NCBI GenBank assembly: GCA_034780895.1
Contig: JAUZTB010000071.1
Span: 18,605,521 to 18,667,331 of the forward strand
DNA length: 61,811 nucleotides
Origin: Rhynchobatus australiae
Lineage: Eukaryota
Direction: 5' to 3'
Below are positions 1-61,811 of this stretch, piece after piece. Positions within the stretch are counted from its first letter, which is position 1, and each line of letters starts with the position of its first letter. The notes beneath the pieces are model-generated. The model saw only the letters and a program-made list of their open reading frames with translations. It was not told the DNA's origin and ran no database searches. The position numbers and the translations under genes are program-made.

Positions 1-904
1 AATTTATCCACTTGTATATTATTAGCAAATAGAATAACTAAGATGATAGAAGTTAGAAATTTGGAATTATTAGATATTTTTGCTACCAACTTTTCTGGTT
101 ATTTATCTCGTCTTATAATTACACTTTTGATAACTCATTTAGTCTAAATTAACAATTCATTATTGGCCATTGTTCTTCAAAGGGATAGCGGAGAGATTAT
201 GATATTCTGGATTTGGGCTGTTATTTGAGATTTTTTATTAATATCAATAACAAAATAATGATAAATTGTACTTTAACAAGAATATATTTTGAAACTTTAA
301 ATTGACAGTTACACAATGACATTTTTACACATGGAAAAGTTCCCATTATTTTTTTATTATTCGAGAAGATATAGGCTCTTCAATAAACTTTAATCATTTA
401 TCATTTTTTTCTTCTAGTCAGCTTATTGCTATTTCTATTCAATTCAATTTTAAAAACTGACAAGAATTAGCCTTTAGCATGTTTCTAAAAGATCGGCTAA
501 TTTATTCATTTCTCTGGCCAAACTGATTTACCCGGTAATTTAAAAAAACATACTGGCTCACTAGGGTATTGTTTGTGCTCTTGCTAAATACAATGAGATA
601 ATATAACTGTAATGTATTCAATTAGAAGAGTCAAGTGCAACAAAAATGTTAAAGTGCAAATGGAAAAAATAATAAAGAGAACTAAAGACCACTTTGTTTT
701 ACTTGATTATTAGATATTCATATCTTTGATCAATTGGAAGTATCATTGCCTGATACAAAAGATCGATATAATAAGAATTAATTGTGTGTGAGTGGCATGC
801 TTTAGGTTATAGACCAGATTAAACACAATCTGTGCTGTGGGAAAGTATAAATGGTTTGAAAGAATTGTATACACTTAGAAAATGAATGAGACACATTGCC
901 CATC

Positions 905-1300
905 TTGAATACTTTTTCAAACAACACCTTCCAGATGTGTGACATCTATCATCTGAATGAACAGAGGGAGTGCTACCATCTGCAGGTTGGCATCAATTCA
1001 TGTACTGTTATCATTTTGTAATATTTTGTTGTTCTTTCATCATTATTGAGTCTAAGTCACGGAACACCCTATCAAACAGCACTGTGTAAGTACCTTTAAT
1101 AAATCAGCTGCAGCAGTTCAAGAAGGTGGCTCATAACAACCTTCTCAATGGTAGGAATCAAAACTTGATAGTTGGCATGGACATAGTAGACTGAAGGGTC
1201 CGTTTCTGTGCTGTACAAATTTTTGACTTAATGAGGGGTGGACAATAAATGTTAGCCTTACTGGCAATAACTACATCCAGTAAATAAATAAAATAAATAT
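905..1300 (+). mobile_element. Degenerate 3' end of an elasmobranch CR1/L2-group LINE
   Basis: Contains gctgcagcagttcaagaaggtggctcataacaaccttctcaa, then ggacaataaatgttagccttactggcaa and a (TAAA)n tail. The same motif family recurs at about 27430, 30640, 32820 (minus) and 52400. Boundaries are approximate. Confidence 0.7.
1156..1229 (+). mobile_element. CR1/HER1-type 3' tail fragment nested in the older LINE end
   Basis: ggcatggacatagtagactgaagggtccgtttctgtgctgtac matches the CR1 tails at 21545-21603 and 45655-45698, and it interrupts the host element between cttctcaa and gaggggtggacaataaat. Confidence 0.7.
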
Positions 1301-2899
1301 ATGTTAACATAGCAAACGAGCAATACTTATATTCTGAGTGTTATTGCAGGAAGAGTCTTCACAATTTGATTCCATTGCAATTTCACTACAAATTGTAAAC
1401 GATCCTGCAAGAACTGTGTAATTGCTAATTATAAAGATCTGATTACTTCATCCCAGGTTTTTATATCCATGTAATATCTTTGATGCCCATAGATTTACTT
1501 AATTAAACCCTATCAGTAATTATAATAGGACAATAGTTGAAATGATTTTTCTTAAAGATGGATTGCTATAGAATGTTCTGTGGCATTATGTGTTGATGTG
1601 GCAACATTCTGCTTTGTAGCATCATAGGACACAGGCTTTTTCTGATCCCAGGTGAAAGTGACTGACTTATCTCTCCAGTACAGTGATGCAGAGGCACCAA
1701 CCAAAGGTAGGGCAATGTTACACCGTGTGGGAAACATAGAATATTGGCCTGTCAAATAGAAGCTATTTTCCAAAGAGTCCAGAGAAGCTGAAAGAATGTT
1801 TTGTCTTGCTTTATGGGAACAGTATGGTGTTAATAGGAAGTGGGGAAGAAAAGACCATGAGGATTAATGCTTGTCAAAAAGGACATATCCAATATTTTAT
1901 TCCAGTGACAAAAATGACTTGAGATTTACATCATATGACATACTTGTGTGATTAACCTTATATACTCAGTAATTCCAAAGAGTAGTAGGCTTTAATGCAT
2001 ATTGTATAACNNNNNNNNNNNNNNNNNNNNNNNNNNNNNNNNNNNNNNNNNNNNNNNNNNNNNNNNNNNNNNNNNNNNNNNNNNNNNNNNNNNNNNNNNN
2101 NNNNNNNNNNNNNNNNNNNNNNNNNNNNTCCTGCCCCAGCGAAAGAACAAGTGGGACTTTTTATTTTTGCAAAACTTTTTTTTAAACCACTCCTGATTGT
2201 TATCCTTGGTTTCTGTCCAAGCAATCAATTCTTTATGCAAGGGTGCTTGTACTTATGCTGCTATACAAGATGTTAAATAAAACTGACTGGAAGTGAGAGG
2301 GATTAATTTACAGATACGGTGGTTTATTTTACCACCTCTCTCATTATATTCTGAAAAGATTATGCCATGAAGCAGGCAGCATGAGATCACTTTTTATTTC
2401 CTTAAATTTGTTTTACAGTTCCTTACAGAGTCTCCAGGTTAGTGTGTGGAGTGACTTGTTAATATAGTAAGTTGAGACAGCACATTAGTTCCATAAAAAT
2501 AAAGGATATTCATTTGACTGTCTTTGATTAATGCCTTATATTTTGTAATTTTAACAATTGTTACATTAAAATGTTTAACCAATAGTCAGCATGGACAAAT
2601 CTTCATTTCATTCTGTGTTTGAATTTTGTTAATAACATATTACTACCATTCAAGATCTTCATGGAGCAAACTGATGCAGTTAAATGACAGAGGAAAGCAA
2701 AACTCAGATATAACACCTCAAGGTAATTTATGTGGCCTTGTCTCTGGTTCATTTAGTGCACACAGGACTTTAATGAATGTACTGAGATTAAAAATAATAT
2801 TATTCTAACTCTTCAAATTTCAAAATATCAAGTTCTTTCAAAATTAAATAAAATTCTACTTTTTTCTTTTCATTTTAAAGGAACAATGATTGAGATTCT

Positions 2900-2998
2900 T
2901 TCAGAGGGACATCTAATGCTGCACTCTATGGTAAATATCCCAGTGGACACTTGGACCCAGAAGTTTTCTGACTGCCTAAGGCAACACTGTCACCTGAG
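2900..2998 (-). mobile_element. Very degenerate DeuSINE (SacSINE1-like) head fragment
   Basis: cttggacccagaagttttctgactgcctaaggcaacactgtcacc resembles the reverse complement of the SINE heads at 33133 and 46380. Confidence 0.35.
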
Positions 2999-5539
2999 AT
3001 ACCCATGCTTGTTCAAAAGGTTATTACCTGGTAGTTACACAGAAATGGGAAGTTGCTGATGGATCAATAATGGTCTACATCCAAACAATCAATTTCTCAA
3101 TTTACAAATTCAAGTGAGGATTATTCCAGTCAATACATACTGAAGTGCATAAATTTGAAGTGGAGCCAATTAAACTCTCCTTCATAATACAAAAAGTGCA
3201 CTGAAGCAAACATAAGACTACAGTTTAATGAAATCTTATTGTATTTTATGCATACACTGTAGAGTGAAGAATGTGCCTATTCAGACTGCATGGGATGTTA
3301 ATTCTGATTTCCTGACTGTAACCACACTTAGTTTGGTAGATTGAACATAAAATGATCCCACAGATATGTTTGCAACCACAAACATTGCACATTGTTAGAT
3401 AGCCTGCATTTAAAAATCACAATTATATTGCTTTGCGGGAACCAAGAACTGTAATTTTAATTCAATCCATCGAATAAACTTTTTAAAGTTTCAACATGCA
3501 TGTGCTTCTAATTTTATCAACATTCTACAAACATCCAAACTCACAATGGGGCTTTGTAACTCCAGAGTAAATCCAGACCGGAGTAAATGCTACTGGAGTC
3601 TACAGGCTCTGCCCCAGAGAAAAACAGACTGTTCCTGTAATTGTTTCGGCTCTGGAGTGAATTTGGAATTGTGCAAATGGGGATTCTGGAGTGAGTCCCA
3701 AACAGCCTCATTTTTTGAGTGGATGCCTCAGACAGGCAAAAGGGATGCCAATGTAATAATATTACTACAATTGAATCTCTGTTGATTATCTGTAACTGTA
3801 CTTTGAAACTGCAAAATAAAACTGCCTGGCTCTGCTCTGCTGCAGAGTAAAACTATGTGGCCTTAAAGTAGGTGATCTGAGCTTTGAATTAAAAATATGA
3901 GCTCAGGGCAATTCCCTGTGATCTTATTTTTTTTCTCTAGGACTACACATAGTATAATTGAAGAAAGTAATGATTANNNNNNNNNNNNNNNNNNNNNNNN
4001 NNNNNNNNNNNNNNNNNNNNNNNNNNNNNNNNNNNNNNNNNNNNNNNNNNNNNNNNNNNNNNNNNNNNNNNNNNNNAATGATTACCGTCCACTGATCGAT
4101 GGATTAATTCATGTTGTCTGAGGTTTCCCACAATCAAGTCATCTCTGTATCTTCAACCAGACTCACATATGAAGAATACTCAATATAAAGAGCTAAGGAT
4201 GGCCACTGGTACACAGGGCACTATATTCGATTGAGACAGATGGTTTTGGAGTGGAAACTGCAGAGCAGTAGAATGGCAGATATGCATTGCAAAATACAAT
4301 CCAGTGGCTGTGTGTTCACATCCAACCGCAGAATGCGATCAATAAATTTGAAAGTGACCTGGAATGTACTGTAACGATCCACTCATGTGCTTCAGTGAAA
4401 GGATATATCTTGACAGGTTCACACATGATTCCAGGTCCATACTAAGAGGTTGAGTCTTAGGGCTGGCTAAAAAGGCTCAGTTGCAAAAAATATGTGACAG
4501 ATCTGCTGGCAACTTTTCAGAGCAAGTGGTCAATCATGCATCCTAACCTGCACATTACAAGAAAGTCTAGGGGACTTTAAACAAAAATGAAGCTATTTAC
4601 GAAGGAATTCTCTAGTTACAATGGATGAATTCACATTGTAATAAAAGAAATGCGATATTTTTGTTGCTTCTGATCAATGTCCTTCAAATTCTTCTTTCTT
4701 TACATAGATTCTGAATATCATTAAAAATCTGGTCTCTTAAGTTTTTACATAACACTATCAAATGAAATCTACTGATCCTCTTTACCAAAAAATATCTGCA
4801 GGAGAAAAATGTAATAATATTTTTCTGCATAAAGCATGATACATAAAGCATGTACACACAAGGTACATTTTCATCAATTCATATTTGTATCTCTTCATGA
4901 AAAGCAATCATAAATCAGCATAATAAATGCACTGTAATAGCACTGCACAGATTTAGATTGTTTCAACTCCTTTTCAGTGGTGCCCTAGAAGCCTTGAGCT
5001 TTCTTGATGTATAGATCAATACATTTCACAAAAAAAAACCACAGCCTGTCAGCTTTCACTTGCCTGCAGATAAAATTACAGAAGCTACATAACACATTCC
5101 TTGTTTCTTGGTTGCTAGACACAGCATGTAAATACTATAGAGGAAGGTGTAATGTTTTTTCTGGCAAGCCATTTTGGCTCCTGTGACAACATTAGTTATT
5201 CCATGCTTCCATCCACTTTATATTAAATGTCATCCCAAAGAAAACTGCACAGCTTTGACTTAGATTAATACTTGTGGTTCATGCAGTTTGCCAAGATAAT
5301 TCCCTTCCTTTACATGTGCTTGGCAATGAGAACATATTTATGTTTTGCTAAAGCTTTTGGTTTCAGCATAAATGTTCACTTACCAAGACAATGAAAATAA
5401 AGATGNNNNNNNNNNCTATATTTCATTGAATTAGAGATAGAGGAGCTTTGTCCTGCTTTTGAAAGAAGAAACTGCAAGTTATGATGGAATTGAGTAACTG
5501 TGACTGCTCAATTAATGATTTCAGCACTCATGCACTTGG

Positions 5540-5638
5540 ATATACATTTACACATAAGTATACTCACACGTGCACACACGCACACATGTACAAATGTGCA
5601 CATGAACCTGAACAAACACATGCATATATTCACATGTG

Positions 5639-5683
<45 letters not shown>

Positions 5684-5748
5684 ATATATAAATTCACATA
5701 CATGCTAGCTTACACATGCATATAGATAATTAAATATACACATACATT
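5540..5748. repeat. Alternating purine-pyrimidine tract with a pure (CA)n core
   Basis: Pure (AC)n at about 5646-5678 within about 200 bp of cryptic CA/TA/TG alternation. Confidence 0.95.
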
Positions 5749-5896
5749 TCTGGGAGTTTCTTGATGTATTTATAATTGTGAACAAATCTGAGTTTCAGTG
5801 TTTAGGTGTAACATCTCCAATCATTGCATTAATTATTTGTTAGCTTCCCAACCATTTTTACTGAAGACTAATCATGCAGGCAAATTAACATGGCTG

Positions 5897-6112
5897 AAGG
5901 CAAAATAGTGCAGATACTGGAAATCTGAAATAAAAAAATCTGGAAATACTCAATGGGTCAGGTATTATCTATTAAGAGCTAAACAGCGTTAATGTTTCAA
6001 GCACATGACTTTTCCTTAGAACTCAATCTGAAGCAACCTGCCATATCAATGCTGGTTCTCTCTTCATAGATGCCATCTGACCTGCTGAGTATTTCTAACA
6101 GTGTCTGACTTT
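5897..6112. mobile_element. Old palindromic Penelope-like-element end (degenerate hammerhead-bearing repeat)
   Basis: Left arm gcagatactggaaatctgaaataaaa...tggaaatactcaatgggtcagg, right arm catagatgccatctgacctgctgagtatttcta in inverse orientation. Same family as 24855 and 37633. Confidence 0.7.
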
Positions 6113-6954
6113 AAATTAATGTAGTTGCTCTGTTCATTTGACTTTGAATGCTATCTCAGCTAGTCATTGTGGTGGAATGAAACTTGTCCCCCTCATTTCA
6201 GCCTCTGTAATTTTATTATCAAGGAACAACACAGGAAGACATACCCATCTCATTGATTCATTCAAATTGCCATTTGTTCAATGGAAGCCATATTTATTTG
6301 CCACCTGTCTATATTCTGGCAAAAACCTAAAACAATTGGAAAATGCAAAATCCACCTAAAAAGATCAGATTTGGTAAACCAACACTATTATTAAAGGAAA
6401 GCAGTGACTCCAAGCATCTTTCCCTTTTTCTAATTGATTGCTCATGTTTGTCAAAACAGAAAAGGGAGAGAAGCAACTACATGAGATAGTAAATTGAATA
6501 TTACAATATTTGCAATATTTGCATATTATAAACAACCAAATACCTATGCATCTCATGGGACTGAATAGACAAATATGGGANNNNNNNNNNNNNNNNNNNN
6601 NNNNNNNNNNNNNNNNNNNNNNNNNATCTGTTCTGTTGCATAAAGGGTTAAACTACCTAAAGTGTGAGGTGCAAAGGAAATATTTTAATTTTCTTTTCTG
6701 AAACAGAAATCTAGGTAAATGACTAAGAACTTTTGTGAAGTCATAGCAGAGCATAAAAAGCTTAAAACTTGAGTAAATATAGAATTAGAGGATAAATGAT
6801 AACCAAAATCTAGAGGTAAAAGCTTGTAGATTATAGATGAGAAGGAAAAGTAAGGAGTTTCATCATCTATAAATTGTTTCAACCAGTACCTATGGTAGTT
6901 TTTAATATAGTGTGAAAGCGAAACTAACTGCAGCAATCCATACTCCAAATAACA

Positions 6955-7060
6955 TGTTCCCTAGATTACTACAGCAACTTGAAAGTACTTTATTCGCTCT
7001 GATGCACTTTGAGTCAACTCAAGATTGTGAAAGTTATGACCTAAATGCAAGTTTGTTTTG
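6955..7060 (+). mobile_element. DeuSINE/L2-type 3' tail, degenerate
   Basis: acttgaaagtactttattcgctctgatgcactttgag...gattgtgaaagttatgacctaaatgcaagtttgttt aligns with 33465-33548. Confidence 0.6.
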
Positions 7061-8149
7061 TGTTTTTCCATGAAAACACAGGCAAAGGACATTAAGCCAC
7101 TCATTGGTGTTTGTTGGGATTGGGTTCATGTAGTGTGATTCTCATGAAGAAAGCCTTGGAATATTAATACAGGCATTCCAATAATATATATTTCTATAAT
7201 ATATTATCCTGCAACATCTGCAGCCTTGAGAGTGATGATGCAACTCAGCTTCATGTTGAAAGAGATATGCAAACACTGGCAAGTCAAGTATGTTTATAAT
7301 ACAAGTTACATTTTCCCATGTAACAAATTACAAGAGAATGAATCTTTGTTCTGTATGTCTGAATAGTGACCAAAGAGGATTGAAAATTTACTTGAATGTA
7401 GGCACAGGCCATCCTTTAATAATATGGGTAGGATTTGCAGTCTTGTTTTATCTGAGAAATTGCCGCTTGCAAAATGTCAATTTATTTAATAGATATTTGC
7501 AATTTTCAGGTCTAATATTGGCTATTTGCTGATTTGTTATGTTTGTAATCACAGGAGAAAGCATTGACCATCTTTAATATTATCCTTAACGAAACCTATT
7601 TGTGCCTTTCTTTCAGAATGACATGATAAGGTACATATAAATCAAGAAAATTATTAAAACACAACACAGTGAGGTACACCGTATTGACTATTTAAGTATG
7701 AATTTCCATTAGAGCTGTAACAGTTAAGTTCTGAGTTTGGGCGCCCACATTTAACGCTATTGACTGAGTCTGAAATTCCAGGCAATGTTCCCTTTCCAAA
7801 TGCATGATAACAGGGTGCTTACTTGCAGAGNNNNNNNNNNNNNNNNNNNNNNNNNNNNNNNNNNNNNNNNNNNNNNNNNNNNNNNNNNNNNNNNNNNNNN
7901 NNNNNNNNNNNNNNNNNNNNNNNNNNNNNNNNNNNNNNNNNNNNNNNNNNNNNNNNNNNNNNNNNNNNNNNNNNNNNNNNNNNNNNNNNNNNNNNNNNNN
8001 NNNNNNNNNNNNNNNNNNNNNNNNNNNNNNNNNNNNNNNNNNNNNNNNNNNNNNNNNNNNNNNNNNNNNNNNNNNNNNNNNNNNNNNCTTGACTGGAGAT
8101 GTATTCACCATGGGAGAAAATTACAAAGGGAAGGATATTGTACAAATGA

Positions 8150-8385
8150 AAAAGCGGACCGTGTGTGGTCATAAGCCCCCCTGGGTCTGTCTTACTATTC
8201 AGTGAGATTATGGATGATCCTGTACTTCATATCCATCTTCCTGACTGGTTTCCATATCCACAAAAATCTAATGATCACAGCATTAGATGTATTCATCAAC
8301 TGAGCATGCACAATCCTCTGAAATAGAGAACTCCTTATTATCACAATGGTTTGAGTCTAGAATTATATTGTTCACTCAATATCAT
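8150..8385 (-). mobile_element. Degenerate CR1 LINE 3' fragment
   Basis: ctattcagtgagattatggatgatc and caactgagcatgcacaatcctctgaaatagagaactcc, similar to 8715-8765. Confidence 0.55.
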
Positions 8386-8599
8386 ATGATCAGGCCTATA
8401 TGGCTTAATTTAAACTAAAAATTAAATCTACTTTTTTTTATTGTAACGATTCAAGATTTTGAATTTTTTGTGCAATTAGTAGTTTAACTATCAAACTAAT
8501 GCAGAACATGTGCCTGACAAACTACTTGCGAGAAATAGTAGATTAAGTTGTTAGATTGGACAATGTAGCTGATGGAAGATGCTCATTAGTTTGTTTGTC

Positions 8600-9445
8600 A
8601 TAAGATTCATTAAGATTATAGTTGATCTTTTGTCTCAATTTCCTTTTCTTGTACTGTACCCATATCCCTTGAATCCTTTAATATCCCAAAAATCAATCAG
8701 TATTTCAAATTAACTCAATGACTGAGCCTCCACAGTCCTTTGGGATAGAGAATTCCAATAATTTGCCACCCAATAATTGAAGGAATTTTCATTTATATAG
8801 CTTATAAGATAAAATATCTTTATTAATCACATGTACATCGAAACACACAGGGAAATACATCTTTGCGTAATGTGTTCTGGGGGCAGCCCACAAGTGTCGC
8901 CACGCTGCCGGCACCAACGTAGCATGCCCACAACTTCCTAATTTGTACACCTTTGGAATGTGGGAGGAAACCAGACCACCCGGAGGAAACCCACGCAGAC
9001 ATGGGGAGAATGCACAAACTCCTGACAGACACGGACCGGAATTGAACCTGGGTAGCTGGCGCTGTAATAGCGTTGCACTAACTGTCACACAACCGTTCCT
9101 GCCTTGTGTATAATTCTGAGATTGTGACACCTGGTTCTAGACTCCTCAGGCAGGGCAAACAACCTCTCTGCATCCAGTCTTTCAAGCCATCTAAGAATCT
9201 TGTGAGTTTCAATGACATCTCTCATTTTTATACTCTGGAGAATGCAGACCAAGTCTACTCAATGACTCCCTAAATGGTATATCTGCCATTCCTGAAACCA
9301 TTCAGGAGAATCTTCACTGCAAACCCTCAAGGACAATGTATCCTTTTTTAGCTGTACTCTGTACTCCAATTGTGATCTTACCAAAGCCCTATAACAGTCA
9401 TAAGACAATTCAAATCCTCTTGTAATAAAGGTCAACATACTATGT
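8600..9445 (-). mobile_element. CR1 LINE 3' fragment split by a V-SINE insertion
   Basis: Minus-strand translation includes HSMLTFITRGFE...YRALVRSQLEYRVQ...VCSEDSPEWFQEW (CR1 ORF2 C-terminal region, frameshifted). The element is continuous across 8808-9103. Confidence 0.8.
8808..9103 (-). mobile_element. tRNA-derived V-SINE, near full length
   Basis: On the minus strand: a tRNA-like head with B-box GGTTCAATTCC, the V-domain TTTGTGCATTCTCCCCATGTCTGCGTGGGTTTCCTCCGGGTGGTCTGGTTTCCTCCCACATTCCAAAG, and the tail GTGTTTCGATGTACATGTGATTAATAAAGATAT. A second copy lies at 52067. Confidence 0.9.
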
Positions 9446-11009
9446 GTCTTCCAAGTCGTTTGCTGCTNNNNNNNNNNNNNNNNNNNNNNNNNNNNNNNNN
9501 NNNNNNNNNNNNNNNNNNNNNNNNNNNNNNNNNNNNNNNNNNNNNNNNNNNNNNNNNNNNNNNNNNNACAACCACAACTTGTCACCTAACGAAGATCTGT
9601 TGTCCTGAAGACATTTGCAGAGGTACTGTTTTGTAATTGATGCAGACATTTTCCCTTCTGCTATGCTTAAACGATACGCATTGATTATTAACTGTGATGC
9701 ACATTGCAACCAAGTTAGCTTCATTTCTCATCCAAATAATTACATATGCAGAGGGAGTCACAAGATATCATTCAGTAATTAAATTGGTTGATGTTTATAG
9801 TCTTCATGCTGAACCAAAGTCATTGCTGTCAATTGTAGCATTGTAAGAACACTTGGATTAAACCTCAACGAGAATATTTATGATGGGCATTGGGCAAATC
9901 CTTAAAGTTTCACCATAATTCTTCATCAAAGTGTCATGTGAGATTTGCCACCCAATTTATGACTTGAATGATGCTTAAACTTGTTCCTTCTCTTACATTA
10001 AGCAGTTAGATTATGAATAAATTAGCATTTTCTTGCCCGTTATCTGAGAAGTGAGATATCAAAGCCACAAACCAACAAATATTCACTAGCCTAAAAATCA
10101 TGATTGATAACACTTAACCCTAAGCATCTAGCTTGTAAATAAATGTGTTCATTCATGAAATGAATAAGAGCTTAGGATACCACTTCATCTGTATCATGGT
10201 GACTCAATATTATTTTTGCTGATTATCGTTACAGTTGAGATTGTTAAATGAGATTGATATAAATAAGTGAAATTAAAATAAGTTTAGACAATTCTGGAAA
10301 ACTAGCAATATTAGAGAGTCAGTATTGAATAGGTCAGAGTCCATCTGATCACAATAATATTTTTTGAACTTATATGATCTTGTCCCAGTGTGGATGTAGT
10401 CTTGTAGCACATCCTTCTGAGGTGATGGTATTAGATATGAGAGATGTCAGCATGATGAATCTCCCTCTGCAGAACTGCTGTCCATTCATCTTCGATCAGC
10501 TTCTCCTGGGAAAATTAGCTGCTGTATCTGAACTGGCTGTTTTAAATCTAACCTCCATTGATTCTACAGAAAATTGCACCTCTAAATAATACTTTTTTCC
10601 TCTGCCAGAATGGTATGGCCACACAGTTGTAACTAGCATAATCTCTATCTTCCTTTCTGTCAAAGCTGAACTTTCAATTTTCCAGAGATTTACTTTTACA
10701 TAGTCTTGATATTGAATTTCTACCCCTTGTACTTTGACTAAATGAACTGGAACAGGATAAAGGATAAAGCACTGAAAACTAAAACTGGCATTTAGGTATG
10801 ACTTTAGAGTCAAAAACTAATGTCACATATCTCTCATCTCCAAACAGACCATCTTAGTTATGTTGACTAATCTGAGTGATAATTGTTGGCAAAGCTCAGG
10901 ATTTTGGCANNNNNNNNNNNNNNNNNNNNNNNNNNNNNNNNNNNNNNNNNNNNNNNNNNNNNNNNNNNNNNNNNNNNNNNNNNNNNNNNNNNNNNNNNNN
11001 NNNNNNNNN

Positions 11010-11200
11010 GCACCATCCACCCACCAATCTCTAATTGTACTCTTCTAATTTTGGCCTCTTAAAGCATCCCTGCTTTTAATGTTCCACTACTGGTGGCTGT
11101 TCCTCCAGATGCCTGGGCTCTAAGCTCCAGTATTCCCTCCCTAACCCTCTCTAGATGTTCCTTAAACCTTACCTAATGTCTCCATGTATGGCTAGTTTAG
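11010..11200 (+). mobile_element. L2-type LINE 3' fragment
   Basis: ccactactggtggctgttcctccagatgcctgggctctaagctccagtattccctccctaacc is the inverse of 11490-11550. Confidence 0.65.
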
Positions 11201-11329
11201 TCCGATGCACAATAATAACATCCATTTATGTTGCTGTTCACTGATCTGGAAATGTTGACTCTCCACAGACACCACCTGTGTATTTCCATCGTTTCTGGGT
11301 TTATTGTGAGGGTCTGCAGTGCTTTGCTT

Positions 11330-11570
11330 GTGGATTGCCTTATATTTTAGGCAGCAAAGTGTCCCAAGGAGCTTCACTGAAGCATAGTTGAACAACAACT
11401 GATGTTAAAACATGTTAGGGCAGGTAATCAGAAGCTGGGAAAAAGCGCAAGGTTTTGAGGATCGTCTTAAAGGGGAAGAGGGAGCAGAAGGATAAGGGAA
11501 GGAATTCCAGAACTTGGGATCCTGGGAGCTGAAGGCACAACTGCCAATGATGCAGTGATTGAAATTAAAT
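11330..11570 (-). mobile_element. L2-type LINE 3' end
   Basis: aaagtgtcccaaggagcttcac ... ggttttgaggatcgtcttaaagg ... gggaaggaattccagaacttgggatcctgggagctgaaggcacaactgccaatg; the terminus is shared with the DeuSINE tail. Confidence 0.7.
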
Positions 11571-14121
11571 GGCTGGGTATTCAATGCTGATTTTCATTTT
11601 CAGAGTGAAGCTAGATAAAGACCTTTTCTCGGTTGTTTTATGTCACACTAGAAATTTGATTGGGCATTTCTGGGCATGACTCACACTTGTTTGTGGTTTT
11701 CATATCAGCCTTGCCAATGGCGCATTGCAAGGGAAATTAGGTTAAGCAGTCCCAGGAATGACCATTGAGGGAGACCCCTGAGGGAGTTAGGTCCTCATGC
11801 CTCGGTGCTGGATTGTGCTCCGAGTACCTTCAGTCCCATCCTTACCTGTACCCCCATCATTAGTAGTGCTCCTGAACCCCAGAAGGCCAGACCCTTAGCC
11901 CTCCCAGTTTTGCTCTTGACTTCACAATGCACAGGTCCTGACACTCCAATACTAATCTAAATTTCCAAATCCCACTCCCCAGAGATCCATGTGTCAGTGT
12001 GTCTCCCCGAACACAGTTTCATTCCTGAACTCTGTCCTGAGGCTCAGGTTCATAACTCTTAGTCTGATAATTTGAGGATCAGCCCCACATTGGAGGCACC
12101 ATTTCCTCCCTCCCCCAATGTTATTTGCAGAACCCTACCACTGGCATGATCTTTCCTGCTAAGCTCCCTCTCACACCCTGGCCTTGATCCATCCTGCAGA
12201 ACTCCACACCCCAGCCACTTGCTTGCCTATTGAATCCCAAGGCCTGTCCTTGACCTATGCCATCAGCTCTCTCTTCTGCTCCCCGTCAACCACCTCTCTT
12301 CCTCCAATGGACCTTGATTCTGTGTGGTGCTTTTGGATGCACTGGAATTTCCAGGCTTTTTTATTGCCATCAGTTAAAAGCCTTATCTATCCTTGACAAG
12401 GATTGCTTTATTTCTGAATGTAATAAATATTTAACTAGCATTATCACTATCTTCTGCTGACGTTCATTCTGATTACTTGATGAGTCCATTTTGTAGCAAT
12501 TGCATTCTGGGGACATAACTCAGCAATAATTGGGGCATTTCTCCAATAGGAAGTCAATCAGTTCCCTGGTAGACATTTGCTACCCAATATAGTGAGGAGT
12601 TCACCATATAAACATAATACATACAATGACAAAGCCATCAACTTGGTTACAGGAAGTTTTATTTATTTTTCCTGTTAACTAATATTGCTGTCTTCTAGAA
12701 ATTGGAAAACTTCCCACAACTATCTATATTTGGTCATATTTTAAAAATGATTTAATTCAATTCACTCCTGTTTTACTCTTAACTTTTAAACTCTTAATTA
12801 TAACTCCCTAAGCATATTTATACCAGATAGGGTAGGGTACAATGTTGATTTAGATTCAGGTTCTTTTATTCAAACTTGTGAGCTTCTAAAAATAAGTGAT
12901 CTGACTGTAAGTTGTTTGCTTCAAAAGGGAAAACTGTGAAGAATTCTGAGATTTCTTCACAGAAATTCTGAGATTGCATTCTGAGATTGCAAAATGGTAT
13001 TTTGAAAAACGACAAGCACAACCAGTAAGTACCACGAAGTGTAACTGCACTTGTAAGTAACTGCATGCCTGATCAAACAATACTGAAGAAAAATATTGCA
13101 ACCCAATGGTCATATGGAAAGTAACAAAATGGACAGATTCACTTTGAATACATCTGTAAAATGCAGGGGCTAAGTTGCAGACAGAGCAATAAATTTCAAA
13201 TTTTGTTCAGACTTGCTGTTTATGTGATTTGCAAATTATGTCTATAATTTCTTTAATACTAGTTATGCAATAAAGATTCAATGGTTCTGCATACCGTATA
13301 GAATAACATTAATTCAGCTTTGAAAGCTGACAATATCTTTGCAGAAATTCCAATGGATACTTGTTCAAACTACTTCACCTTATTTCCAAGTATCAATGGC
13401 CTTTGGTAGTCTTAAATGGATTTTTTGTTAGGCAAGAATCCTGCTTGGAAGACTACATATTTGATTTCCAGCCTGTACGAACCTTCAAAGTGTTCTGTCC
13501 TCCTTGAACAAGTCACAATATTTCCAGCAAAAAGATAGCTGATAAGGCCAGTCTCATTTTACAGTGATTTCTGTGTATGACATAGTAATGTTGGAAAAAT
13601 CAGTAAGGTGGATCTTGTCTTTAATGAGTGGATTAAGTTTGCAGGTATGGAGTCAGCTGCCAGGTTTGCAGCTTTAGTGCCTTTTTCCCTTTTGAACTCA
13701 AATTGGAAAAGGCATGAAACAATATGTCTAACCTTTATCGCACACTGTTCTTTGCTGTTGTCTCAAATTGTATTTCTCTTCCAGTAGTAGAAAGAAATAA
13801 GAATTAGAAAATATGGTCATAGAATGAATTCTTTTTCTTGTGTCTGTCCACTAAAATTGTATATCTTTCCAATGACAGATACAAAGTAACTCTCACAAAT
13901 TGCTCTCAGCAAGATCCAAAACCAAGCAAGGGCCTATCATTGAGCAGGACAAAAGACAATTGCATGGTTTGCTCTTTGCTTCAGTCACAGATCTCAGCTT
14001 TTGTGCAGAACCCGTTTCACCATTCCAGTTTTAACCAACCAACTTGGTTACAAAAATGGTTTAGGGCCGGTCAGGTCCTCCATTTCTCCTCTGTCCTCAC
14101 AGAAATCTGCTCAGTTAGCCT

Positions 14122-14225
14122 AATAGAGCCATAGAGTCATACGACACAGAAAGAGCTCTTCAGCCTACCATGTCCATGCTGACCATCAAGTACCTGTCCA
14201 TACTGATCCCATTTCCCATCATAAT
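14122..14225 (-). mobile_element. CR1/HER1 3' tail
   Basis: atagagccatagagtcatacgacacagaaagagctcttcagcctaccatgtccatgctgacc is the reverse complement of the CR1 tail with its (CTCTATGA)-like repeat. Confidence 0.8.
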
Positions 14226-16989
14226 GGCCATGCTATTTCCTCATGAGTGACAACGCAGATAGCCAGCATTATGACAACATTATTAAAAAAACCCATGGTG
14301 TACCAGCTTCTCTTGCGTTGTGTATATATTCACTATTATTAATACAGCTATGATAATGTTGTTAAAGGAAGTAACATATTGCTGATGTGGGAACTAAACA
14401 AGGATTGATCTGGGTGTACATGGGCATGAGTGCCTCATCTACTACAGTTTCTGCAGTTTACCCACTGATGCTCAGCCATTTGATATTATGTATGTACAAA
14501 TTCACATTTGTACATTATCTTTGTTTTGGTACCAGACTGAGGTAACTGTACCATCAAGGAGGATGTCAGTAATCAACTGCTGGCAGTTATAGGTGTATGC
14601 ACATGGTTTTAAAGCAGAAGGGTCAAGACAGACAAGTGAAATATATACCAACAGATCAATCAACATTTCACTTGGAAATTAAACCTACCTAATCCACAGG
14701 CTTCAGGGCAAGCTCCTTTGAAAAGCATTTATAAATCAGCTCTGATACTGACACATAATAGAGGGACTAAATACAATAACCAGCTTTTTAGCTGATGTAT
14801 AGCAAAAACCATTAAGCACATAGACAGTAGCACTTTCATTTATTTCCTTGTGTATAGTTTTAGTCAGGAGAGCGTTTTTGTTCTATGCTGTGTTACAGAA
14901 GAACTTTGCATCCCTGGGTATTTGAATGGATGTTATATGATTTTGTTATATATTTACTCTGTTGTGCCTTCATCCACAATACCCACAATAAAATGAAGTA
15001 AGCAATGTTCAAGGAGTTGCTTTGCATAGGTATATCAGTGATTCATTCTTCCTGAACTGCATGTTAAAGGCTCGGCTGCTCAGGGATGAAAGTGTTGATT
15101 GCTTGGGAGAAGAACTCCACTGCACTCATATTTCATGGTTTGACAGTAGCCCTCATCCAGCAGACCTATTGAATCCTCAGTAATGCTTCAAATACCTGGA
15201 GAAGATGAGTAGTTTCCTGTGAAAAGACGAAAAAGGGAGTGACTTGTACAATAGTGGTTTGTAGTATGCCATGTATTTTTGTTCTGCAATAGAGAGAACA
15301 CATAAATCTACCACTGGAGGAGGCATTGACTAAGACAGGGGGAGGTCAGTAATGCCACAGAATACGGTGAAGAAATAGTAGGGGTTCAAAAATGTCCTAT
15401 AATCAAAACTCTTCGGCTAATATTCTATTGGGAGAATTTTGACTGAACAGGTTTAATGCCCCAAACCTTCACCAATCTTTCAATCTCCTAATCAGCAGTT
15501 GCTTCACAAACACCAAAATCAAAATTCATGTCACATAACCATTACAAGATCATATACCTGAACAGCATCATTCACCATATGCAAAGGTTTGAGATAGCAT
15601 TGTGGTTTTAAAAGCTTGTCAATTTTAAAAACTTTAAAAAATATATCAACACATGCTGGGTGCAGAAGTTTTTCCATTCTGAAACTCACACTCTTTTCCA
15701 TTCCTGATGCATTACTGCATAACTGGACTGCAGCCTTGCTATCAANNNNNNNNNNNNNNNNNNNNNNNNNNNNNNNNNNNNNNNNNNNNNNNNNNNNNNN
15801 NNNNNNNNNNNNNNNNNNNNNNNNNNNNNNNNNNNNNNNNNNNNNNNNNNNNNNNNNNNNNNNNNNNNNNNNNNNNNNNNNNNNNNNNNNNNNNNNNNNN
15901 NNNNNNNNNNNGAACAATTCTCAATGCCTTTCTGAAATGTTGACAGCAACTCTGGACAAACTCTGGGTTCTGCTGGAATTCCTTCTGTCCTCCACTAGCT
16001 TACACAGCTGCAAGCATTGCTTTTTTGCTTTGGCCACAAAATCAAATGAATTTCTCCTTCAGCTGCTACAGTTCCTTCAGATCCCAGCAATAGTGTCTGC
16101 TCTCCCAAATCGCTCTGCAAGATGCATAAAAGAGATTTAGTCTATGCTGGCAGCTCACCTCATTCAGTCATGTAAAAGCTGGGACTGATGACTAGTTCAT
16201 TCAATAGTATTCCCATTCGGAAGCCAGAGTCAGCCAGAGTCTCTCTACACATCCACACTGGTTGGCAAAGTGGTTTCAGCAATGGGAACTTTTGCACAGA
16301 CTTTCTTTGGTCCCTAGGGAAGGCTGGACAACGACTGCATCAGCATGCCACAGTTAGGCACGTGTGATCATTGAAGCACTTTTCACACTTTCATTGTGTG
16401 GAGGAATCAGGTATCAATTGCTCAGGTAATATAAGTGGACCAGCAGCTCAGAGAGTTCTTCATATCTATCAATTGCCTATCCACAGGAACTGTGCATCAC
16501 AATGCTTTTGCCATTGTAATGTGCATTTCAGATCTAATACAACACAACAATGGATCTTGAAAAACTTGATTTGATTATAGATTATAGATGATACAACCCT
16601 TCAATCTGATCTCGATATGTGTTTACATATTTGCCTGTACGTGTATACAGAAGATGCCTAGGTTTAATTTTAATAAATTAATGGTAAATTCAGTCTTTAG
16701 TTGTGTTTATTTTTGTAAAACAGCTTTCAATGTGAACTCAAGTTACAGCTCAATTTATTGTACGATGTGTATAATTGGGTGTGAACTTAAACCCAATAAA
16801 GGTCCTTTGTTTAGTTCCAAATGGACTGAAGTTTATCTCATCCAAGATGATAGTAAGAATGACAGAACTGACCACCATATCCTAGGGCTTGAAGAGGAGT
16901 ATAGGGACAGGTAGGTATTGGGTGAGAGGGGCAGAAATTGAACAGAATTCTTTTACCATTAATAGGATGCTGCTATTTCCAAATTATTC

Positions 16990-17106
16990 ACTACAACTCC
17001 ATTATTACAACATCAACCGTACTTCAAAAGTATTGAAATAGTTGTAGGACTTTGTTGGACATCCTGAGGTCATGAGATGAGCTATATCAATGTAACTCTT
17101 TCTTTT
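16990..17106 (+). mobile_element. DeuSINE (SacSINE1-like) 3' tail
   Basis: attacaacatcaaccgtacttcaaaagtatt...ggacatcctgaggtcatgagatgagctatatcaatgtaactctttcttt aligns with 33450-33548. Confidence 0.7.
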
Positions 17107-18796
17107 CCTGCTCTGCAATGCCCATTAGAAATTCCTGTTTAGTTAATGTTGGGGAAAGGCTTGGCTGTGCCATCCACTACACTTAGTGAACATGTAGTTT
17201 AAACTCAAGTGAACATGACACAGAATCATACTCTAGTATGAGTTAATGGATATAAAAAAAATATTTTCAATACAATACACGAATTCTACACATGGCTCAT
17301 TCAGACCAATTTCTATTATAACTTCATGGTTGCACTGATGGCCAGACACACCGCCAGTTCAATTCCAGTATCTAGATAAGATATGAAATACCTACATATT
17401 CATATAAATGCAGAACATGTAGTACTGCATCTGTCACTTATCATTTCTCTCTCCCGATGCTTGTTCCACTGACTCTAATAGAACTAAAAATCAAGTAGGT
17501 ATCTGATGTGATAATGTTCATTTTGTGTGACTGTCTAAGATAAATTTCCACCCCTCAGTCTGCAATAAACATGCTTACAACAGAGCTTTTAACATGTCAT
17601 GCACGTTGAAAGAGTTAATTTTGAGCATGAATATCTGGAAGGTGTTATTTAGTCTCGTCAAATTTAGTTATATACTGCTGAAGTGCTACTGTACCTGTTA
17701 GTCTCAGAACTTTTAAAACACTCAAAGCAGAAGGTTGTCTGCCCATGTCTGGAACTGCTCTGAACATCAAAGGACTGCAGCCTCTTTGTCTCATCTTTAA
17801 AGTCGAGTGAATCCTGTTTCATCCCCTCATAACAGTGAGAGCTAAAAGCTAGCAGGTGACATCATCAAAACAAGTCTGCACTCGGAATGAAAATCCACGA
17901 ATCATGTGAATTGCCAACAGGGTAAGCAACTTGTTCCAAAGTATAAAAATGGGAGCAATTAATGTCACTTGGAATGTTATCCACTAAGAATCAAGTCAAT
18001 ACATGTTACAACCGATCTTCCTGCCATAACCTTACTATTTATGTACAGAGAGCAGTCTTAGGTATCACCAAATTTGAACAATTCATAATGAATCACAATG
18101 AAAATAGTAGCATCAGTAACAATGGGACTAAACAATGGGATCTAAATAAAGCTGCCCTTATTTGGCACATTGCCATGTATCAAGACAGTTGCATCCAACA
18201 AACTGCATTGAAATGCAGTGGATGTTTTGCTCTGGATTCCAGCAATTGCAGATTCTTGTGTCTCCATGTAATTCTGGATTTTAAGCTTTGAGGTTGGCTC
18301 TCAAATTTTCAATACCTGTATTTGACAGTCATTGAACCAAGATTGAGCTCTTGCCTCAGTGGTAATTTGACATAGTGAGATATGGAGCAAAATATTGGGG
18401 GGGGGTGGTCAGTTGCAGATTACAGTGAAATGCATCTTCACTGTTGATGGCCCATTTGTGCCTCATGAATAGACATATATAGCCAATTAAATACATTCCA
18501 AATTTTCTAGTCCTGGTGCCTCATAACTGGATGGAAGGCAATTACAGAGCAAATGCATTAGTTCTTCAATTGAAATCAAGGTTTGGAAACTTGTGTCAAA
18601 ATGTTCAGTATTTCCCCATATTGCAACCAGCATCTCTCCCATGATGACAGCCTTAAAATCATTGGGGATTCAATTACTATAACATTAAATTGGATANNNN
18701 NNNNNNNNNNNNNNNNNNNNNNNNNNNNNNNNNNNNNNNNNNNNNNNNNNNNNNNNNNNNNNNNNNNNNNNNNNNNNNNNNNNNNNNNNNNNNNNN

Positions 18797-18868
18797 TCAA
18801 GGTCAGGAATGAATCTGGGCTGCTGGAGCTGAGGCATCAGTACTACCTGCTAAACCAGTGCTCCGCCA
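18797..18868 (-). mobile_element. tRNA-derived SINE head next to an assembly gap
   Basis: aggtcaggaatgaatctgggctgctggagctgagg resembles the reverse-complemented SINE heads at 9035-9103 and 38670-38720. Confidence 0.55.
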
Positions 18869-18904
18869 GTTAATCTCTTTTTTGTGAGGCCTATTGAGGC
18901 AAAA

Positions 18905-19135
18905 ATGCTGATCATGTTTCCAGAACAGCTCTTTGCCCATGACTGAATCTTTAAGATCTAATTGAAGCAGGTAAGCAGGATCTTAGTTAAACAGCACATC
19001 TAAAAGAGGAACATCTGACAAAACAACACTCACTCAGTTCCTCATTAAAGTGTCAGCTAAGATTAGCCCTGGACTGGCTTGGAATCCATAACGTCTGACT
19101 CAGAGGTGAGAAACTACAATTTGGGTTAGGCTAAC
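18905..19135 (-). mobile_element. DeuSINE (SacSINE1-like) 5' half
   Basis: Reverse complement gives the head TCTCACCTCTGAGTCAGACGTTATGGATTCCAAGCC followed by GCTGACACTTTAATGAGGAACTGAGTGAGTGTTG...TTTTAGATGTGCTGTTTAAC. Confidence 0.7.
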
Positions 19136-19602
19136 AGTAACACACCATGAAGAAATAACTACGATTTAAATTTTAAAATGGCATCAGACAATCAGATTAT
19201 CAGCTGGCTCTTTTAAAATCTTGGAACTTGGGAAATATCTTTCTTCTTGAAGTCTATTTACTCAGCAGTAACATCACAAGCAGGGCATATTGCCAAGTTT
19301 CATTCTTTCCTCAGTTTGGTCTTTAAATATGGACATGTTTACACTTGTTGCATGGAAATCTCACCCATTCTGTCCCGCCCAGGAAATAGTGACCAGGAAT
19401 AAAAACTGTTCTCAAGACTAAAAAGAGGAGGCGAAGAAAGAAGCATTCTNNNNNNNNNNNNNNNNNNNNNNNNNNNNNNNNNNNNNNNNNNNNNNNNNNN
19501 NNNNNNNNNNNNNNNNNNNNNNNNNNNNNNNNNNNNNNNNNNNNNNNNNNNNNNNNNNNNNNNNNNNNNNNNNNNNNNNNNNNNNNNNNNNNNNNNNNNN
19601 NN

Positions 19603-19638
19603 CGCGCGCAAACACAAAAACACACACACACACACACA
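19603..19638. repeat. (CA)n microsatellite at a gap edge
   Basis: cgcgcgcaaacacaaaaa followed by (ca)9. Confidence 0.9.
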
Positions 19639-19679
19639 AAATATCAAATTAAATTACACGTCTTCACACCTATGTATTG

Positions 19680-19845
19680 TAGAGTTATAGAGTTGTAAAG
19701 CACAGAAACAAGCCCTTAGGCCCACTATGTAAATGCTGATGTTTGTACTTATCTATTCTCGTCCCCTTTACCTGCATTTGGTCCATAGCCTTCTATGGCT
19801 TTGTGATTTCTACTTGTCCAATGCTTCTTAAATGCTGTGAGCATT
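19680..19845 (-). mobile_element. CR1/HER1 3' tail
   Basis: tagagttatagagttgtaaagcacagaaacaagcccttaggccc ... cctgcatttggtccatagcc ... ttgtccaatgcttcttaaatg. Confidence 0.8.
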
Positions 19846-19890
19846 ATATTGAGTTGTGTAAGTTTGGAAATAGCTCTCTGTTTTAATACT

Positions 19891-20475
19891 AGAGGAACAA
19901 CTGACTGAAGATGCTGGAACCTAGATGAAATAAACAACAAGATGCTGGAGGAACTCAGCAGGTCAGGCAGCATCCGTGGAGAAAAGCAGANNNNNNNNNN
20001 NNNNNNNNNNNNNNNNNNNNNNNNNNNNNNNNNNNNNNNNNNNNNNNNNNNNNNNNNNNNNNNNNNNNNNNNNNNNNNNNNNNNNNNNNNACAACAAGAT
20101 GCTGGAGGAACTCAGCAGGTCAGGCAGCATCCGTGGAGAAAAGCAGATGGTCAACTTTTCAGGTCAGGACCCTTCTTCAGGACTGACGATAGCAAAAGGG
20201 GAAGCCCAATATATAGGGGGGAGAAACAGAGCAGTGATAGGTGAACAAAAGAGGGGAGACAGAGTGGGTACAAAGTGGTGATAGGTGGATGCAGGTAAGA
20301 GATAGTGATAGGCAGATATGGGGGAGGAGGGCAGAGCAGAACCTGGGGATGGGTCAAAGGTAAGGAGGCAGGCAGCCTGGGGGGAGGGTAGGAGAGGGAA
20401 AGGAGAGAGAACAAAAATGGTGAGGCAAAAAAAGAGAGATAGGCTTGGAAAGGGAAGAAAAGAAGAGGCAAGAGG
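19891..20475 (-). mobile_element. Penelope-like element 3' end / pseudo-LTR with a hammerhead-like motif
   Basis: The minus strand reads a ~290-nt pyrimidine-rich tract, then GTC-CTGAAGA-AGGGTCCTGACCT-GAAA-AGTT-GAC, then the family terminus GATGCTGCCTGACCTGCTGAGTTCCTCCAGC. It is interrupted by a gap with duplicated flanks. Confidence 0.75.
20150..20184 (-). ncRNA. Candidate minimal type I hammerhead ribozyme motif (PLE-associated)
   Basis: CUGANGA box (20180-20174), stem II AGGGUC/GACCU, GAAA box (20160-20157), NUH triplet GUU, and stem I GUC/GAC closing both sides. The stem III palindrome ACGU is altered to AAGU in this copy. Confidence 0.55.
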
Positions 20476-20527
20476 CAACCTTTTCTTTCTGTTTTAAGCT
20501 GCCTTATAATTCAGCAGAGAGAAAAGA

Positions 20528-21603
20528 TACAAAATTGGCTGGATGGTAGGAAACAGAGGGTGATGGTGGGAGGATGTTTCTTAGACTGGAGGTCTGTGAC
20601 TAGTGGTGTGACCCAGGGGTCAGTGCTGGGCCCATTGTAATTTGCCTTCTATATTAACGATTTGGATGAGAATATACAAGGAATAGTTAGTAAGATTGCA
20701 GATGACACTAAAATAGGTGGTGTCATATACAGTGAAAATGTGTATCAAGAATTGCTGTGGGATCTTGATCGGGTGGTTAGGTAAACTGAGGAATGGCAAA
20801 TGAAGTTTAATTCAGATAAGTGTAAAGTGTTACACTTTGGAAGGACAAATCAAGGTAAGACTTTCACATTGAATGGAAAGGCCCTGGGTGATGTTGTTGA
20901 ACAGAAGGACCTTGGAGTAAAGGTGCATAGTTCCCTTAAAATGGAGACAGGTAATAGGGCAGTGAAGAAGGCTTGTGGCATGCTGGCCTTCATCAGTCAG
21001 GGTACTGAATATAGGAGATGGGAGGTTATGTTGCGATTGTACAAATTGGTGGGGCCACACTAGGAGTATTATGTTCAGTTTTGGTCAACCTGTGATAGGA
21101 AGAATGTGATTAGACGGGAAAGAGGGCAAAAAAAGACTTACAAGGATGTTGCCAGGTCTCAAGGGACTGAGTTATAGGGAGAGGTTAGACAGGCTGGGCT
21201 TTTACTCCTTGGAAAGTAGGAGACTGAGGTGTGATTTCATGGAGGTATATAGAATCAAGAGGGGCATAGACAAAGTGAGCAGTCTTTTTTGCAGGGCTGG
21301 GGAATTGAAAACTAGAGGACATAGCTTTAAGGTTAGAGGTAAAAGGTTCAATAAGAACCTGAGGAGCAACTTTTTTACACAGGGGGTAGTAGATATATGG
21401 AACCAGCTGCCAGAGGAAAAGGGTGAGGCAGGTACATAGATACACTTAAGAAGTATATGGACAGGTATTTGGATTGTAAGAGTTTAGAGGGATATGGGCC
21501 AAGTGCTAGGAAATGCAATTAGCTTAAATATACATCTTGGTTACCATGGACAAGTTTGGGCTGAAGGGACTTTATCCATGCTGTACAATTCTATGACTCT
21601 ATG
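20528..21603 (+). mobile_element. 5'-truncated CR1 (HER1-like) LINE with a disrupted reverse transcriptase
   Basis: Translates as NWLDGRKQRVMVGGCFLDWRSVTSGVTQGSVLGPL*FAFYINDLDE...SKIADDTKIGG, then MKFNSDKCKVLHFGR, LSYRERLDRLGFYSLESRRLR and NFFTQGVVDIWNQLP. It has stops and frameshifts, and ends in the tail ctatgactctatg. Confidence 0.95.
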
Positions 21604-23804
21604 CAAGATAAAGAGCAAATGGAAAAATTGTATAAAATATTTCTTGCATATATATTTTTCACAATGGCAGTTAGCATATTATTGCAAGACATTATTTTTA
21701 ATACATGACAGTAAATTATACTTTGTTTAATTTCCACATAGCCATTAACCAAACCATTGCTTGAAATCAAAGTATTTCTTTCATGAATAATTATTTGCAC
21801 ACAACAGGAATAGAAAATCATCAGAGAGAAATGTATTTTCAGTACCTGCATTGAGTGCAAGGTTGTGTGCACCTCAGCACATTCAATTCCATTGACTTCA
21901 ATAACCAAAGATGAGCTTCTCCTCGATACCTTGTAACCAGACTTACCGGAGATCAGTTCCTGTATTTTACTAAGTTATTTATCTCCTCCCTCACACGTTT
22001 TGGGTCACATTGCAGGCTGTGACTAAAAAAAATAAGTGATTTTGTTTTGATTTTCAGCAGTGCTGTGTTCATCTGGGTTCTGGAAGTACTGGAGATAGCT
22101 AAAGGTGATTTTCTTTCTTCCTCTGTTTCTCCCTCAGAGATATTACTTGATATCTTTCCTATTGTTTATTTACTATGGGAACACAGGGACATTTATGAAC
22201 AAAAGTGCCATCCCACTATCCAGTGATTTTGCTTATTCCTTACAAACAAATTCTAATACAACAGCCCTTCACTGCAGCCCTGTATAACAAACACATTATT
22301 GTAACCTTCCATATTAATAGATTTTTTTATTGCATTTCCTCATCTTCTGACTCAGATGTGCAGTTGATTTTAAAAGTATTGTAACAATGAATTCAGGCAA
22401 TTGTAAGTGTGTGTGGGAGCCCAGGAAAATATCACCATAAGATAATCAAATCAATAATTTATAAAATTCCTTCTTTACAGTTCTATCTCTCATTCAGTGA
22501 GATAGTGTTAATGAACAATATTTATGTTTGGCATGCGCATGTCAAGAGTTTGTGTTACCCTACATTGTAATCAGTGCATAATTTCTTATAAAACTCAAGA
22601 TGTTACACATTGTCTTTAATTAGAAGATGGAAGGCAAGTCACAGTTTTGATGTGAATGACAAAGGACAGGTAAGAGCAAACACACAGGAGTTGATGGTAA
22701 CAGTTACCATGTCACGCCTCAGCAATCAAACAAGTGATCTGCAAGAGGCAAGAGCTTTATCAAAGTCTTAAAGTATTGGAGATCCTAACCAAGGGAGACT
22801 GAAAGATTGACAGAAAGGGAACAGTTACCTATGATAAAGATCAAAGGAAGATTGCAGTGTTGCTTAAATGATTAACTGTTTGACTGCTAGTCTGAAAATC
22901 CCTGAGTTTGGATCATTCAGGCTCTTCCAGTCTTACTTTCTTTATTAGTTGTGAAAAATTTAAAAGGAGGNNNNNNNNNNNNNNNNNNNNNNNNNNNNNN
23001 NNNNNNNNNNNNNNNNNNNNNNNNNNNNNNNNNNNNNNNNNNNNNNNNNNNNNNNNNNNNNNNNNNNNNNTATTAGTTGTGAAAAATTTAAAAGGAGGAA
23101 GCAAAATAGATCTGATTTTTGCAGAGATTATGTTACCCTTAGATCACCCTATGCAGCACTGTACAATCTCATGAATTCATTGAATCTGCAATGACATTTG
23201 CACATTTATAACAAAGGCAAAGGAAATTTAATAACTAACAACAGGAAATTACAATTGAAAGAAAGTCAAGATTTGGATACACATTTTAATCTAAGTTAGC
23301 TAATCTTGGGTTGGATAGCAGAGGTATTCAAATGTCAAAGTCAAAATCAGTTCCATAGTTCCTGCAACTACTGGGGCACATTAGATGCTGCAATATGCTT
23401 TGCATCATTGATGGTTGTCAAGCAGAGTGATCTGGTGGCACCCATCTCCTCTCTAGGCAAAACTTACTTGACCTGATATTTTCATTCAAAGACAAATCAG
23501 GCTCAAGGCTGTTTAGTTTCAAAGATCGGATAGGATTGTGCATTTCCATTCTGATGAGAGGAAATCATTTAATTCCTTAATATTTCTGGGTTAATGAAGT
23601 GAAAATTGACCAGAACACCTGCCATGTGTCATTACCAACCAATAGCTCCTGCTGACAGAGGGTGGATATCTGGTGAGGATAGAACTTGTCTTAGGTGTAA
23701 GGTTTCCTGAGGTTGTATGAGCTTCTGAAATTCACTAATAACAATCTTGGCTTACTTTTATACTGCAGATTTATTGCAGTTAGATGTTCAAAGCTGCTTC
23801 AAAG

Positions 23805-24030
23805 ATTTCAGGAGGGAATTTCAAAGCTTTGGACATACACAGTTGAAAGCACTGACATCAGTGTTGAGATGAAGAAAAGGCTGGAACTGCTGAACACAGA
23901 GCTCTTGGAGGGTGGTGGAGATGGAGGAGGTTGCAAAGATAAGAAAGCCATGGCATTGAACACTGGGATGAGCATTCTAAGGTTGAGGTATGGGTGAAAG
24001 AGTTGATAAAAGTCAATAGGCTCATGGGAA
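23805..24030 (-). mobile_element. Degenerate L2-type LINE fragment
   Basis: ggagggaatttcaaagctttggacatacacagttgaaagcac aligns with 11495-11545 and continues as ggagggtggtggagatggaggaggttgcaaagat. Confidence 0.55.
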
Positions 24031-24854
24031 GTTCATATGTTAATACTGACCAAAAAATGGTCAAGTTGTCTACAGTATTGTGCTAGTTATGCGAATGTCA
24101 GTTTGGACAATGTGTTGGTGGATTGCCAACAACCGTGAATAACAATCAATGCCATCAGGATAAGGATAGGAGAAGGGAAACCTTTGAAGAGAGATGTTTA
24201 ACACTGTTGACCAAATTACCTATCAAAAATTATGAGTCATGCGGAAAGGCGAGTGCTTAAACTGAACAGATACATTGGAGAAATGAAGAATAATCATAAA
24301 ACAATTGANNNNNNNNNNGAGATCTAACTTAAATAATTCTCTTAATGGTTTACCATGTCAATAACTCAAAGATACATTTGGATACACCTGTTACATATCC
24401 AGTTGCTGCTACAATCTTAAAAGTTATTCAGCAAATTATCAACACCAGCTGTGAGTGATGGCTGTGTAGGAATAGTGAGAAAGGAAAATGTGGCGTACTT
24501 CTTTAGAAATAATTCCTACAAGTATCAGAAAAGCCACAGTTTTGGAATCTGCATTGGTTGATAGGATGATCAGTTTTCAGACACAATTTGGAGATCTATC
24601 AAATTATGTGCTTATTGTTTCTTTAATTATATAAGTTAACTNNNNNNNNNNNNNNNNNNNNNNNNNNNNNNNNNNNNNNNNNNNNNNNNNNNNNNNNNNN
24701 NNNNNNNNNNNNNNNNNNNNNNNNNNNNNNNNNNNNNNNNNAAGTTAACTCCAGCATTTCAGCTCCACCTCCCAACCACTCAGTCCGAGTTAACCTCCAG
24801 CTCTGGAAGTTAAAGAGCAAAGCTCTTATGGGTAACATTAGGATGTTGAAAATC

Positions 24855-25124
24855 AAAACAAAAACTTTAGATTCTGGAAATCTGAAATAAAAACAGTCTG
24901 GAAATCTGAAATAAAAACAGAAAATGTTCAAAACACTCAGCAGGTCTGGCAGCATCTGTGGATAGAGAAATGGAATTAGTATTTCAGGTCCAAGACCCTT
25001 TGTGAGTACTGGGCAGTTTTCCTGATTCTGATAAAGGCTCCTGGACCTGAAACATTAAGTCTATTTCTCTATCCACAGATGCTGCCTGACCTGCTGAGTG
25101 TTTCTAATATATTGTGTTTTTATT
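24855..25124. mobile_element. Palindromic Penelope-like-element end with two degenerate hammerhead motifs
   Basis: About 85-bp inverted arms (aacactcagcaggtctggcagcatctgtggatagagaaat / atttctctatccacagatgctgcctgacctgctgagtgtt), plus a 24-bp tandem duplication at 24873-24920. Confidence 0.85.
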
Positions 25125-25540
25125 GGCATAGGGATATTCTTCCAATACAAACGCTTTTGTTGTTTCTTTGCTTTTATATATCAACTACCTTTTTGAAAGT
25201 TAACGTGACTTATGACTCCCAAAAATTAACCATTTCAGAACAACCTGTGCATCCAAATCAAGACTTAATTTCAACTTTGATTTATCATGGTTCTCTATTA
25301 AATATCTTTTCCCTTTGTTTTAAATATGCAGGGCAATGAGAAAAGGTCATTGCAGAACCAAATTAATGCTTCCACAATTTTTTTTTCATGCTTCCACCAG
25401 TTAAACACACTGCATCAACAAACATCCTCCTTAGCTCATGTCTGACTTATTTGTCATCTCCTCCAGTTTCTGTTTGCCAATTTTTTCGCCACTGAAACAA
25501 CATTTCCCTACTTATTTTATGAAAAGTATTTAGGATTTCA

Positions 25541-25606
25541 AGGAATTTCATTGCACCCTGGTGCATTTGACAATAAACTAATCTGAACCTGAATCTGAAT
25601 CTGAAT
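25541..25606 (+). mobile_element. Short LINE 3' tail (Rex1/Babar-like) with (TCTGAA)n
   Basis: ggaatttcattgcaccctggtgcatttgacaataaactaatctgaacctgaatctgaatctgaa. Confidence 0.6.
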
Positions 25607-27424
25607 ACCTTTGTTAAATCGCTTTACTTTCTCTGCTCTCAGGAAAACAACCTGAGAGAAGTGAACAATCAGCTTCCTTAGTCTCTCCACATGACTGAAA
25701 AAAATAATTTAGGCAAATTCAAAACTTTCATTGTGATGTTGCCAATTCCTTATTTTAGATGCAACAGAAATTGTTTTGCAATAGATTTTCTGTGATGTAG
25801 AGTTACAGCAGAAACATAAATAACTGCCATGGATTTAATAGATGGGGTACAAAAGTTACACATCAAAAATCCTCTCTTGGCTTAAAAAATAGCATCCACA
25901 AAAACATTAGAGCACAGCTTTGATACAATATAATCTGTTGCTGTGATACAGAAAAACCATCGTCAAGGGCAACGAGATTCTAAAAATTGCCATCTCCACA
26001 ATATGAAGAGTATCCCTGACAACAGTCTCTGAGAAGATCATATTCATTCTGGGAAAAAAAGAACTCTAGCCCCACAGCCAGGAGGACATAACAACTATTA
26101 CAACATTGAGAAGAGGTTTAAAGCTTCTTAGATCTCTGGGACACTAGAACATGAGGACTGGTAAATGAATGAAATATCAAAGTCCATCTAATTCCCTTCT
26201 ATGATCTTAGTAACTATGAGATAACCTTAATGGAGTTTATCAGTCTCTGTGAATTAGTGAACAACATATCAAAGCAATATGCGCAAATTCACAGTGGTAG
26301 GAGATTTTAGGAGCAAAAGATCTAAAGTTAGATATTCTTGACAAACATGCCACAATCTCCACAAATACTGTTTCTCACATGACTCAGAAACCAGTCCTAA
26401 AATATGGTTTTGTGAAAGCAATTCTGTTTGATAAATGTAACATAAAATTCATCAACTATGTTTGTTCCATCACCCACCACCAAAGAACAGGAAAACACAT
26501 TGAAAAACATTTCTGTTGTGATGTTTATAAAACAAAATTATATTAAAGATCAACTCAGATATAAGACCAGATTGCTACTATTAGGGGTCCGCCAGCAGTT
26601 ACTGGTGGCATTTATATAATTTCCCTTTGGGAAGGCAGCAATCTGAAGGGGACTTTTGTTTACTTGTCTTCCAATCAGCATCTAATCAAACCAACAGGGA
26701 CCCCTGCAGTGGTGTAAAGCTCTCTGTAGAACTCAGTGTCCAGGTAGAACCTCCTGGTCCTTGCATTGGCNNNNNNNNNNNNNNNNNNNNNNNNNNNNNN
26801 NNNNNNNNNNNNNNNNNNNNNNNNNNNNNNNNNNNNNNNNNNNNNNNNNNNNNNNNNNNNNNNNNNNNNCAGATTACACTTACCATCAGTTTTGTTGCTT
26901 TCCATCACTTCATTTATCTGTTCTATGGAATCATTTCTCCTTCAGCAGCAGAGTGTGCATCACAGGAATGAATTAATTCACTCCACCATGTGCCAAGACT
27001 CTGGTTTTCTCGGGGTTACAACCCATATCAAGGCAACCCAACAAGTTCCATTAGCAGCCATTAAAGGCTGGTACTGGTAGCCCTGATGCCTCCCTATGGC
27101 AGAGTTCAAGACAACACTCTTGAAATGGTCATTGAAGCTTAATGGTGAGGACTTGGTGAGACTGTGGAGGAACCTCACCAGTTGTTAAGGCCATTCAGGG
27201 GCTAAGGTGGACAGATATGGTCAGAAGAGCCTCAATGACCAGCTGTAGGCTGGCCATCTATTGGGGATTGTGCTCAGGAACATGCTGGAAGAAACAGGGT
27301 TCTCCCAATGATGTAAAGCAACAAGCTCAGGGCAGTTCCTGGGTCTTCAGAAGATCCTGTCCTTAGTGACAACGTGGATATTAGTGGTTCATGAAATTTG
27401 CCCTTCATTACCACTTCAGTAAAA

Positions 27425-27482
27425 ATAAGAATCGGCAATAAATGCCAGGCTAACATTGCCCAAGTCCAAAGAATAAATTTTA
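27425..27482 (+). mobile_element. LINE/SINE 3' tail remnant
   Basis: ggcaataaatgccaggctaacattgcccaagtccaaagaataaat; same tail family as 1240-1300. Confidence 0.55.
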
Positions 27483-30400
27483 AAATATATATGCTTTGCA
27501 GTGATGGCAATGGAAATAAAATTTTTCACTGTACAGCACAACGAAGCAAAATCACAAAAGTGCTTTTAATATCCAGTCAATGATTCTTGTGAAGATACCT
27601 TAATTATTGCTGACTATGACGTGGCTGCTACTTATATTCAGTTCATATATGTGTATTTTTATCTTACTCCCTTTCACGGTGTGTACCCTATAATCATCTG
27701 GATTACAGCTGGAGCCACCCTGCTGATTCAACACTCTGTTTTGTACTTAGGAACATACTCAATATGCACCACTGAGCTTTAAATGTCCTTATTGAAAAAT
27801 AAAATTGGGCACATGGACACATTTTAGCATGTTTACATTGCAAAAGACGATAACATTGAGACATATCTTGCCTGGAATATCCACTGAAATCATAATGGAC
27901 AGCCTATGTTATATATATGAAATCTTGAGTGAAGATACTGATTTGCTGATTTGGAAAAAAAATAGAATGATGACAGCAACACATCTTGACTCTTTTCAGT
28001 GAACATCAATTGAGGAGCAAAAGTCACTGTCACTATGTTACTGGAAAACTTAGTTTAATTTGTCAAAGCCTTCAACATCTGCTTCTTCATCAGTTACTCC
28101 TTATGGAAGTATTATTTCATATAGGAATGGACCTCTCTGTTAATGCTAACTAAGTTAAAATGTTTTGCAGACTGGAATATCGTTCTTCAGTCACATGTTT
28201 TAAGTAGATTAATCGAATATATTATAGTACATTAATAATACAAAATTACTATATTAACTAGCTGACAGACGGTAGAAAACACAAAAGGGAAGTCTTGTAG
28301 CAATAAACATGGTGAAAAGTGATATATCAGCTTTTCTGTGTNNNNNNNNNNNNNNNNNNNNNNNNNNNNNNNNNNNNNNNNNNNNNNNNNNNNNNNNNNN
28401 NNNNNNNNNNNNNNNNNNNNNNNNNNNNNNNNNNNNNNNNNTTTGAGGAAGTTTTGTAGGCCGCTCTCTGTTTCCTCAGCAGTTCTAATACTCCAGCATA
28501 AAGGGGAATGCACAACAGCAAGGAACACTTAATATTTACAGACAGCAATACCAAATATCACTTCAGGCTACAGAATAAGTTGTTTTCCCTCACACACAGT
28601 TCTTCAAATCATCCTTGTTGTCTGCATCAATGTCAATGTGGATAGTGTAAACAAAATTTTGACCTGGGTGTCTAATCCCCTTGACTAACTATAGCATTAT
28701 GCTGCAGCATCAAGCAGATGATAAGCATCCATTAAGGGCTCCAGTCTTTCAGTCTAAAAACATGTTTCAGCCACAAAGATCCATCCTCTTGTGTTTTTTT
28801 TTGTATGGCATCTTGAGACTTTTTCCATTGCCAGAAGGCTTGAGGATAGCCTAAGGTGTGACCCAGATGTTTCTGTCTGGGTCACGCAGGGCAACAGGAA
28901 AAAGGCAAAAAATAGAGCAAGGAATTCAGGAGGTCATTTCTTGTACAGAAAATAGAACAACAACAACAACAAAAATCGTCCATGACCTACCCTGACACAA
29001 GAGAAATTTTACAGACGTCTGCTGCTGTACAGCTGGGCTAACTATCCAAACAGGTGCAACTTAAAAAACAAGGCTGGTGGGAAAGCCCGTACAAGATAAC
29101 TTGGTAAGAATAATAAGCAGAAGCTGTGGGGACAGAGCAGCAACAGTAACTGCATCCCACCCAATGAATGGAGTTTGCTATTTCTGTCTGGCCAGTTAAG
29201 AGGGCACCGAATTGAAGGACCTTTGTCTGGGTGGTGCATTCCACAAAATGACCATATGTCATCTAACTGCATGTTTTTCCTCTACTTTCACAATTACAGT
29301 TTTCTTTTATTACAGATGGCAGCTATCGCCGATTTCCAGAGAAGATTAATGTCACAGGTGGCATACCAAATGCATGTGTACAAAGTACAAAAGACTTTTC
29401 AGAATATATCAGNNNNNNNNNNNNNNNNNNNNNNNTTGACATGTAATTGTGGTCAGTTTTATCTGGAACATTCCAGTCAGATAAATTCTTGCTAAGCAAC
29501 CAGTGGGTTTGGTCTGTAAAGTAAAAGGAATGGGAAGGGAAAAGGGGAAGCAATTTCCTTGTCAGAAAGCAGGTTCAGGCTTTTGATAAAGTAGCTTCAA
29601 ATTTTAGCTAAGATAGTAATGTGGTGATTGACAGAAGATACTATAGGGGCAAATTAATGAGCATTGCATTGTATTTCCATCATTATGGAAAACCATCAGT
29701 TTACCCACACCCTCCACAAATGTTTTAACAAAATTAGTGAATAATTAATTATCAAATATTCGCCCTCCCTTTAAATATACTGTACAGGAGAATGAAGAAA
29801 ATCTAATCTATGCAATAAACAAAAACATTGTGAAGTTTTACTGAAGAGTTCTTATAGAATGGAACAAAAATAGAGATGGGCAAGACTTTTGAAAACTTTG
29901 GTAGCATATCAGTACTGAGGACAAAACAAACACAGATAAAGGGTGCAAAAGTAAAATGTTGTTTATTGCACCTGAAGATGGCTAGAAAAGTATTCTAAAA
30001 TTAAGACTGTCTTGCAATCTGCAGAAGAACAAACTATTGCTTTGCAATTCTAACATTTAACTAGTGCTAATTTTCTTAGAAACGTTTATTTCAGAAGAAT
30101 TCTCCTGGTCACTATATATATTGTCATCACAGTGTGCTCACAAAGATTTCTCCTGGCAAACATTTATGACAANNNNNNNNNNNNNNNNNNNNNNNNNNNN
30201 NNNNNNNGAAGAAATATTTCCAAACCTTTTACAGTGCATTCTGAGCATATACCAATTCTTTCTTTCAAAAGGCATGAATTTCAATAAGATTAAATTGGCA
30301 GAACATGACTAATATTCCTGGACATAATTAATGTTAGCAATCAAAGACAAATTTCCCTCACATGATATTTGTGTTGGAGCTAATTCAGATAAAAATACGA

Positions 30401-30639
30401 ATCCTAGTCAATCATCGGTGATATTGACTTCAAAATAACTGGCCATTATCAACCATCTAATGAAAGTTGATTAACCTGATTCTGTGTTAGCAGATCTCTG
30501 GCAGAGGCAATGGTGGTATCAGGATCTTATAACCCGGTATTATGTCTGGCTTCACTGTTGATCAGAGTGAGAAGGGTGAAAACTGCATCTCTGTCTTGAT
30601 TATTACTGAGTGAAGCCGCTGGAAAATGAAGACCTGTTG

Positions 30640-30830
30640 TAAGTCTCACACCATTCTAACTTGGAAATATATTTCTGGCCCTTCATCATTAATGGATTTG
30701 ATTCCTGAAATCCCTAACCCAACAGCACTATGAGAATACCTTCAGCAGAAGGACTGCTGTAATTAAAGATGGTTAACCAACACCTTTTCACAGGCAACTG
30801 GGGATGGGTAATAAATGCTGCCCTTGCCGA
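30640..30830 (+). mobile_element. CR1/L2-group LINE 3' end
   Basis: cacaccattctaacttggaaatatatt...cctaacccaacagcactatgag...ggactgctgtaattaaagatgg...gggatgggtaataaatgctgcccttgcc; same family as 905-1300. Confidence 0.7.
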
Positions 30831-30967
30831 TAAAAGGAGCAGTGCAGATCACACTTTGGCCTGGCTAACATGAGCTAACAAAATTTATCCCAGCTAAAAC
30901 CATCAACTTCAAGATACAACAGGAAAAATAAAGGAAATCTGAATAAAAATTATCAAGAAGTCATTCT

Positions 30968-31725
30968 CAGAATCAGGTTTATTATCACTGATTTAGATGA
31001 TGTGAAGTTTGTTGTTTTCTGGCAGCAGTACAGTGCAAATACATAAAATTACTACAAATTACAAAAATAAATAAATAGTGCAAAGAAAAGGAATAAGGTA
31101 GTGTTCATGGGTTCTTTGACTGTTCAGAAATCCGATGGTAGAGGGGAAGAAGCTGTTCTTGTCAGCGTTGAGCAAGAGCAAGCTCTCAGAGAACCCAAAT
31201 ACAGCACACCGATGCAAGACTGGAGTCAGGATACTTCCTCAGGACAAACACAGGCNNNNNNNNNNNNNNNNNNNNNNNNNNNNNNNNNNNNNNNNNNNNN
31301 NNNNNNNNNNNNNNNNNNNNNNNNNNNNNNNNNNNNNNNNNNNNNNNNNNNNNNNTCAGGTGTGTGTCATTATGCAAACAGTCCAGCATGGAATCCATGT
31401 GCTGGACAACAAGGCATTAAAGGAGCCAAATTGAGGGCCAGAACCATGACAGTTCTTGAATCATTGAGTGTGGGTCTTCAGGCTCCTGTACCTCCTCCCC
31501 GATAGTAGTAACAAGAAGAGGGCATGTCCCAGATGGTGAGAGTGATGGATGCTGCCTTCTTGAGGCACCGCTTCTTGAAGTTGTCCTCGTTGGTGGGGAG
31601 AGTTGTGCCCATGATGGAGCTGGCTGAGTTTACAACTGCCAGCAGCCTCTTGCGATCATGTGCATTGGAGCCTCCATATCAGGCTGTGATGCAACCAGTC
31701 TCCACCATACATCTATAGAAATTTG
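30968..31725 (-). mobile_element. Rex1/Babar LINE 3' fragment, split by a solo LTR
   Basis: Reverse complement of 43380-43856. The tail is agaatcaggtttattatcactga, and the element resumes after 31452 with tcattgagtgtgggtcttcaggctcct...atgatggagctggctgagt. Confidence 0.9.
31160..31451 (-). mobile_element. Solo LTR (Gypsy-like), gapped
   Basis: Termini TGTCA...TGACA (5-bp inverted, TG..CA) and a perfect 5-bp TSD GTTCT at 31155-31159 and 31452-31456. Removing it restores the Rex1 sequence gaagctgttcttgaa. Strand is inferred from resemblance to fish Gypsy LTRs (TGTCATGGTT...TTTGGGTTC...TGACA). Confidence 0.8.
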
Positions 31726-32461
31726 TAAGAGAAATTTCTTTGATGGAATTGAATCGAGCTCCCTAACATACTTACTTCAGTTGCAGTCAACGTCTCACCT
31801 TACTAATAACAAATTTCTCTTCCTTATAAATTATATGTTATGGTTTGTAAATTTTTGCTGATATATTTGGTTTTTAATGGTGATTTTGTACCTATGTACA
31901 AACATCTTGCACAGAGTAGAAGGTTAAGGTGTTTAAGAAATTATTATTCTGCTGCATTTCCAGTGATTTTTTAGGGTTTTACTTGGAGGTGTTACTCCCA
32001 TTGTCAAAAAGAACGATTAACTGTGATTTCTTTCAACTCTTCAGAGGCAGTGCACTTCCATTTCTTTTCTTCAGAGACTCTGTTTATTTTTTAATGGTGG
32101 TAATAAAAATGGCTGAAATTCTGGAATAAAGACAGAATATACCAGAAATTCAGTCATTCCATTGCAGGGTCACATTAGGAATGCTGATTTATCTTCTTTG
32201 CTCAATTGCTCATCAATTCCAAATAAAGCAAACGCTCATGATGAGCCTTTTTAATAGCCCAAGAGTAAGAAAACATTTGGCCCACCATACTTGTGCCTGT
32301 GTCACCTCTATCAAAGTGCTATCCTGCTTTTTATCCTATATCCATCAAAAAAATGTTTAAAGGTATAGAAAAAATTTTCATTTAAAAGTTCCTGTGAATC
32401 TGCTTTGCTTTCAATCAATGGATTAAAATCAAAAATCTTCATACAGTAGAAATTTAAAATG

Positions 32462-32625
32462 GGAAAAAAACAGAAAATGCTGGAAAAACTCGGCAGGTCA
32501 GGCAGCATTTGTGGAGAGAGAAAGAGGCAACATTTTGGATCTGCGACTCTTTGTTAGAGATTGGAAAGAGAGAGAGAATGCAAGTTAATTTTCAGTAGTT
32601 GGGGAAGGGATAAGCAGAACACAGG
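32462..32625 (-). mobile_element. Penelope-like-element end, degenerate
   Basis: aaacagaaaatgctggaaaaactcggcaggtcaggcagcatttgtggagagagaaa followed by a purine-rich tract. Confidence 0.75.
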
Positions 32626-32819
32626 TCTTTACTGCCATCAAAGATTGAGATGATTGACTACTTGACATTTTTTTCTCCACTTTTCCTTTATTCCTCTCTT
32701 TCTGAAGTTGGATGTTTTAGCTGGGATACATTTTGTATAACAAGCCTTCATTCAAGTTGGCTTGGTCAATGTGTGATGGTGATCCATACTACTCTGGTGA
32801 GCATCCCAACTTGATCCTT

Positions 32820-32940
32820 ATTCATTTTTGGCATCTGGGTATTGCTGGAAAGGCGAGCATTTATTGCCTAATCCTAATTGAAAAATTGGTGGTGAGCTGA
32901 CTTGTAGAATTGGGACTGTCCCTCTGGTGAAGATATTCTC
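32820..32940 (-). mobile_element. CR1/L2-group LINE 3' end
   Basis: ctgggtattgctggaaaggcgagcatttattgcctaatcctaattg...ggtggtgagctgacttgtagaa is the inverse of the 905-1300 family. Confidence 0.65.
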
Positions 32941-33132
32941 AGACAATCCAAATTTCTCTATCCCACCTCAGGTTTAAACCTTTGGTATCTTTGAAATACC
33001 AAAAAAAAGATGTATAAACATCGCGAAAGCTATTTAGAAATCAGTCCTGTCCTGAATAATGTTCTAAATGTATAACTTTGATTGCTCTTATTGTGTAAAT
33101 ATTTGGGAAGGACAGAATTTAAAAACAAGTCT

Positions 33133-33548
33133 GGTAACATTCCCACTTTTGTATCAGAATCGTGGATTCATGCCAACACCTCCAGAAAGTTGTGTACCTC
33201 TGTTGGTTTGACAATTCAATGCATTGCTTTGCAGGCATCATTTTTCAGATGAAACATTAAATTCCTTCCTGTTGCCTATTGGATGCAAATATTCCCATGA
33301 AGCCATTCAAAGGAAAACACTGGAGTTCTCCTGGTATCTTGGCCAATATTTACCCTCAGCCAATGCCAATAGGTGATTTAAAATTTTTATTTATCTTATT
33401 TCTGTTTGTGGAATCTTGCTGTATAAATTGGCTGCATGACTTGTCGGCATTGTAACAGTGACCGCACTTCAAAAATACTTCATTGGCTGTGAAGCATTTT
33501 GGGATGTCCTGAGGCCATAAAAGGCGCTGTATCAATGCAAATTCTTTA
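33133..33548 (+). mobile_element. Full-length DeuSINE (SacSINE1-like)
   Basis: Eroded tRNA-like head (ggtaacattcccacttttgtatcagaatcgtggattca), Deu-domain-like core (ggagttctcctggtatcttggccaatatttaccctcagcc; ctgtttgtggaatcttgctgtataaattggctgc) and an L2-type tail (tttgggatgtcctgaggccataaaaggcgctgtatcaatgcaa). Confidence 0.85.
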
Positions 33549-34126
33549 TGTAATCCAGAGACAAATCAGGCCCAGATAAACATGCAGATCCTCTGATGGA
33601 AATGAAATATGACACAACATTTGGTTAACACATGAAGCTCGTTGAAGCTGAATTGAATGGATCCTCTATTCATTCCAAATTACAATATGATTTTTTTTTA
33701 AATGAGGAAGTGAAATCAATTTAGAATGAGTAATATTTGCTCTATATATAGAAAAAATAGAACATTACAAATGCATAACAGCTCGCTCTTTGCTCAACCA
33801 CACAATTCTACATAATAGACAACTTTTCAAATATGGTAACATGTTGAACAAATTATATGTAGCATTTGATTAATAAGTACACATTAGTAGTTCCATACAC
33901 CCTTCCAATATCTTTATTCACAATCTCCTTCCCGACTAAATCAAATATTGCTTAAGTGGTAAACTACTTCTGAACTGAGAGACTTACTGTTAAATTTTAA
34001 AGATATCTTTAACACTAAGAACTTGGAGATTAATGACAAGACTAATGAAATTTCCCTTCTGGAAGAACAATTATTTAATTGAGGTGTGTAATTTTGTTAA
34101 CCAATATGTTGAAGTTTCTTATTCAT

Positions 34127-34177
<51 letters not shown>

Positions 34178-34208
34178 NNNNNNNNNNNNNNNNNNNNNNN
34201 NNNNNNNN

Positions 34209-34280
<72 letters not shown>
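34127..34280. repeat. (TCTA)n / (GATA)n tetranucleotide microsatellite spanning a gap
   Basis: Perfect TCTA units on both sides of an N run. Confidence 0.98.
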
Positions 34281-36600
34281 GTATACACACAGCATTGCTA
34301 ACAATTACATCAGCACAATAGCCTTTCTATTTATGCATAATAACCAGAACTCCCTTTCATGTCCACATGTGGCACTTTACTATAAAGTTGATGCTTTGCT
34401 TTTATGCTTTTCTTTTAAGTAATGTATCTTGTTAAGTCCTTTGAGTAATTGACAAAAGTTCACTCTTTCAGTGACAAATTGCCAGACTTAGTATTGTTCG
34501 AACTTGTCCTTCCCCATCAGATAATCAGATTGTGATATGACATTACAGAAGATATTAGTATGTGTTAGATTTGCTCACAAAATTGAGCTTATCTCAGTTT
34601 CCATTAACTACTCTCTACAAATATTATACAGTATACAGTATACAGCTACACTAACATTTATTTGTGATTTATACCAGTGAAATGGCTCATTAGCTGCTTG
34701 GGATGATTTAAAGAAGCCTCATTACAAGCACATTGTGATTGCTTTCTATTTTTCATTATTGGTAACAAAATCACATTCTCAGCAATCCCATCTCTATACT
34801 GCATACATTTATGATTTTGCTGAAAGATGGAAAATTACAATGACAAAATGTCTTTTGAAAAGAGAGAAACACTCAGCCCTCTGTAGCTTTATGAAAATGG
34901 CAATAATCATGGAAGATCTTATATTATTACTAACTCAGCAAGAAGCAAAACTGAAGCTCCATTGCAATTTGAATATATTGCCATCAACAGGAATTGCCTG
35001 CAACTTGTTTTATGTTCAGATTGACTCCCTTCAGTGTTGTATCTTCTCACTCATCGTAACATTTCTGAAGATTGGTACGGGCTTTTTCTTTGATGTGCGA
35101 TCTGCCATGGAGAAGGAAGAGACACTGTTGCTGAGTTTTATCCTCTTCTCACCCAGTATCTGCACATGGTCAATCTGCCCACAGTTACAGGTTGTTAACT
35201 CATACTCAAATGAAGGTTAGTGTACAGGACAGGGTGTTAGGGGAGAAAATTGATTGAGGAAAAAAGAGTCAGGAAGTTGGGTGTGAACATAAATAAAAGA
35301 TGTTTCATGAAATGACACATTCCAGATTAAAAAAAATTTGAATTGCACAATCCTTTGAACTCTCTCTCTCTCTGTATATTGGCACCATGTGGGAGATGAA
35401 TTCTGTTGTGCTTTATCCATAGAGAAAACAAAATCAAATCCAGACAATTTTATACATACCGAACAATATCGTGATCATGGTGAAGACAACTTCAGCACAT
35501 CTCCTTTCAGTCTCCTTACACAAATACATTTAAGTGTAAGTGTATTTTAAACTTACACATTGCGATGTTCATTCAGAGAAGAATTTTATGATCAAGGCAT
35601 TTGAAAAGGCAAAGCAGTGGCCAGCTGTGCACTAAGTTCTACAATTTCACAACAACGCATATGGTTTAATAATGAGAAGTTTATGTTACACAAAACTTAG
35701 GTCCTTCCAATCAGGGTTTTAAGCAACACTGGCACAGAAAACAATAAGAAGATATCTAATTTTTATTGTTTTAAAAGAAAAGAAACACAAATGGGAGCAG
35801 TTAGGAATGCTGAACTCTAATTCTCAGAATTCCTGTCCATCTTTGGCCTTTCCTAAATGCATAGATCATTAGAGATTGAACAAATTAATTTAAAAGATTA
35901 TTTAGAACATTGTCATGCATAGGTTTAACATATCTTTCTAGTGGTTGTATTATGGGATTGGACCAAATACCAATTTTATTTCAGGTTGATGTTAAAGTAG
36001 AAAGGAAAATGGGAGGATGGAGGGAGTGGGGATGAGTTGGCTGTGCCCAATCAGTTCTGTCAATTTATTGTTGGTTGGATTAAAGAACATTTACTTCCCA
36101 AAAGTCTCACCACAAGGATGCTGTCTTGAGTCAAGTTCTAATAATGGTATGAAAGTGCCTGTNNNNNNNNNNNNNNNNNNNNNNNNNNNNNNNNNNNNNN
36201 NNNNNNNNNNNNNNNNNNNNNNNNNNNNNNNNNNNNNNNNNNNNNNNNNNNNNNNNNNNNNNNNNNNNNNNNNNNNNNNNNNNNNNNNNNNNNNNNNNNN
36301 NNNNNNNNNNNNNNNNNNNNNNNNNNNNNNNNNNNNNNNNNNNNNNNNNNNNNNNNNNNNNNNNNNNNNNNNNNNNNNNNNNNNNNNNNNNNNNNNNNNN
36401 NNNNNNNNNNNNNNNNNNNNNNNNNNNNNNNNNNNNNNNNNNNNNNNNNNNNNNNNNNNNNNNNNNNNNNNNNNNNNNNNNNNNNNNNNNNNNNNNNNNN
36501 NNNNNNNNNNNNNNNNNNNNNNNNNNNNNNNNNNNNNNNNNNNNNNNNNNNNNNNNNNNNNNNNNNNNNNNNNNNNNNNNNNNNNNNNNNNNNNNNNNNN

Positions 36601-36785
36601 AAAATGCTGGAGGGACTCAGCAGATCAGGCAGCCCCTATAGAGGGGAATAAACAATTGACATGTCAGGTCAAGACCCTTCATCAGGACTGGAAAGGAAGA
36701 GGACAGAAGCCAGAATAAGAAGGTCGGGGAAGGGGGAGGAGCACATGCAGGCAGGTGACAGGTGAGTTCAGGTGATGGGGGAGAG
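36601..36785 (-). mobile_element. Penelope-like-element end with a hammerhead relic
   Basis: Minus strand CAGTC-CTGATGA-AGGGTCTTGACCT-GACA-TGTC-AATTG, with the family terminus running into the gap. Confidence 0.75.
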
Positions 36786-37632
36786 TTGCCAGTAACAGAG
36801 AAATATTAGGTGTGAACTTTATGTTATGAAACCAAGACAGTTGAAGGTGAATGGAGGAGGATTTATTTACGTGAGTGGATATGTAAAATAGTTGAATCTG
36901 TGAACTAAAATGAGTTGGACGAATTTTATATTTCTCCAGAAATTTATTTCTACTAAAGCTAAAATATATCACAATGAGTTTTGCTTAATAGGTTTATAAA
37001 CAAGATATCCCTCTCCACTAAGATCACCAATGGGAATGGCCTGAGATGCTGGACTAATAATTTTCCCAGTCATATGTTTTCACACAATATTGGCCAAAAA
37101 TAACTGATGCTTCCAGATTCCAAAACCTAAAGTAATTTAAGGGCTAGGGGGCCTGAAAGGTTTCTAGTCCATTGGCAGCTCCGATCAAGGAACCAGACCC
37201 CATTGGTATAGAATTTCCTATTCATGTATCTTGAATTTAGTCACTGAAGTGATTTAATCTATTGGACCAGAATTGGCTGGGAAATTCCAGAAATTCCACA
37301 GAACTACCAGCACTTCTCAGTGTGAGAACCATCAAATACAAGCTTCCTATGTTAATGCTGAAGTCCCAGATATGCTAGCTGCCCTTCATAAATAATTTTC
37401 ACTGATTGCATTCAGACATTGGAATCCAAATGGAGTCAGGTGGTGCAGTCTGAACTTGCAGCAAGTTTGACTTGGCTCAGGAACAGTGAGTCACCTCATT
37501 TCAGCGAAGAGCAATGTCAATGAGGGACCAGGGTAAGTATCAGATAATTAATGTTCTTTTGAATTAAGTTTTAAGTAAACTAAATTTTTAACAAAATTTG
37601 TAACAGTTCTACTTACATTTAATAATCTTAGA

Positions 37633-37877
37633 TGAAAAACACGATGATGCTGGAGGAACTCAGCAGGCTAGGCACCATCCGTGGAGAAAAGCAGGTGGTC
37701 AACATTTGGGGCCAGGACCCTTCCTCAGGACCCGAAACTTCTTCAGGTCCCGAAGAAGGGTAATGAACTGAAACGTTGATCACCTGCTTTTCCCTACGGA
37801 TGCTGCCTGGCCTGCTGAGTTCCTCCAGCATCATCGTGTTTTTCATCTGGATTCCAGCATCTGCAGTCCTTTATTTC
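37633..37877. mobile_element. Young palindromic Penelope-like-element end with a 15-bp TSD
   Basis: About 100-bp inverted arms (tgaaaaacacgatgatgctggaggaactcagcagg / cctgctgagttcctccagcatcatcgtgtttttca). The direct repeat TTTAATAATCTTAGA occurs at 37618-37632 and 37878-37892. Confidence 0.9.
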
Positions 37878-38399
37878 TTTAATAATCTTAGAATGCATTT
37901 GAATACGACTGAATGCTACATTTGACAGCTGGCTAAGCAGGGGTGTGGCTTTGCTGTTTTATTAGCTACTTTGTGGGTAGACCTTGTACTACACCCATCC
38001 TACCTCCACCCCCATTCCTGCACAACAGCATTGTGTCATGCAAAATCCTGTTGCTGCGCTGAGCCTTGCTCTGCAGGTTTGGTACAGCTTCAGGGATCAA
38101 GTTCACAATGGTAAATCTGGAAGTGGTAACATCATATTTATTACAGAGCTTGGTGATAAGTACTGGGGGCTTGCTGCTGGAAGCAAGTTCTACCTTGATG
38201 TATCTCACTTTGCAGTGTTGGAAATCTAAAATTTTCTGCTGCTGCTGTATCAAGACAGCAATAATGAATAGGTCTGAAGGAAATGGGAGGAAAATAAACA
38301 AGACTTAGCTGAGGTTTTATAACCCTGCAGGATAACCAATGGAATGGTGTGGAGGGGAATAAAAAAATGTTTTTTTAATCTTATATGCTATGACCAAGG

Positions 38400-38720
38400 T
38401 TAAGGCCATTCAGCTCATCAGTACATTGTAGCTCCCAACAAAGCAATTCTATTTGTCTAGCTCCCCCTCTCCTTTTTCCTCAGCACTCCTACACGTTATT
38501 CTCGCTCACAGATTCCTCATTCCCTTTTCATTCTTTTCCACTTACTTACATTGAGATGTAATCTATAGCAGCAAATTAACCTACCAGCATTTCATTGGGA
38601 TGTGGGAGGAAACCAGAAGAGACCTACCCAGTCATGGAGGAACATGCAAGCTCCACAGAGATAACATCCAAGGCCATGATTGAATGCAGGTCCCTCACTA
38701 CTGGACAACCAGGTTGCCCA
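38400..38720 (-). mobile_element. Degenerate V-SINE, with a CR1-like tail remnant at the left
   Basis: aattaacctaccagcatttcattgggatgtgggaggaaaccag...gaggaacatgcaagctccacaga is the V-domain reverse complement; aggccattcagctcatc resembles the CR1 tail. Confidence 0.7.
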
Positions 38721-40899
38721 CCTCAATCTATAAAAGCATTTATGATCACAAATTGATTGCCCACTTTATTCAATAGTTAATTGGTACAAGGAACTATAAC
38801 AGGGAAAATCCACCAATTATTAGCTCAGTTTCAACCCCAGATTGGAACCTTAAATAACAATTCTGTCCTCAAATATTCAACAAATCANNNNNNNNNNNNN
38901 NNNNNNNNNNNNNNNNNNNNNNNNNNNNNNNNNNNNNNNNNNNNNNNNNNNNNNNNNNNNNNNNNNNNNNNNNNNNNNNNNNNNNNNNNNNNNNNNNNNN
39001 NNNNNNNNNNNNNNNNNNNNNNNNNNNNNNNNNNNNNNNNNNNNNNNNNNNNNNNNNNNNNNNNNNNNNNNNNNNNNNNNNNNNNNNNNNNNNNNNNNNN
39101 NNNNNNNNNNNNNNNNNNNNNNNNNNNNNNNNNNNNNNNNNNNNNNNNNNNNNNNNNNNNNNNNNNNNNNNNNNNNNNNNNNNNNNNNNNNNNNNNNNNN
39201 NNNNNNNNNNNNNNNNNNNNNNNNNNNNNNNNNNNNNNNNNNNNNNNNNNNNNNNNNNNNNNNNNNNNNNNNNNNNNNNNNNNNNNNNNNNNNNNNNNNN
39301 NNNNNNNNNNNNNNNNNNNNNNNNNNNNNNNNNNNNNNNNNNNNNNNNNNNNNNNNNNNNNNNNNNNNNNNNNNNNNNNNNNNNNNNNNNNNNNNNNNNN
39401 ACAGCAGATTGTCTCGTAACACTAAGACTTTTAACTAAGTTAAATCTACACAAAATAAATGTCAGGGCATGATCCTCTTGGCTTCTAGGAATCCAACAGC
39501 TGGATTCCTGATAATAGGTTTCAACTGACCAATGAATTCAATCAATAAAGTGGAAAAATGCTTTTTACTATTAGTATGCAGACATTAGATTGTGTTGGTC
39601 AATAGTTCAATTGAGACCAATGAAAATAAAAGCTGTTCTGGTCTTTAGTATGTGCCTGTACATTAGTGTTTGTTGATTTTTTTGTGTACTGAGGGCCAAG
39701 AAATAATCACAAATCAAAATAAGTCCAAAATAACGCAAAGAGACAACACAAATATCTGAAAAATAAGAGGAAAGACCAGTAGGCCTATAAACATAGATAC
39801 CTCATTTATGTACATCTTAACTATGTAACATTCCAGAGAGCATAAAAATGATTAATCTGCTGAATGCATTACTTATGTGCAGTCTGATTACCTTTACATA
39901 TGAATGTGACAAGAAAAAGATTTTGCAGAGTTGGGAGTGGAGAAGGTACCTAGGAAACCTGGCATATGATTTTGATGTAATTGATTAAAGATGATTATAG
40001 ATTCTAACTGGAGCATGAGGTGGGTGTAGCAGTGGGGCATCAATAAGAGTGTCAGCTCCCTATTGCAAAGCTCAGTTACCAAATAATGGGACTTTGCACA
40101 TTTTTGACTTTGTAAATGTGCTGCCCTTCCCTTCTATAAGGGGCGTAATTTAGGGAGGTTTACAGTCACTGGCCCAACTAGGCTGCGCTCTGGTCATGTG
40201 AGATGTGTGGTCAGTAGCTTGAATGGTTATGAGAAGGTTGGCTTGAGATTGTGGCTTGGGAACCTATGGTTTGAATGGTGGAAGGGTGGCTGGGGAGAAA
40301 ATTGAGACCAGAATTTTGAATGAGAAGCTTAAAAGGTTTGACCTTGTGGGATCAGATCACAGAATCGGGATTTGGACAATTGCAGTGAAAGGGAGGAACT
40401 GAATGGTTACAGTAATTAATCCACTCACTTGGTCGGCATCCCAGACTACTGTGTGACAGAAAGGATACCTCCTGCTACAGAAATCATTTTAGGTGTGTGA
40501 AGATGATTCAAGCAGTCGAATTTCTGCGGTTACGTGAAATGACTAAAAAATAGTCATTCTTTCACCTTGGAGAAGACAATCAGTTAATGCATAATGCTGA
40601 TAAAGGGCATCTTGTAAATGAATTTGTAGGCAACTATAATCGTGGGAGGAATAGTGTTAGGTGAAACAGAAAATGGGCTGAAAATGGGCTTACAGGAAGA
40701 AATAATGCANNNNNNNNNNGTAGGCAAGTTTGAAGTTTAAATTAGTTAGGGTTATCTCTGCTTGTCATTGTCTGGAATGATACTCATTGCTGACCAAACA
40801 GATCTAAATGAAATGAAATGGATCTGTGAACCTCATGGTATGTGATATCAGACAGATGTTGAGTGACCTTGGATTGACCGCAGGGCTCCAATTCTATAA

Positions 40900-41690
40900 T
40901 CTTAGCTCAGGCATTTACACTCTTTCTAACCAAACCGTGTTATTCAAGGAATACAATAGAGAAATGTTCTGTGGTTGAATGCTGCAGATTTCCTGATTCC
41001 AGGAAATCTGAGCAAAGTCAGTGGGATTCAGTAATAAGACTTGGAAAAATTATCCGAGCAGTAGGGAAGGACAAGTATGTGTTGGAGATGTTATGACTGG
41101 GTATGAACAAATACTGTGGGGTGTCATTTGCATCAATACTGGGACATTCGTTGCTTTAAATCAGCAACTTAGATTCANNNNNNNNNNNNNNNNNNNNNNN
41201 NNNNNNNNNNNNNNNNNNNNNNNNNNNNNNNNNNNNNNNNNNNNNNNNNNNNNNNNNNNNNNNNNNNNNNNNNNNNNCTGCCAATATTTCTTATGAACAT
41301 AAATGACCGGATTCAGAAATTTAATGCAAAGTTTCACAGTTCCAGATGATCCTAATGAAGGGGGTTAGGAAGCTGAGAAATTAACTGAGGAGGAATCTTA
41401 ATATATAACATTAAATCGGACAATATATTGTTGGGGCAAGAGTGAAATATCACATACAGGAAGAAATATCAGACAACAGAAGTACTCCATGAATAATGCA
41501 AAAAAATAGAATGGATTATACATGGGAGTTTTATCAAACAATACTCAACTCTTCCAAATGTTAGACAAGTAGGTAGACATTATACTTAATTTGAACACAA
41601 CTCTGGTCAGACTATCGCTCAAGTACAATTTCCAGGCCCAGTCATTAAGATGAAACAAATATTCAAGGTCTTTGGACTGTGAGGGTAGAC
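40900..41690 (+). mobile_element. Highly decayed CR1 reverse-transcriptase relic
   Basis: Fragments TWKNYPSSREGQVCVGDVMTGYEQILWGV, FLMNIND, cagttccagatgatcctaa (FADDTK-like) and ctctggtcagactatcgctcaagtac (LVRPHLEY-like) occur in the expected order. Confidence 0.55.
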
Positions 41691-42002
41691 AGTGCAGAGG
41701 TGATTCACCAGGATGTTGCCTGGATTGGGGCGTTACAGCGATAAGGAGAGGTGGGTCAGGCTGAGTTTGTTTTTGCTGGAGTGTAGGAGACTGAGAAATG
41801 ACCTGCTGGAGATGGATAAAATTATAAGCAGCATCAGTGAAGTAGATAGTACTTTTTTTCCCATGATGGGGTTGTCTAAAACATGAGGACATGAGTTTAA
41901 GGTGAGAGGCTGGAGGTTTAGAGAAGTCTGAAGGGGGTTATTTTTCACACAGACTGTGGTTGAATTCTTAAATATGCTGCCTGAAGAGGCAGTGGAGGCA
42001 AG
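41690..42002 (+). mobile_element. CR1 LINE ORF2 C-terminal fragment
   Basis: gtgcagaggtgattcaccaggatgttgcctggattgg...gaggacatgagtttaaggtgagagg...tttttcacacagactgtgg; homologous to 21130-21430. Confidence 0.9.
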
Positions 42003-42771
42003 ATAGTTCTGCTCTTCCCCAATGCTACCTGAAGCTTCATTAACCTGCTCAGGGACTGGGTGTTAAAACCAATTCAACATTCCCACTCACTGCAGAAAAT
42101 GGCCTCTTCCAATTGTTTTCAATGCCCATGGATAGGAAGCAGAAAAATTAGTGCTGACTCCCATTCCCAACACACAATACAGAAGGTGCTGCTGCAGAGT
42201 GTGCTCATGATGTTTAGGTTGAAAAGAGCATAGAGCTTGGCTGTGGTGCAAAGGACGGAAAACTGCCCTTGATTTACTGATTGGTGTTATGCTACCCATT
42301 CATGGATTATCATTTTGTTTGAAGTAACACGGGTCACAAATTCCAGTCTTCGGTATCCAGGTTTGCAGGCTAAAGAAAGGAAAGCAGCCAGTGCCCAAGG
42401 AACTACACTCCGGCAGCTGCCAGCAAATGAACAAAAAATGTGAGTTCAAATTCTACACTTAAAAAGAATGAAACGGTATATACACTGTGCTACATCAGAA
42501 ACCCCATAATTTGAGGTTCTCAGATAATTATTATTCTATTCTTGTATTCAAGGGAATAATTGAATATCTTCACTGCTTGAATGGTGATCTGTGGGAATAG
42601 ATCACTCAGTGAATGAAGACCATTCTTAGAATTGTACATTTGTGCAGCCCAATGATTCATTCATTGGAGTTTATAGTCCACATAACTTTGTTGAAAATTA
42701 TCATGTGAGCACCAGAACTAATTTAGTCACAAGCTAAATACTGTGGATGTTGCAAATTAGAAATAGAACAC

Positions 42772-43856
42772 TGATTACAGCTTGGCATTCAACACCATCC
42801 CGTCAGTACTAATCAACAACTTCAAAACCTGGGCCTCAGTACCTCCCTCTGCAACTGGATCCTCGACTTCCTTATTGGGAGACCACAGGCAGTGCGGATC
42901 AGTAATAACATCTCCTCCTCGCTGACAATCAACACAGGCGCACGTCAAGGATGCATGCTTAGTCCACGGCTCTATTCTCTCTACACTCATGACTGCATGG
43001 CTAGGCACAGCTCAAACACCATCTGTAAATTCGCCAATGAAACCACTGTTGTTGGTCGAATCTCAGATGGTGACAAGGAAGCATACAGGAGTGAGATAGA
43101 TTGGCTGGTTGAGTGGTGTTGCAAAAACAATCTCACTCTCAACATCAGCAAGACAGAGGAATTGATAGTGAACTTCAGGAAGGGGAAGTTGGGAAACCAC
43201 ACACCAGTCCTCATTGAGGAGTCAGTGGTGGAAAGGTTGAGCAGCTTCAAGTTCCTGGGTGCCAACATCTCAAAGGATCTATCCTGGGCCCAACACATTG
43301 ATGCAATCACAAAGAAGGCATGCCAACGGCTTTACTTCATTAGGAGTTTGAGGTGATTTGGTATATCACCAAAGACACTTGCAAATTTCTACAGATATAC
43401 GGTGGAAAGCATTCTGACTGGTTGTATCATTGCCTGGTATGGATGCTCCAATATGCAGGATCAAAGGAGGCTGCAAAGGGTTGTAGACTCAGCCAGCTCC
43501 ATCACGGGCACATCCCCCCACCATCAAGGACNNNNNNNCAAGGACATCTTCAAGAGGCGGCGCCTCAAGAACGCGGCATCCATCATTAAGGACCCTCACC
43601 ATTCGGGACCAGTCCTCTTCTCTACTACCATCAGGGGCCTGAAGACCCACACTCAATGTTTCAGGGACAGCTTCTTCCCCTCTGCCATCAGATTTCTGAA
43701 TGGTCCATGAACCTATGAACACTACTCCATTATTCCTCTTTTGCACTATTTATTTATTTTTGAAACTTATGGTACTTTTTATGTCTTGCACTGTACTGCT
43801 GCTGCAAAACAACAAATTTCACGACACATGTCAGTAATAATAAATCTGATTCTGAA
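42772..43856 (+). mobile_element. 5'-truncated Rex1/Babar LINE with a defective reverse transcriptase
   Basis: [10 protein letters not shown]; [20 protein letters not shown]; [11 protein letters not shown] (the FADD catalytic motif is mutated); [15 protein letters not shown]; FKFLG; premature stop at 43354-43356; ESILTGCIIAWYG; FRDSFFPSAIRFLN; tail aataaatctgattctga. Confidence 0.95.
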
Positions 43857-43950
43857 ACAGAAAATTATGGAAACACTCAGCAGGTCAAGTAGCACCTGTA
43901 GAGAGAGAAATAGAAGTAATATTTCAAATCAGTGACATTTCATCACAACA
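43856..43950 (-). mobile_element. Penelope-like-element end, remainder of the copy split by Rex1 (other part at about 42735-42771)
   Basis: aaatactgtggatgttgcaaattagaaatagaacac before the LINE continues as aacagaaaattatggaaacactcagcaggtcaagtagc after it. Confidence 0.7.
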
Positions 43951-44385
43951 GATTTAAAAGCTGAGATGACAGCCATTCACTAAATAAAACTGTAACACTC
44001 AATAATTGTTAGAATCTCTGTTTAATCTCCTGAAGATTACAGTGGGATTTCCTGATGTTTCAAGAAATGTTCTTGTGCATTTTGAGAATATATTTTAGAA
44101 ATTATTTCTTCAAATTTTTTAAAGAAACTATTTTACAGATGATATTAATAGAAAACAGGTACAAACTCTGGAAACCAAAGATTTTCACATCTCATACTAA
44201 ATTCTAATGTTCTGAAAAATAATCTTATTTTATTTAGCTCAGAACTTGAAGAAATGAGATTATATTGCCATAGAATGATTTTAGCTCAGGACAAGATTAC
44301 AAAATTGGTTGAATTTCCAGATTAAATCAGCTGTCTTTTCATACTCAAAATCTATAATTGCTGCTTGAATTTTTATAAAGCAAAT

Positions 44386-44387
44386 AT

Positions 44388-44423
<36 letters not shown>

Positions 44424-44462
44424 ACATGCTCACATGTGCATCTCTATCAGCATGTGCATGCA
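44386..44462. repeat. (TG)n microsatellite with an RY flank
   Basis: tgtgtgtttg(tg)n followed by cacatgctcacatgtgca. Confidence 0.95.
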
Positions 44463-44939
44463 TTTCCAAGTACATTGAACTTGGTTAGAACTTGCTATCA
44501 CAACTTGTTCACCCAACACCACACTCCATTCTCATCTCTCAATGGGAGAGGAGACAGTTGGTGTTCATTTTCAAATCTCACGCATAAAGAAAAGACAAAT
44601 ATAAACATTTAATATCTATTATACAATTTACAGCATGACTTGGTGCATTCAAATGAAGGAGAAAAATTGGAGGGTGTTTAAAACAGAATTTAAAGAGAGT
44701 GCACCACAAATTCTTCCACGTTTAGATTTGAGTTTGTCCATATTGTTGAGTTAATTAACATTAATATGCAGAAGGAAGTATCAGTGAAATTCATCTCCAG
44801 TTGATAAATGCAGATGCAAATATCATCTGTCTGCTTTACTCAACTTCATACTTTATCAATAAGTCGGAAAGTGTTGGAGGTGAGTTCAACTGGATACGCC
44901 GGGACATACATCAGGTGTAATTATGAGTGCAGACAGAAA

Positions 44940-45698
44940 CTAATCCAGACAAGTGTGAGGTATCGGACTTGGGAGGTCAAATGTAAGAGGAAAGTATACA
45001 TGGCAGGGCCTCAGAAACATTGATGTAGAGAGGGATCTTGGAGTTCAAGTCCATAGCTTCCTGAAAGTAGCAACACAAGTGGATAGAGTGGTAAAGAGGG
45101 CACGTGACATCCTTGCCTTCATCAGTCGGGGCACTGAGTATAAAAGTTGGGAAGTCATGTTGCAGCTGCATAAAACTTTGTTTAGGCCACATTTGGAGGA
45201 TTGTGTACAGTTCCAGTCACATCACAGGAAAGCTATGGAGAGGGTGCAGAAGAGGTTCACTAGGAATTGGCCGGATTAGAGAGCACCCGCTCTGAGGAGA
45301 GACTGGACAAACTTGGTTTGTTTCTTCTGGGGTGCTGGAGGCTGAGGGGTGGCCTGATAGAGGTATATAAAATTATGAGGGACATAGATAGGGTAGATAG
45401 TCAGAGACATTTTTCCCAAGGTAGAATTATCAAATACTAGAGGGCATAGATTCAAGGTGAGAAAGGGAATGTTTAAAGGAGAGTTACAAGGCAAGTTTTT
45501 TGCACAGAGACTGGTGGGTCACCAGAACAGTTGCCATGGGAGGTAGTAGAAGCAGATATGTTAGCAATGTTTGAGAGGCATCTAGGCAGGCACATGAACA
45601 GCATTGGGAAGGGAGGGATATGGACTATGTACAGGCAGATAGGATTAATTTATATTGGCATCATGGCCCTGTTCCTGTGCTGTACTGTTCTGTGTTCT
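44940..45698 (+). mobile_element. 5'-truncated CR1 LINE
   Basis: VDRVVKRARDILAFISRGTEYKSWEVMLQLHKTLFRPHLEDCVQF...MERVQKRFTR, with the tail cctgttcctgtgctgtactgttctgtgttctgt. Confidence 0.93.
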
Positions 45699-46379
45699 GT
45701 GTTGGTGGCTTACATTCATGTTGGGAATGAGTGAGAAATTTCTTTCCCTTTTGTCTGGAGTAGGAGTCTTTGAAATTTGTTTGTGGATTCCTACAGAAAT
45801 ATATAACATACAGAAAATTTCAGCTGGAACTTCACACCTATGACAATTTGGTGAGCTGAAGTTAAGACACAATGAAAATTTGCCACAAGCAGGGTATAAG
45901 TTGTTCTATTCCAAACCTTTTGCTCAGCTTTTGTCACTACTCCCAAGGAAGACCAATGGTCTAGAAATATTTTGATACCACATCCATTCTGAGAGGGCAA
46001 ATTGAGCACACAAGCATCCAAATAGGTGAGTAAGAAGCATGTGCACATTCTGTGGCAGGAGCATCATGATTACTATTTTGGAACATGAGGTCTTCATCAG
46101 AAAGAAGCCTTAGGCATAACACCTAAAATCTGTTCCATGATGATATCCTGAACTGGCCTCCTTTTAACCCTGCCAACTCCACGTGGCCTAACTATTAGCT
46201 CTGAAAGGGATTGGTGGAGGTTGCAAGCAAGTTTAACAAAACATATATGTCTGCTTTGTCTCATATGGTAGCATNNNNNNNNNNNNNNNNNNNNNNNNNN
46301 NNNNNNNNNNNNNNNNNNNNNNNNNNNNNNNNNNNNNNNNNNNNNNNNNNNNNNNNNNNNNNNNNNNNNNNNNNCTCAT

Positions 46380-46545
46380 ATGGTAGCATTGTCACTTCTG
46401 AATCAAGAGATTCGGGGTTAAAATCCCATTCCAGAGTGTGAAGTCCTGAAAAACAAGGCTGATATTCCAATAAGGGAAGGTACCACTGCCTGAAATGCTT
46501 TTATTTGGGAAAGGTGTTAAGCTGAAGCACTGTCTGCTCTCTCGT
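46380..46545 (+). mobile_element. DeuSINE (SacSINE1-like) 5' fragment
   Basis: tggtagcattgtcacttctgaatcaagagattcggggttaaaatcccattccagag...caaggctgatattcca...tgttaagctgaagcactgtctgctctctc. Confidence 0.7.
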
Positions 46546-49500
46546 GTGGTTGCATTGGTAGAATGAGATGTGGGTATGAGGTTTGCAGTTGCTGAGCATT
46601 TGAGAGTGCAGTGCAGTGGATGTATATTAGGAATGAATGCTGATTGAGAGACTTTGTTGGGAGTTGTGAATGAGAGGTGTGTGTCCAAGACTTATGGTGC
46701 ATTTGACAATGCATTTGTGATCTTGACAATTAATTTGGGTCTTTGAGCCTCCTTCACCACTGCATTCAGTTCTTCAGGGATTGACCTCGTATTGAACCAT
46801 ATCATCCCATCCCAACCCTTGTCACCATTATCTCCTTTCAGTGTCCATCAGGTGGACCTTCTGCACCACTGCGGACATAACGCATTTCACCTTCTTTAGG
46901 CTATCTTTACCAAGGACTCTAGTGCAGTGTCCAAAAGCCATGGAACCTGTAATGTGTCATGTTTCTACATCAGATTAATTTCTAAGAAGACTCACACCAT
47001 TTTCCAGAGCAACAGTGCACCTAACAATTCAATGAAGTAAGCTAGCTTTAAATTGTACAGGCTTGCTTTAAGTAGCAGAAGCCTCAAAAGCAATTGGGCT
47101 CTCTGCTTAGATATACAGCTAATAAACAGCACAGTTAATGCTGGCTGCATGCACAAATCAAGTAAATGAGCAGGTAACATGCAGTAGGGATGACGTTGCA
47201 TCAGAAGCAATGTTCACAGGTTAATTGCACTTGATGATCTCTGCACATATTATGAGGTATTATCCAGTTTAGCCTCAGGTATGTCACTGTTCTCTCTACA
47301 CAACTTGACTAAGCACGGAGAAAGCTAGTTTGTCTGAAAAGCTATGAGTGACAAATAGTTCTCACACACCAAATCTCAAAATCTTGAGTTTGGAGTCAAC
47401 TACTTTATATGCCTTAAAGCCAGATTTTTATCAGGTAATGTGATGAGCCATTGTAGCAAGATCGACTTTTCTTTACAGGCTCAGGATATATCAGCTGTTC
47501 TGGATCAGTCTATTAGTAGGCATGCTGGTTGACAACTATAGGTGCCTGAAGGCAGGGTCTATCAATTCATCTGATAGTGTACATTATGTCAGTTGTTCCT
47601 GTCACTAATCTATGTGAAAATTTGAATTTTCATTTTATCCTCTACTTGAAAGAAATGTAGGAACATAAATGCTTAAATGGATAAGTTGTGTTTGGATAGT
47701 TAATTTCCAAACAATATTGTTATGAAACAATATTTGTGGAAATTTAGGGTTAAAGAAAGAAGANNNNNNNNNNNNNNNNNNNNNNNNNNNNNNNNNNNNN
47801 NNNNNNNNNNNNNNNNNNNNNNNNNNNNNNNNNNNNNNNNNNNNNNNNNNNNNNNNNNNNNNNNNNNNNNNNNNNNNNNNNNNNNNNNNNNNNNNNNNNN
47901 NNNNNNNNNNNNNNNNNNNNNNNNNNNNNNNNNNNNNNNNNNNNNNNNNNNNNNNNNNNNNNNNNNNNNNNNNNNNNNNNNNNNNNNNNNNNNNNNNNNN
48001 NNNNNNNNNNNNNNNNNNNNNNNNNNNNNNNNNNNNNNNNNNNNNNNNNNNNNNNNNNNNNNNNNNNNNNNNNNNNNNNNNNNNNNNNNNNNNNNNNNNN
48101 NNNNNNNNNNNNNNNNNNNNNNNNNNNNNNNNNNNNNNNNNNNNNNNNNNNNNNNNNNNNNNNNNNNNNNNNNNNNNNNNNNNNNNNNNNNNNNNNNNNN
48201 NNNNNNNNNNNNNNNNNNNNNNNNNNNNNNNNNNNNNNNNNNNNNNNNNNNNNNNNNNNNNNNNNNNNNNNNNNNNNNNNNNNNNNNNNNNNNNNNNNNN
48301 NNNNNNNNNNNNNNNNNNNNNNNNNNNNNNNNNNNNNNNNNNNNNNNNNNNNNNNNNNNNNNNNNNNNNNNNNNNNNNNNNNNNNNNNNNNNNNNNNNNN
48401 NNNNNNNNNNNNNNNNNNNNNNNNNNNNNNNNNNNNNNNNNNNNNNNNNNNNNNNNNNNNNNNNNNNNNNNNNNNNNNNNNNNNNNNNNNNNNNNNNNNN
48501 NNNNNNNNNNNNNNNNNNNNNNNNNNNNNNNNNNNNNNNNNNNNNNNNNNNNNNNNNNNNNNNNNNNNNNNNNNNNNNNNNNNNNNNNNNNNNNNNNNNN
48601 NNNNNNNNNNNNNNNNNNNNNNNNNNNNNNNNNNNNNNAAAAATGTACAAAATATCATGAAAAGAATGTGCAATTGTGTTTTGAATTCTTTACTGTTTTA
48701 AGAGACAACATCTTTCAAATAAAAGGGCAGAGAGGGATTTGATATGATTGGCCATTTGTCTAAAATATTAGCACAAAAATAAACTATTATTTTGTTTATT
48801 TTAGCTTTTACTTTGACTAACTTGAAGTATTAAAATACTCTTGATATGTGGGCAAAACAATGATTAGATATTGCTGTGCATTTTTTTTTAGTAAATGGAG
48901 TAAAAAATGATTGTTGTTTAATATCAGTCATTGTACTTAAATGTGAAACATTTTGAATACCTAAGTGCTGTCCACTCAAATTGGGTTGGGGACATTTTGG
49001 CTCCACTATGAAAATTCTCACAAAAATCTCCTAATAAATGAATGATCAACTCCTCCTTCCCCGTTTACAGTTTATTTGTTGTAACACAGAATTCTCAACT
49101 GCTGCTTGAACCTATGGAATGATTTTTGAAAGCCAGAAAGGCCCAAAAGGTTGACAACAACAACTGAATTGGAAATTATGATCAAACAGTATTAATGGAT
49201 GAAAATATGAACCAGACCAAGGAAACGACGATTACAAGCTGAACGAAGGACTTGACTCATAGACTCATTATCACATTCATCATCGCCCAATCCTGGTATT
49301 GTACAAGAGGTTATCCATTATTACTTAAGCAGAATAGGTAATTATTTTGTGAAATGCAAATAAGCTCTCCTGCTTTAAATCTGAAGAATAGATAGAGGGT
49401 TAACATAGTCCAAAAACAACGTTGTGAATAGAGATAGCAGTTAATGGAATGTCATGATTTGAGCAGCTACATGTAATGTAATTAAACAAAGTTCTAAAAT

Positions 49501-51269
49501 AGAGCAAATTTTATTAAAGTAAGTATACTGGAATTAATTTGCCAAAATAAAATTAAACGTGCCCTGATTGTAAATGATACCTACTGCAGGATAAGTGAAT
49601 CACATGAGTGTTCAGGAACTGAACCTACAAGTCAAGCTAAAGTCTAAGAGTTGGGGGATCACATTAGTAGGACCAGCTACTTAATATCACACTAGAATAT
49701 TTGGTAAAGCTAGAAAAAGCTGCTTATGTACAGAAACATCTTGGTTTTATTTCTTCTGTTGACTGCACATCTATTTAAAAGTGAATGTTACTTGCATTAC
49801 ACCATAATAAGAAGGTAATTGCCTGTTCCAGGCTTCATTATGTCAGCATAAAGTATTAGATCTGGGACATCACACATCAAAAGTTTATGATCCACTGTCT
49901 TTTGTTGGCAATCATATAATGTACAGGGCATCAGTGAAAACAATTTTCTGTTATTTGATAGTGTCTTGTCAAATCACATTGGAGATTCTAGCCCAATAGT
50001 ATATTTATACATTCTTAAATAGCCCCTGAGGAAACCTGTCATCCTGTTAAAACAGAGAACCATTTTAACTGTATATTGAATTTCCAGTCTTCCGTATGTA
50101 CAGTAACATTTTCCTTAACCACTTAACTGCTGGAGTTAGTTCCATTTTTTCTAAGAATCCCCTTTTCTGTTTGCTTTCTGCATGATGTTTAGCACACATT
50201 TTTCTTCAGATTCACAACATTTGGAATTCACCCACTTTATGATTGTCAAGACAACCTTTTCAATGAATATAATAATCTTTGTCAGACAAGTGATTAAAGA
50301 CTGTGCTTACAATATGTTTTCTATTATATAATTGTCCCTAATACAATTACTGCACATTCCATATGCCAATTGTATAATATGATCTCATTGGCAACCAGTA
50401 CCAGTATAAAGTGACTGACAGAGAATGAATTCAGTAGTGCTTTTGCATCACAGAATGGAATAAAGTTACCAATCAGAAACAGGAAAAATAAAGGACACAG
50501 AATATTTTAAAATTTGGGTGGAACCCTGTATGCAAGCATTTCAGGTTCTAACTGGGGACACTGCATTCCCTATTTAATAGACCACCATGTAAACTCAGTA
50601 CATGTTCAAGTNNNNNNNNNNNNNNNNNNNNNNNNNNNNNNNNNNNNNNNNNNNNNNNNNNNNNNNNNNNNNNNNNNNNNNNNNNNNNNNNNNNNNNNNN
50701 NNNNNNNNNNNNNNNAGGGGCGGGACCTCTATGCTATGCTACCTGAGACCCAGTCACCATCTGGACCACATTAATCTCTCCATTCTAAGCTAGTATTATT
50801 ACCATTGTTAAGCTTTCCAGTTGTGTGTGAATTTTATGAATCTTCTATTCTAATGTTATTCTGTGCAAGACAAACCCATGTATCAATGTTATATATGCTA
50901 TATAACAGGAGCAAGCAAGACAGCTAAAGTGCAATTTAAAAACAGTATCTCTTTTAAGTGGGTGTTTATTTTTGTTAATGCATGGATTAGTATTTTCCTA
51001 TTCAAATGGCTACCCTTCAACTGGATCTCAAAATGGTATTGCCTGTCTGTGGAACCATAGCTTGGCTGACTTTCAGGGCATTTCAGGGGCGGGACCTCTA
51101 TGCTATGCTACCTGAGACCCAGTCACCATCTGGACCACAATACTCGACTTGAGCAAGATAAGCCTTCACCATCTGACCAAAGTAAGTGTGGCAGTGGATA
51201 GATAGTAGATGGCAATCCTGGGTGGGAACAGGGTCAGCTCTGTTATGGTGATAGCAAAGGAATTAGTGG

Positions 51270-51510
51270 TGGAATAAGGTATAGGTTTATCACACAGCAA
51301 ATAGTCATGATCTATAATGCATTGCCTCTAAAGGGAAGTGAAAGTAAATTCAATTGTTGCCCTCACAAGGGAATTAGATAGTTACCTTCAGGGAGAGAAT
51401 ACGGTGAGGTTATAGGAAAGGAACCAGGGAATGGGATTAACTGGATTGCTCATGTGGAGCCAATACAGACTAGATGAGCTGAATGGCCTCCTTCTATGCT
51501 GTACAGACTC
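51270..51510 (+). mobile_element. CR1 LINE 3' end, degenerate
   Basis: caagggaattagatagttacc...gggaatgggattaactggattgctc...gatgagctgaatggcctccttctatgctgta. Confidence 0.75.
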
Positions 51511-52066
51511 AACACTTTTAAGACACTGGTTCATTTTATTGTGACTCATAGTTCACATCAAGGCAAATGCAGAAAATAATAAATTTTGAATACAGTCTGA
51601 AAATCCTCAACATTCTGATAGAAACTGTAGACCATATGTTTAACTGGATCAGTCATATCTACAATGGTTAGAGCAGAGAGGAAGAGCCCAGTTACCCTGA
51701 TTTAGCTCAAGTGACAGAAAGCTAACATTCTGTCTAGAGCATGCAGAATCAAGAAACAGAACACTATCCAGGACAAAGAAGCCTGCCACACAGCAGCCTT
51801 CTCATTATTCTTGGCATCCACTCCTCCACTACTGACACACTGCAGTCCAACAGTGTGCACAGTTGCAAAAAGCTAAGCATATTTCATTACTACCTCTTAA
51901 CCCATGACCCTACTACAAAGAGGAAGAAGAATTGTGCAAAACCAAACACCATTACTTCCAAGTGTCACACCAAGTAACGTGGGGCCATGAGCCGGTCATA
52001 CATTGCCATTTTATTATTTTTGACTTTAAAATAGTGTCTACATTTCAAAAGTTGTTCTGTGACTGT

Positions 52067-52347
52067 AAAGATATCTTTATTAGTCACATGTACATCGAAA
52101 CACACAGTGAAATGTATCTTTTGCATAGAATGTTCAGTGGGCAGCCCGCAAGTGTCACCACACTTCCGGCACCAACACAGCATGCCCANNNNNCAACTTC
52201 CTAACCCATACATCTTTGGAATGTGGGAGGAAACCGGAGCACCTGGAGGAAACCCACACAGGCACGGGGAGAACATACAAACTCCTTACAGACAGTGACT
52301 GGAAATAAACCCAGGTCACTGGCACTGTAAGAGCATCACGCTAACCA
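52067..52347 (-). mobile_element. tRNA-derived V-SINE, near full length
   Basis: Colinear with 8808-9103; V-domain ctttggaatgtgggaggaaaccggagcacctggaggaaacccac and tail aagatatctttattagtcacatgtacatcgaaacac. Confidence 0.9.
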
Positions 52348-52399
52348 AAAAGCATTTTTGAAACAAGTTGAGTGAAATGCTCCATTTAAATTTTAGTCT

Positions 52400-52530
52400 T
52401 TTTCTTACTTGTTTCATCAAAATCCTGGAATTCTTGACTGAAACTATAGCTGGAGTATCATCACTTCAAGGACTTCAGTAATTCAAGATGACTATCCACC
52501 TCCTCCAACTGGTTAAAGAGGAGCAACAAC
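52400..52530 (+). mobile_element. CR1/L2-group LINE 3' remnant
   Basis: tcaaaatcctggaattc...ggagtatcatcacttcaaggacttcagtaattcaagatgactatccacctcc. Confidence 0.55.
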
Positions 52531-53825
52531 TACAATCTTGCTGTCATTCCCCCACACCCAACAACACATTTTAAGCCTATCAGGTAATAAACCAGGCTGA
52601 TGTTTCTTTCAAAATCCTTCTTTATGTAGCTATTCTGCAAAAGAAGCATTTGAAGGCTGAAATCAATGGACCTCCCAGTCAGAATCTGGTGAACAAATTT
52701 CCAGTGCACACCACTAACAATAACATTGACCATCAGCCTAAGTGCTTTGGCTGGTGCATTTGCCTCAGAGATTAACAAAAGCAATGCGGCCAAAGTCAAT
52801 TGTGTGCAATTGGCCTGTAGTCAAATAACTAAGTGGGATTTAAACACAATAGCGAAAATGGGATGCAAACAGGAAATGCAGGAATTCAAATTACTATATA
52901 CTGTTCCAATGTCTGACAAATATGAAAATGAAAGCAACAGTTTTCCTGTCATCTGCAATGTATGTACTGTTAACTATGTTCAGTGGATCTGAAATACCAC
53001 GTTAAATGGCCAATATTTTAGTATTAGGATCATAATCCTATTTGTAAAGGCTGAATGCCAATCCATTCAGTGACTAGCAATGAAAAATATCTGACCATGT
53101 TAAAATAATAAATTTGACTTTTCCAAATGATCTTTGACATAGTCTTGTTCCGAATACTATTACACATGCTTGCAGCTGAGTATTTCTTATGCCAAACTGT
53201 AGGAAGGTTTAGTGGTGCAGTTCATTAACCTTTCATCTGTGACACCCCATGACTTTAGCACATATTATTGAAACGGTATTTTCTCTCTGTGCTCAAAATG
53301 AGGATTTTGTATGAATTTTATATTGCACTCAACCTTTCTCCCTGTTTTGTATTGCCCAATATAATTCAGATTGGGAAACTAATCATTTATAACCCCTTAG
53401 GGAGGCTATATGCTCAGCAGATTCTTTATGTGGGGATATCATAGCAGGAACAAAGCAGGCAATGGGACACTGTCTCATGTCACTTTACAGCATTAGCAGG
53501 TAATAGGAGTGTGAATAATGGAACTTCCACTGCATATTGGTTTGAAAGTGCCAGCAGGTCAACTGCCACATGCATTCCCAGTGACAGGAGTGAGATTACC
53601 TAACATAGGCTAATTGGAAACTTTTCAGACTTTCAGCTCTTCCCTTTCCCATGAGGCTGTGAAATGCATTTGATTGATGAATTAAAACCCACCAAAATGG
53701 TTTCAAGTTAGGATGGGAAAACAGCTATTTGCAAGTCAGTGATTTTAAGTTCTTTCAAATGATAAAGATTTATTGATGCTATATTCTGGTAATTGATTGC
53801 CTATTAGCAATTATTTGAGTGTCAA

Positions 53826-53856
53826 ACAGTAGCTCAGTTGGTAGCACGGTCATTGA
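53826..53856 (+). mobile_element. tRNA-like SINE head truncated by a gap
   Basis: The A-box-like gtagctcagttggtagcac directly precedes an N run. Confidence 0.5.
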
Positions 53857-54844
53857 NNNNNNNNNNNNNNNNNNNNNNNNNNNNNNNNNNNNNNNNNNNN
53901 NNNNNNNNNNNNNNNNNNNNNNNNNNNNNNNNNNNNNNNNNNNNNNNNNNNNNNNNNNNNNNNNNNNNNNNNNNNNNNNNNNNNNNNNNNNNNNNNNNNN
54001 NNNNNNNNNNNNNNNNNNNNNNNNNNNNNNNNNNNNNNNNNNNNNNNNNNNNNNNNNNNNNNNNNNNNNNNNNNNNNNNNNNNNNNNNNNNNNNNNNNNN
54101 NNNNNNNNNNNNNNNNNNNNNNNNNNNNNNNNNNNNNNNNNNNNNNNNNNNNNGTTTGTCATGATGAAAACTGACCAGTGAGGAGCACACAGGCCAGTAT
54201 GGTTTCTAACTGCTGAGAAATTCCTGATGTTGAACTGAAGGGTGAAAAGTGAAATACTAACGTAAGCTGCAGTGTCAGAGTCACCAGATACTATGTTGGC
54301 TGGGTCCAGGCTTCTGTTTGCTGGTCTCGCTTTCCCTGAATGGTAGTCACATGATACACAACGGGAACATTGGGAAGTTCAGAACATTAGTCCCAGCTTC
54401 CAGCCATTCTCCACAAAGAAAGCAGCAATAACAATGAGTGTCATAACTTTATGGAAATCTTTTCATTGTGAGAAAACTTGACCAGATAACTGAATAGACC
54501 ATTGAAAGGGAAGCATATAATGTCTGTCATATTTAGGTTTGTGACATCCAGGATGGTTGAATGTGCATGAAATGATAGGAAGTTATGGTTTTAACTTTAC
54601 AAAAAAGAGCATGAAACAGTCCCTCCCAGCTAATTAATCAACTGTAGCTCTTTTGAGCTGTGATTACAAATTTTTGGACAGGCTAATATTATAAATTATC
54701 ATTCCCATGATTAATCAGACTTAGAAGATTGGCTGCAGGCATCAAACCATGTGGACACATTAGTGATTAAGTTTCTACTCTTACCACCTCTTTGGAAAAT
54801 AGTTTTCAACAGGAGGAGGAGACATGGGCTACGTTTATGGCTAA

Positions 54845-55071
54845 CGTGAGAGGGATAATTTTAAGGTGATTGAAGGAAGATATAAGGGGGATGTCAGAGG
54901 TAAGTTTTTTTACACAGAGAGTGGTGGGTGCATGGAACGCACTGCCTGCGGAGGTTGTGGAGGCAGATACATTAGGAACATTTAAGAGACTCTGAGATAG
55001 ACACATGAGTGATAGAGAAATGGGGGGCTATGTGGGAGGGAAGGGTTAGATAGATCTTAGAGCAGGATAAA
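54845..55071 (+). mobile_element. CR1 LINE 3' fragment
   Basis: ttttttacacagagagtggtgggtgcatggaacgcactgcctgcggaggttgtggaggcagatac translates as FFTQRVVGAWNALP; runs into the gap. Confidence 0.92.
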
Positions 55072-55751
55072 NNNNNNNNNNNNNNNNNNNNNNNNNNNNN
55101 NNNNNNNNNNNNNNNNNNNNNNNNNNNNNNNNNNNNNNNNNNNNNNNNNNNNNNNNNNNNNNNNNNNNNNNNNNNNNNNNNNNNNNNNNNNNNNNNNNNN
55201 NNNNNNNNNNNNNNNNNNNNNNNNNNNNNNNNNNNNNNNNNNNNNNNNNNNNNNNNNNNNNNNNNNNNNNNNNNNNNNNNNNNNNNNNNNNNNNNNNNNN
55301 NNNNNNNNNNNNNNNNNNNNNNNNNNNNNNNNNNNNNNNNNNNNNNNNNNNNNNNNNNNNNNNNNNNNNNNNNNNNNNNNNNNNNNNNNNNNNNNNNNNN
55401 NNNNNNNNNNNNNNNNNNNNNNNNNNNNNNNNNNNNNNNNNNNNNNNNNNNNNNNNNNNNNNNNNNNNNNNNNNNNNNNNNNNNNNNNNNNNNNNNNNNN
55501 NNNNNNNNNNNNNNNNNNNNNNNNNNNNNNNNNNNNNNNNNNNNNNNNNNNNNNNNNNNNNNNNNNNNNNNNNNNNNNNNNNNNNNNNNNNNNNNNNNNN
55601 NNNNNNNNNNNNNNNNNNNNNNNNNNNNNNNNNNNNNNNNNNNNNNNNNNNNNNNNNNNNNNNNNNNNNNNNNNNNNNNGGCCTTACCATTCCAGCACTT
55701 GAAACTCTGAACCAGAAATTTCAGAAGACTGGAGCCAACTTTGAGTGATTG

Positions 55752-56120
55752 AACACAGAACATAGAACAGTACAGCATAGGAATAGGCCCTTCTGCCCAT
55801 GTTGTTGTATTGAACAAATTAAACTAGAAATTAAGCACCTAACTAAACTAATCCTTTCTGTCCATAATCCTCCATTCTCTGCATATTCATGTGCCTATCT
55901 AAGAGCCTCTTAAATGCCTCTATCTTATTGGCCTCCACTACCACCCCTGGCATTCCAGGTACCCACCACTCTCTGTGTAAAGAACTTGCCCTGCATATCT
56001 CTTTTGAACTTCCTCCCTTTCACCTTAAATGCATGTCCTCTAGTATTAGACATTTTGATCCTGAGGAAAAGACACCAGCTCTCTACTTTATCTATGCTTC
56101 TCATAATCTTATAAATTCTA
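55752..56120 (-). mobile_element. CR1 LINE 3' end
   Basis: acagaacatagaacagtacagcataggaataggcccttctgccc ... acccaccactctctgtgtaaagaacttgcc ... ttaaatgcatgtcctctagtattagac. Confidence 0.92.
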
Positions 56121-56993
56121 CCAAGTTTCCTGCCCCCCCCCCTAAATTTAACATGTGTTATTAAACTATTTTAAATTAATACATTTTGTAACTTCTGGAA
56201 ATACCAGACTGTTTCAACAAACATCGTTTTAATTCTATTTTGAGTTTTATCACATTATCACAATAAAATTGGACACACCATACAACTGCTGTGACATTAT
56301 TCCTATCATAACTTTGGATGTGCCCAGGAGTCCTTAGGCAGAACTCCATTTTGCTGAGATTCTCTGGCTTTTCTGCTGAGAAATCACCTCTCAGATCCTG
56401 TCCCAAATTAGCCCTGGCACAATATCTAAGACCCAATTAATTTTATAGGGGATTATGGCACTGTAGAGAAGCCACAGTAAGGACCAAAAGGGAAGGTATC
56501 CCCTTCTTTTTAAATGATTTTGCTTCAGTTTAGATTTCTTTTCTCATTANNNNNNNNNNNNNNNNNNNNNNNNNNNNNNNNNNNNNNNNNNNNNNNNNNN
56601 NNNNNNNNNNNNNNNNNNNNNNNNNNNNNNNNNNNNNNNNNNNNNNNNNNNNNNNNNNNNNNNNNNNNNNNNNNNNNNNNNNNNNNNNNNNNNNNNNNNN
56701 NNNNNNNNNNNNNNNNNNNNNNNNNNNNNNNNNNNNNNNNNNNNNNNNNNNNNNNNNNNNNNNNNNNNNNNNNNNNNNNNNNNNNNNNNNNNNNNNNNNN
56801 NNNNNNNNNNNNNNNNNNNNNNNNNNNNNNNNNNNNNNNNNNNNNNNNNNNNNNNNNNNNNNNNNNNNNNNNNNNNNNNNNNNNNNNNNNNNNNNNNNNN
56901 NNNNNNNNNNNNNNNNNNNNNNNNNNNNNNNNNNNNNNNNNNNNNNNNNNNNNNNNNNNNNNNNNNNNNNNNNNNNNNNNNNNNNNNNNNNNA

Positions 56994-57020
56994 TGTGACT
57001 AATAAAGAAATCTTATATTG
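56994..57020 (+). mobile_element. V-SINE 3' terminus emerging from a gap
   Basis: atgtgactaataaagaaatctta is the reverse complement of the tail at 52067-52090. Confidence 0.7.
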
Positions 57021-58244
57021 ATCTAAAATGCTGTAGGACCATAAGATAGACACTTCACAACCAACCCAATAAGATTTGGCCCAATATCAAAGTCAGGTCT
57101 GATGAGTAATTGTAGTCACATTTGTCCTTCTACTCCCTTCTCCATACGGAAGTGTTACCAGCAAGATGAAAAGAATGCCATCTGCTGAAATGGTTAATAA
57201 AGAATGAAAAAATACATGGAAGAAAGAAAAGTACTGAAAGCATCATGAATGCCTAAGAGCATGAAAAAAGATCAGATGATGTCATTGGTTATGAACACTG
57301 AACTTACCTGAGAGCAGAGATGAGATCACCACCTCAAAATCAGCCCTATGTGTGATTTTTTTTTGTTCTATGAAATTCTATGACTACATTACTCTTTTTT
57401 TTGGAATATGTATCTCAGTAGCATTGCACTCTAAATAATTTATGCAGAACAGTCTCTATGCCAAAAGCCATTTCCCAATGACTGTACCTTTAAAGGAAGT
57501 TTGACAGGTACAGGTACTCCTGTGCCAACACCTTCAAACATGTTCACTGCAGGCATCCTTGCAGCAGATTGCATAGTGCTTTCCAGGTGCTTCAGGACAT
57601 TGATACGTACAGTTGGTTGCCTCTGCATTGCACAGTATGAGTTTGTCAGGTGGTTTTAATCTGCCTCTGGGGTAGGTTAGACTGGTTGCCATCTCACTGC
57701 TGTTCCTCTGCTTCTTCCTTCCTCAAGAAACATAGATTAAAATGAATCTATCAAGGGATAACCCACTCTGGCAATATCTTATAGTCAAGAATCAAGAAAG
57801 ACAATGAAACAGTGCTAATAACTTTGATGGTGATGTCTGGTGTTCAGAGATTGGGTTATAAGGATGAGGGAACTTAAAATGGAGTCATTTAAGATGTTGC
57901 AGTATAGTTGTTTATGACATTGTTAAGGAAATTAAGAACCAGAGAATTAAAATACTATTTATAGTAAATTGTGAAATAAGTATACATTACTTCAAATCAA
58001 TTAAAGGTGATTTTAGGACTGATATTGAGACATTTACCTTCACTCATCAAGTGATGGGCACATGGATCTGAATTCCAGTTGGAGTAGGAAAGGCAAAAAG
58101 CTTCTAATTATTTGCAGAAATATTTGGAGGTTACAGTGGGGAATCTTAGAATCTTTCCAGATGGTCGAATGAAGAAAAACAAAATAATAGCTTCCATCAA
58201 TGATTATCATGTGACATTGTTATATTGTAAGTTTCCTCTTAATC

Positions 58245-58720
58245 TATTCATTCAAAGAGTATGGATGTCACTGTTGAGGCTAGCATTTATTGCCCGTCCC
58301 AAATTCCACACTTATGGAAGTTGATCAGCTTGCCAAGCCATTTCAAAGGACAGTTGCAGGGTCAACCTAATTATTGTGCATCTGGAGTCACATACAGGCC
58401 AGACAGTATCAAGCTGACAGTTTTTCTTCCCTGAAGGATATTAAATGACCAGATGTATTTTTATGACAATCCAGTAATTTCTTGATCCTGGCTTCTTTTT
58501 CAATTTTGAGGATATTTCTAGCTTTTAGGATCATCGCCAATCCCGGCTTCTTTTTAAATTTCATCCATATTTAATTATTTGAGTTTAAATTCTTTATACT
58601 ACTGTGATGGGGATGAACATCACCATGTTAATCCCCGTCACAGTAGTATAAAGGATTTAAGAATAGGCCAGACCTCTGGATACTAGTTCTGCAGTTTAAC
58701 CAATATTACTACCACTGCCT
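58245..58720 (-). mobile_element. Old tRNA-derived elasmobranch SINE with a LINE-derived tail
   Basis: Tail ggctagcatttattgcccgtccc (shared with the 905-1300 family), body ctggagtcacatacaggccagac...ttccctgaaggatattaaatgaccagatg, and head cctctggatactagttc...actaccactgcc. Confidence 0.75.
58585..58660. repeat. Near-perfect inverted repeat (36-bp arms, 4-nt loop)
   Basis: ttaaattctttatactactgtgatggggatgaacat-cacc-atgttaatccccgtcacagtagtataaaggatttaa, with 33/36 Watson-Crick pairs. Confidence 0.95.
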
Positions 58721-61700
58721 TGCAATGGATGCAATAGACAACATATGTGATATGACATTTTCTGAGTATTTAAATGCTGAAGGGGAAAAGATAGACAAAA
58801 TTTAATGCAAGCGGCTTCAAAAAATTCAATTAAAAGCCTTTTTACACAAACAACTTCAGCATTCCAGGAGACCTATTTTATTTAACTGGAATTATCGACT
58901 ACTGGAAATTATTTGGTCATCTGAATGATGTCATTAGGGACACCTTTAACACTGCAGGTGGGAAAATGACCAACAACATATTTACTATCACTGGAAAACC
59001 TGACCAGGTAAATAAATGAGGGAGATTCACCATAACTAATCTCTCCTTGTACTTCTAATCATTAATAGATGTAATTGATTGGAAAATCTATCTCAGTGGT
59101 ACACCAGATATTACACTGCAAAAAAAAGAATTATCATACAGAGTTTTTATTATTGCAAATTTTAAAAAGTAATCATTCATATGTACAGATCTAAGGTATC
59201 TCCTGCACTATTGNNNNNNNNNNACTATTGAATTATTGGCCTACTTTCATCAAGTTACTTGAACAGCACTAATGTTAGGGAATTTCTGAGTGGTCTTATT
59301 TCTGAACCCCAAGATGAGGAAGACTCAAAATGTAAAAGATTTAAATTTTGAGTCTTCCTCATCTTAAAATTACTCACAGAATGAACATCTTCCACCTTAC
59401 GTCCATTCCTACGCTTCTTGGAAGATGCCAGCTTTTGTTTCTGTTTAATTCCATGTGCACATCAATCTCAATCCTTTTCTTATCTGACAACTATATAAGA
59501 CTGTTTTTACCAACAGTTTCAGATACATATGGAGATGAAGGGACACACTTATTTTCTGCTTCTCCCTTATCTGCATACGGAGGTTAAATGAACATTCACA
59601 ATAGATTATGTTAACTAAGAACATCTTTGGTCCATATAATGCACACTAGTGATCACCAAATCAGTAATCCATGTAGTTCCTGAATTTTTCTCATCTGCTG
59701 TATAATATTGAACTCAGACATGAAATCACTGAAAGATGGGGCCTGTTTTTTTTCTCTTTAACACTGGTGTATTGCTTTCCTGTACTAAAATAGTTAACTG
59801 TTTAAGTGGGTATTGCTGAAGGACCAGATGTGTTAAAACATTGAATTATCTAGTGGAATATTGACAGGATTGACTGAGATGTATGAATCTTGACTATTTT
59901 CATTCATTTTTTGGTTTGTAAAAGAAATAAAAGTCATAATAAAGCAATGTTGTTTTAACTTTATTTTCAGTGTTAAGGTACACGGAGAAATATGAATGCA
60001 GTAAGATACATGGCCAATTGATGCAACTGACCATTTGAGCAATTTACCACTATAATGTACATGAGCTGTACCTCATGTCGCAATGTATGACTGTGTGNNN
60101 NNNNNNNNNNNNNNNNNNNNNNNNNNNNNNNNNNNNNNNNNNNNNNNNNNNNNNNNNNNNNNNNNNNNNNNNNNNNNNNNNNNNNNNNNNNNNNNNNNNN
60201 NNNNNNNNNNNNNNNNNNNNNNNNNNNNNNNNNNNNNNNNNNNNNNNNNNNNNNNNNNNNNNNATTAAGGTGCGGGCTACACTTCATGGTAAACATGGCT
60301 ACACATGGTAAACTGAATGTACAGAAGGTTGGTATAGCCACGGTGATCAAGCACATGGAAATGGACTTCTGGCAAAGTTTCATCATTGAATGGTTGGGCA
60401 CAAGTATTCATCAGATGTATATCACTGTGACTCATTAAGAGAATTTTGTGTTAGAATATGTTTTGCAAGTTCATTACAAACTTAATATTCATCAAATATT
60501 TATAGCCATGTCAATTTACGACTTGCTAGATTGGCACTTGGGTTGTAGGAATACTTTCACATATTGGGAATGCTATAATTTAAAATCGAGATCTATATAT
60601 GGAGATGACAGCATGTAGAAGTAAATGAATTATTATCCCCTTGCTTTCTGTTTTCACATATATTAGCTTATATAGGACAACCTTCACATTATGGGTGTCA
60701 CGTGTACATCGAACAATGATGGTATGTTTGAAATTGCCTTGGAAACAAGGACTTATGTCTCCCAGCATGCTCTATCTGACTGACAGGTCACCTACTGAGG
60801 TCTATTAAGTCTTTCTGCTCTGTTACACACTGAAGAATGTGATGAAGGACACACATTTATCTCTCTGTCACTCACATTACATCAGGCTGCTCACTGATAA
60901 GGACTATTACCCTCCTGCCCCCCTCATCAAAAGGCCCTGTAGCAACTGCGAAGGTGTCCCCAGTAACTCTAGTGTTTTAAATGGCACCATTGTTTGCCTC
61001 ACAAGGCCTTGACAATTGGTCAGAGCAGTCTATGAGTATTCTAACACATCAGCCTGACAGAGTAACATCATCCTTATTGAGTTCAGATGACATTAGANNN
61101 NNNNNNNGACATTCTCATTACAGGCCTGAAATTTTAGTCAAAATAAGCTTCAGGGATCTTATCCTGGTAACAATTTAGCTGTGTTGTCTCTGATATTTCT
61201 GAGAATAAAAATAGGATTGACGGTTTCTTGCTCAGTGGATTGTACTTAAAGATCTAAAAATGTATTACAGAAAAAGCCATCTTGATCTCATTCGAAAGAT
61301 ATATTTTTGAAAAACTAGTAAACAGTAAAATTCTAATGAGAGTCTGATTTAAAGAACACACTTGAATAAAATACTCATCTTGGACAAGGGAGTTTAATGG
61401 CCAAAAATATCTTAAAGTTTCAGTTATTTTCAGTGTCTATGTGATTCAATTATATCACGTCAAATAAAGTGAGGTACTGCAACGCTACATTGAAGATCGT
61501 CGCTAATACTAGCCTGAAATCTCCAGCCAAATGTGACCAGTTTAATCATGCTAAGCAAAATTAACTTAGTTGTTTTTTTAAAAGCAGCATTCCCTTCCCT
61601 GGCCAGTACCACATTGTTCCTATCTAGTAAAAAAAGTTCTAAAGCAATTGCAGTTGGTTTAAAACCATAGTCACATGAGATTAGTTAAGGACACTCACGG

Positions 61701-61811
61701 AATCTGTGGAAAAACTGGGAAGTTTCTATTTTTTTGTAATAGCCACATGATATTGGTGAAACCAAGCATCCAGACCGAAGCCAACCTTAAGAGACCCAAA
61801 CCATCTGCAGG

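Follow-up and report, generated by a model that had tools for sequence, protein, structure and literature searches.

Why should a short repeat, scattered through the AT-rich DNA of a ray-like fish, carry the boxes of a hammerhead ribozyme? Could its copies be the ends of a retroelement, and might any of them still cut? We addressed these questions in a window of 61,811 nucleotides from Rhynchobatus australiae (contig JAUZTB010000071.1, positions 18,605,521 to 18,667,331), the whole stretch of DNA analysed here, an AT-rich scaffold with 56,278 called bases and 5,533 N in 35 gaps. Minimal hammerhead ribozymes (min-HHRs) in the pseudo-LTRs (pLTRs) of metazoan Penelope-like retroelements (PLEs) were described in 2014 by Cervera and De la Pena (PMC4209133). 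With considerable confidence we regard the present repeats as minimal type I hammerheads that are likely 5'-truncated pLTR end pieces of an endonuclease-bearing PLE and are probably inactive.

A repeat family with a minimal hammerhead consensus

A profile built from the copies and run on the window finds ten copies and one tail fragment at E<=2.4e-14; its next-best match has E=0.06, and the reversed window yields none below E=4. The ten copies form seven insertion units, of which three are inverted pairs and the other four consist of one copy each. They include all nine copies of the preliminary description, whose coordinates hold to within a few bases, and a tenth at 6027-6110 (+), lacking stem II and absent from that list. 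When the hammerhead columns alone were used in a leave-one-out search, eight of the nine listed copies were recovered at E<=0.015, the copy at 43917 reaching only E=0.25. The shared unit measures ~100 bp and consists of a hammerhead-like stretch of 35 nt followed by a better conserved 3' module. Beside a gap, 31223-31246 (-) weakly resembles the motif's 5' half (E about 0.8) and is possibly an eleventh copy.

The motif was sought with the min-HHR descriptor of PMC4209133 (Fig. S7: stem I, CUGANGA, stem II, GAAANNUH, stem I). It matches one of the ten copies exactly, at 20153-20180 (-), and three when at most one core mismatch is allowed (20153, 37701 and 5991). Twenty dinucleotide shuffles of the window gave no exact match and a mean of 0.1 relaxed matches; Rfam covariance models reported no hammerhead among their 13 window matches at E<=5. 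All nine copies that possess the extra base after A9 have A there, and the 10.1-11.1 pair reads G-C in two window copies, G-U in five and A-U in two.

Is the hammerhead, then, a property of the family as a whole? Reads and contigs of four public runs, three of them deep, were aligned to 20091-20520. Among the differences listed for these runs (40 of 167), C accounts for 69-76% of family reads or depth at position 15.2 in the three deep runs, and the letter next in frequency there is U (16-25%), the product of CpG decay. At position 11.1, by the same listing, the deep runs have C in 57-82%. From loose ends we recovered a second large subfamily, GAAA-CG-UC followed by GACUG, which is supported by 3,671 RNA reads and by 1,294 and 1,091 contigs. 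The consensus of the preliminary description is matched by the public reads at 15.2 and 11.1 and in this GACUG type, and its assignment to the minimal type I hammerheads holds at the level of the family, by descriptor and reads alike. The palindromic ACGU that it described is the majority state in public reads, but occurs in only one of the ten window copies, at 37746, where it is retained while the first box and stem II are broken. The repeat consensus is a textbook minimal hammerhead; the window copies, nine of ten of which fail the exact descriptor, are decayed.

Pairing within the motif is register-specific, with 84% of cells paired against 18-46% when the register is slid. The covariation once read into stem I is not above shuffles in the window: its two-sided change (C-G in three copies, U-A in four) amounts to about one event, a switch that divides a GC-richer from an AT-richer subfamily, and the stem covariation score, from an alignment of only 11 rows, is reached by 79 of 500 shuffles. 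The further contrast of GUC/GAC with GGUC/GACC is a longer helix and not covariation. For a hairpin in the 3' module, too, covariation was not above shuffles (153/500).

The insertion at 20150

The sole exact match lies within an insertion on the minus strand, composed as follows.

19874..19886, target-site duplication, 3'-side copy, 13 bp with one mismatch
19887..20484 (-), 5'-truncated insertion with pyrimidine-rich leader, hammerhead motif, conserved 3' module and tail
19887..19922 (-), 36-nt 3' tail, alignable to the tail of the 37746 copy
19934..20147, 57-bp exact overlap flanking a 100-N gap, likely an artefact of assembly
20150..20183 (-), minimal type I hammerhead motif, the only exact descriptor match in the window
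20181-20183 with 20150-20152 (-), stem I
20174-20180 (-), CUGAAGA box, with the extra A at 20173
20169-20172 with 20161-20164 (-), stem II
20157-20160 (-), GAAA box; positions 15.2/16.2 are A and G
20153-20155 (-), GUU triplet, with the predicted cleavage site between 20153 and 20152
20185..20484 (-), pyrimidine-rich repeat sequence 5' of the motif, at repeat depth, likely pLTR or 3' untranslated part
20485..20497, target-site duplication, 5'-side copy, 13 bp with one mismatch

After subtraction of the 100-N gap and the 57-bp overlap the insertion measures about 440 bp. Because 19934-19990 is identical to 20091-20147 across the gap, the interval is most likely one copy, and the second tail is probably a gap overlap. 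Exact overlaps flank four of the 35 gaps in the window (19991, 22971, 34178 and 46275, with 57, 28, 48 and 15 bp); the one of 48 bp sits in a microsatellite, and together they suggest false duplications in the assembly. A duplication of 13 bp was reached by only 3 of 600 random window pairs, and public DNA depth is down to 11 from 20481 on, at the same boundary as the duplication. Two long open frames in 20185..20484 match no Pfam family.

How much of a ribozyme is left here? Both catalytic boxes, CUGAAGA and GAAA, are kept, as first described, but the copy is not intact: it has AAGU in place of ACGU and a G-U pair at 10.1-11.1, and its A15.2 and U11.1 are minority states of the family. The boxes have thus survived while the dimer palindrome is gone. 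In the monomer the computed probability of the hammerhead stems is 0.0005, and another fold dominates. The locus is probably a dead, truncated copy, although on the hammerhead model its GUU site could be cleavable in trans by an intact partner.

Inverted pairs, tails and abundance

The remaining six units comprise three inverted pairs and three single copies.

5905..6112, head-to-head inverted pair, more diverged; arms 5929-6024 (-) and 6027-6110 (+), the latter without stem II
24872..25122, head-to-head inverted pair of the AT-richer subfamily; arms 24915-25012 (-) and 25023-25119 (+)
32462..32575 (-), decayed single copy with mutations in both boxes
36600..36830 (-), single copy with pyrimidine-rich leader; CUGAUGA intact, GACA in place of GAAA
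37618..37632, 15-bp exact target-site duplication, left
37633..37877, head-to-head inverted pair; arms 37638-37733 (-) and 37744-37848 (+)
37878..37892, 15-bp exact target-site duplication, right
43850..43955 (-), decayed single copy; GUGAUGA in place of CUGAUGA, with a LINE-like fragment adjoining its 3' end

Inverted pairs thus account for three of the seven units, and in all three the tail is confined to one arm. The pair at 37633-37877 carries a 29-nt tail (37849-37877) on its right arm only; its left arm has CAAA in place of GAAA, and its right arm has CCGAAGA and a broken stem II together with ACGU. Both cores of the pair at 24872..25122 are mutated, and a partial, duplicated tail is present on the left arm only, as is the tail of the pair at 5905..6112. 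Target-site duplications were found at two of the six units tested, both AT-rich, and the 15-bp length at the 37-kb pair was reached by 3 of 600 random pairs. The other four tested units gave none, including the pairs at 24872..25122 (none above background) and 5905..6112 (none detectable); the unit at 36651, whose 5' boundary is approximate, was left out, as a gap has swallowed its 3' end.

Each of the three pairs folds into a long hairpin (-179, -129 and -54 kcal/mol); the first value belongs to the pair at 37633..37877, which forms a single hairpin with a z of -22. In such hairpins the motif would be buried. Head-to-tail tandems of the unit, or two intact motifs on one strand, were not found in the window. 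The window copies are probably inactive, because nine of ten do not fit the exact descriptor, the one that does is without the palindrome, with a stem probability of 0.0005, and the inverted pairs fold on each other with no head-to-tail tandem in the window. None of the three inversion junctions (5929-6110, 24915-25119 and 37638-37840) coincides with the predicted cut site; all fall about 8 nt or less from the 5' strand of stem I. At the centre of one pair, 37720-37754, extra scrambled pieces of the motif form an 18-bp near-tandem, which suggests that the template was switched several times at the hammerhead's 5' edge.

How abundant is the family? Ten copies in 56,278 called bases correspond to one per 5.6 kb, or about 1.8 x 10^5 copies per Gb if the window is typical. 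In two public runs 53,116 and 52,965 contigs align to 20091-20520, and the summed depth of the motif exceeds that of unique flank about 1.4-1.9 x 10^5-fold, a ratio that is not a copy number. Window density and the contig counts of these two runs roughly bear out the large genome-wide load proposed earlier. A raw RNA run, picked by species label, has 12,906 of its 11,053,536 records aligning to 20091-20520. The two read directions are balanced (50:50) over the motif and stand at 60:40 in the 3' module and at 75:25 upstream, the strandedness of the library being unrecorded. Read ends do not pile up at the predicted cut in this one RNA run, a weak test with a fragmented library. The RNA reads of the family are explained by passive read-through. 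T>C differences on 20091-20520 occur at 26 of 137 places in RNA and 7 of 77 in DNA. The excess in RNA falls short of significance (p about 0.07, from a total that contains a small miscount), but RNA editing would find natural substrates in inverted pairs.

Origin of the family and comparison with known systems

Which element left these ends? Inverted pairs, a one-sided tail and target-site duplications match described PLE insertions, for which the available text of PMC8557442 and PMC3846280 reports head-to-head inverted truncated copies, a 30-40-nt tail at one end and a target-site duplication. Since no frame with reverse transcriptase (RT) plus GIY-YIG is linked to the repeats, we infer the Penelope origin from insertion anatomy, and on this basis hold it with high confidence; the preliminary assignment to PLE ends therefore stands on anatomy and lacks its coding partner. 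Pfam searches of all 161 gap-free frames of at least 62 aa contained no Penelope frame, though shorter or broken fragments would escape, and the only matches were RVT_1 with ALKBH8_N at 42775-43353 and a kinesin below cut-off. Protein searches with the repeat frames gave no Penelope link, returning one sawfish match and two unrelated ones. Pattern scans for the tail and the hammerhead motif returned no locus in collections of genome, viral and metagenome contigs, which contain no animal genomes and so carry no weight here. The lack of a Penelope ORF in the window is what truncated copies would lead one to expect.

The proposed mechanism begins with a source element in which two motifs of one tandem transcript would pair through the ACGU palindrome. 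Only when so paired would the motifs cut after GUC or GUU (position 17), probably aided by the protein of the element. For a new copy, the RT/GIY-YIG protein would nick AT-rich DNA and start reverse transcription at either of two sites some 30 nt apart, which would make the tail optional. An early stop would leave a 5'-truncated copy, and an inverted second copy would often be added.

Could the short unit be an element in its own right? A retrozyme- or SINE-like family, a short RNA copied by Penelope enzymes and not a truncated full-length element, is unlikely in our judgement, and it overlaps with the explanation preferred here, as Penelope origin is common to both. Its appeal lies in the very high copy number, in the closeness of the three inverted junctions to the motif's 5' edge (about 8 nt at most), and in the pLTR-related retrozymes that the available text of bioRxiv 10.64898/2026.07.22.740005 reports from vertebrates, one of them chondrichthyan. 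That same text requires tandem units, of which the window has none; moreover, two copies reach 140-300 nt upstream, public DNA depth declines broadly in the 5' direction, as it would under variable truncation, and there is no tRNA head. No tRNA gene was detected in the window and no Rfam match over any copy, though a strongly decayed head could escape; a tRNA- or 5S-derived SINE was rejected, no head derived from a Pol III RNA having been found. A broader extension of this idea strikes us as very unlikely: sharks and rays would harbour hammerhead-headed Penelope end-modules in numbers of some 10^5 or above, which together yield ~1 in 1,000 RNA reads and whose enzyme and substrate halves, borne by different host transcripts, would meet and cut in trans or across introns as a transcriptome-wide RNA-cutting layer, the short unit being its own non-autonomous retroelement that starts at the 5' edge of the ribozyme.

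Two further readings dispense with a Penelope end or with its decay. If the repeat were a LINE 3' end or an inverted element of MITE type, the hammerhead-like letters would be incidental; LINE-like fragments do adjoin two copies (20520 on; 42775-43840), inverted pairs with a duplication resemble MITEs, and the Penelope frame is unlinked. This is highly improbable, for the unit at 20150 is enclosed by a duplication of its own, on the strand opposite to its LINE-like neighbour, a duplication is also seen at single copies, the inverted arms are unequal, and the family majority fits the descriptor as well as features outside it. Scarcely credible is the idea that the 20150 copy is an active ribozyme cutting its host transcript, even with both boxes and the GUU site intact and with the family's 12,906 RNA records indicating that partners exist in the cell. 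AAGU is unable to self-pair, no intact neighbour lies within the 62 kb, a different fold dominates and RNA read ends do not pile up; in PMC4209133 minimal motifs did not cleave as single units and cleaved little as dimers, and only one of nine frog dimers was active, the other eight remaining uncleaved, in the available text of bioRxiv 10.64898/2026.07.22.740005. A truncated PLE end remains our preferred reading.

Other repeats share the window. LINE-like fragments lie at 42775-43840 (+) and 30967-31729; the former, which we take to be Rex1/Babar-like, adjoins the 3' module of the 43917 copy, and its RT fragment (42775-43353) is of LINE type. Related decayed fragments at 20520-21440, 44960-45640 and 54860-56170, presumably CR1-like, have no Pfam match above cut-off. 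A second short family, possibly a SINE, is represented by 8811-9082 and 52068-52345 (81% identical over 278 bp), and a 5S rRNA-like Rfam match at 23461-23565 (-), with 34 bits under a gathering score of 38, is possibly a pseudogene or SINE head.

For annotation, such repeats should be labelled Penelope-derived ends; they also leak into gene models. The sawfish (Pristis) match is a TRPV3-like isoform model that begins with an antisense translation of the repeat (residues 31-70; 78% identity over 40 residues, the query being an open frame across one repeat pair); from sequence, this start may be either an exonisation or a gene-model error. Words of the 20150 copy occur in nine organisms, and together with the sawfish match this makes a ray-like cartilaginous fish a likely source. 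A family of such high copy number also offers deep natural variation for testing what selection on the motif favours. Our literature search found no paper on this elasmobranch family, which may already be catalogued in Repbase or Dfam, databases outside its scope.

How does the family compare with known systems? With the endonuclease-positive PLEs in the available text of PMC8557442 (Fig. 2) and PMC3846280 it shares 5' truncation, an inverted copy, a 30-40-nt tail at one end and a duplication. Unlike them, it has neither an ORF nor a direct partial tandem in the window, and its duplications measure 13 and 15 bp, as opposed to 8-10 bp in the rotifer. The anole Poseidon element PAc (PMC11167929) likewise has a tail, an AT-rich target and a hammerhead near the 3' end of the insertion, and neither there nor here do RNA-seq read ends pile up at the cut site. 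The PAc ORF begins in stem II, whereas no window copy has a long frame starting there; cleavage of PAc is protein-assisted, and is dispensable for insertion in vitro (PMC11167929). Short non-coding units with a pLTR-related type I hammerhead also recall the non-LTR retrozymes of bioRxiv 10.64898/2026.07.22.740005, which in its available text are tandem units with complete motifs, an arrangement absent from the window.

The closest likeness is to the min-HHRs of PMC4209133. Shared with these are the type I layout, CUGANGA with one extra base (there a named feature of the min-HHR, after A9), G10.1-C11.1, a short stem I, GAAA-N-N-U-H, the palindromic 15.2/16.2, and mostly single dispersed copies with near opposite-strand pairs; a difference lies in stem II of the present family, which is short, with 4-5 bp. 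The massive genome-wide spread of single motifs and their close pairs on opposite strands were already reported in that study, whose motifs (Fig. S3 and Table S1) do not include cartilaginous fish. With 10 copies in 56 kb, most of them decayed, the present density points to numbers of relics well above its 4,000-9,000 matches in coelacanth and frog, which counted intact motifs only. The association of dimer-type minimal hammerheads with Penelope-like elements is thus already known; the present family extends it to a ray-like fish and to a very high copy number.

Follow-up and report, generated by a model that had tools for sequence, protein, structure and literature searches.

What kind of insertion is palindromic, carries a hammerhead-like motif on either strand and yet lies inside a long and perfect flanking duplication? 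This is the question raised by a hairpin near position 37.6 kb of the window, by which we mean the whole stretch of DNA that was analysed (61,811 nucleotides of Rhynchobatus australiae). Judged by its anatomy, the element is likely a minimal insertion of the Penelope-like element (PLE) type, in which two copies meet head to head and both hammerheads are damaged.

Anatomy of the insertion

The sequence-only reading of this locus had described inverted arms of about 100 bp with a hammerhead-like motif on each strand, and these are indeed present: the two arms (37630-37736 and 37742-37848) are inverted, 107 nt long each and 86% complementary. The short arm (37633..37731, minus strand) is an inverted, 5'-truncated PLE-type terminal repeat without a tail, and the long arm (37747..37845, plus strand) is a sense copy of the terminal repeat, likewise 5'-truncated. 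At the right end only, the long arm continues into an unpaired extension of 29-32 nt (37846..37877, plus strand), which corresponds to the PLE-type 'tail' as defined in the available part of PMC8557442. The fold of the hairpin amounts to about -180 kcal/mol per strand (z-scores of -20.9 and -19.2), and for each strand none of 200 shuffled sequences was as stable. The long dsRNA hairpin that the sequence-only reading expected from either strand would presuppose transcription of the locus.

The 245-bp insert is enclosed by an exact 15-nt direct repeat, of which the left copy (37618..37632; A or T at 13/15 bases) is matched without a difference by the right copy (37878..37892). The last 3 bases of the left copy also pair with 37846-37848. 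The claim of a perfect 15-bp TSD thus proved correct: there is not a single N between the two 15-mers (of the 35 scaffold gaps, the nearest on the left runs up to 36600 and the nearest on the right begins at 38888), an equally good duplication was obtained for 0 of 400 random flank pairs, and the composition-based chance of finding one is about 4e-6 over 441 boundary placements. Exact 15-mer repeats spaced 100-600 bp apart fall into six groups in the window, four of which straddle assembly gaps, and only the TSD pair and a repeat at 50716/51085 are free of gaps. An assembly artefact as the source of the hairpin was ruled out from the assembled sequence by the 15 differences between the arms, the unique flanks and the distance of more than 700 bp to the nearest gap.

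Several other observations concern duplications and pairing. The gap-free repeat just mentioned (50716-50776 and 51085-51145; 61 bp, 97% identical, 369 bp apart) is possibly a small LTR-like or tandem unit. Exact duplications at 19934/20091, 22943/23071 and 46260/46375 flank gaps of 100 N and are likely unmerged contig overlaps, which may be mistaken for TSDs or for tandem repeats. In reverse complement, the first bases of the tail (37846-37854) are similar to the end of the left TSD copy (37623-37632), with 3 exact bases or 8/9 when one bulge is allowed, a likeness that suggests primer-template pairing at the inner start site.

The shape invites comparison with MITEs and fold-back DNA transposons, which share the short hairpin and the flanking duplication. 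A MITE moved by a DNA transposase and built from captured PLE sequence would be short and non-coding and have long inverted arms, as is the case here, but we give this origin next to no credence, in agreement with the earlier suggestion that the element is a MITE in appearance only. The overhang at the right end makes the inverted repeat non-terminal, the TSDs are long and differ in length between two members of the family (15 and 13 bp), and the relatives include one-armed and 5'-truncated copies. The TSDs of cut-and-paste transposons usually measure 2-11 bp.

The hammerhead motifs

Both motifs are of the minimal type I and each has one mutation in the core. In the minus-strand motif (37697..37732) helices I and II can be formed with 4 bp each, and core position G12 is changed to C (position 37708). 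In the plus-strand motif (37746..37781) core position U4 is changed to C (37751) and helix II is reduced to 2 bp. The G12 of the hammerhead is essential for catalysis.

The descriptor used for our search follows the minimal type I motif and consensus given in the available text of PMC4209133. With one core mismatch allowed it yielded four matches in the window, all within the repeat family of the hairpin, and on eight shuffled sequences it gave 0, 0, 0, 1, 0, 0, 0 and 0 matches. Neither arm of the 37.6-kb element has the exact core pattern, and the single intact core in the window belongs to a related copy near 20 kb (at 20180; referred to below as the 20k copy). Rfam reported no hammerhead family for the window as a whole (none of its 10 matches at E<=1 reached the gathering score), nor for the element (9 matches at E<=10) or the 20k copy (3 matches). 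Because minimal motifs are without helix III, we did not count this silence against the motif.

Since both motifs carry a core mutation, an active ribozyme in the 37.6-kb element is unlikely as far as can be judged from its sequence, and the earlier description as a ribozyme element, if a working one is meant, is not supported. The motifs lie on opposite strands, so that a single transcript holds one motif only, buried in a long hairpin, and minimal hammerheads are described in the available part of PMC4209133 as cleaving weakly and requiring a dimer. We infer that the ribozyme is likely a passenger of the insertion and not its engine. That the element would be a functional self-cleaving RNA, replicating like a retrozyme via ribozyme-processed intermediates, can hardly be reconciled with these data: two hammerhead-like motifs above the shuffled background are in its favour, but each has its core mutation, helix II is broken in one of them, both are hidden in the hairpin and no transcript offers the pair needed for a dimer. 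Moreover, retrozymes are direct tandem repeats (PMC7229834; bioRxiv 10.64898/2026.07.22.740005, both in the parts available).

Relatives within the window

By BLAST and profile search we found seven core-bearing loci of the repeat family, near 5.9, 19.9, 24.9, 32.5, 36.6, 37.6 and 43.9 kb, together with a tail-only fragment near 18.2 kb. A profile made from 11 known arms, whose scores for its own training copies are circular, added no further strong copy (the weak match at 11241-11304 has an E of 0.015). Fold-backs account for 3/7 of the core-bearing loci, the other four (the 20k, 32k, 36.6k and 43.8k copies) being one-armed. The closest relative of the 37.6-kb element is the 20k copy (19887..20484, minus strand), a single, tailed and 5'-truncated copy with a 100-N gap inside and about 300 bp of pyrimidine-rich sequence upstream. 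It has a flanking duplication of its own (12/13; 19874-19886 and 20485-20497), which was matched by 0/400 nulls. The sole direct duplication in the family, and the one candidate for the partial direct tandems by which PLEs form pseudo-LTRs, measures 57 bp (19934/20091); it lies on both sides of a 100-N gap and resembles an assembly overlap.

A second fold-back (24848..25126, minus strand) has its tailed arm on the left and a centre unlike the others, and a third (5897..6112, minus strand), the most decayed, combines the same layout with a third kind of centre. With 33-43 differences from the 37.6-kb arms over about 80-88 sites, these two fold-backs (25k and 6k) belong to another subfamily. Their candidate duplications, 9/12 for the 25k and 11/15 for the 6k fold-back, do not exceed chance (nulls did as well in 30% and 19% of cases, respectively).

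Members of the family end at either of two defined 3' positions, which are separated by about 30 nt, and a tailed arm is paired with a tail-less one in 3/3 fold-backs. The tail-less arm of the 25k fold-back stops at the same boundary as the short arm of the 37.6-kb element, 8 nt short of the conserved motif of the tail, and that of the 6k fold-back stops within about 3 nt of that point. Single copies end at either of the two 3' ends, the 20k copy being tailed and the 32k copy tail-less. At the other end, all six fold-back arms stop no more than about 10 nt from helix I, and 3/4 of the single copies continue upstream. The centres of the three fold-backs differ, and only that of the 37.6-kb element belongs to its subfamily. 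A second copy with this centre was not found in the 56 kb of readable window sequence, and two exact-pattern scans for the element in bacterial and archaeal genomes returned 0 and 0 matches. The sequence-only reading had left a choice between a recurrent by-product of PLE insertion and an independently amplifying family. Three fold-backs with three centres in one window fit the recurrent by-product better. As the other two fold-backs are of another subfamily, their different centres do not speak against an amplified family of the 37.6-kb type, to which the perfect outer arms (see below) lend some support.

In three single copies (20181-20212, 36685-36718 and 32538-32590, all minus strand) a pyrimidine run lies just 5' of helix I, and these runs end in a splice-acceptor-like YAG that is intact in 2/3 and decayed in the third. 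For Penelope in Drosophila virilis, the available part of PMC4209133 places the end of an intron at the 5' edge of helix I. Fold-back arms end at the YAG point or a few bases from it; as the upstream region is pyrimidine-rich throughout, we regard this as a lead only. An exact 24-bp tandem duplication (24873-24920) within the tail of the 25k fold-back possibly reflects a repeated start of reverse transcription.

The centre of the hairpin and its formation

The head-to-head junction (37729..37747) is composed of a 10-nt sense piece of the hammerhead (37729-37738), identical to the single 20k copy at 8/10 positions, and a 10-nt antisense piece (37738-37747), identical at 10/10. Read against the 20k copy the centre as a whole runs antisense (18/20), sense (8/10), antisense (10/10) and sense (15/18), successive segments overlapping by 3, 1 and 1 nt, and the 3-nt overlap is a pairing between the hammerhead's own helix strands. 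The clustering of the junctions at the hammerhead may be understood from these helix strands being the first place for mutual priming, be it between two antisense cDNAs or within a single folded one. The centre can alternatively be parsed as an 18-bp tandem duplication (37720-37755) with 3 differences.

We consider it probable, with considerable room for doubt, that the head-to-head pair within its 15-bp TSD arose in one insertion, carried out in trans by a PLE enzyme. The enzyme would nick both strands of AT-rich DNA 15 bp apart and each nick would prime reverse transcription, one cDNA starting from the end of the tail and the other about 30 nt inside. Both cDNAs would halt where the hammerhead has its 5' edge and be joined via microhomologies of 1-3 nt supplied by the hammerhead's own helices. 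We infer these enzymatic steps from an element of Anolis (see below); the anatomy itself is observed. Target-primed reverse transcription by a PLE had been put forward before, with the unequal arms and the long TSD as its tell-tale signs, which is in line with published PLE anatomy. The sequence-only reading had not, however, identified the unequal arm as the known tail of PLEs, nor the inverted terminal repeats lying head to head as an arrangement already described for them. Self-priming or resolution by an endonuclease could yield the same shape, going by the available text of PMC3846280 and PMC8557442.

Alternatively, a single PLE-type copy may have come first and have received its inverted arm later, by a replication template switch or by repair, apart from retrotransposition. 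Template switching is described in the available part of PMC8604942 as homogenising the arms of inverted repeats and could in this way explain why the outer arms are perfect, and the reading of the centre as an 18-bp tandem would also suit such an event. Nevertheless, we deem it very unlikely, for it leaves unexplained both the duplication that brackets the whole palindrome and the stop of the short arm at the tail boundary, which is seen in 3/3 fold-backs and in one single copy.

Divergence of the arms and age of the insertion

The single insertion that we favour has to account for an uneven divergence, since arms made from a single RNA should age evenly. The two arms of the 37.6-kb element differ from each other at 15/88 core sites, and the differences are 0 in the outer 36 bp and 15 in the inner 68 bp, climbing toward the centre (0/36, 4/29 and 11/39). 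The contrast between outer and inner parts has a Fisher P of 0.001 (0.003 without CpG sites) for a boundary that was chosen after the fact, and the probability of an equally long clean run anywhere in the arms is 0.016. Each arm has 6-7 private changes and differs from the independent 20k insertion at 11-12/88 sites; in the outer 36 bp the differences from the 20k copy are common to both arms. At this arm divergence a perfect TSD has a probability of 0.02-0.10. In the 25k fold-back the arms are 17/89 apart, the flanks are decayed and there is no gradient (5/36 and 9/61). A signature of RNA editing was absent, with A-to-G making up 1/13 of the polarised changes on the sense strand and 4/13 on the other strand. 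The description of the element as young is therefore half right: it suits the perfect TSD and the perfect outer 36 bp, but not arms that differ at 15/88 core sites. Either the insertion is old, its TSD was kept by luck and the outer arm was copied later, or it is recent and was templated by aged RNA, in the form of two decayed donors or of one older palindrome. For a single-step origin this would mean an addition to the scheme, namely later arm-to-arm DNA copying, or donor RNAs in which the hammerheads had already decayed.

The case of one older palindrome leads to a different view of the hairpin, as a mobile non-autonomous unit that was transcribed and re-inserted by a PLE enzyme. The two nick-primed cDNAs would be complementary and anneal, the outer part of the short arm would be rewritten from the long arm in each round, and the inner arms would retain old differences. 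This predicts what is observed: the TSD and the outer 36 bp are perfect, and differences become more frequent toward the centre. It also fits that the distance between the arms (15/88) exceeds that of either arm from the 20k copy (11-12/88) and that the arms appear as old as those of the 25k fold-back (17/89). We nonetheless regard it as an unlikely explanation. No second copy with this centre turned up in the 56 kb of readable sequence, the centre itself resembles a one-off with three strand switches, a hairpin of -173 kcal/mol would hide the inner start site, the sense strand has no excess of A-to-G changes (1/13, against 4/13 on the other strand) and the boundary between outer and inner arm was picked post hoc.

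If re-mobilisation holds, an RNA-borne fold-back element would join the known non-autonomous PLE derivatives. Taken further, palindromic mini-PLEs might form a mobile class of their own, the complementary cDNAs of which anneal without end-joining and re-insert efficiently while the hammerheads decay, a view that we hold only tentatively and consider doubtful. Were it true, such hairpins would amount to a retroelement resembling a MITE but moving via RNA, and the boundary between outer and inner arm would map the meeting point of two cDNAs in vivo. With the single insertion that we prefer, the hairpin is structurally ordinary PLE debris, of a kind that may be misfiled as MITEs or as miRNA-like in the genomes of rays and sharks. 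Minimal hairpins are frequent, at 3/7 family loci in 62 kb, and the one described here is a natural record of an open question, that is, how PLEs form their inverted repeats and tails.

Coding content and setting of the locus

The assignment of the repeat to the PLEs rests on its anatomy, and no PLE protein gene could be linked to it. Among the 293 gap-free frames of at least 52 aa in the window, the set having been limited to N-free frames of that length, Pfam identified neither an RT/GIY-YIG gene (the 1 match is to a LINE-type RT) nor a host gene. A protein search with translations of the repeat gave 454 candidates, none of them with E<=0.01, and the same translations had 0 matches among 1.84 billion representatives. 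An 80-aa frame across the palindrome was rejected as a gene (9 candidates, none with E<=1; all Atlas scores below 0.9), and for two candidate exons next to the element a comparison with the PDB produced only weak matches and no convincing stretch.

The window consists of AT-rich DNA laden with repeats. The LINE-type RT fragment (42775-43353) has its best named matches, among 42, in sawfish (78%), stingray (70%) and skate (61%). It is part of one of two decayed LINE copies (42775-43855 and 30967-31729) in which Pfam recognises RT and an ALKBH8_N-like tail domain, and the 43.8k fragment of the hairpin's family adjoins the 3' end of the copy at 42775-43855. A second LINE-like repeat is represented by fragments at 20785-21440, 41692-41960, 45020-45700 and 54860-56113. 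We also observed a dispersed repeat pair of about 270 bp with a SINE-like look (8811-9082 and 52068-52345, 81%) and a decayed 5S rRNA-like sequence (23461-23565, minus strand; 34 bits, the gathering score being 38), which is either a pseudogene or a 5S-derived SINE head. Two short, near-perfect hairpins (58585-58660 with 36-nt arms, 92%, and 59311-59365 with 26-nt arms, 96%) are unrelated to the element. The first has a TTAA tetramer at both ends, and such ends occur in some small DNA-transposon derivatives.

Comparison with known systems

The comparisons below, like the citations above, refer to the available parts of the papers concerned. An inverted 5'-truncated copy and a tail of 30-40 bp at one end are general features of PLEs (PMC8557442), and inverted pLTRs with short extensions are counted among their quirks (PMC8969392). 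Many of the PLE traits are found here: a terminal repeat with a minimal type I hammerhead (one core mismatch per arm in the 37.6-kb element, none in the 20k copy), a tail at one end only, in the 30-40-nt class and 29-32 nt long in the 37.6-kb element, an inverted 5'-truncated copy joined head to head, 5'-truncated single copies, and TSDs of variable length (15/15 and 12/13) in AT-rich DNA. Reports of palindromic mini-PLEs from sharks or rays, or of their origin by two-ended priming, were not encountered in a literature search that covered few subscription journals, and the repeat family of the hairpin may well have been catalogued already.

Minimal hammerheads occur in PLE repeats, also as pairs on opposite strands 100-700 bp apart (PMC4209133). 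With these the motifs described here share the short helix I, the extra base before helix II, the opposite strands and the palindromic 4-nt helix III position; they differ in being only about 15 bp apart and in having a core mutation each. Cartilaginous fish are not among the hosts that the available part of PMC4209133 gives for minimal hammerheads. Non-LTR retrozymes (PMC7229834; bioRxiv 10.64898/2026.07.22.740005) are likewise short, non-coding and hammerhead-bearing; they derive from PLE repeats, are mobilised in trans and have been reported from one cartilaginous fish. Whereas retrozymes are built of direct repeats with a hammerhead per unit, the two copies in the 37.6-kb element are inverted and their minimal motifs damaged, and a tandem array of its unit was not found.

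Among endonuclease-containing PLEs, insertions of Pen2/Pen2a of Adineta vaga, Naiad and Penelope/Poseidon with inverted pLTRs joined head to head (PMC3846280, PMC8557442) share with the element the inverted 5'-truncated repeat, the one-ended tail of about 30 nt, the TSD outside the whole unit, the AT-rich target and the palindromic junction. For rotifer PLEs inverted pLTRs, a 31-bp tail, TSDs of 8-10 bp and mostly head-to-head junctions have been described, the latter being ascribed to self-priming (PMC3846280), and resolution of an intermediate by an endonuclease has been offered for such a shape (PMC8557442), although the formation of the inverted copy and the tail is stated there to be not understood. 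Unlike in these PLEs, both copies in the 37.6-kb element are cut to about 100 bp and there is no coding sequence, the TSD is 15 bp instead of the 8-10 bp of rotifer PLEs, and the inner arms are far more diverged than the outer ones, which differs from the Pen2, Naiad and Penelope insertions as described.

A further system for comparison is PAc, a Poseidon element of Anolis carolinensis that has been studied in vitro (PMC11167929). Its purified protein nicks and extends both strands, favouring AT-rich DNA, and uses two start sites that bound the tail, and the hammerhead, about 100 nt upstream, can be dispensed with, at least as far as its cleavage is concerned. The distance from start to helix II is 111-118 nt in PAc; in the 37.6-kb element the two ends lie 88-91 and 120 nt from helix II. 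The likeness seen here is one of properties, not of sequence or protein, and palindromic products are not described for PAc in the available part of PMC11167929. Two starts on either side of a tail, used to prime both strands of an AT-rich target, are properties that would generate the structure found here.
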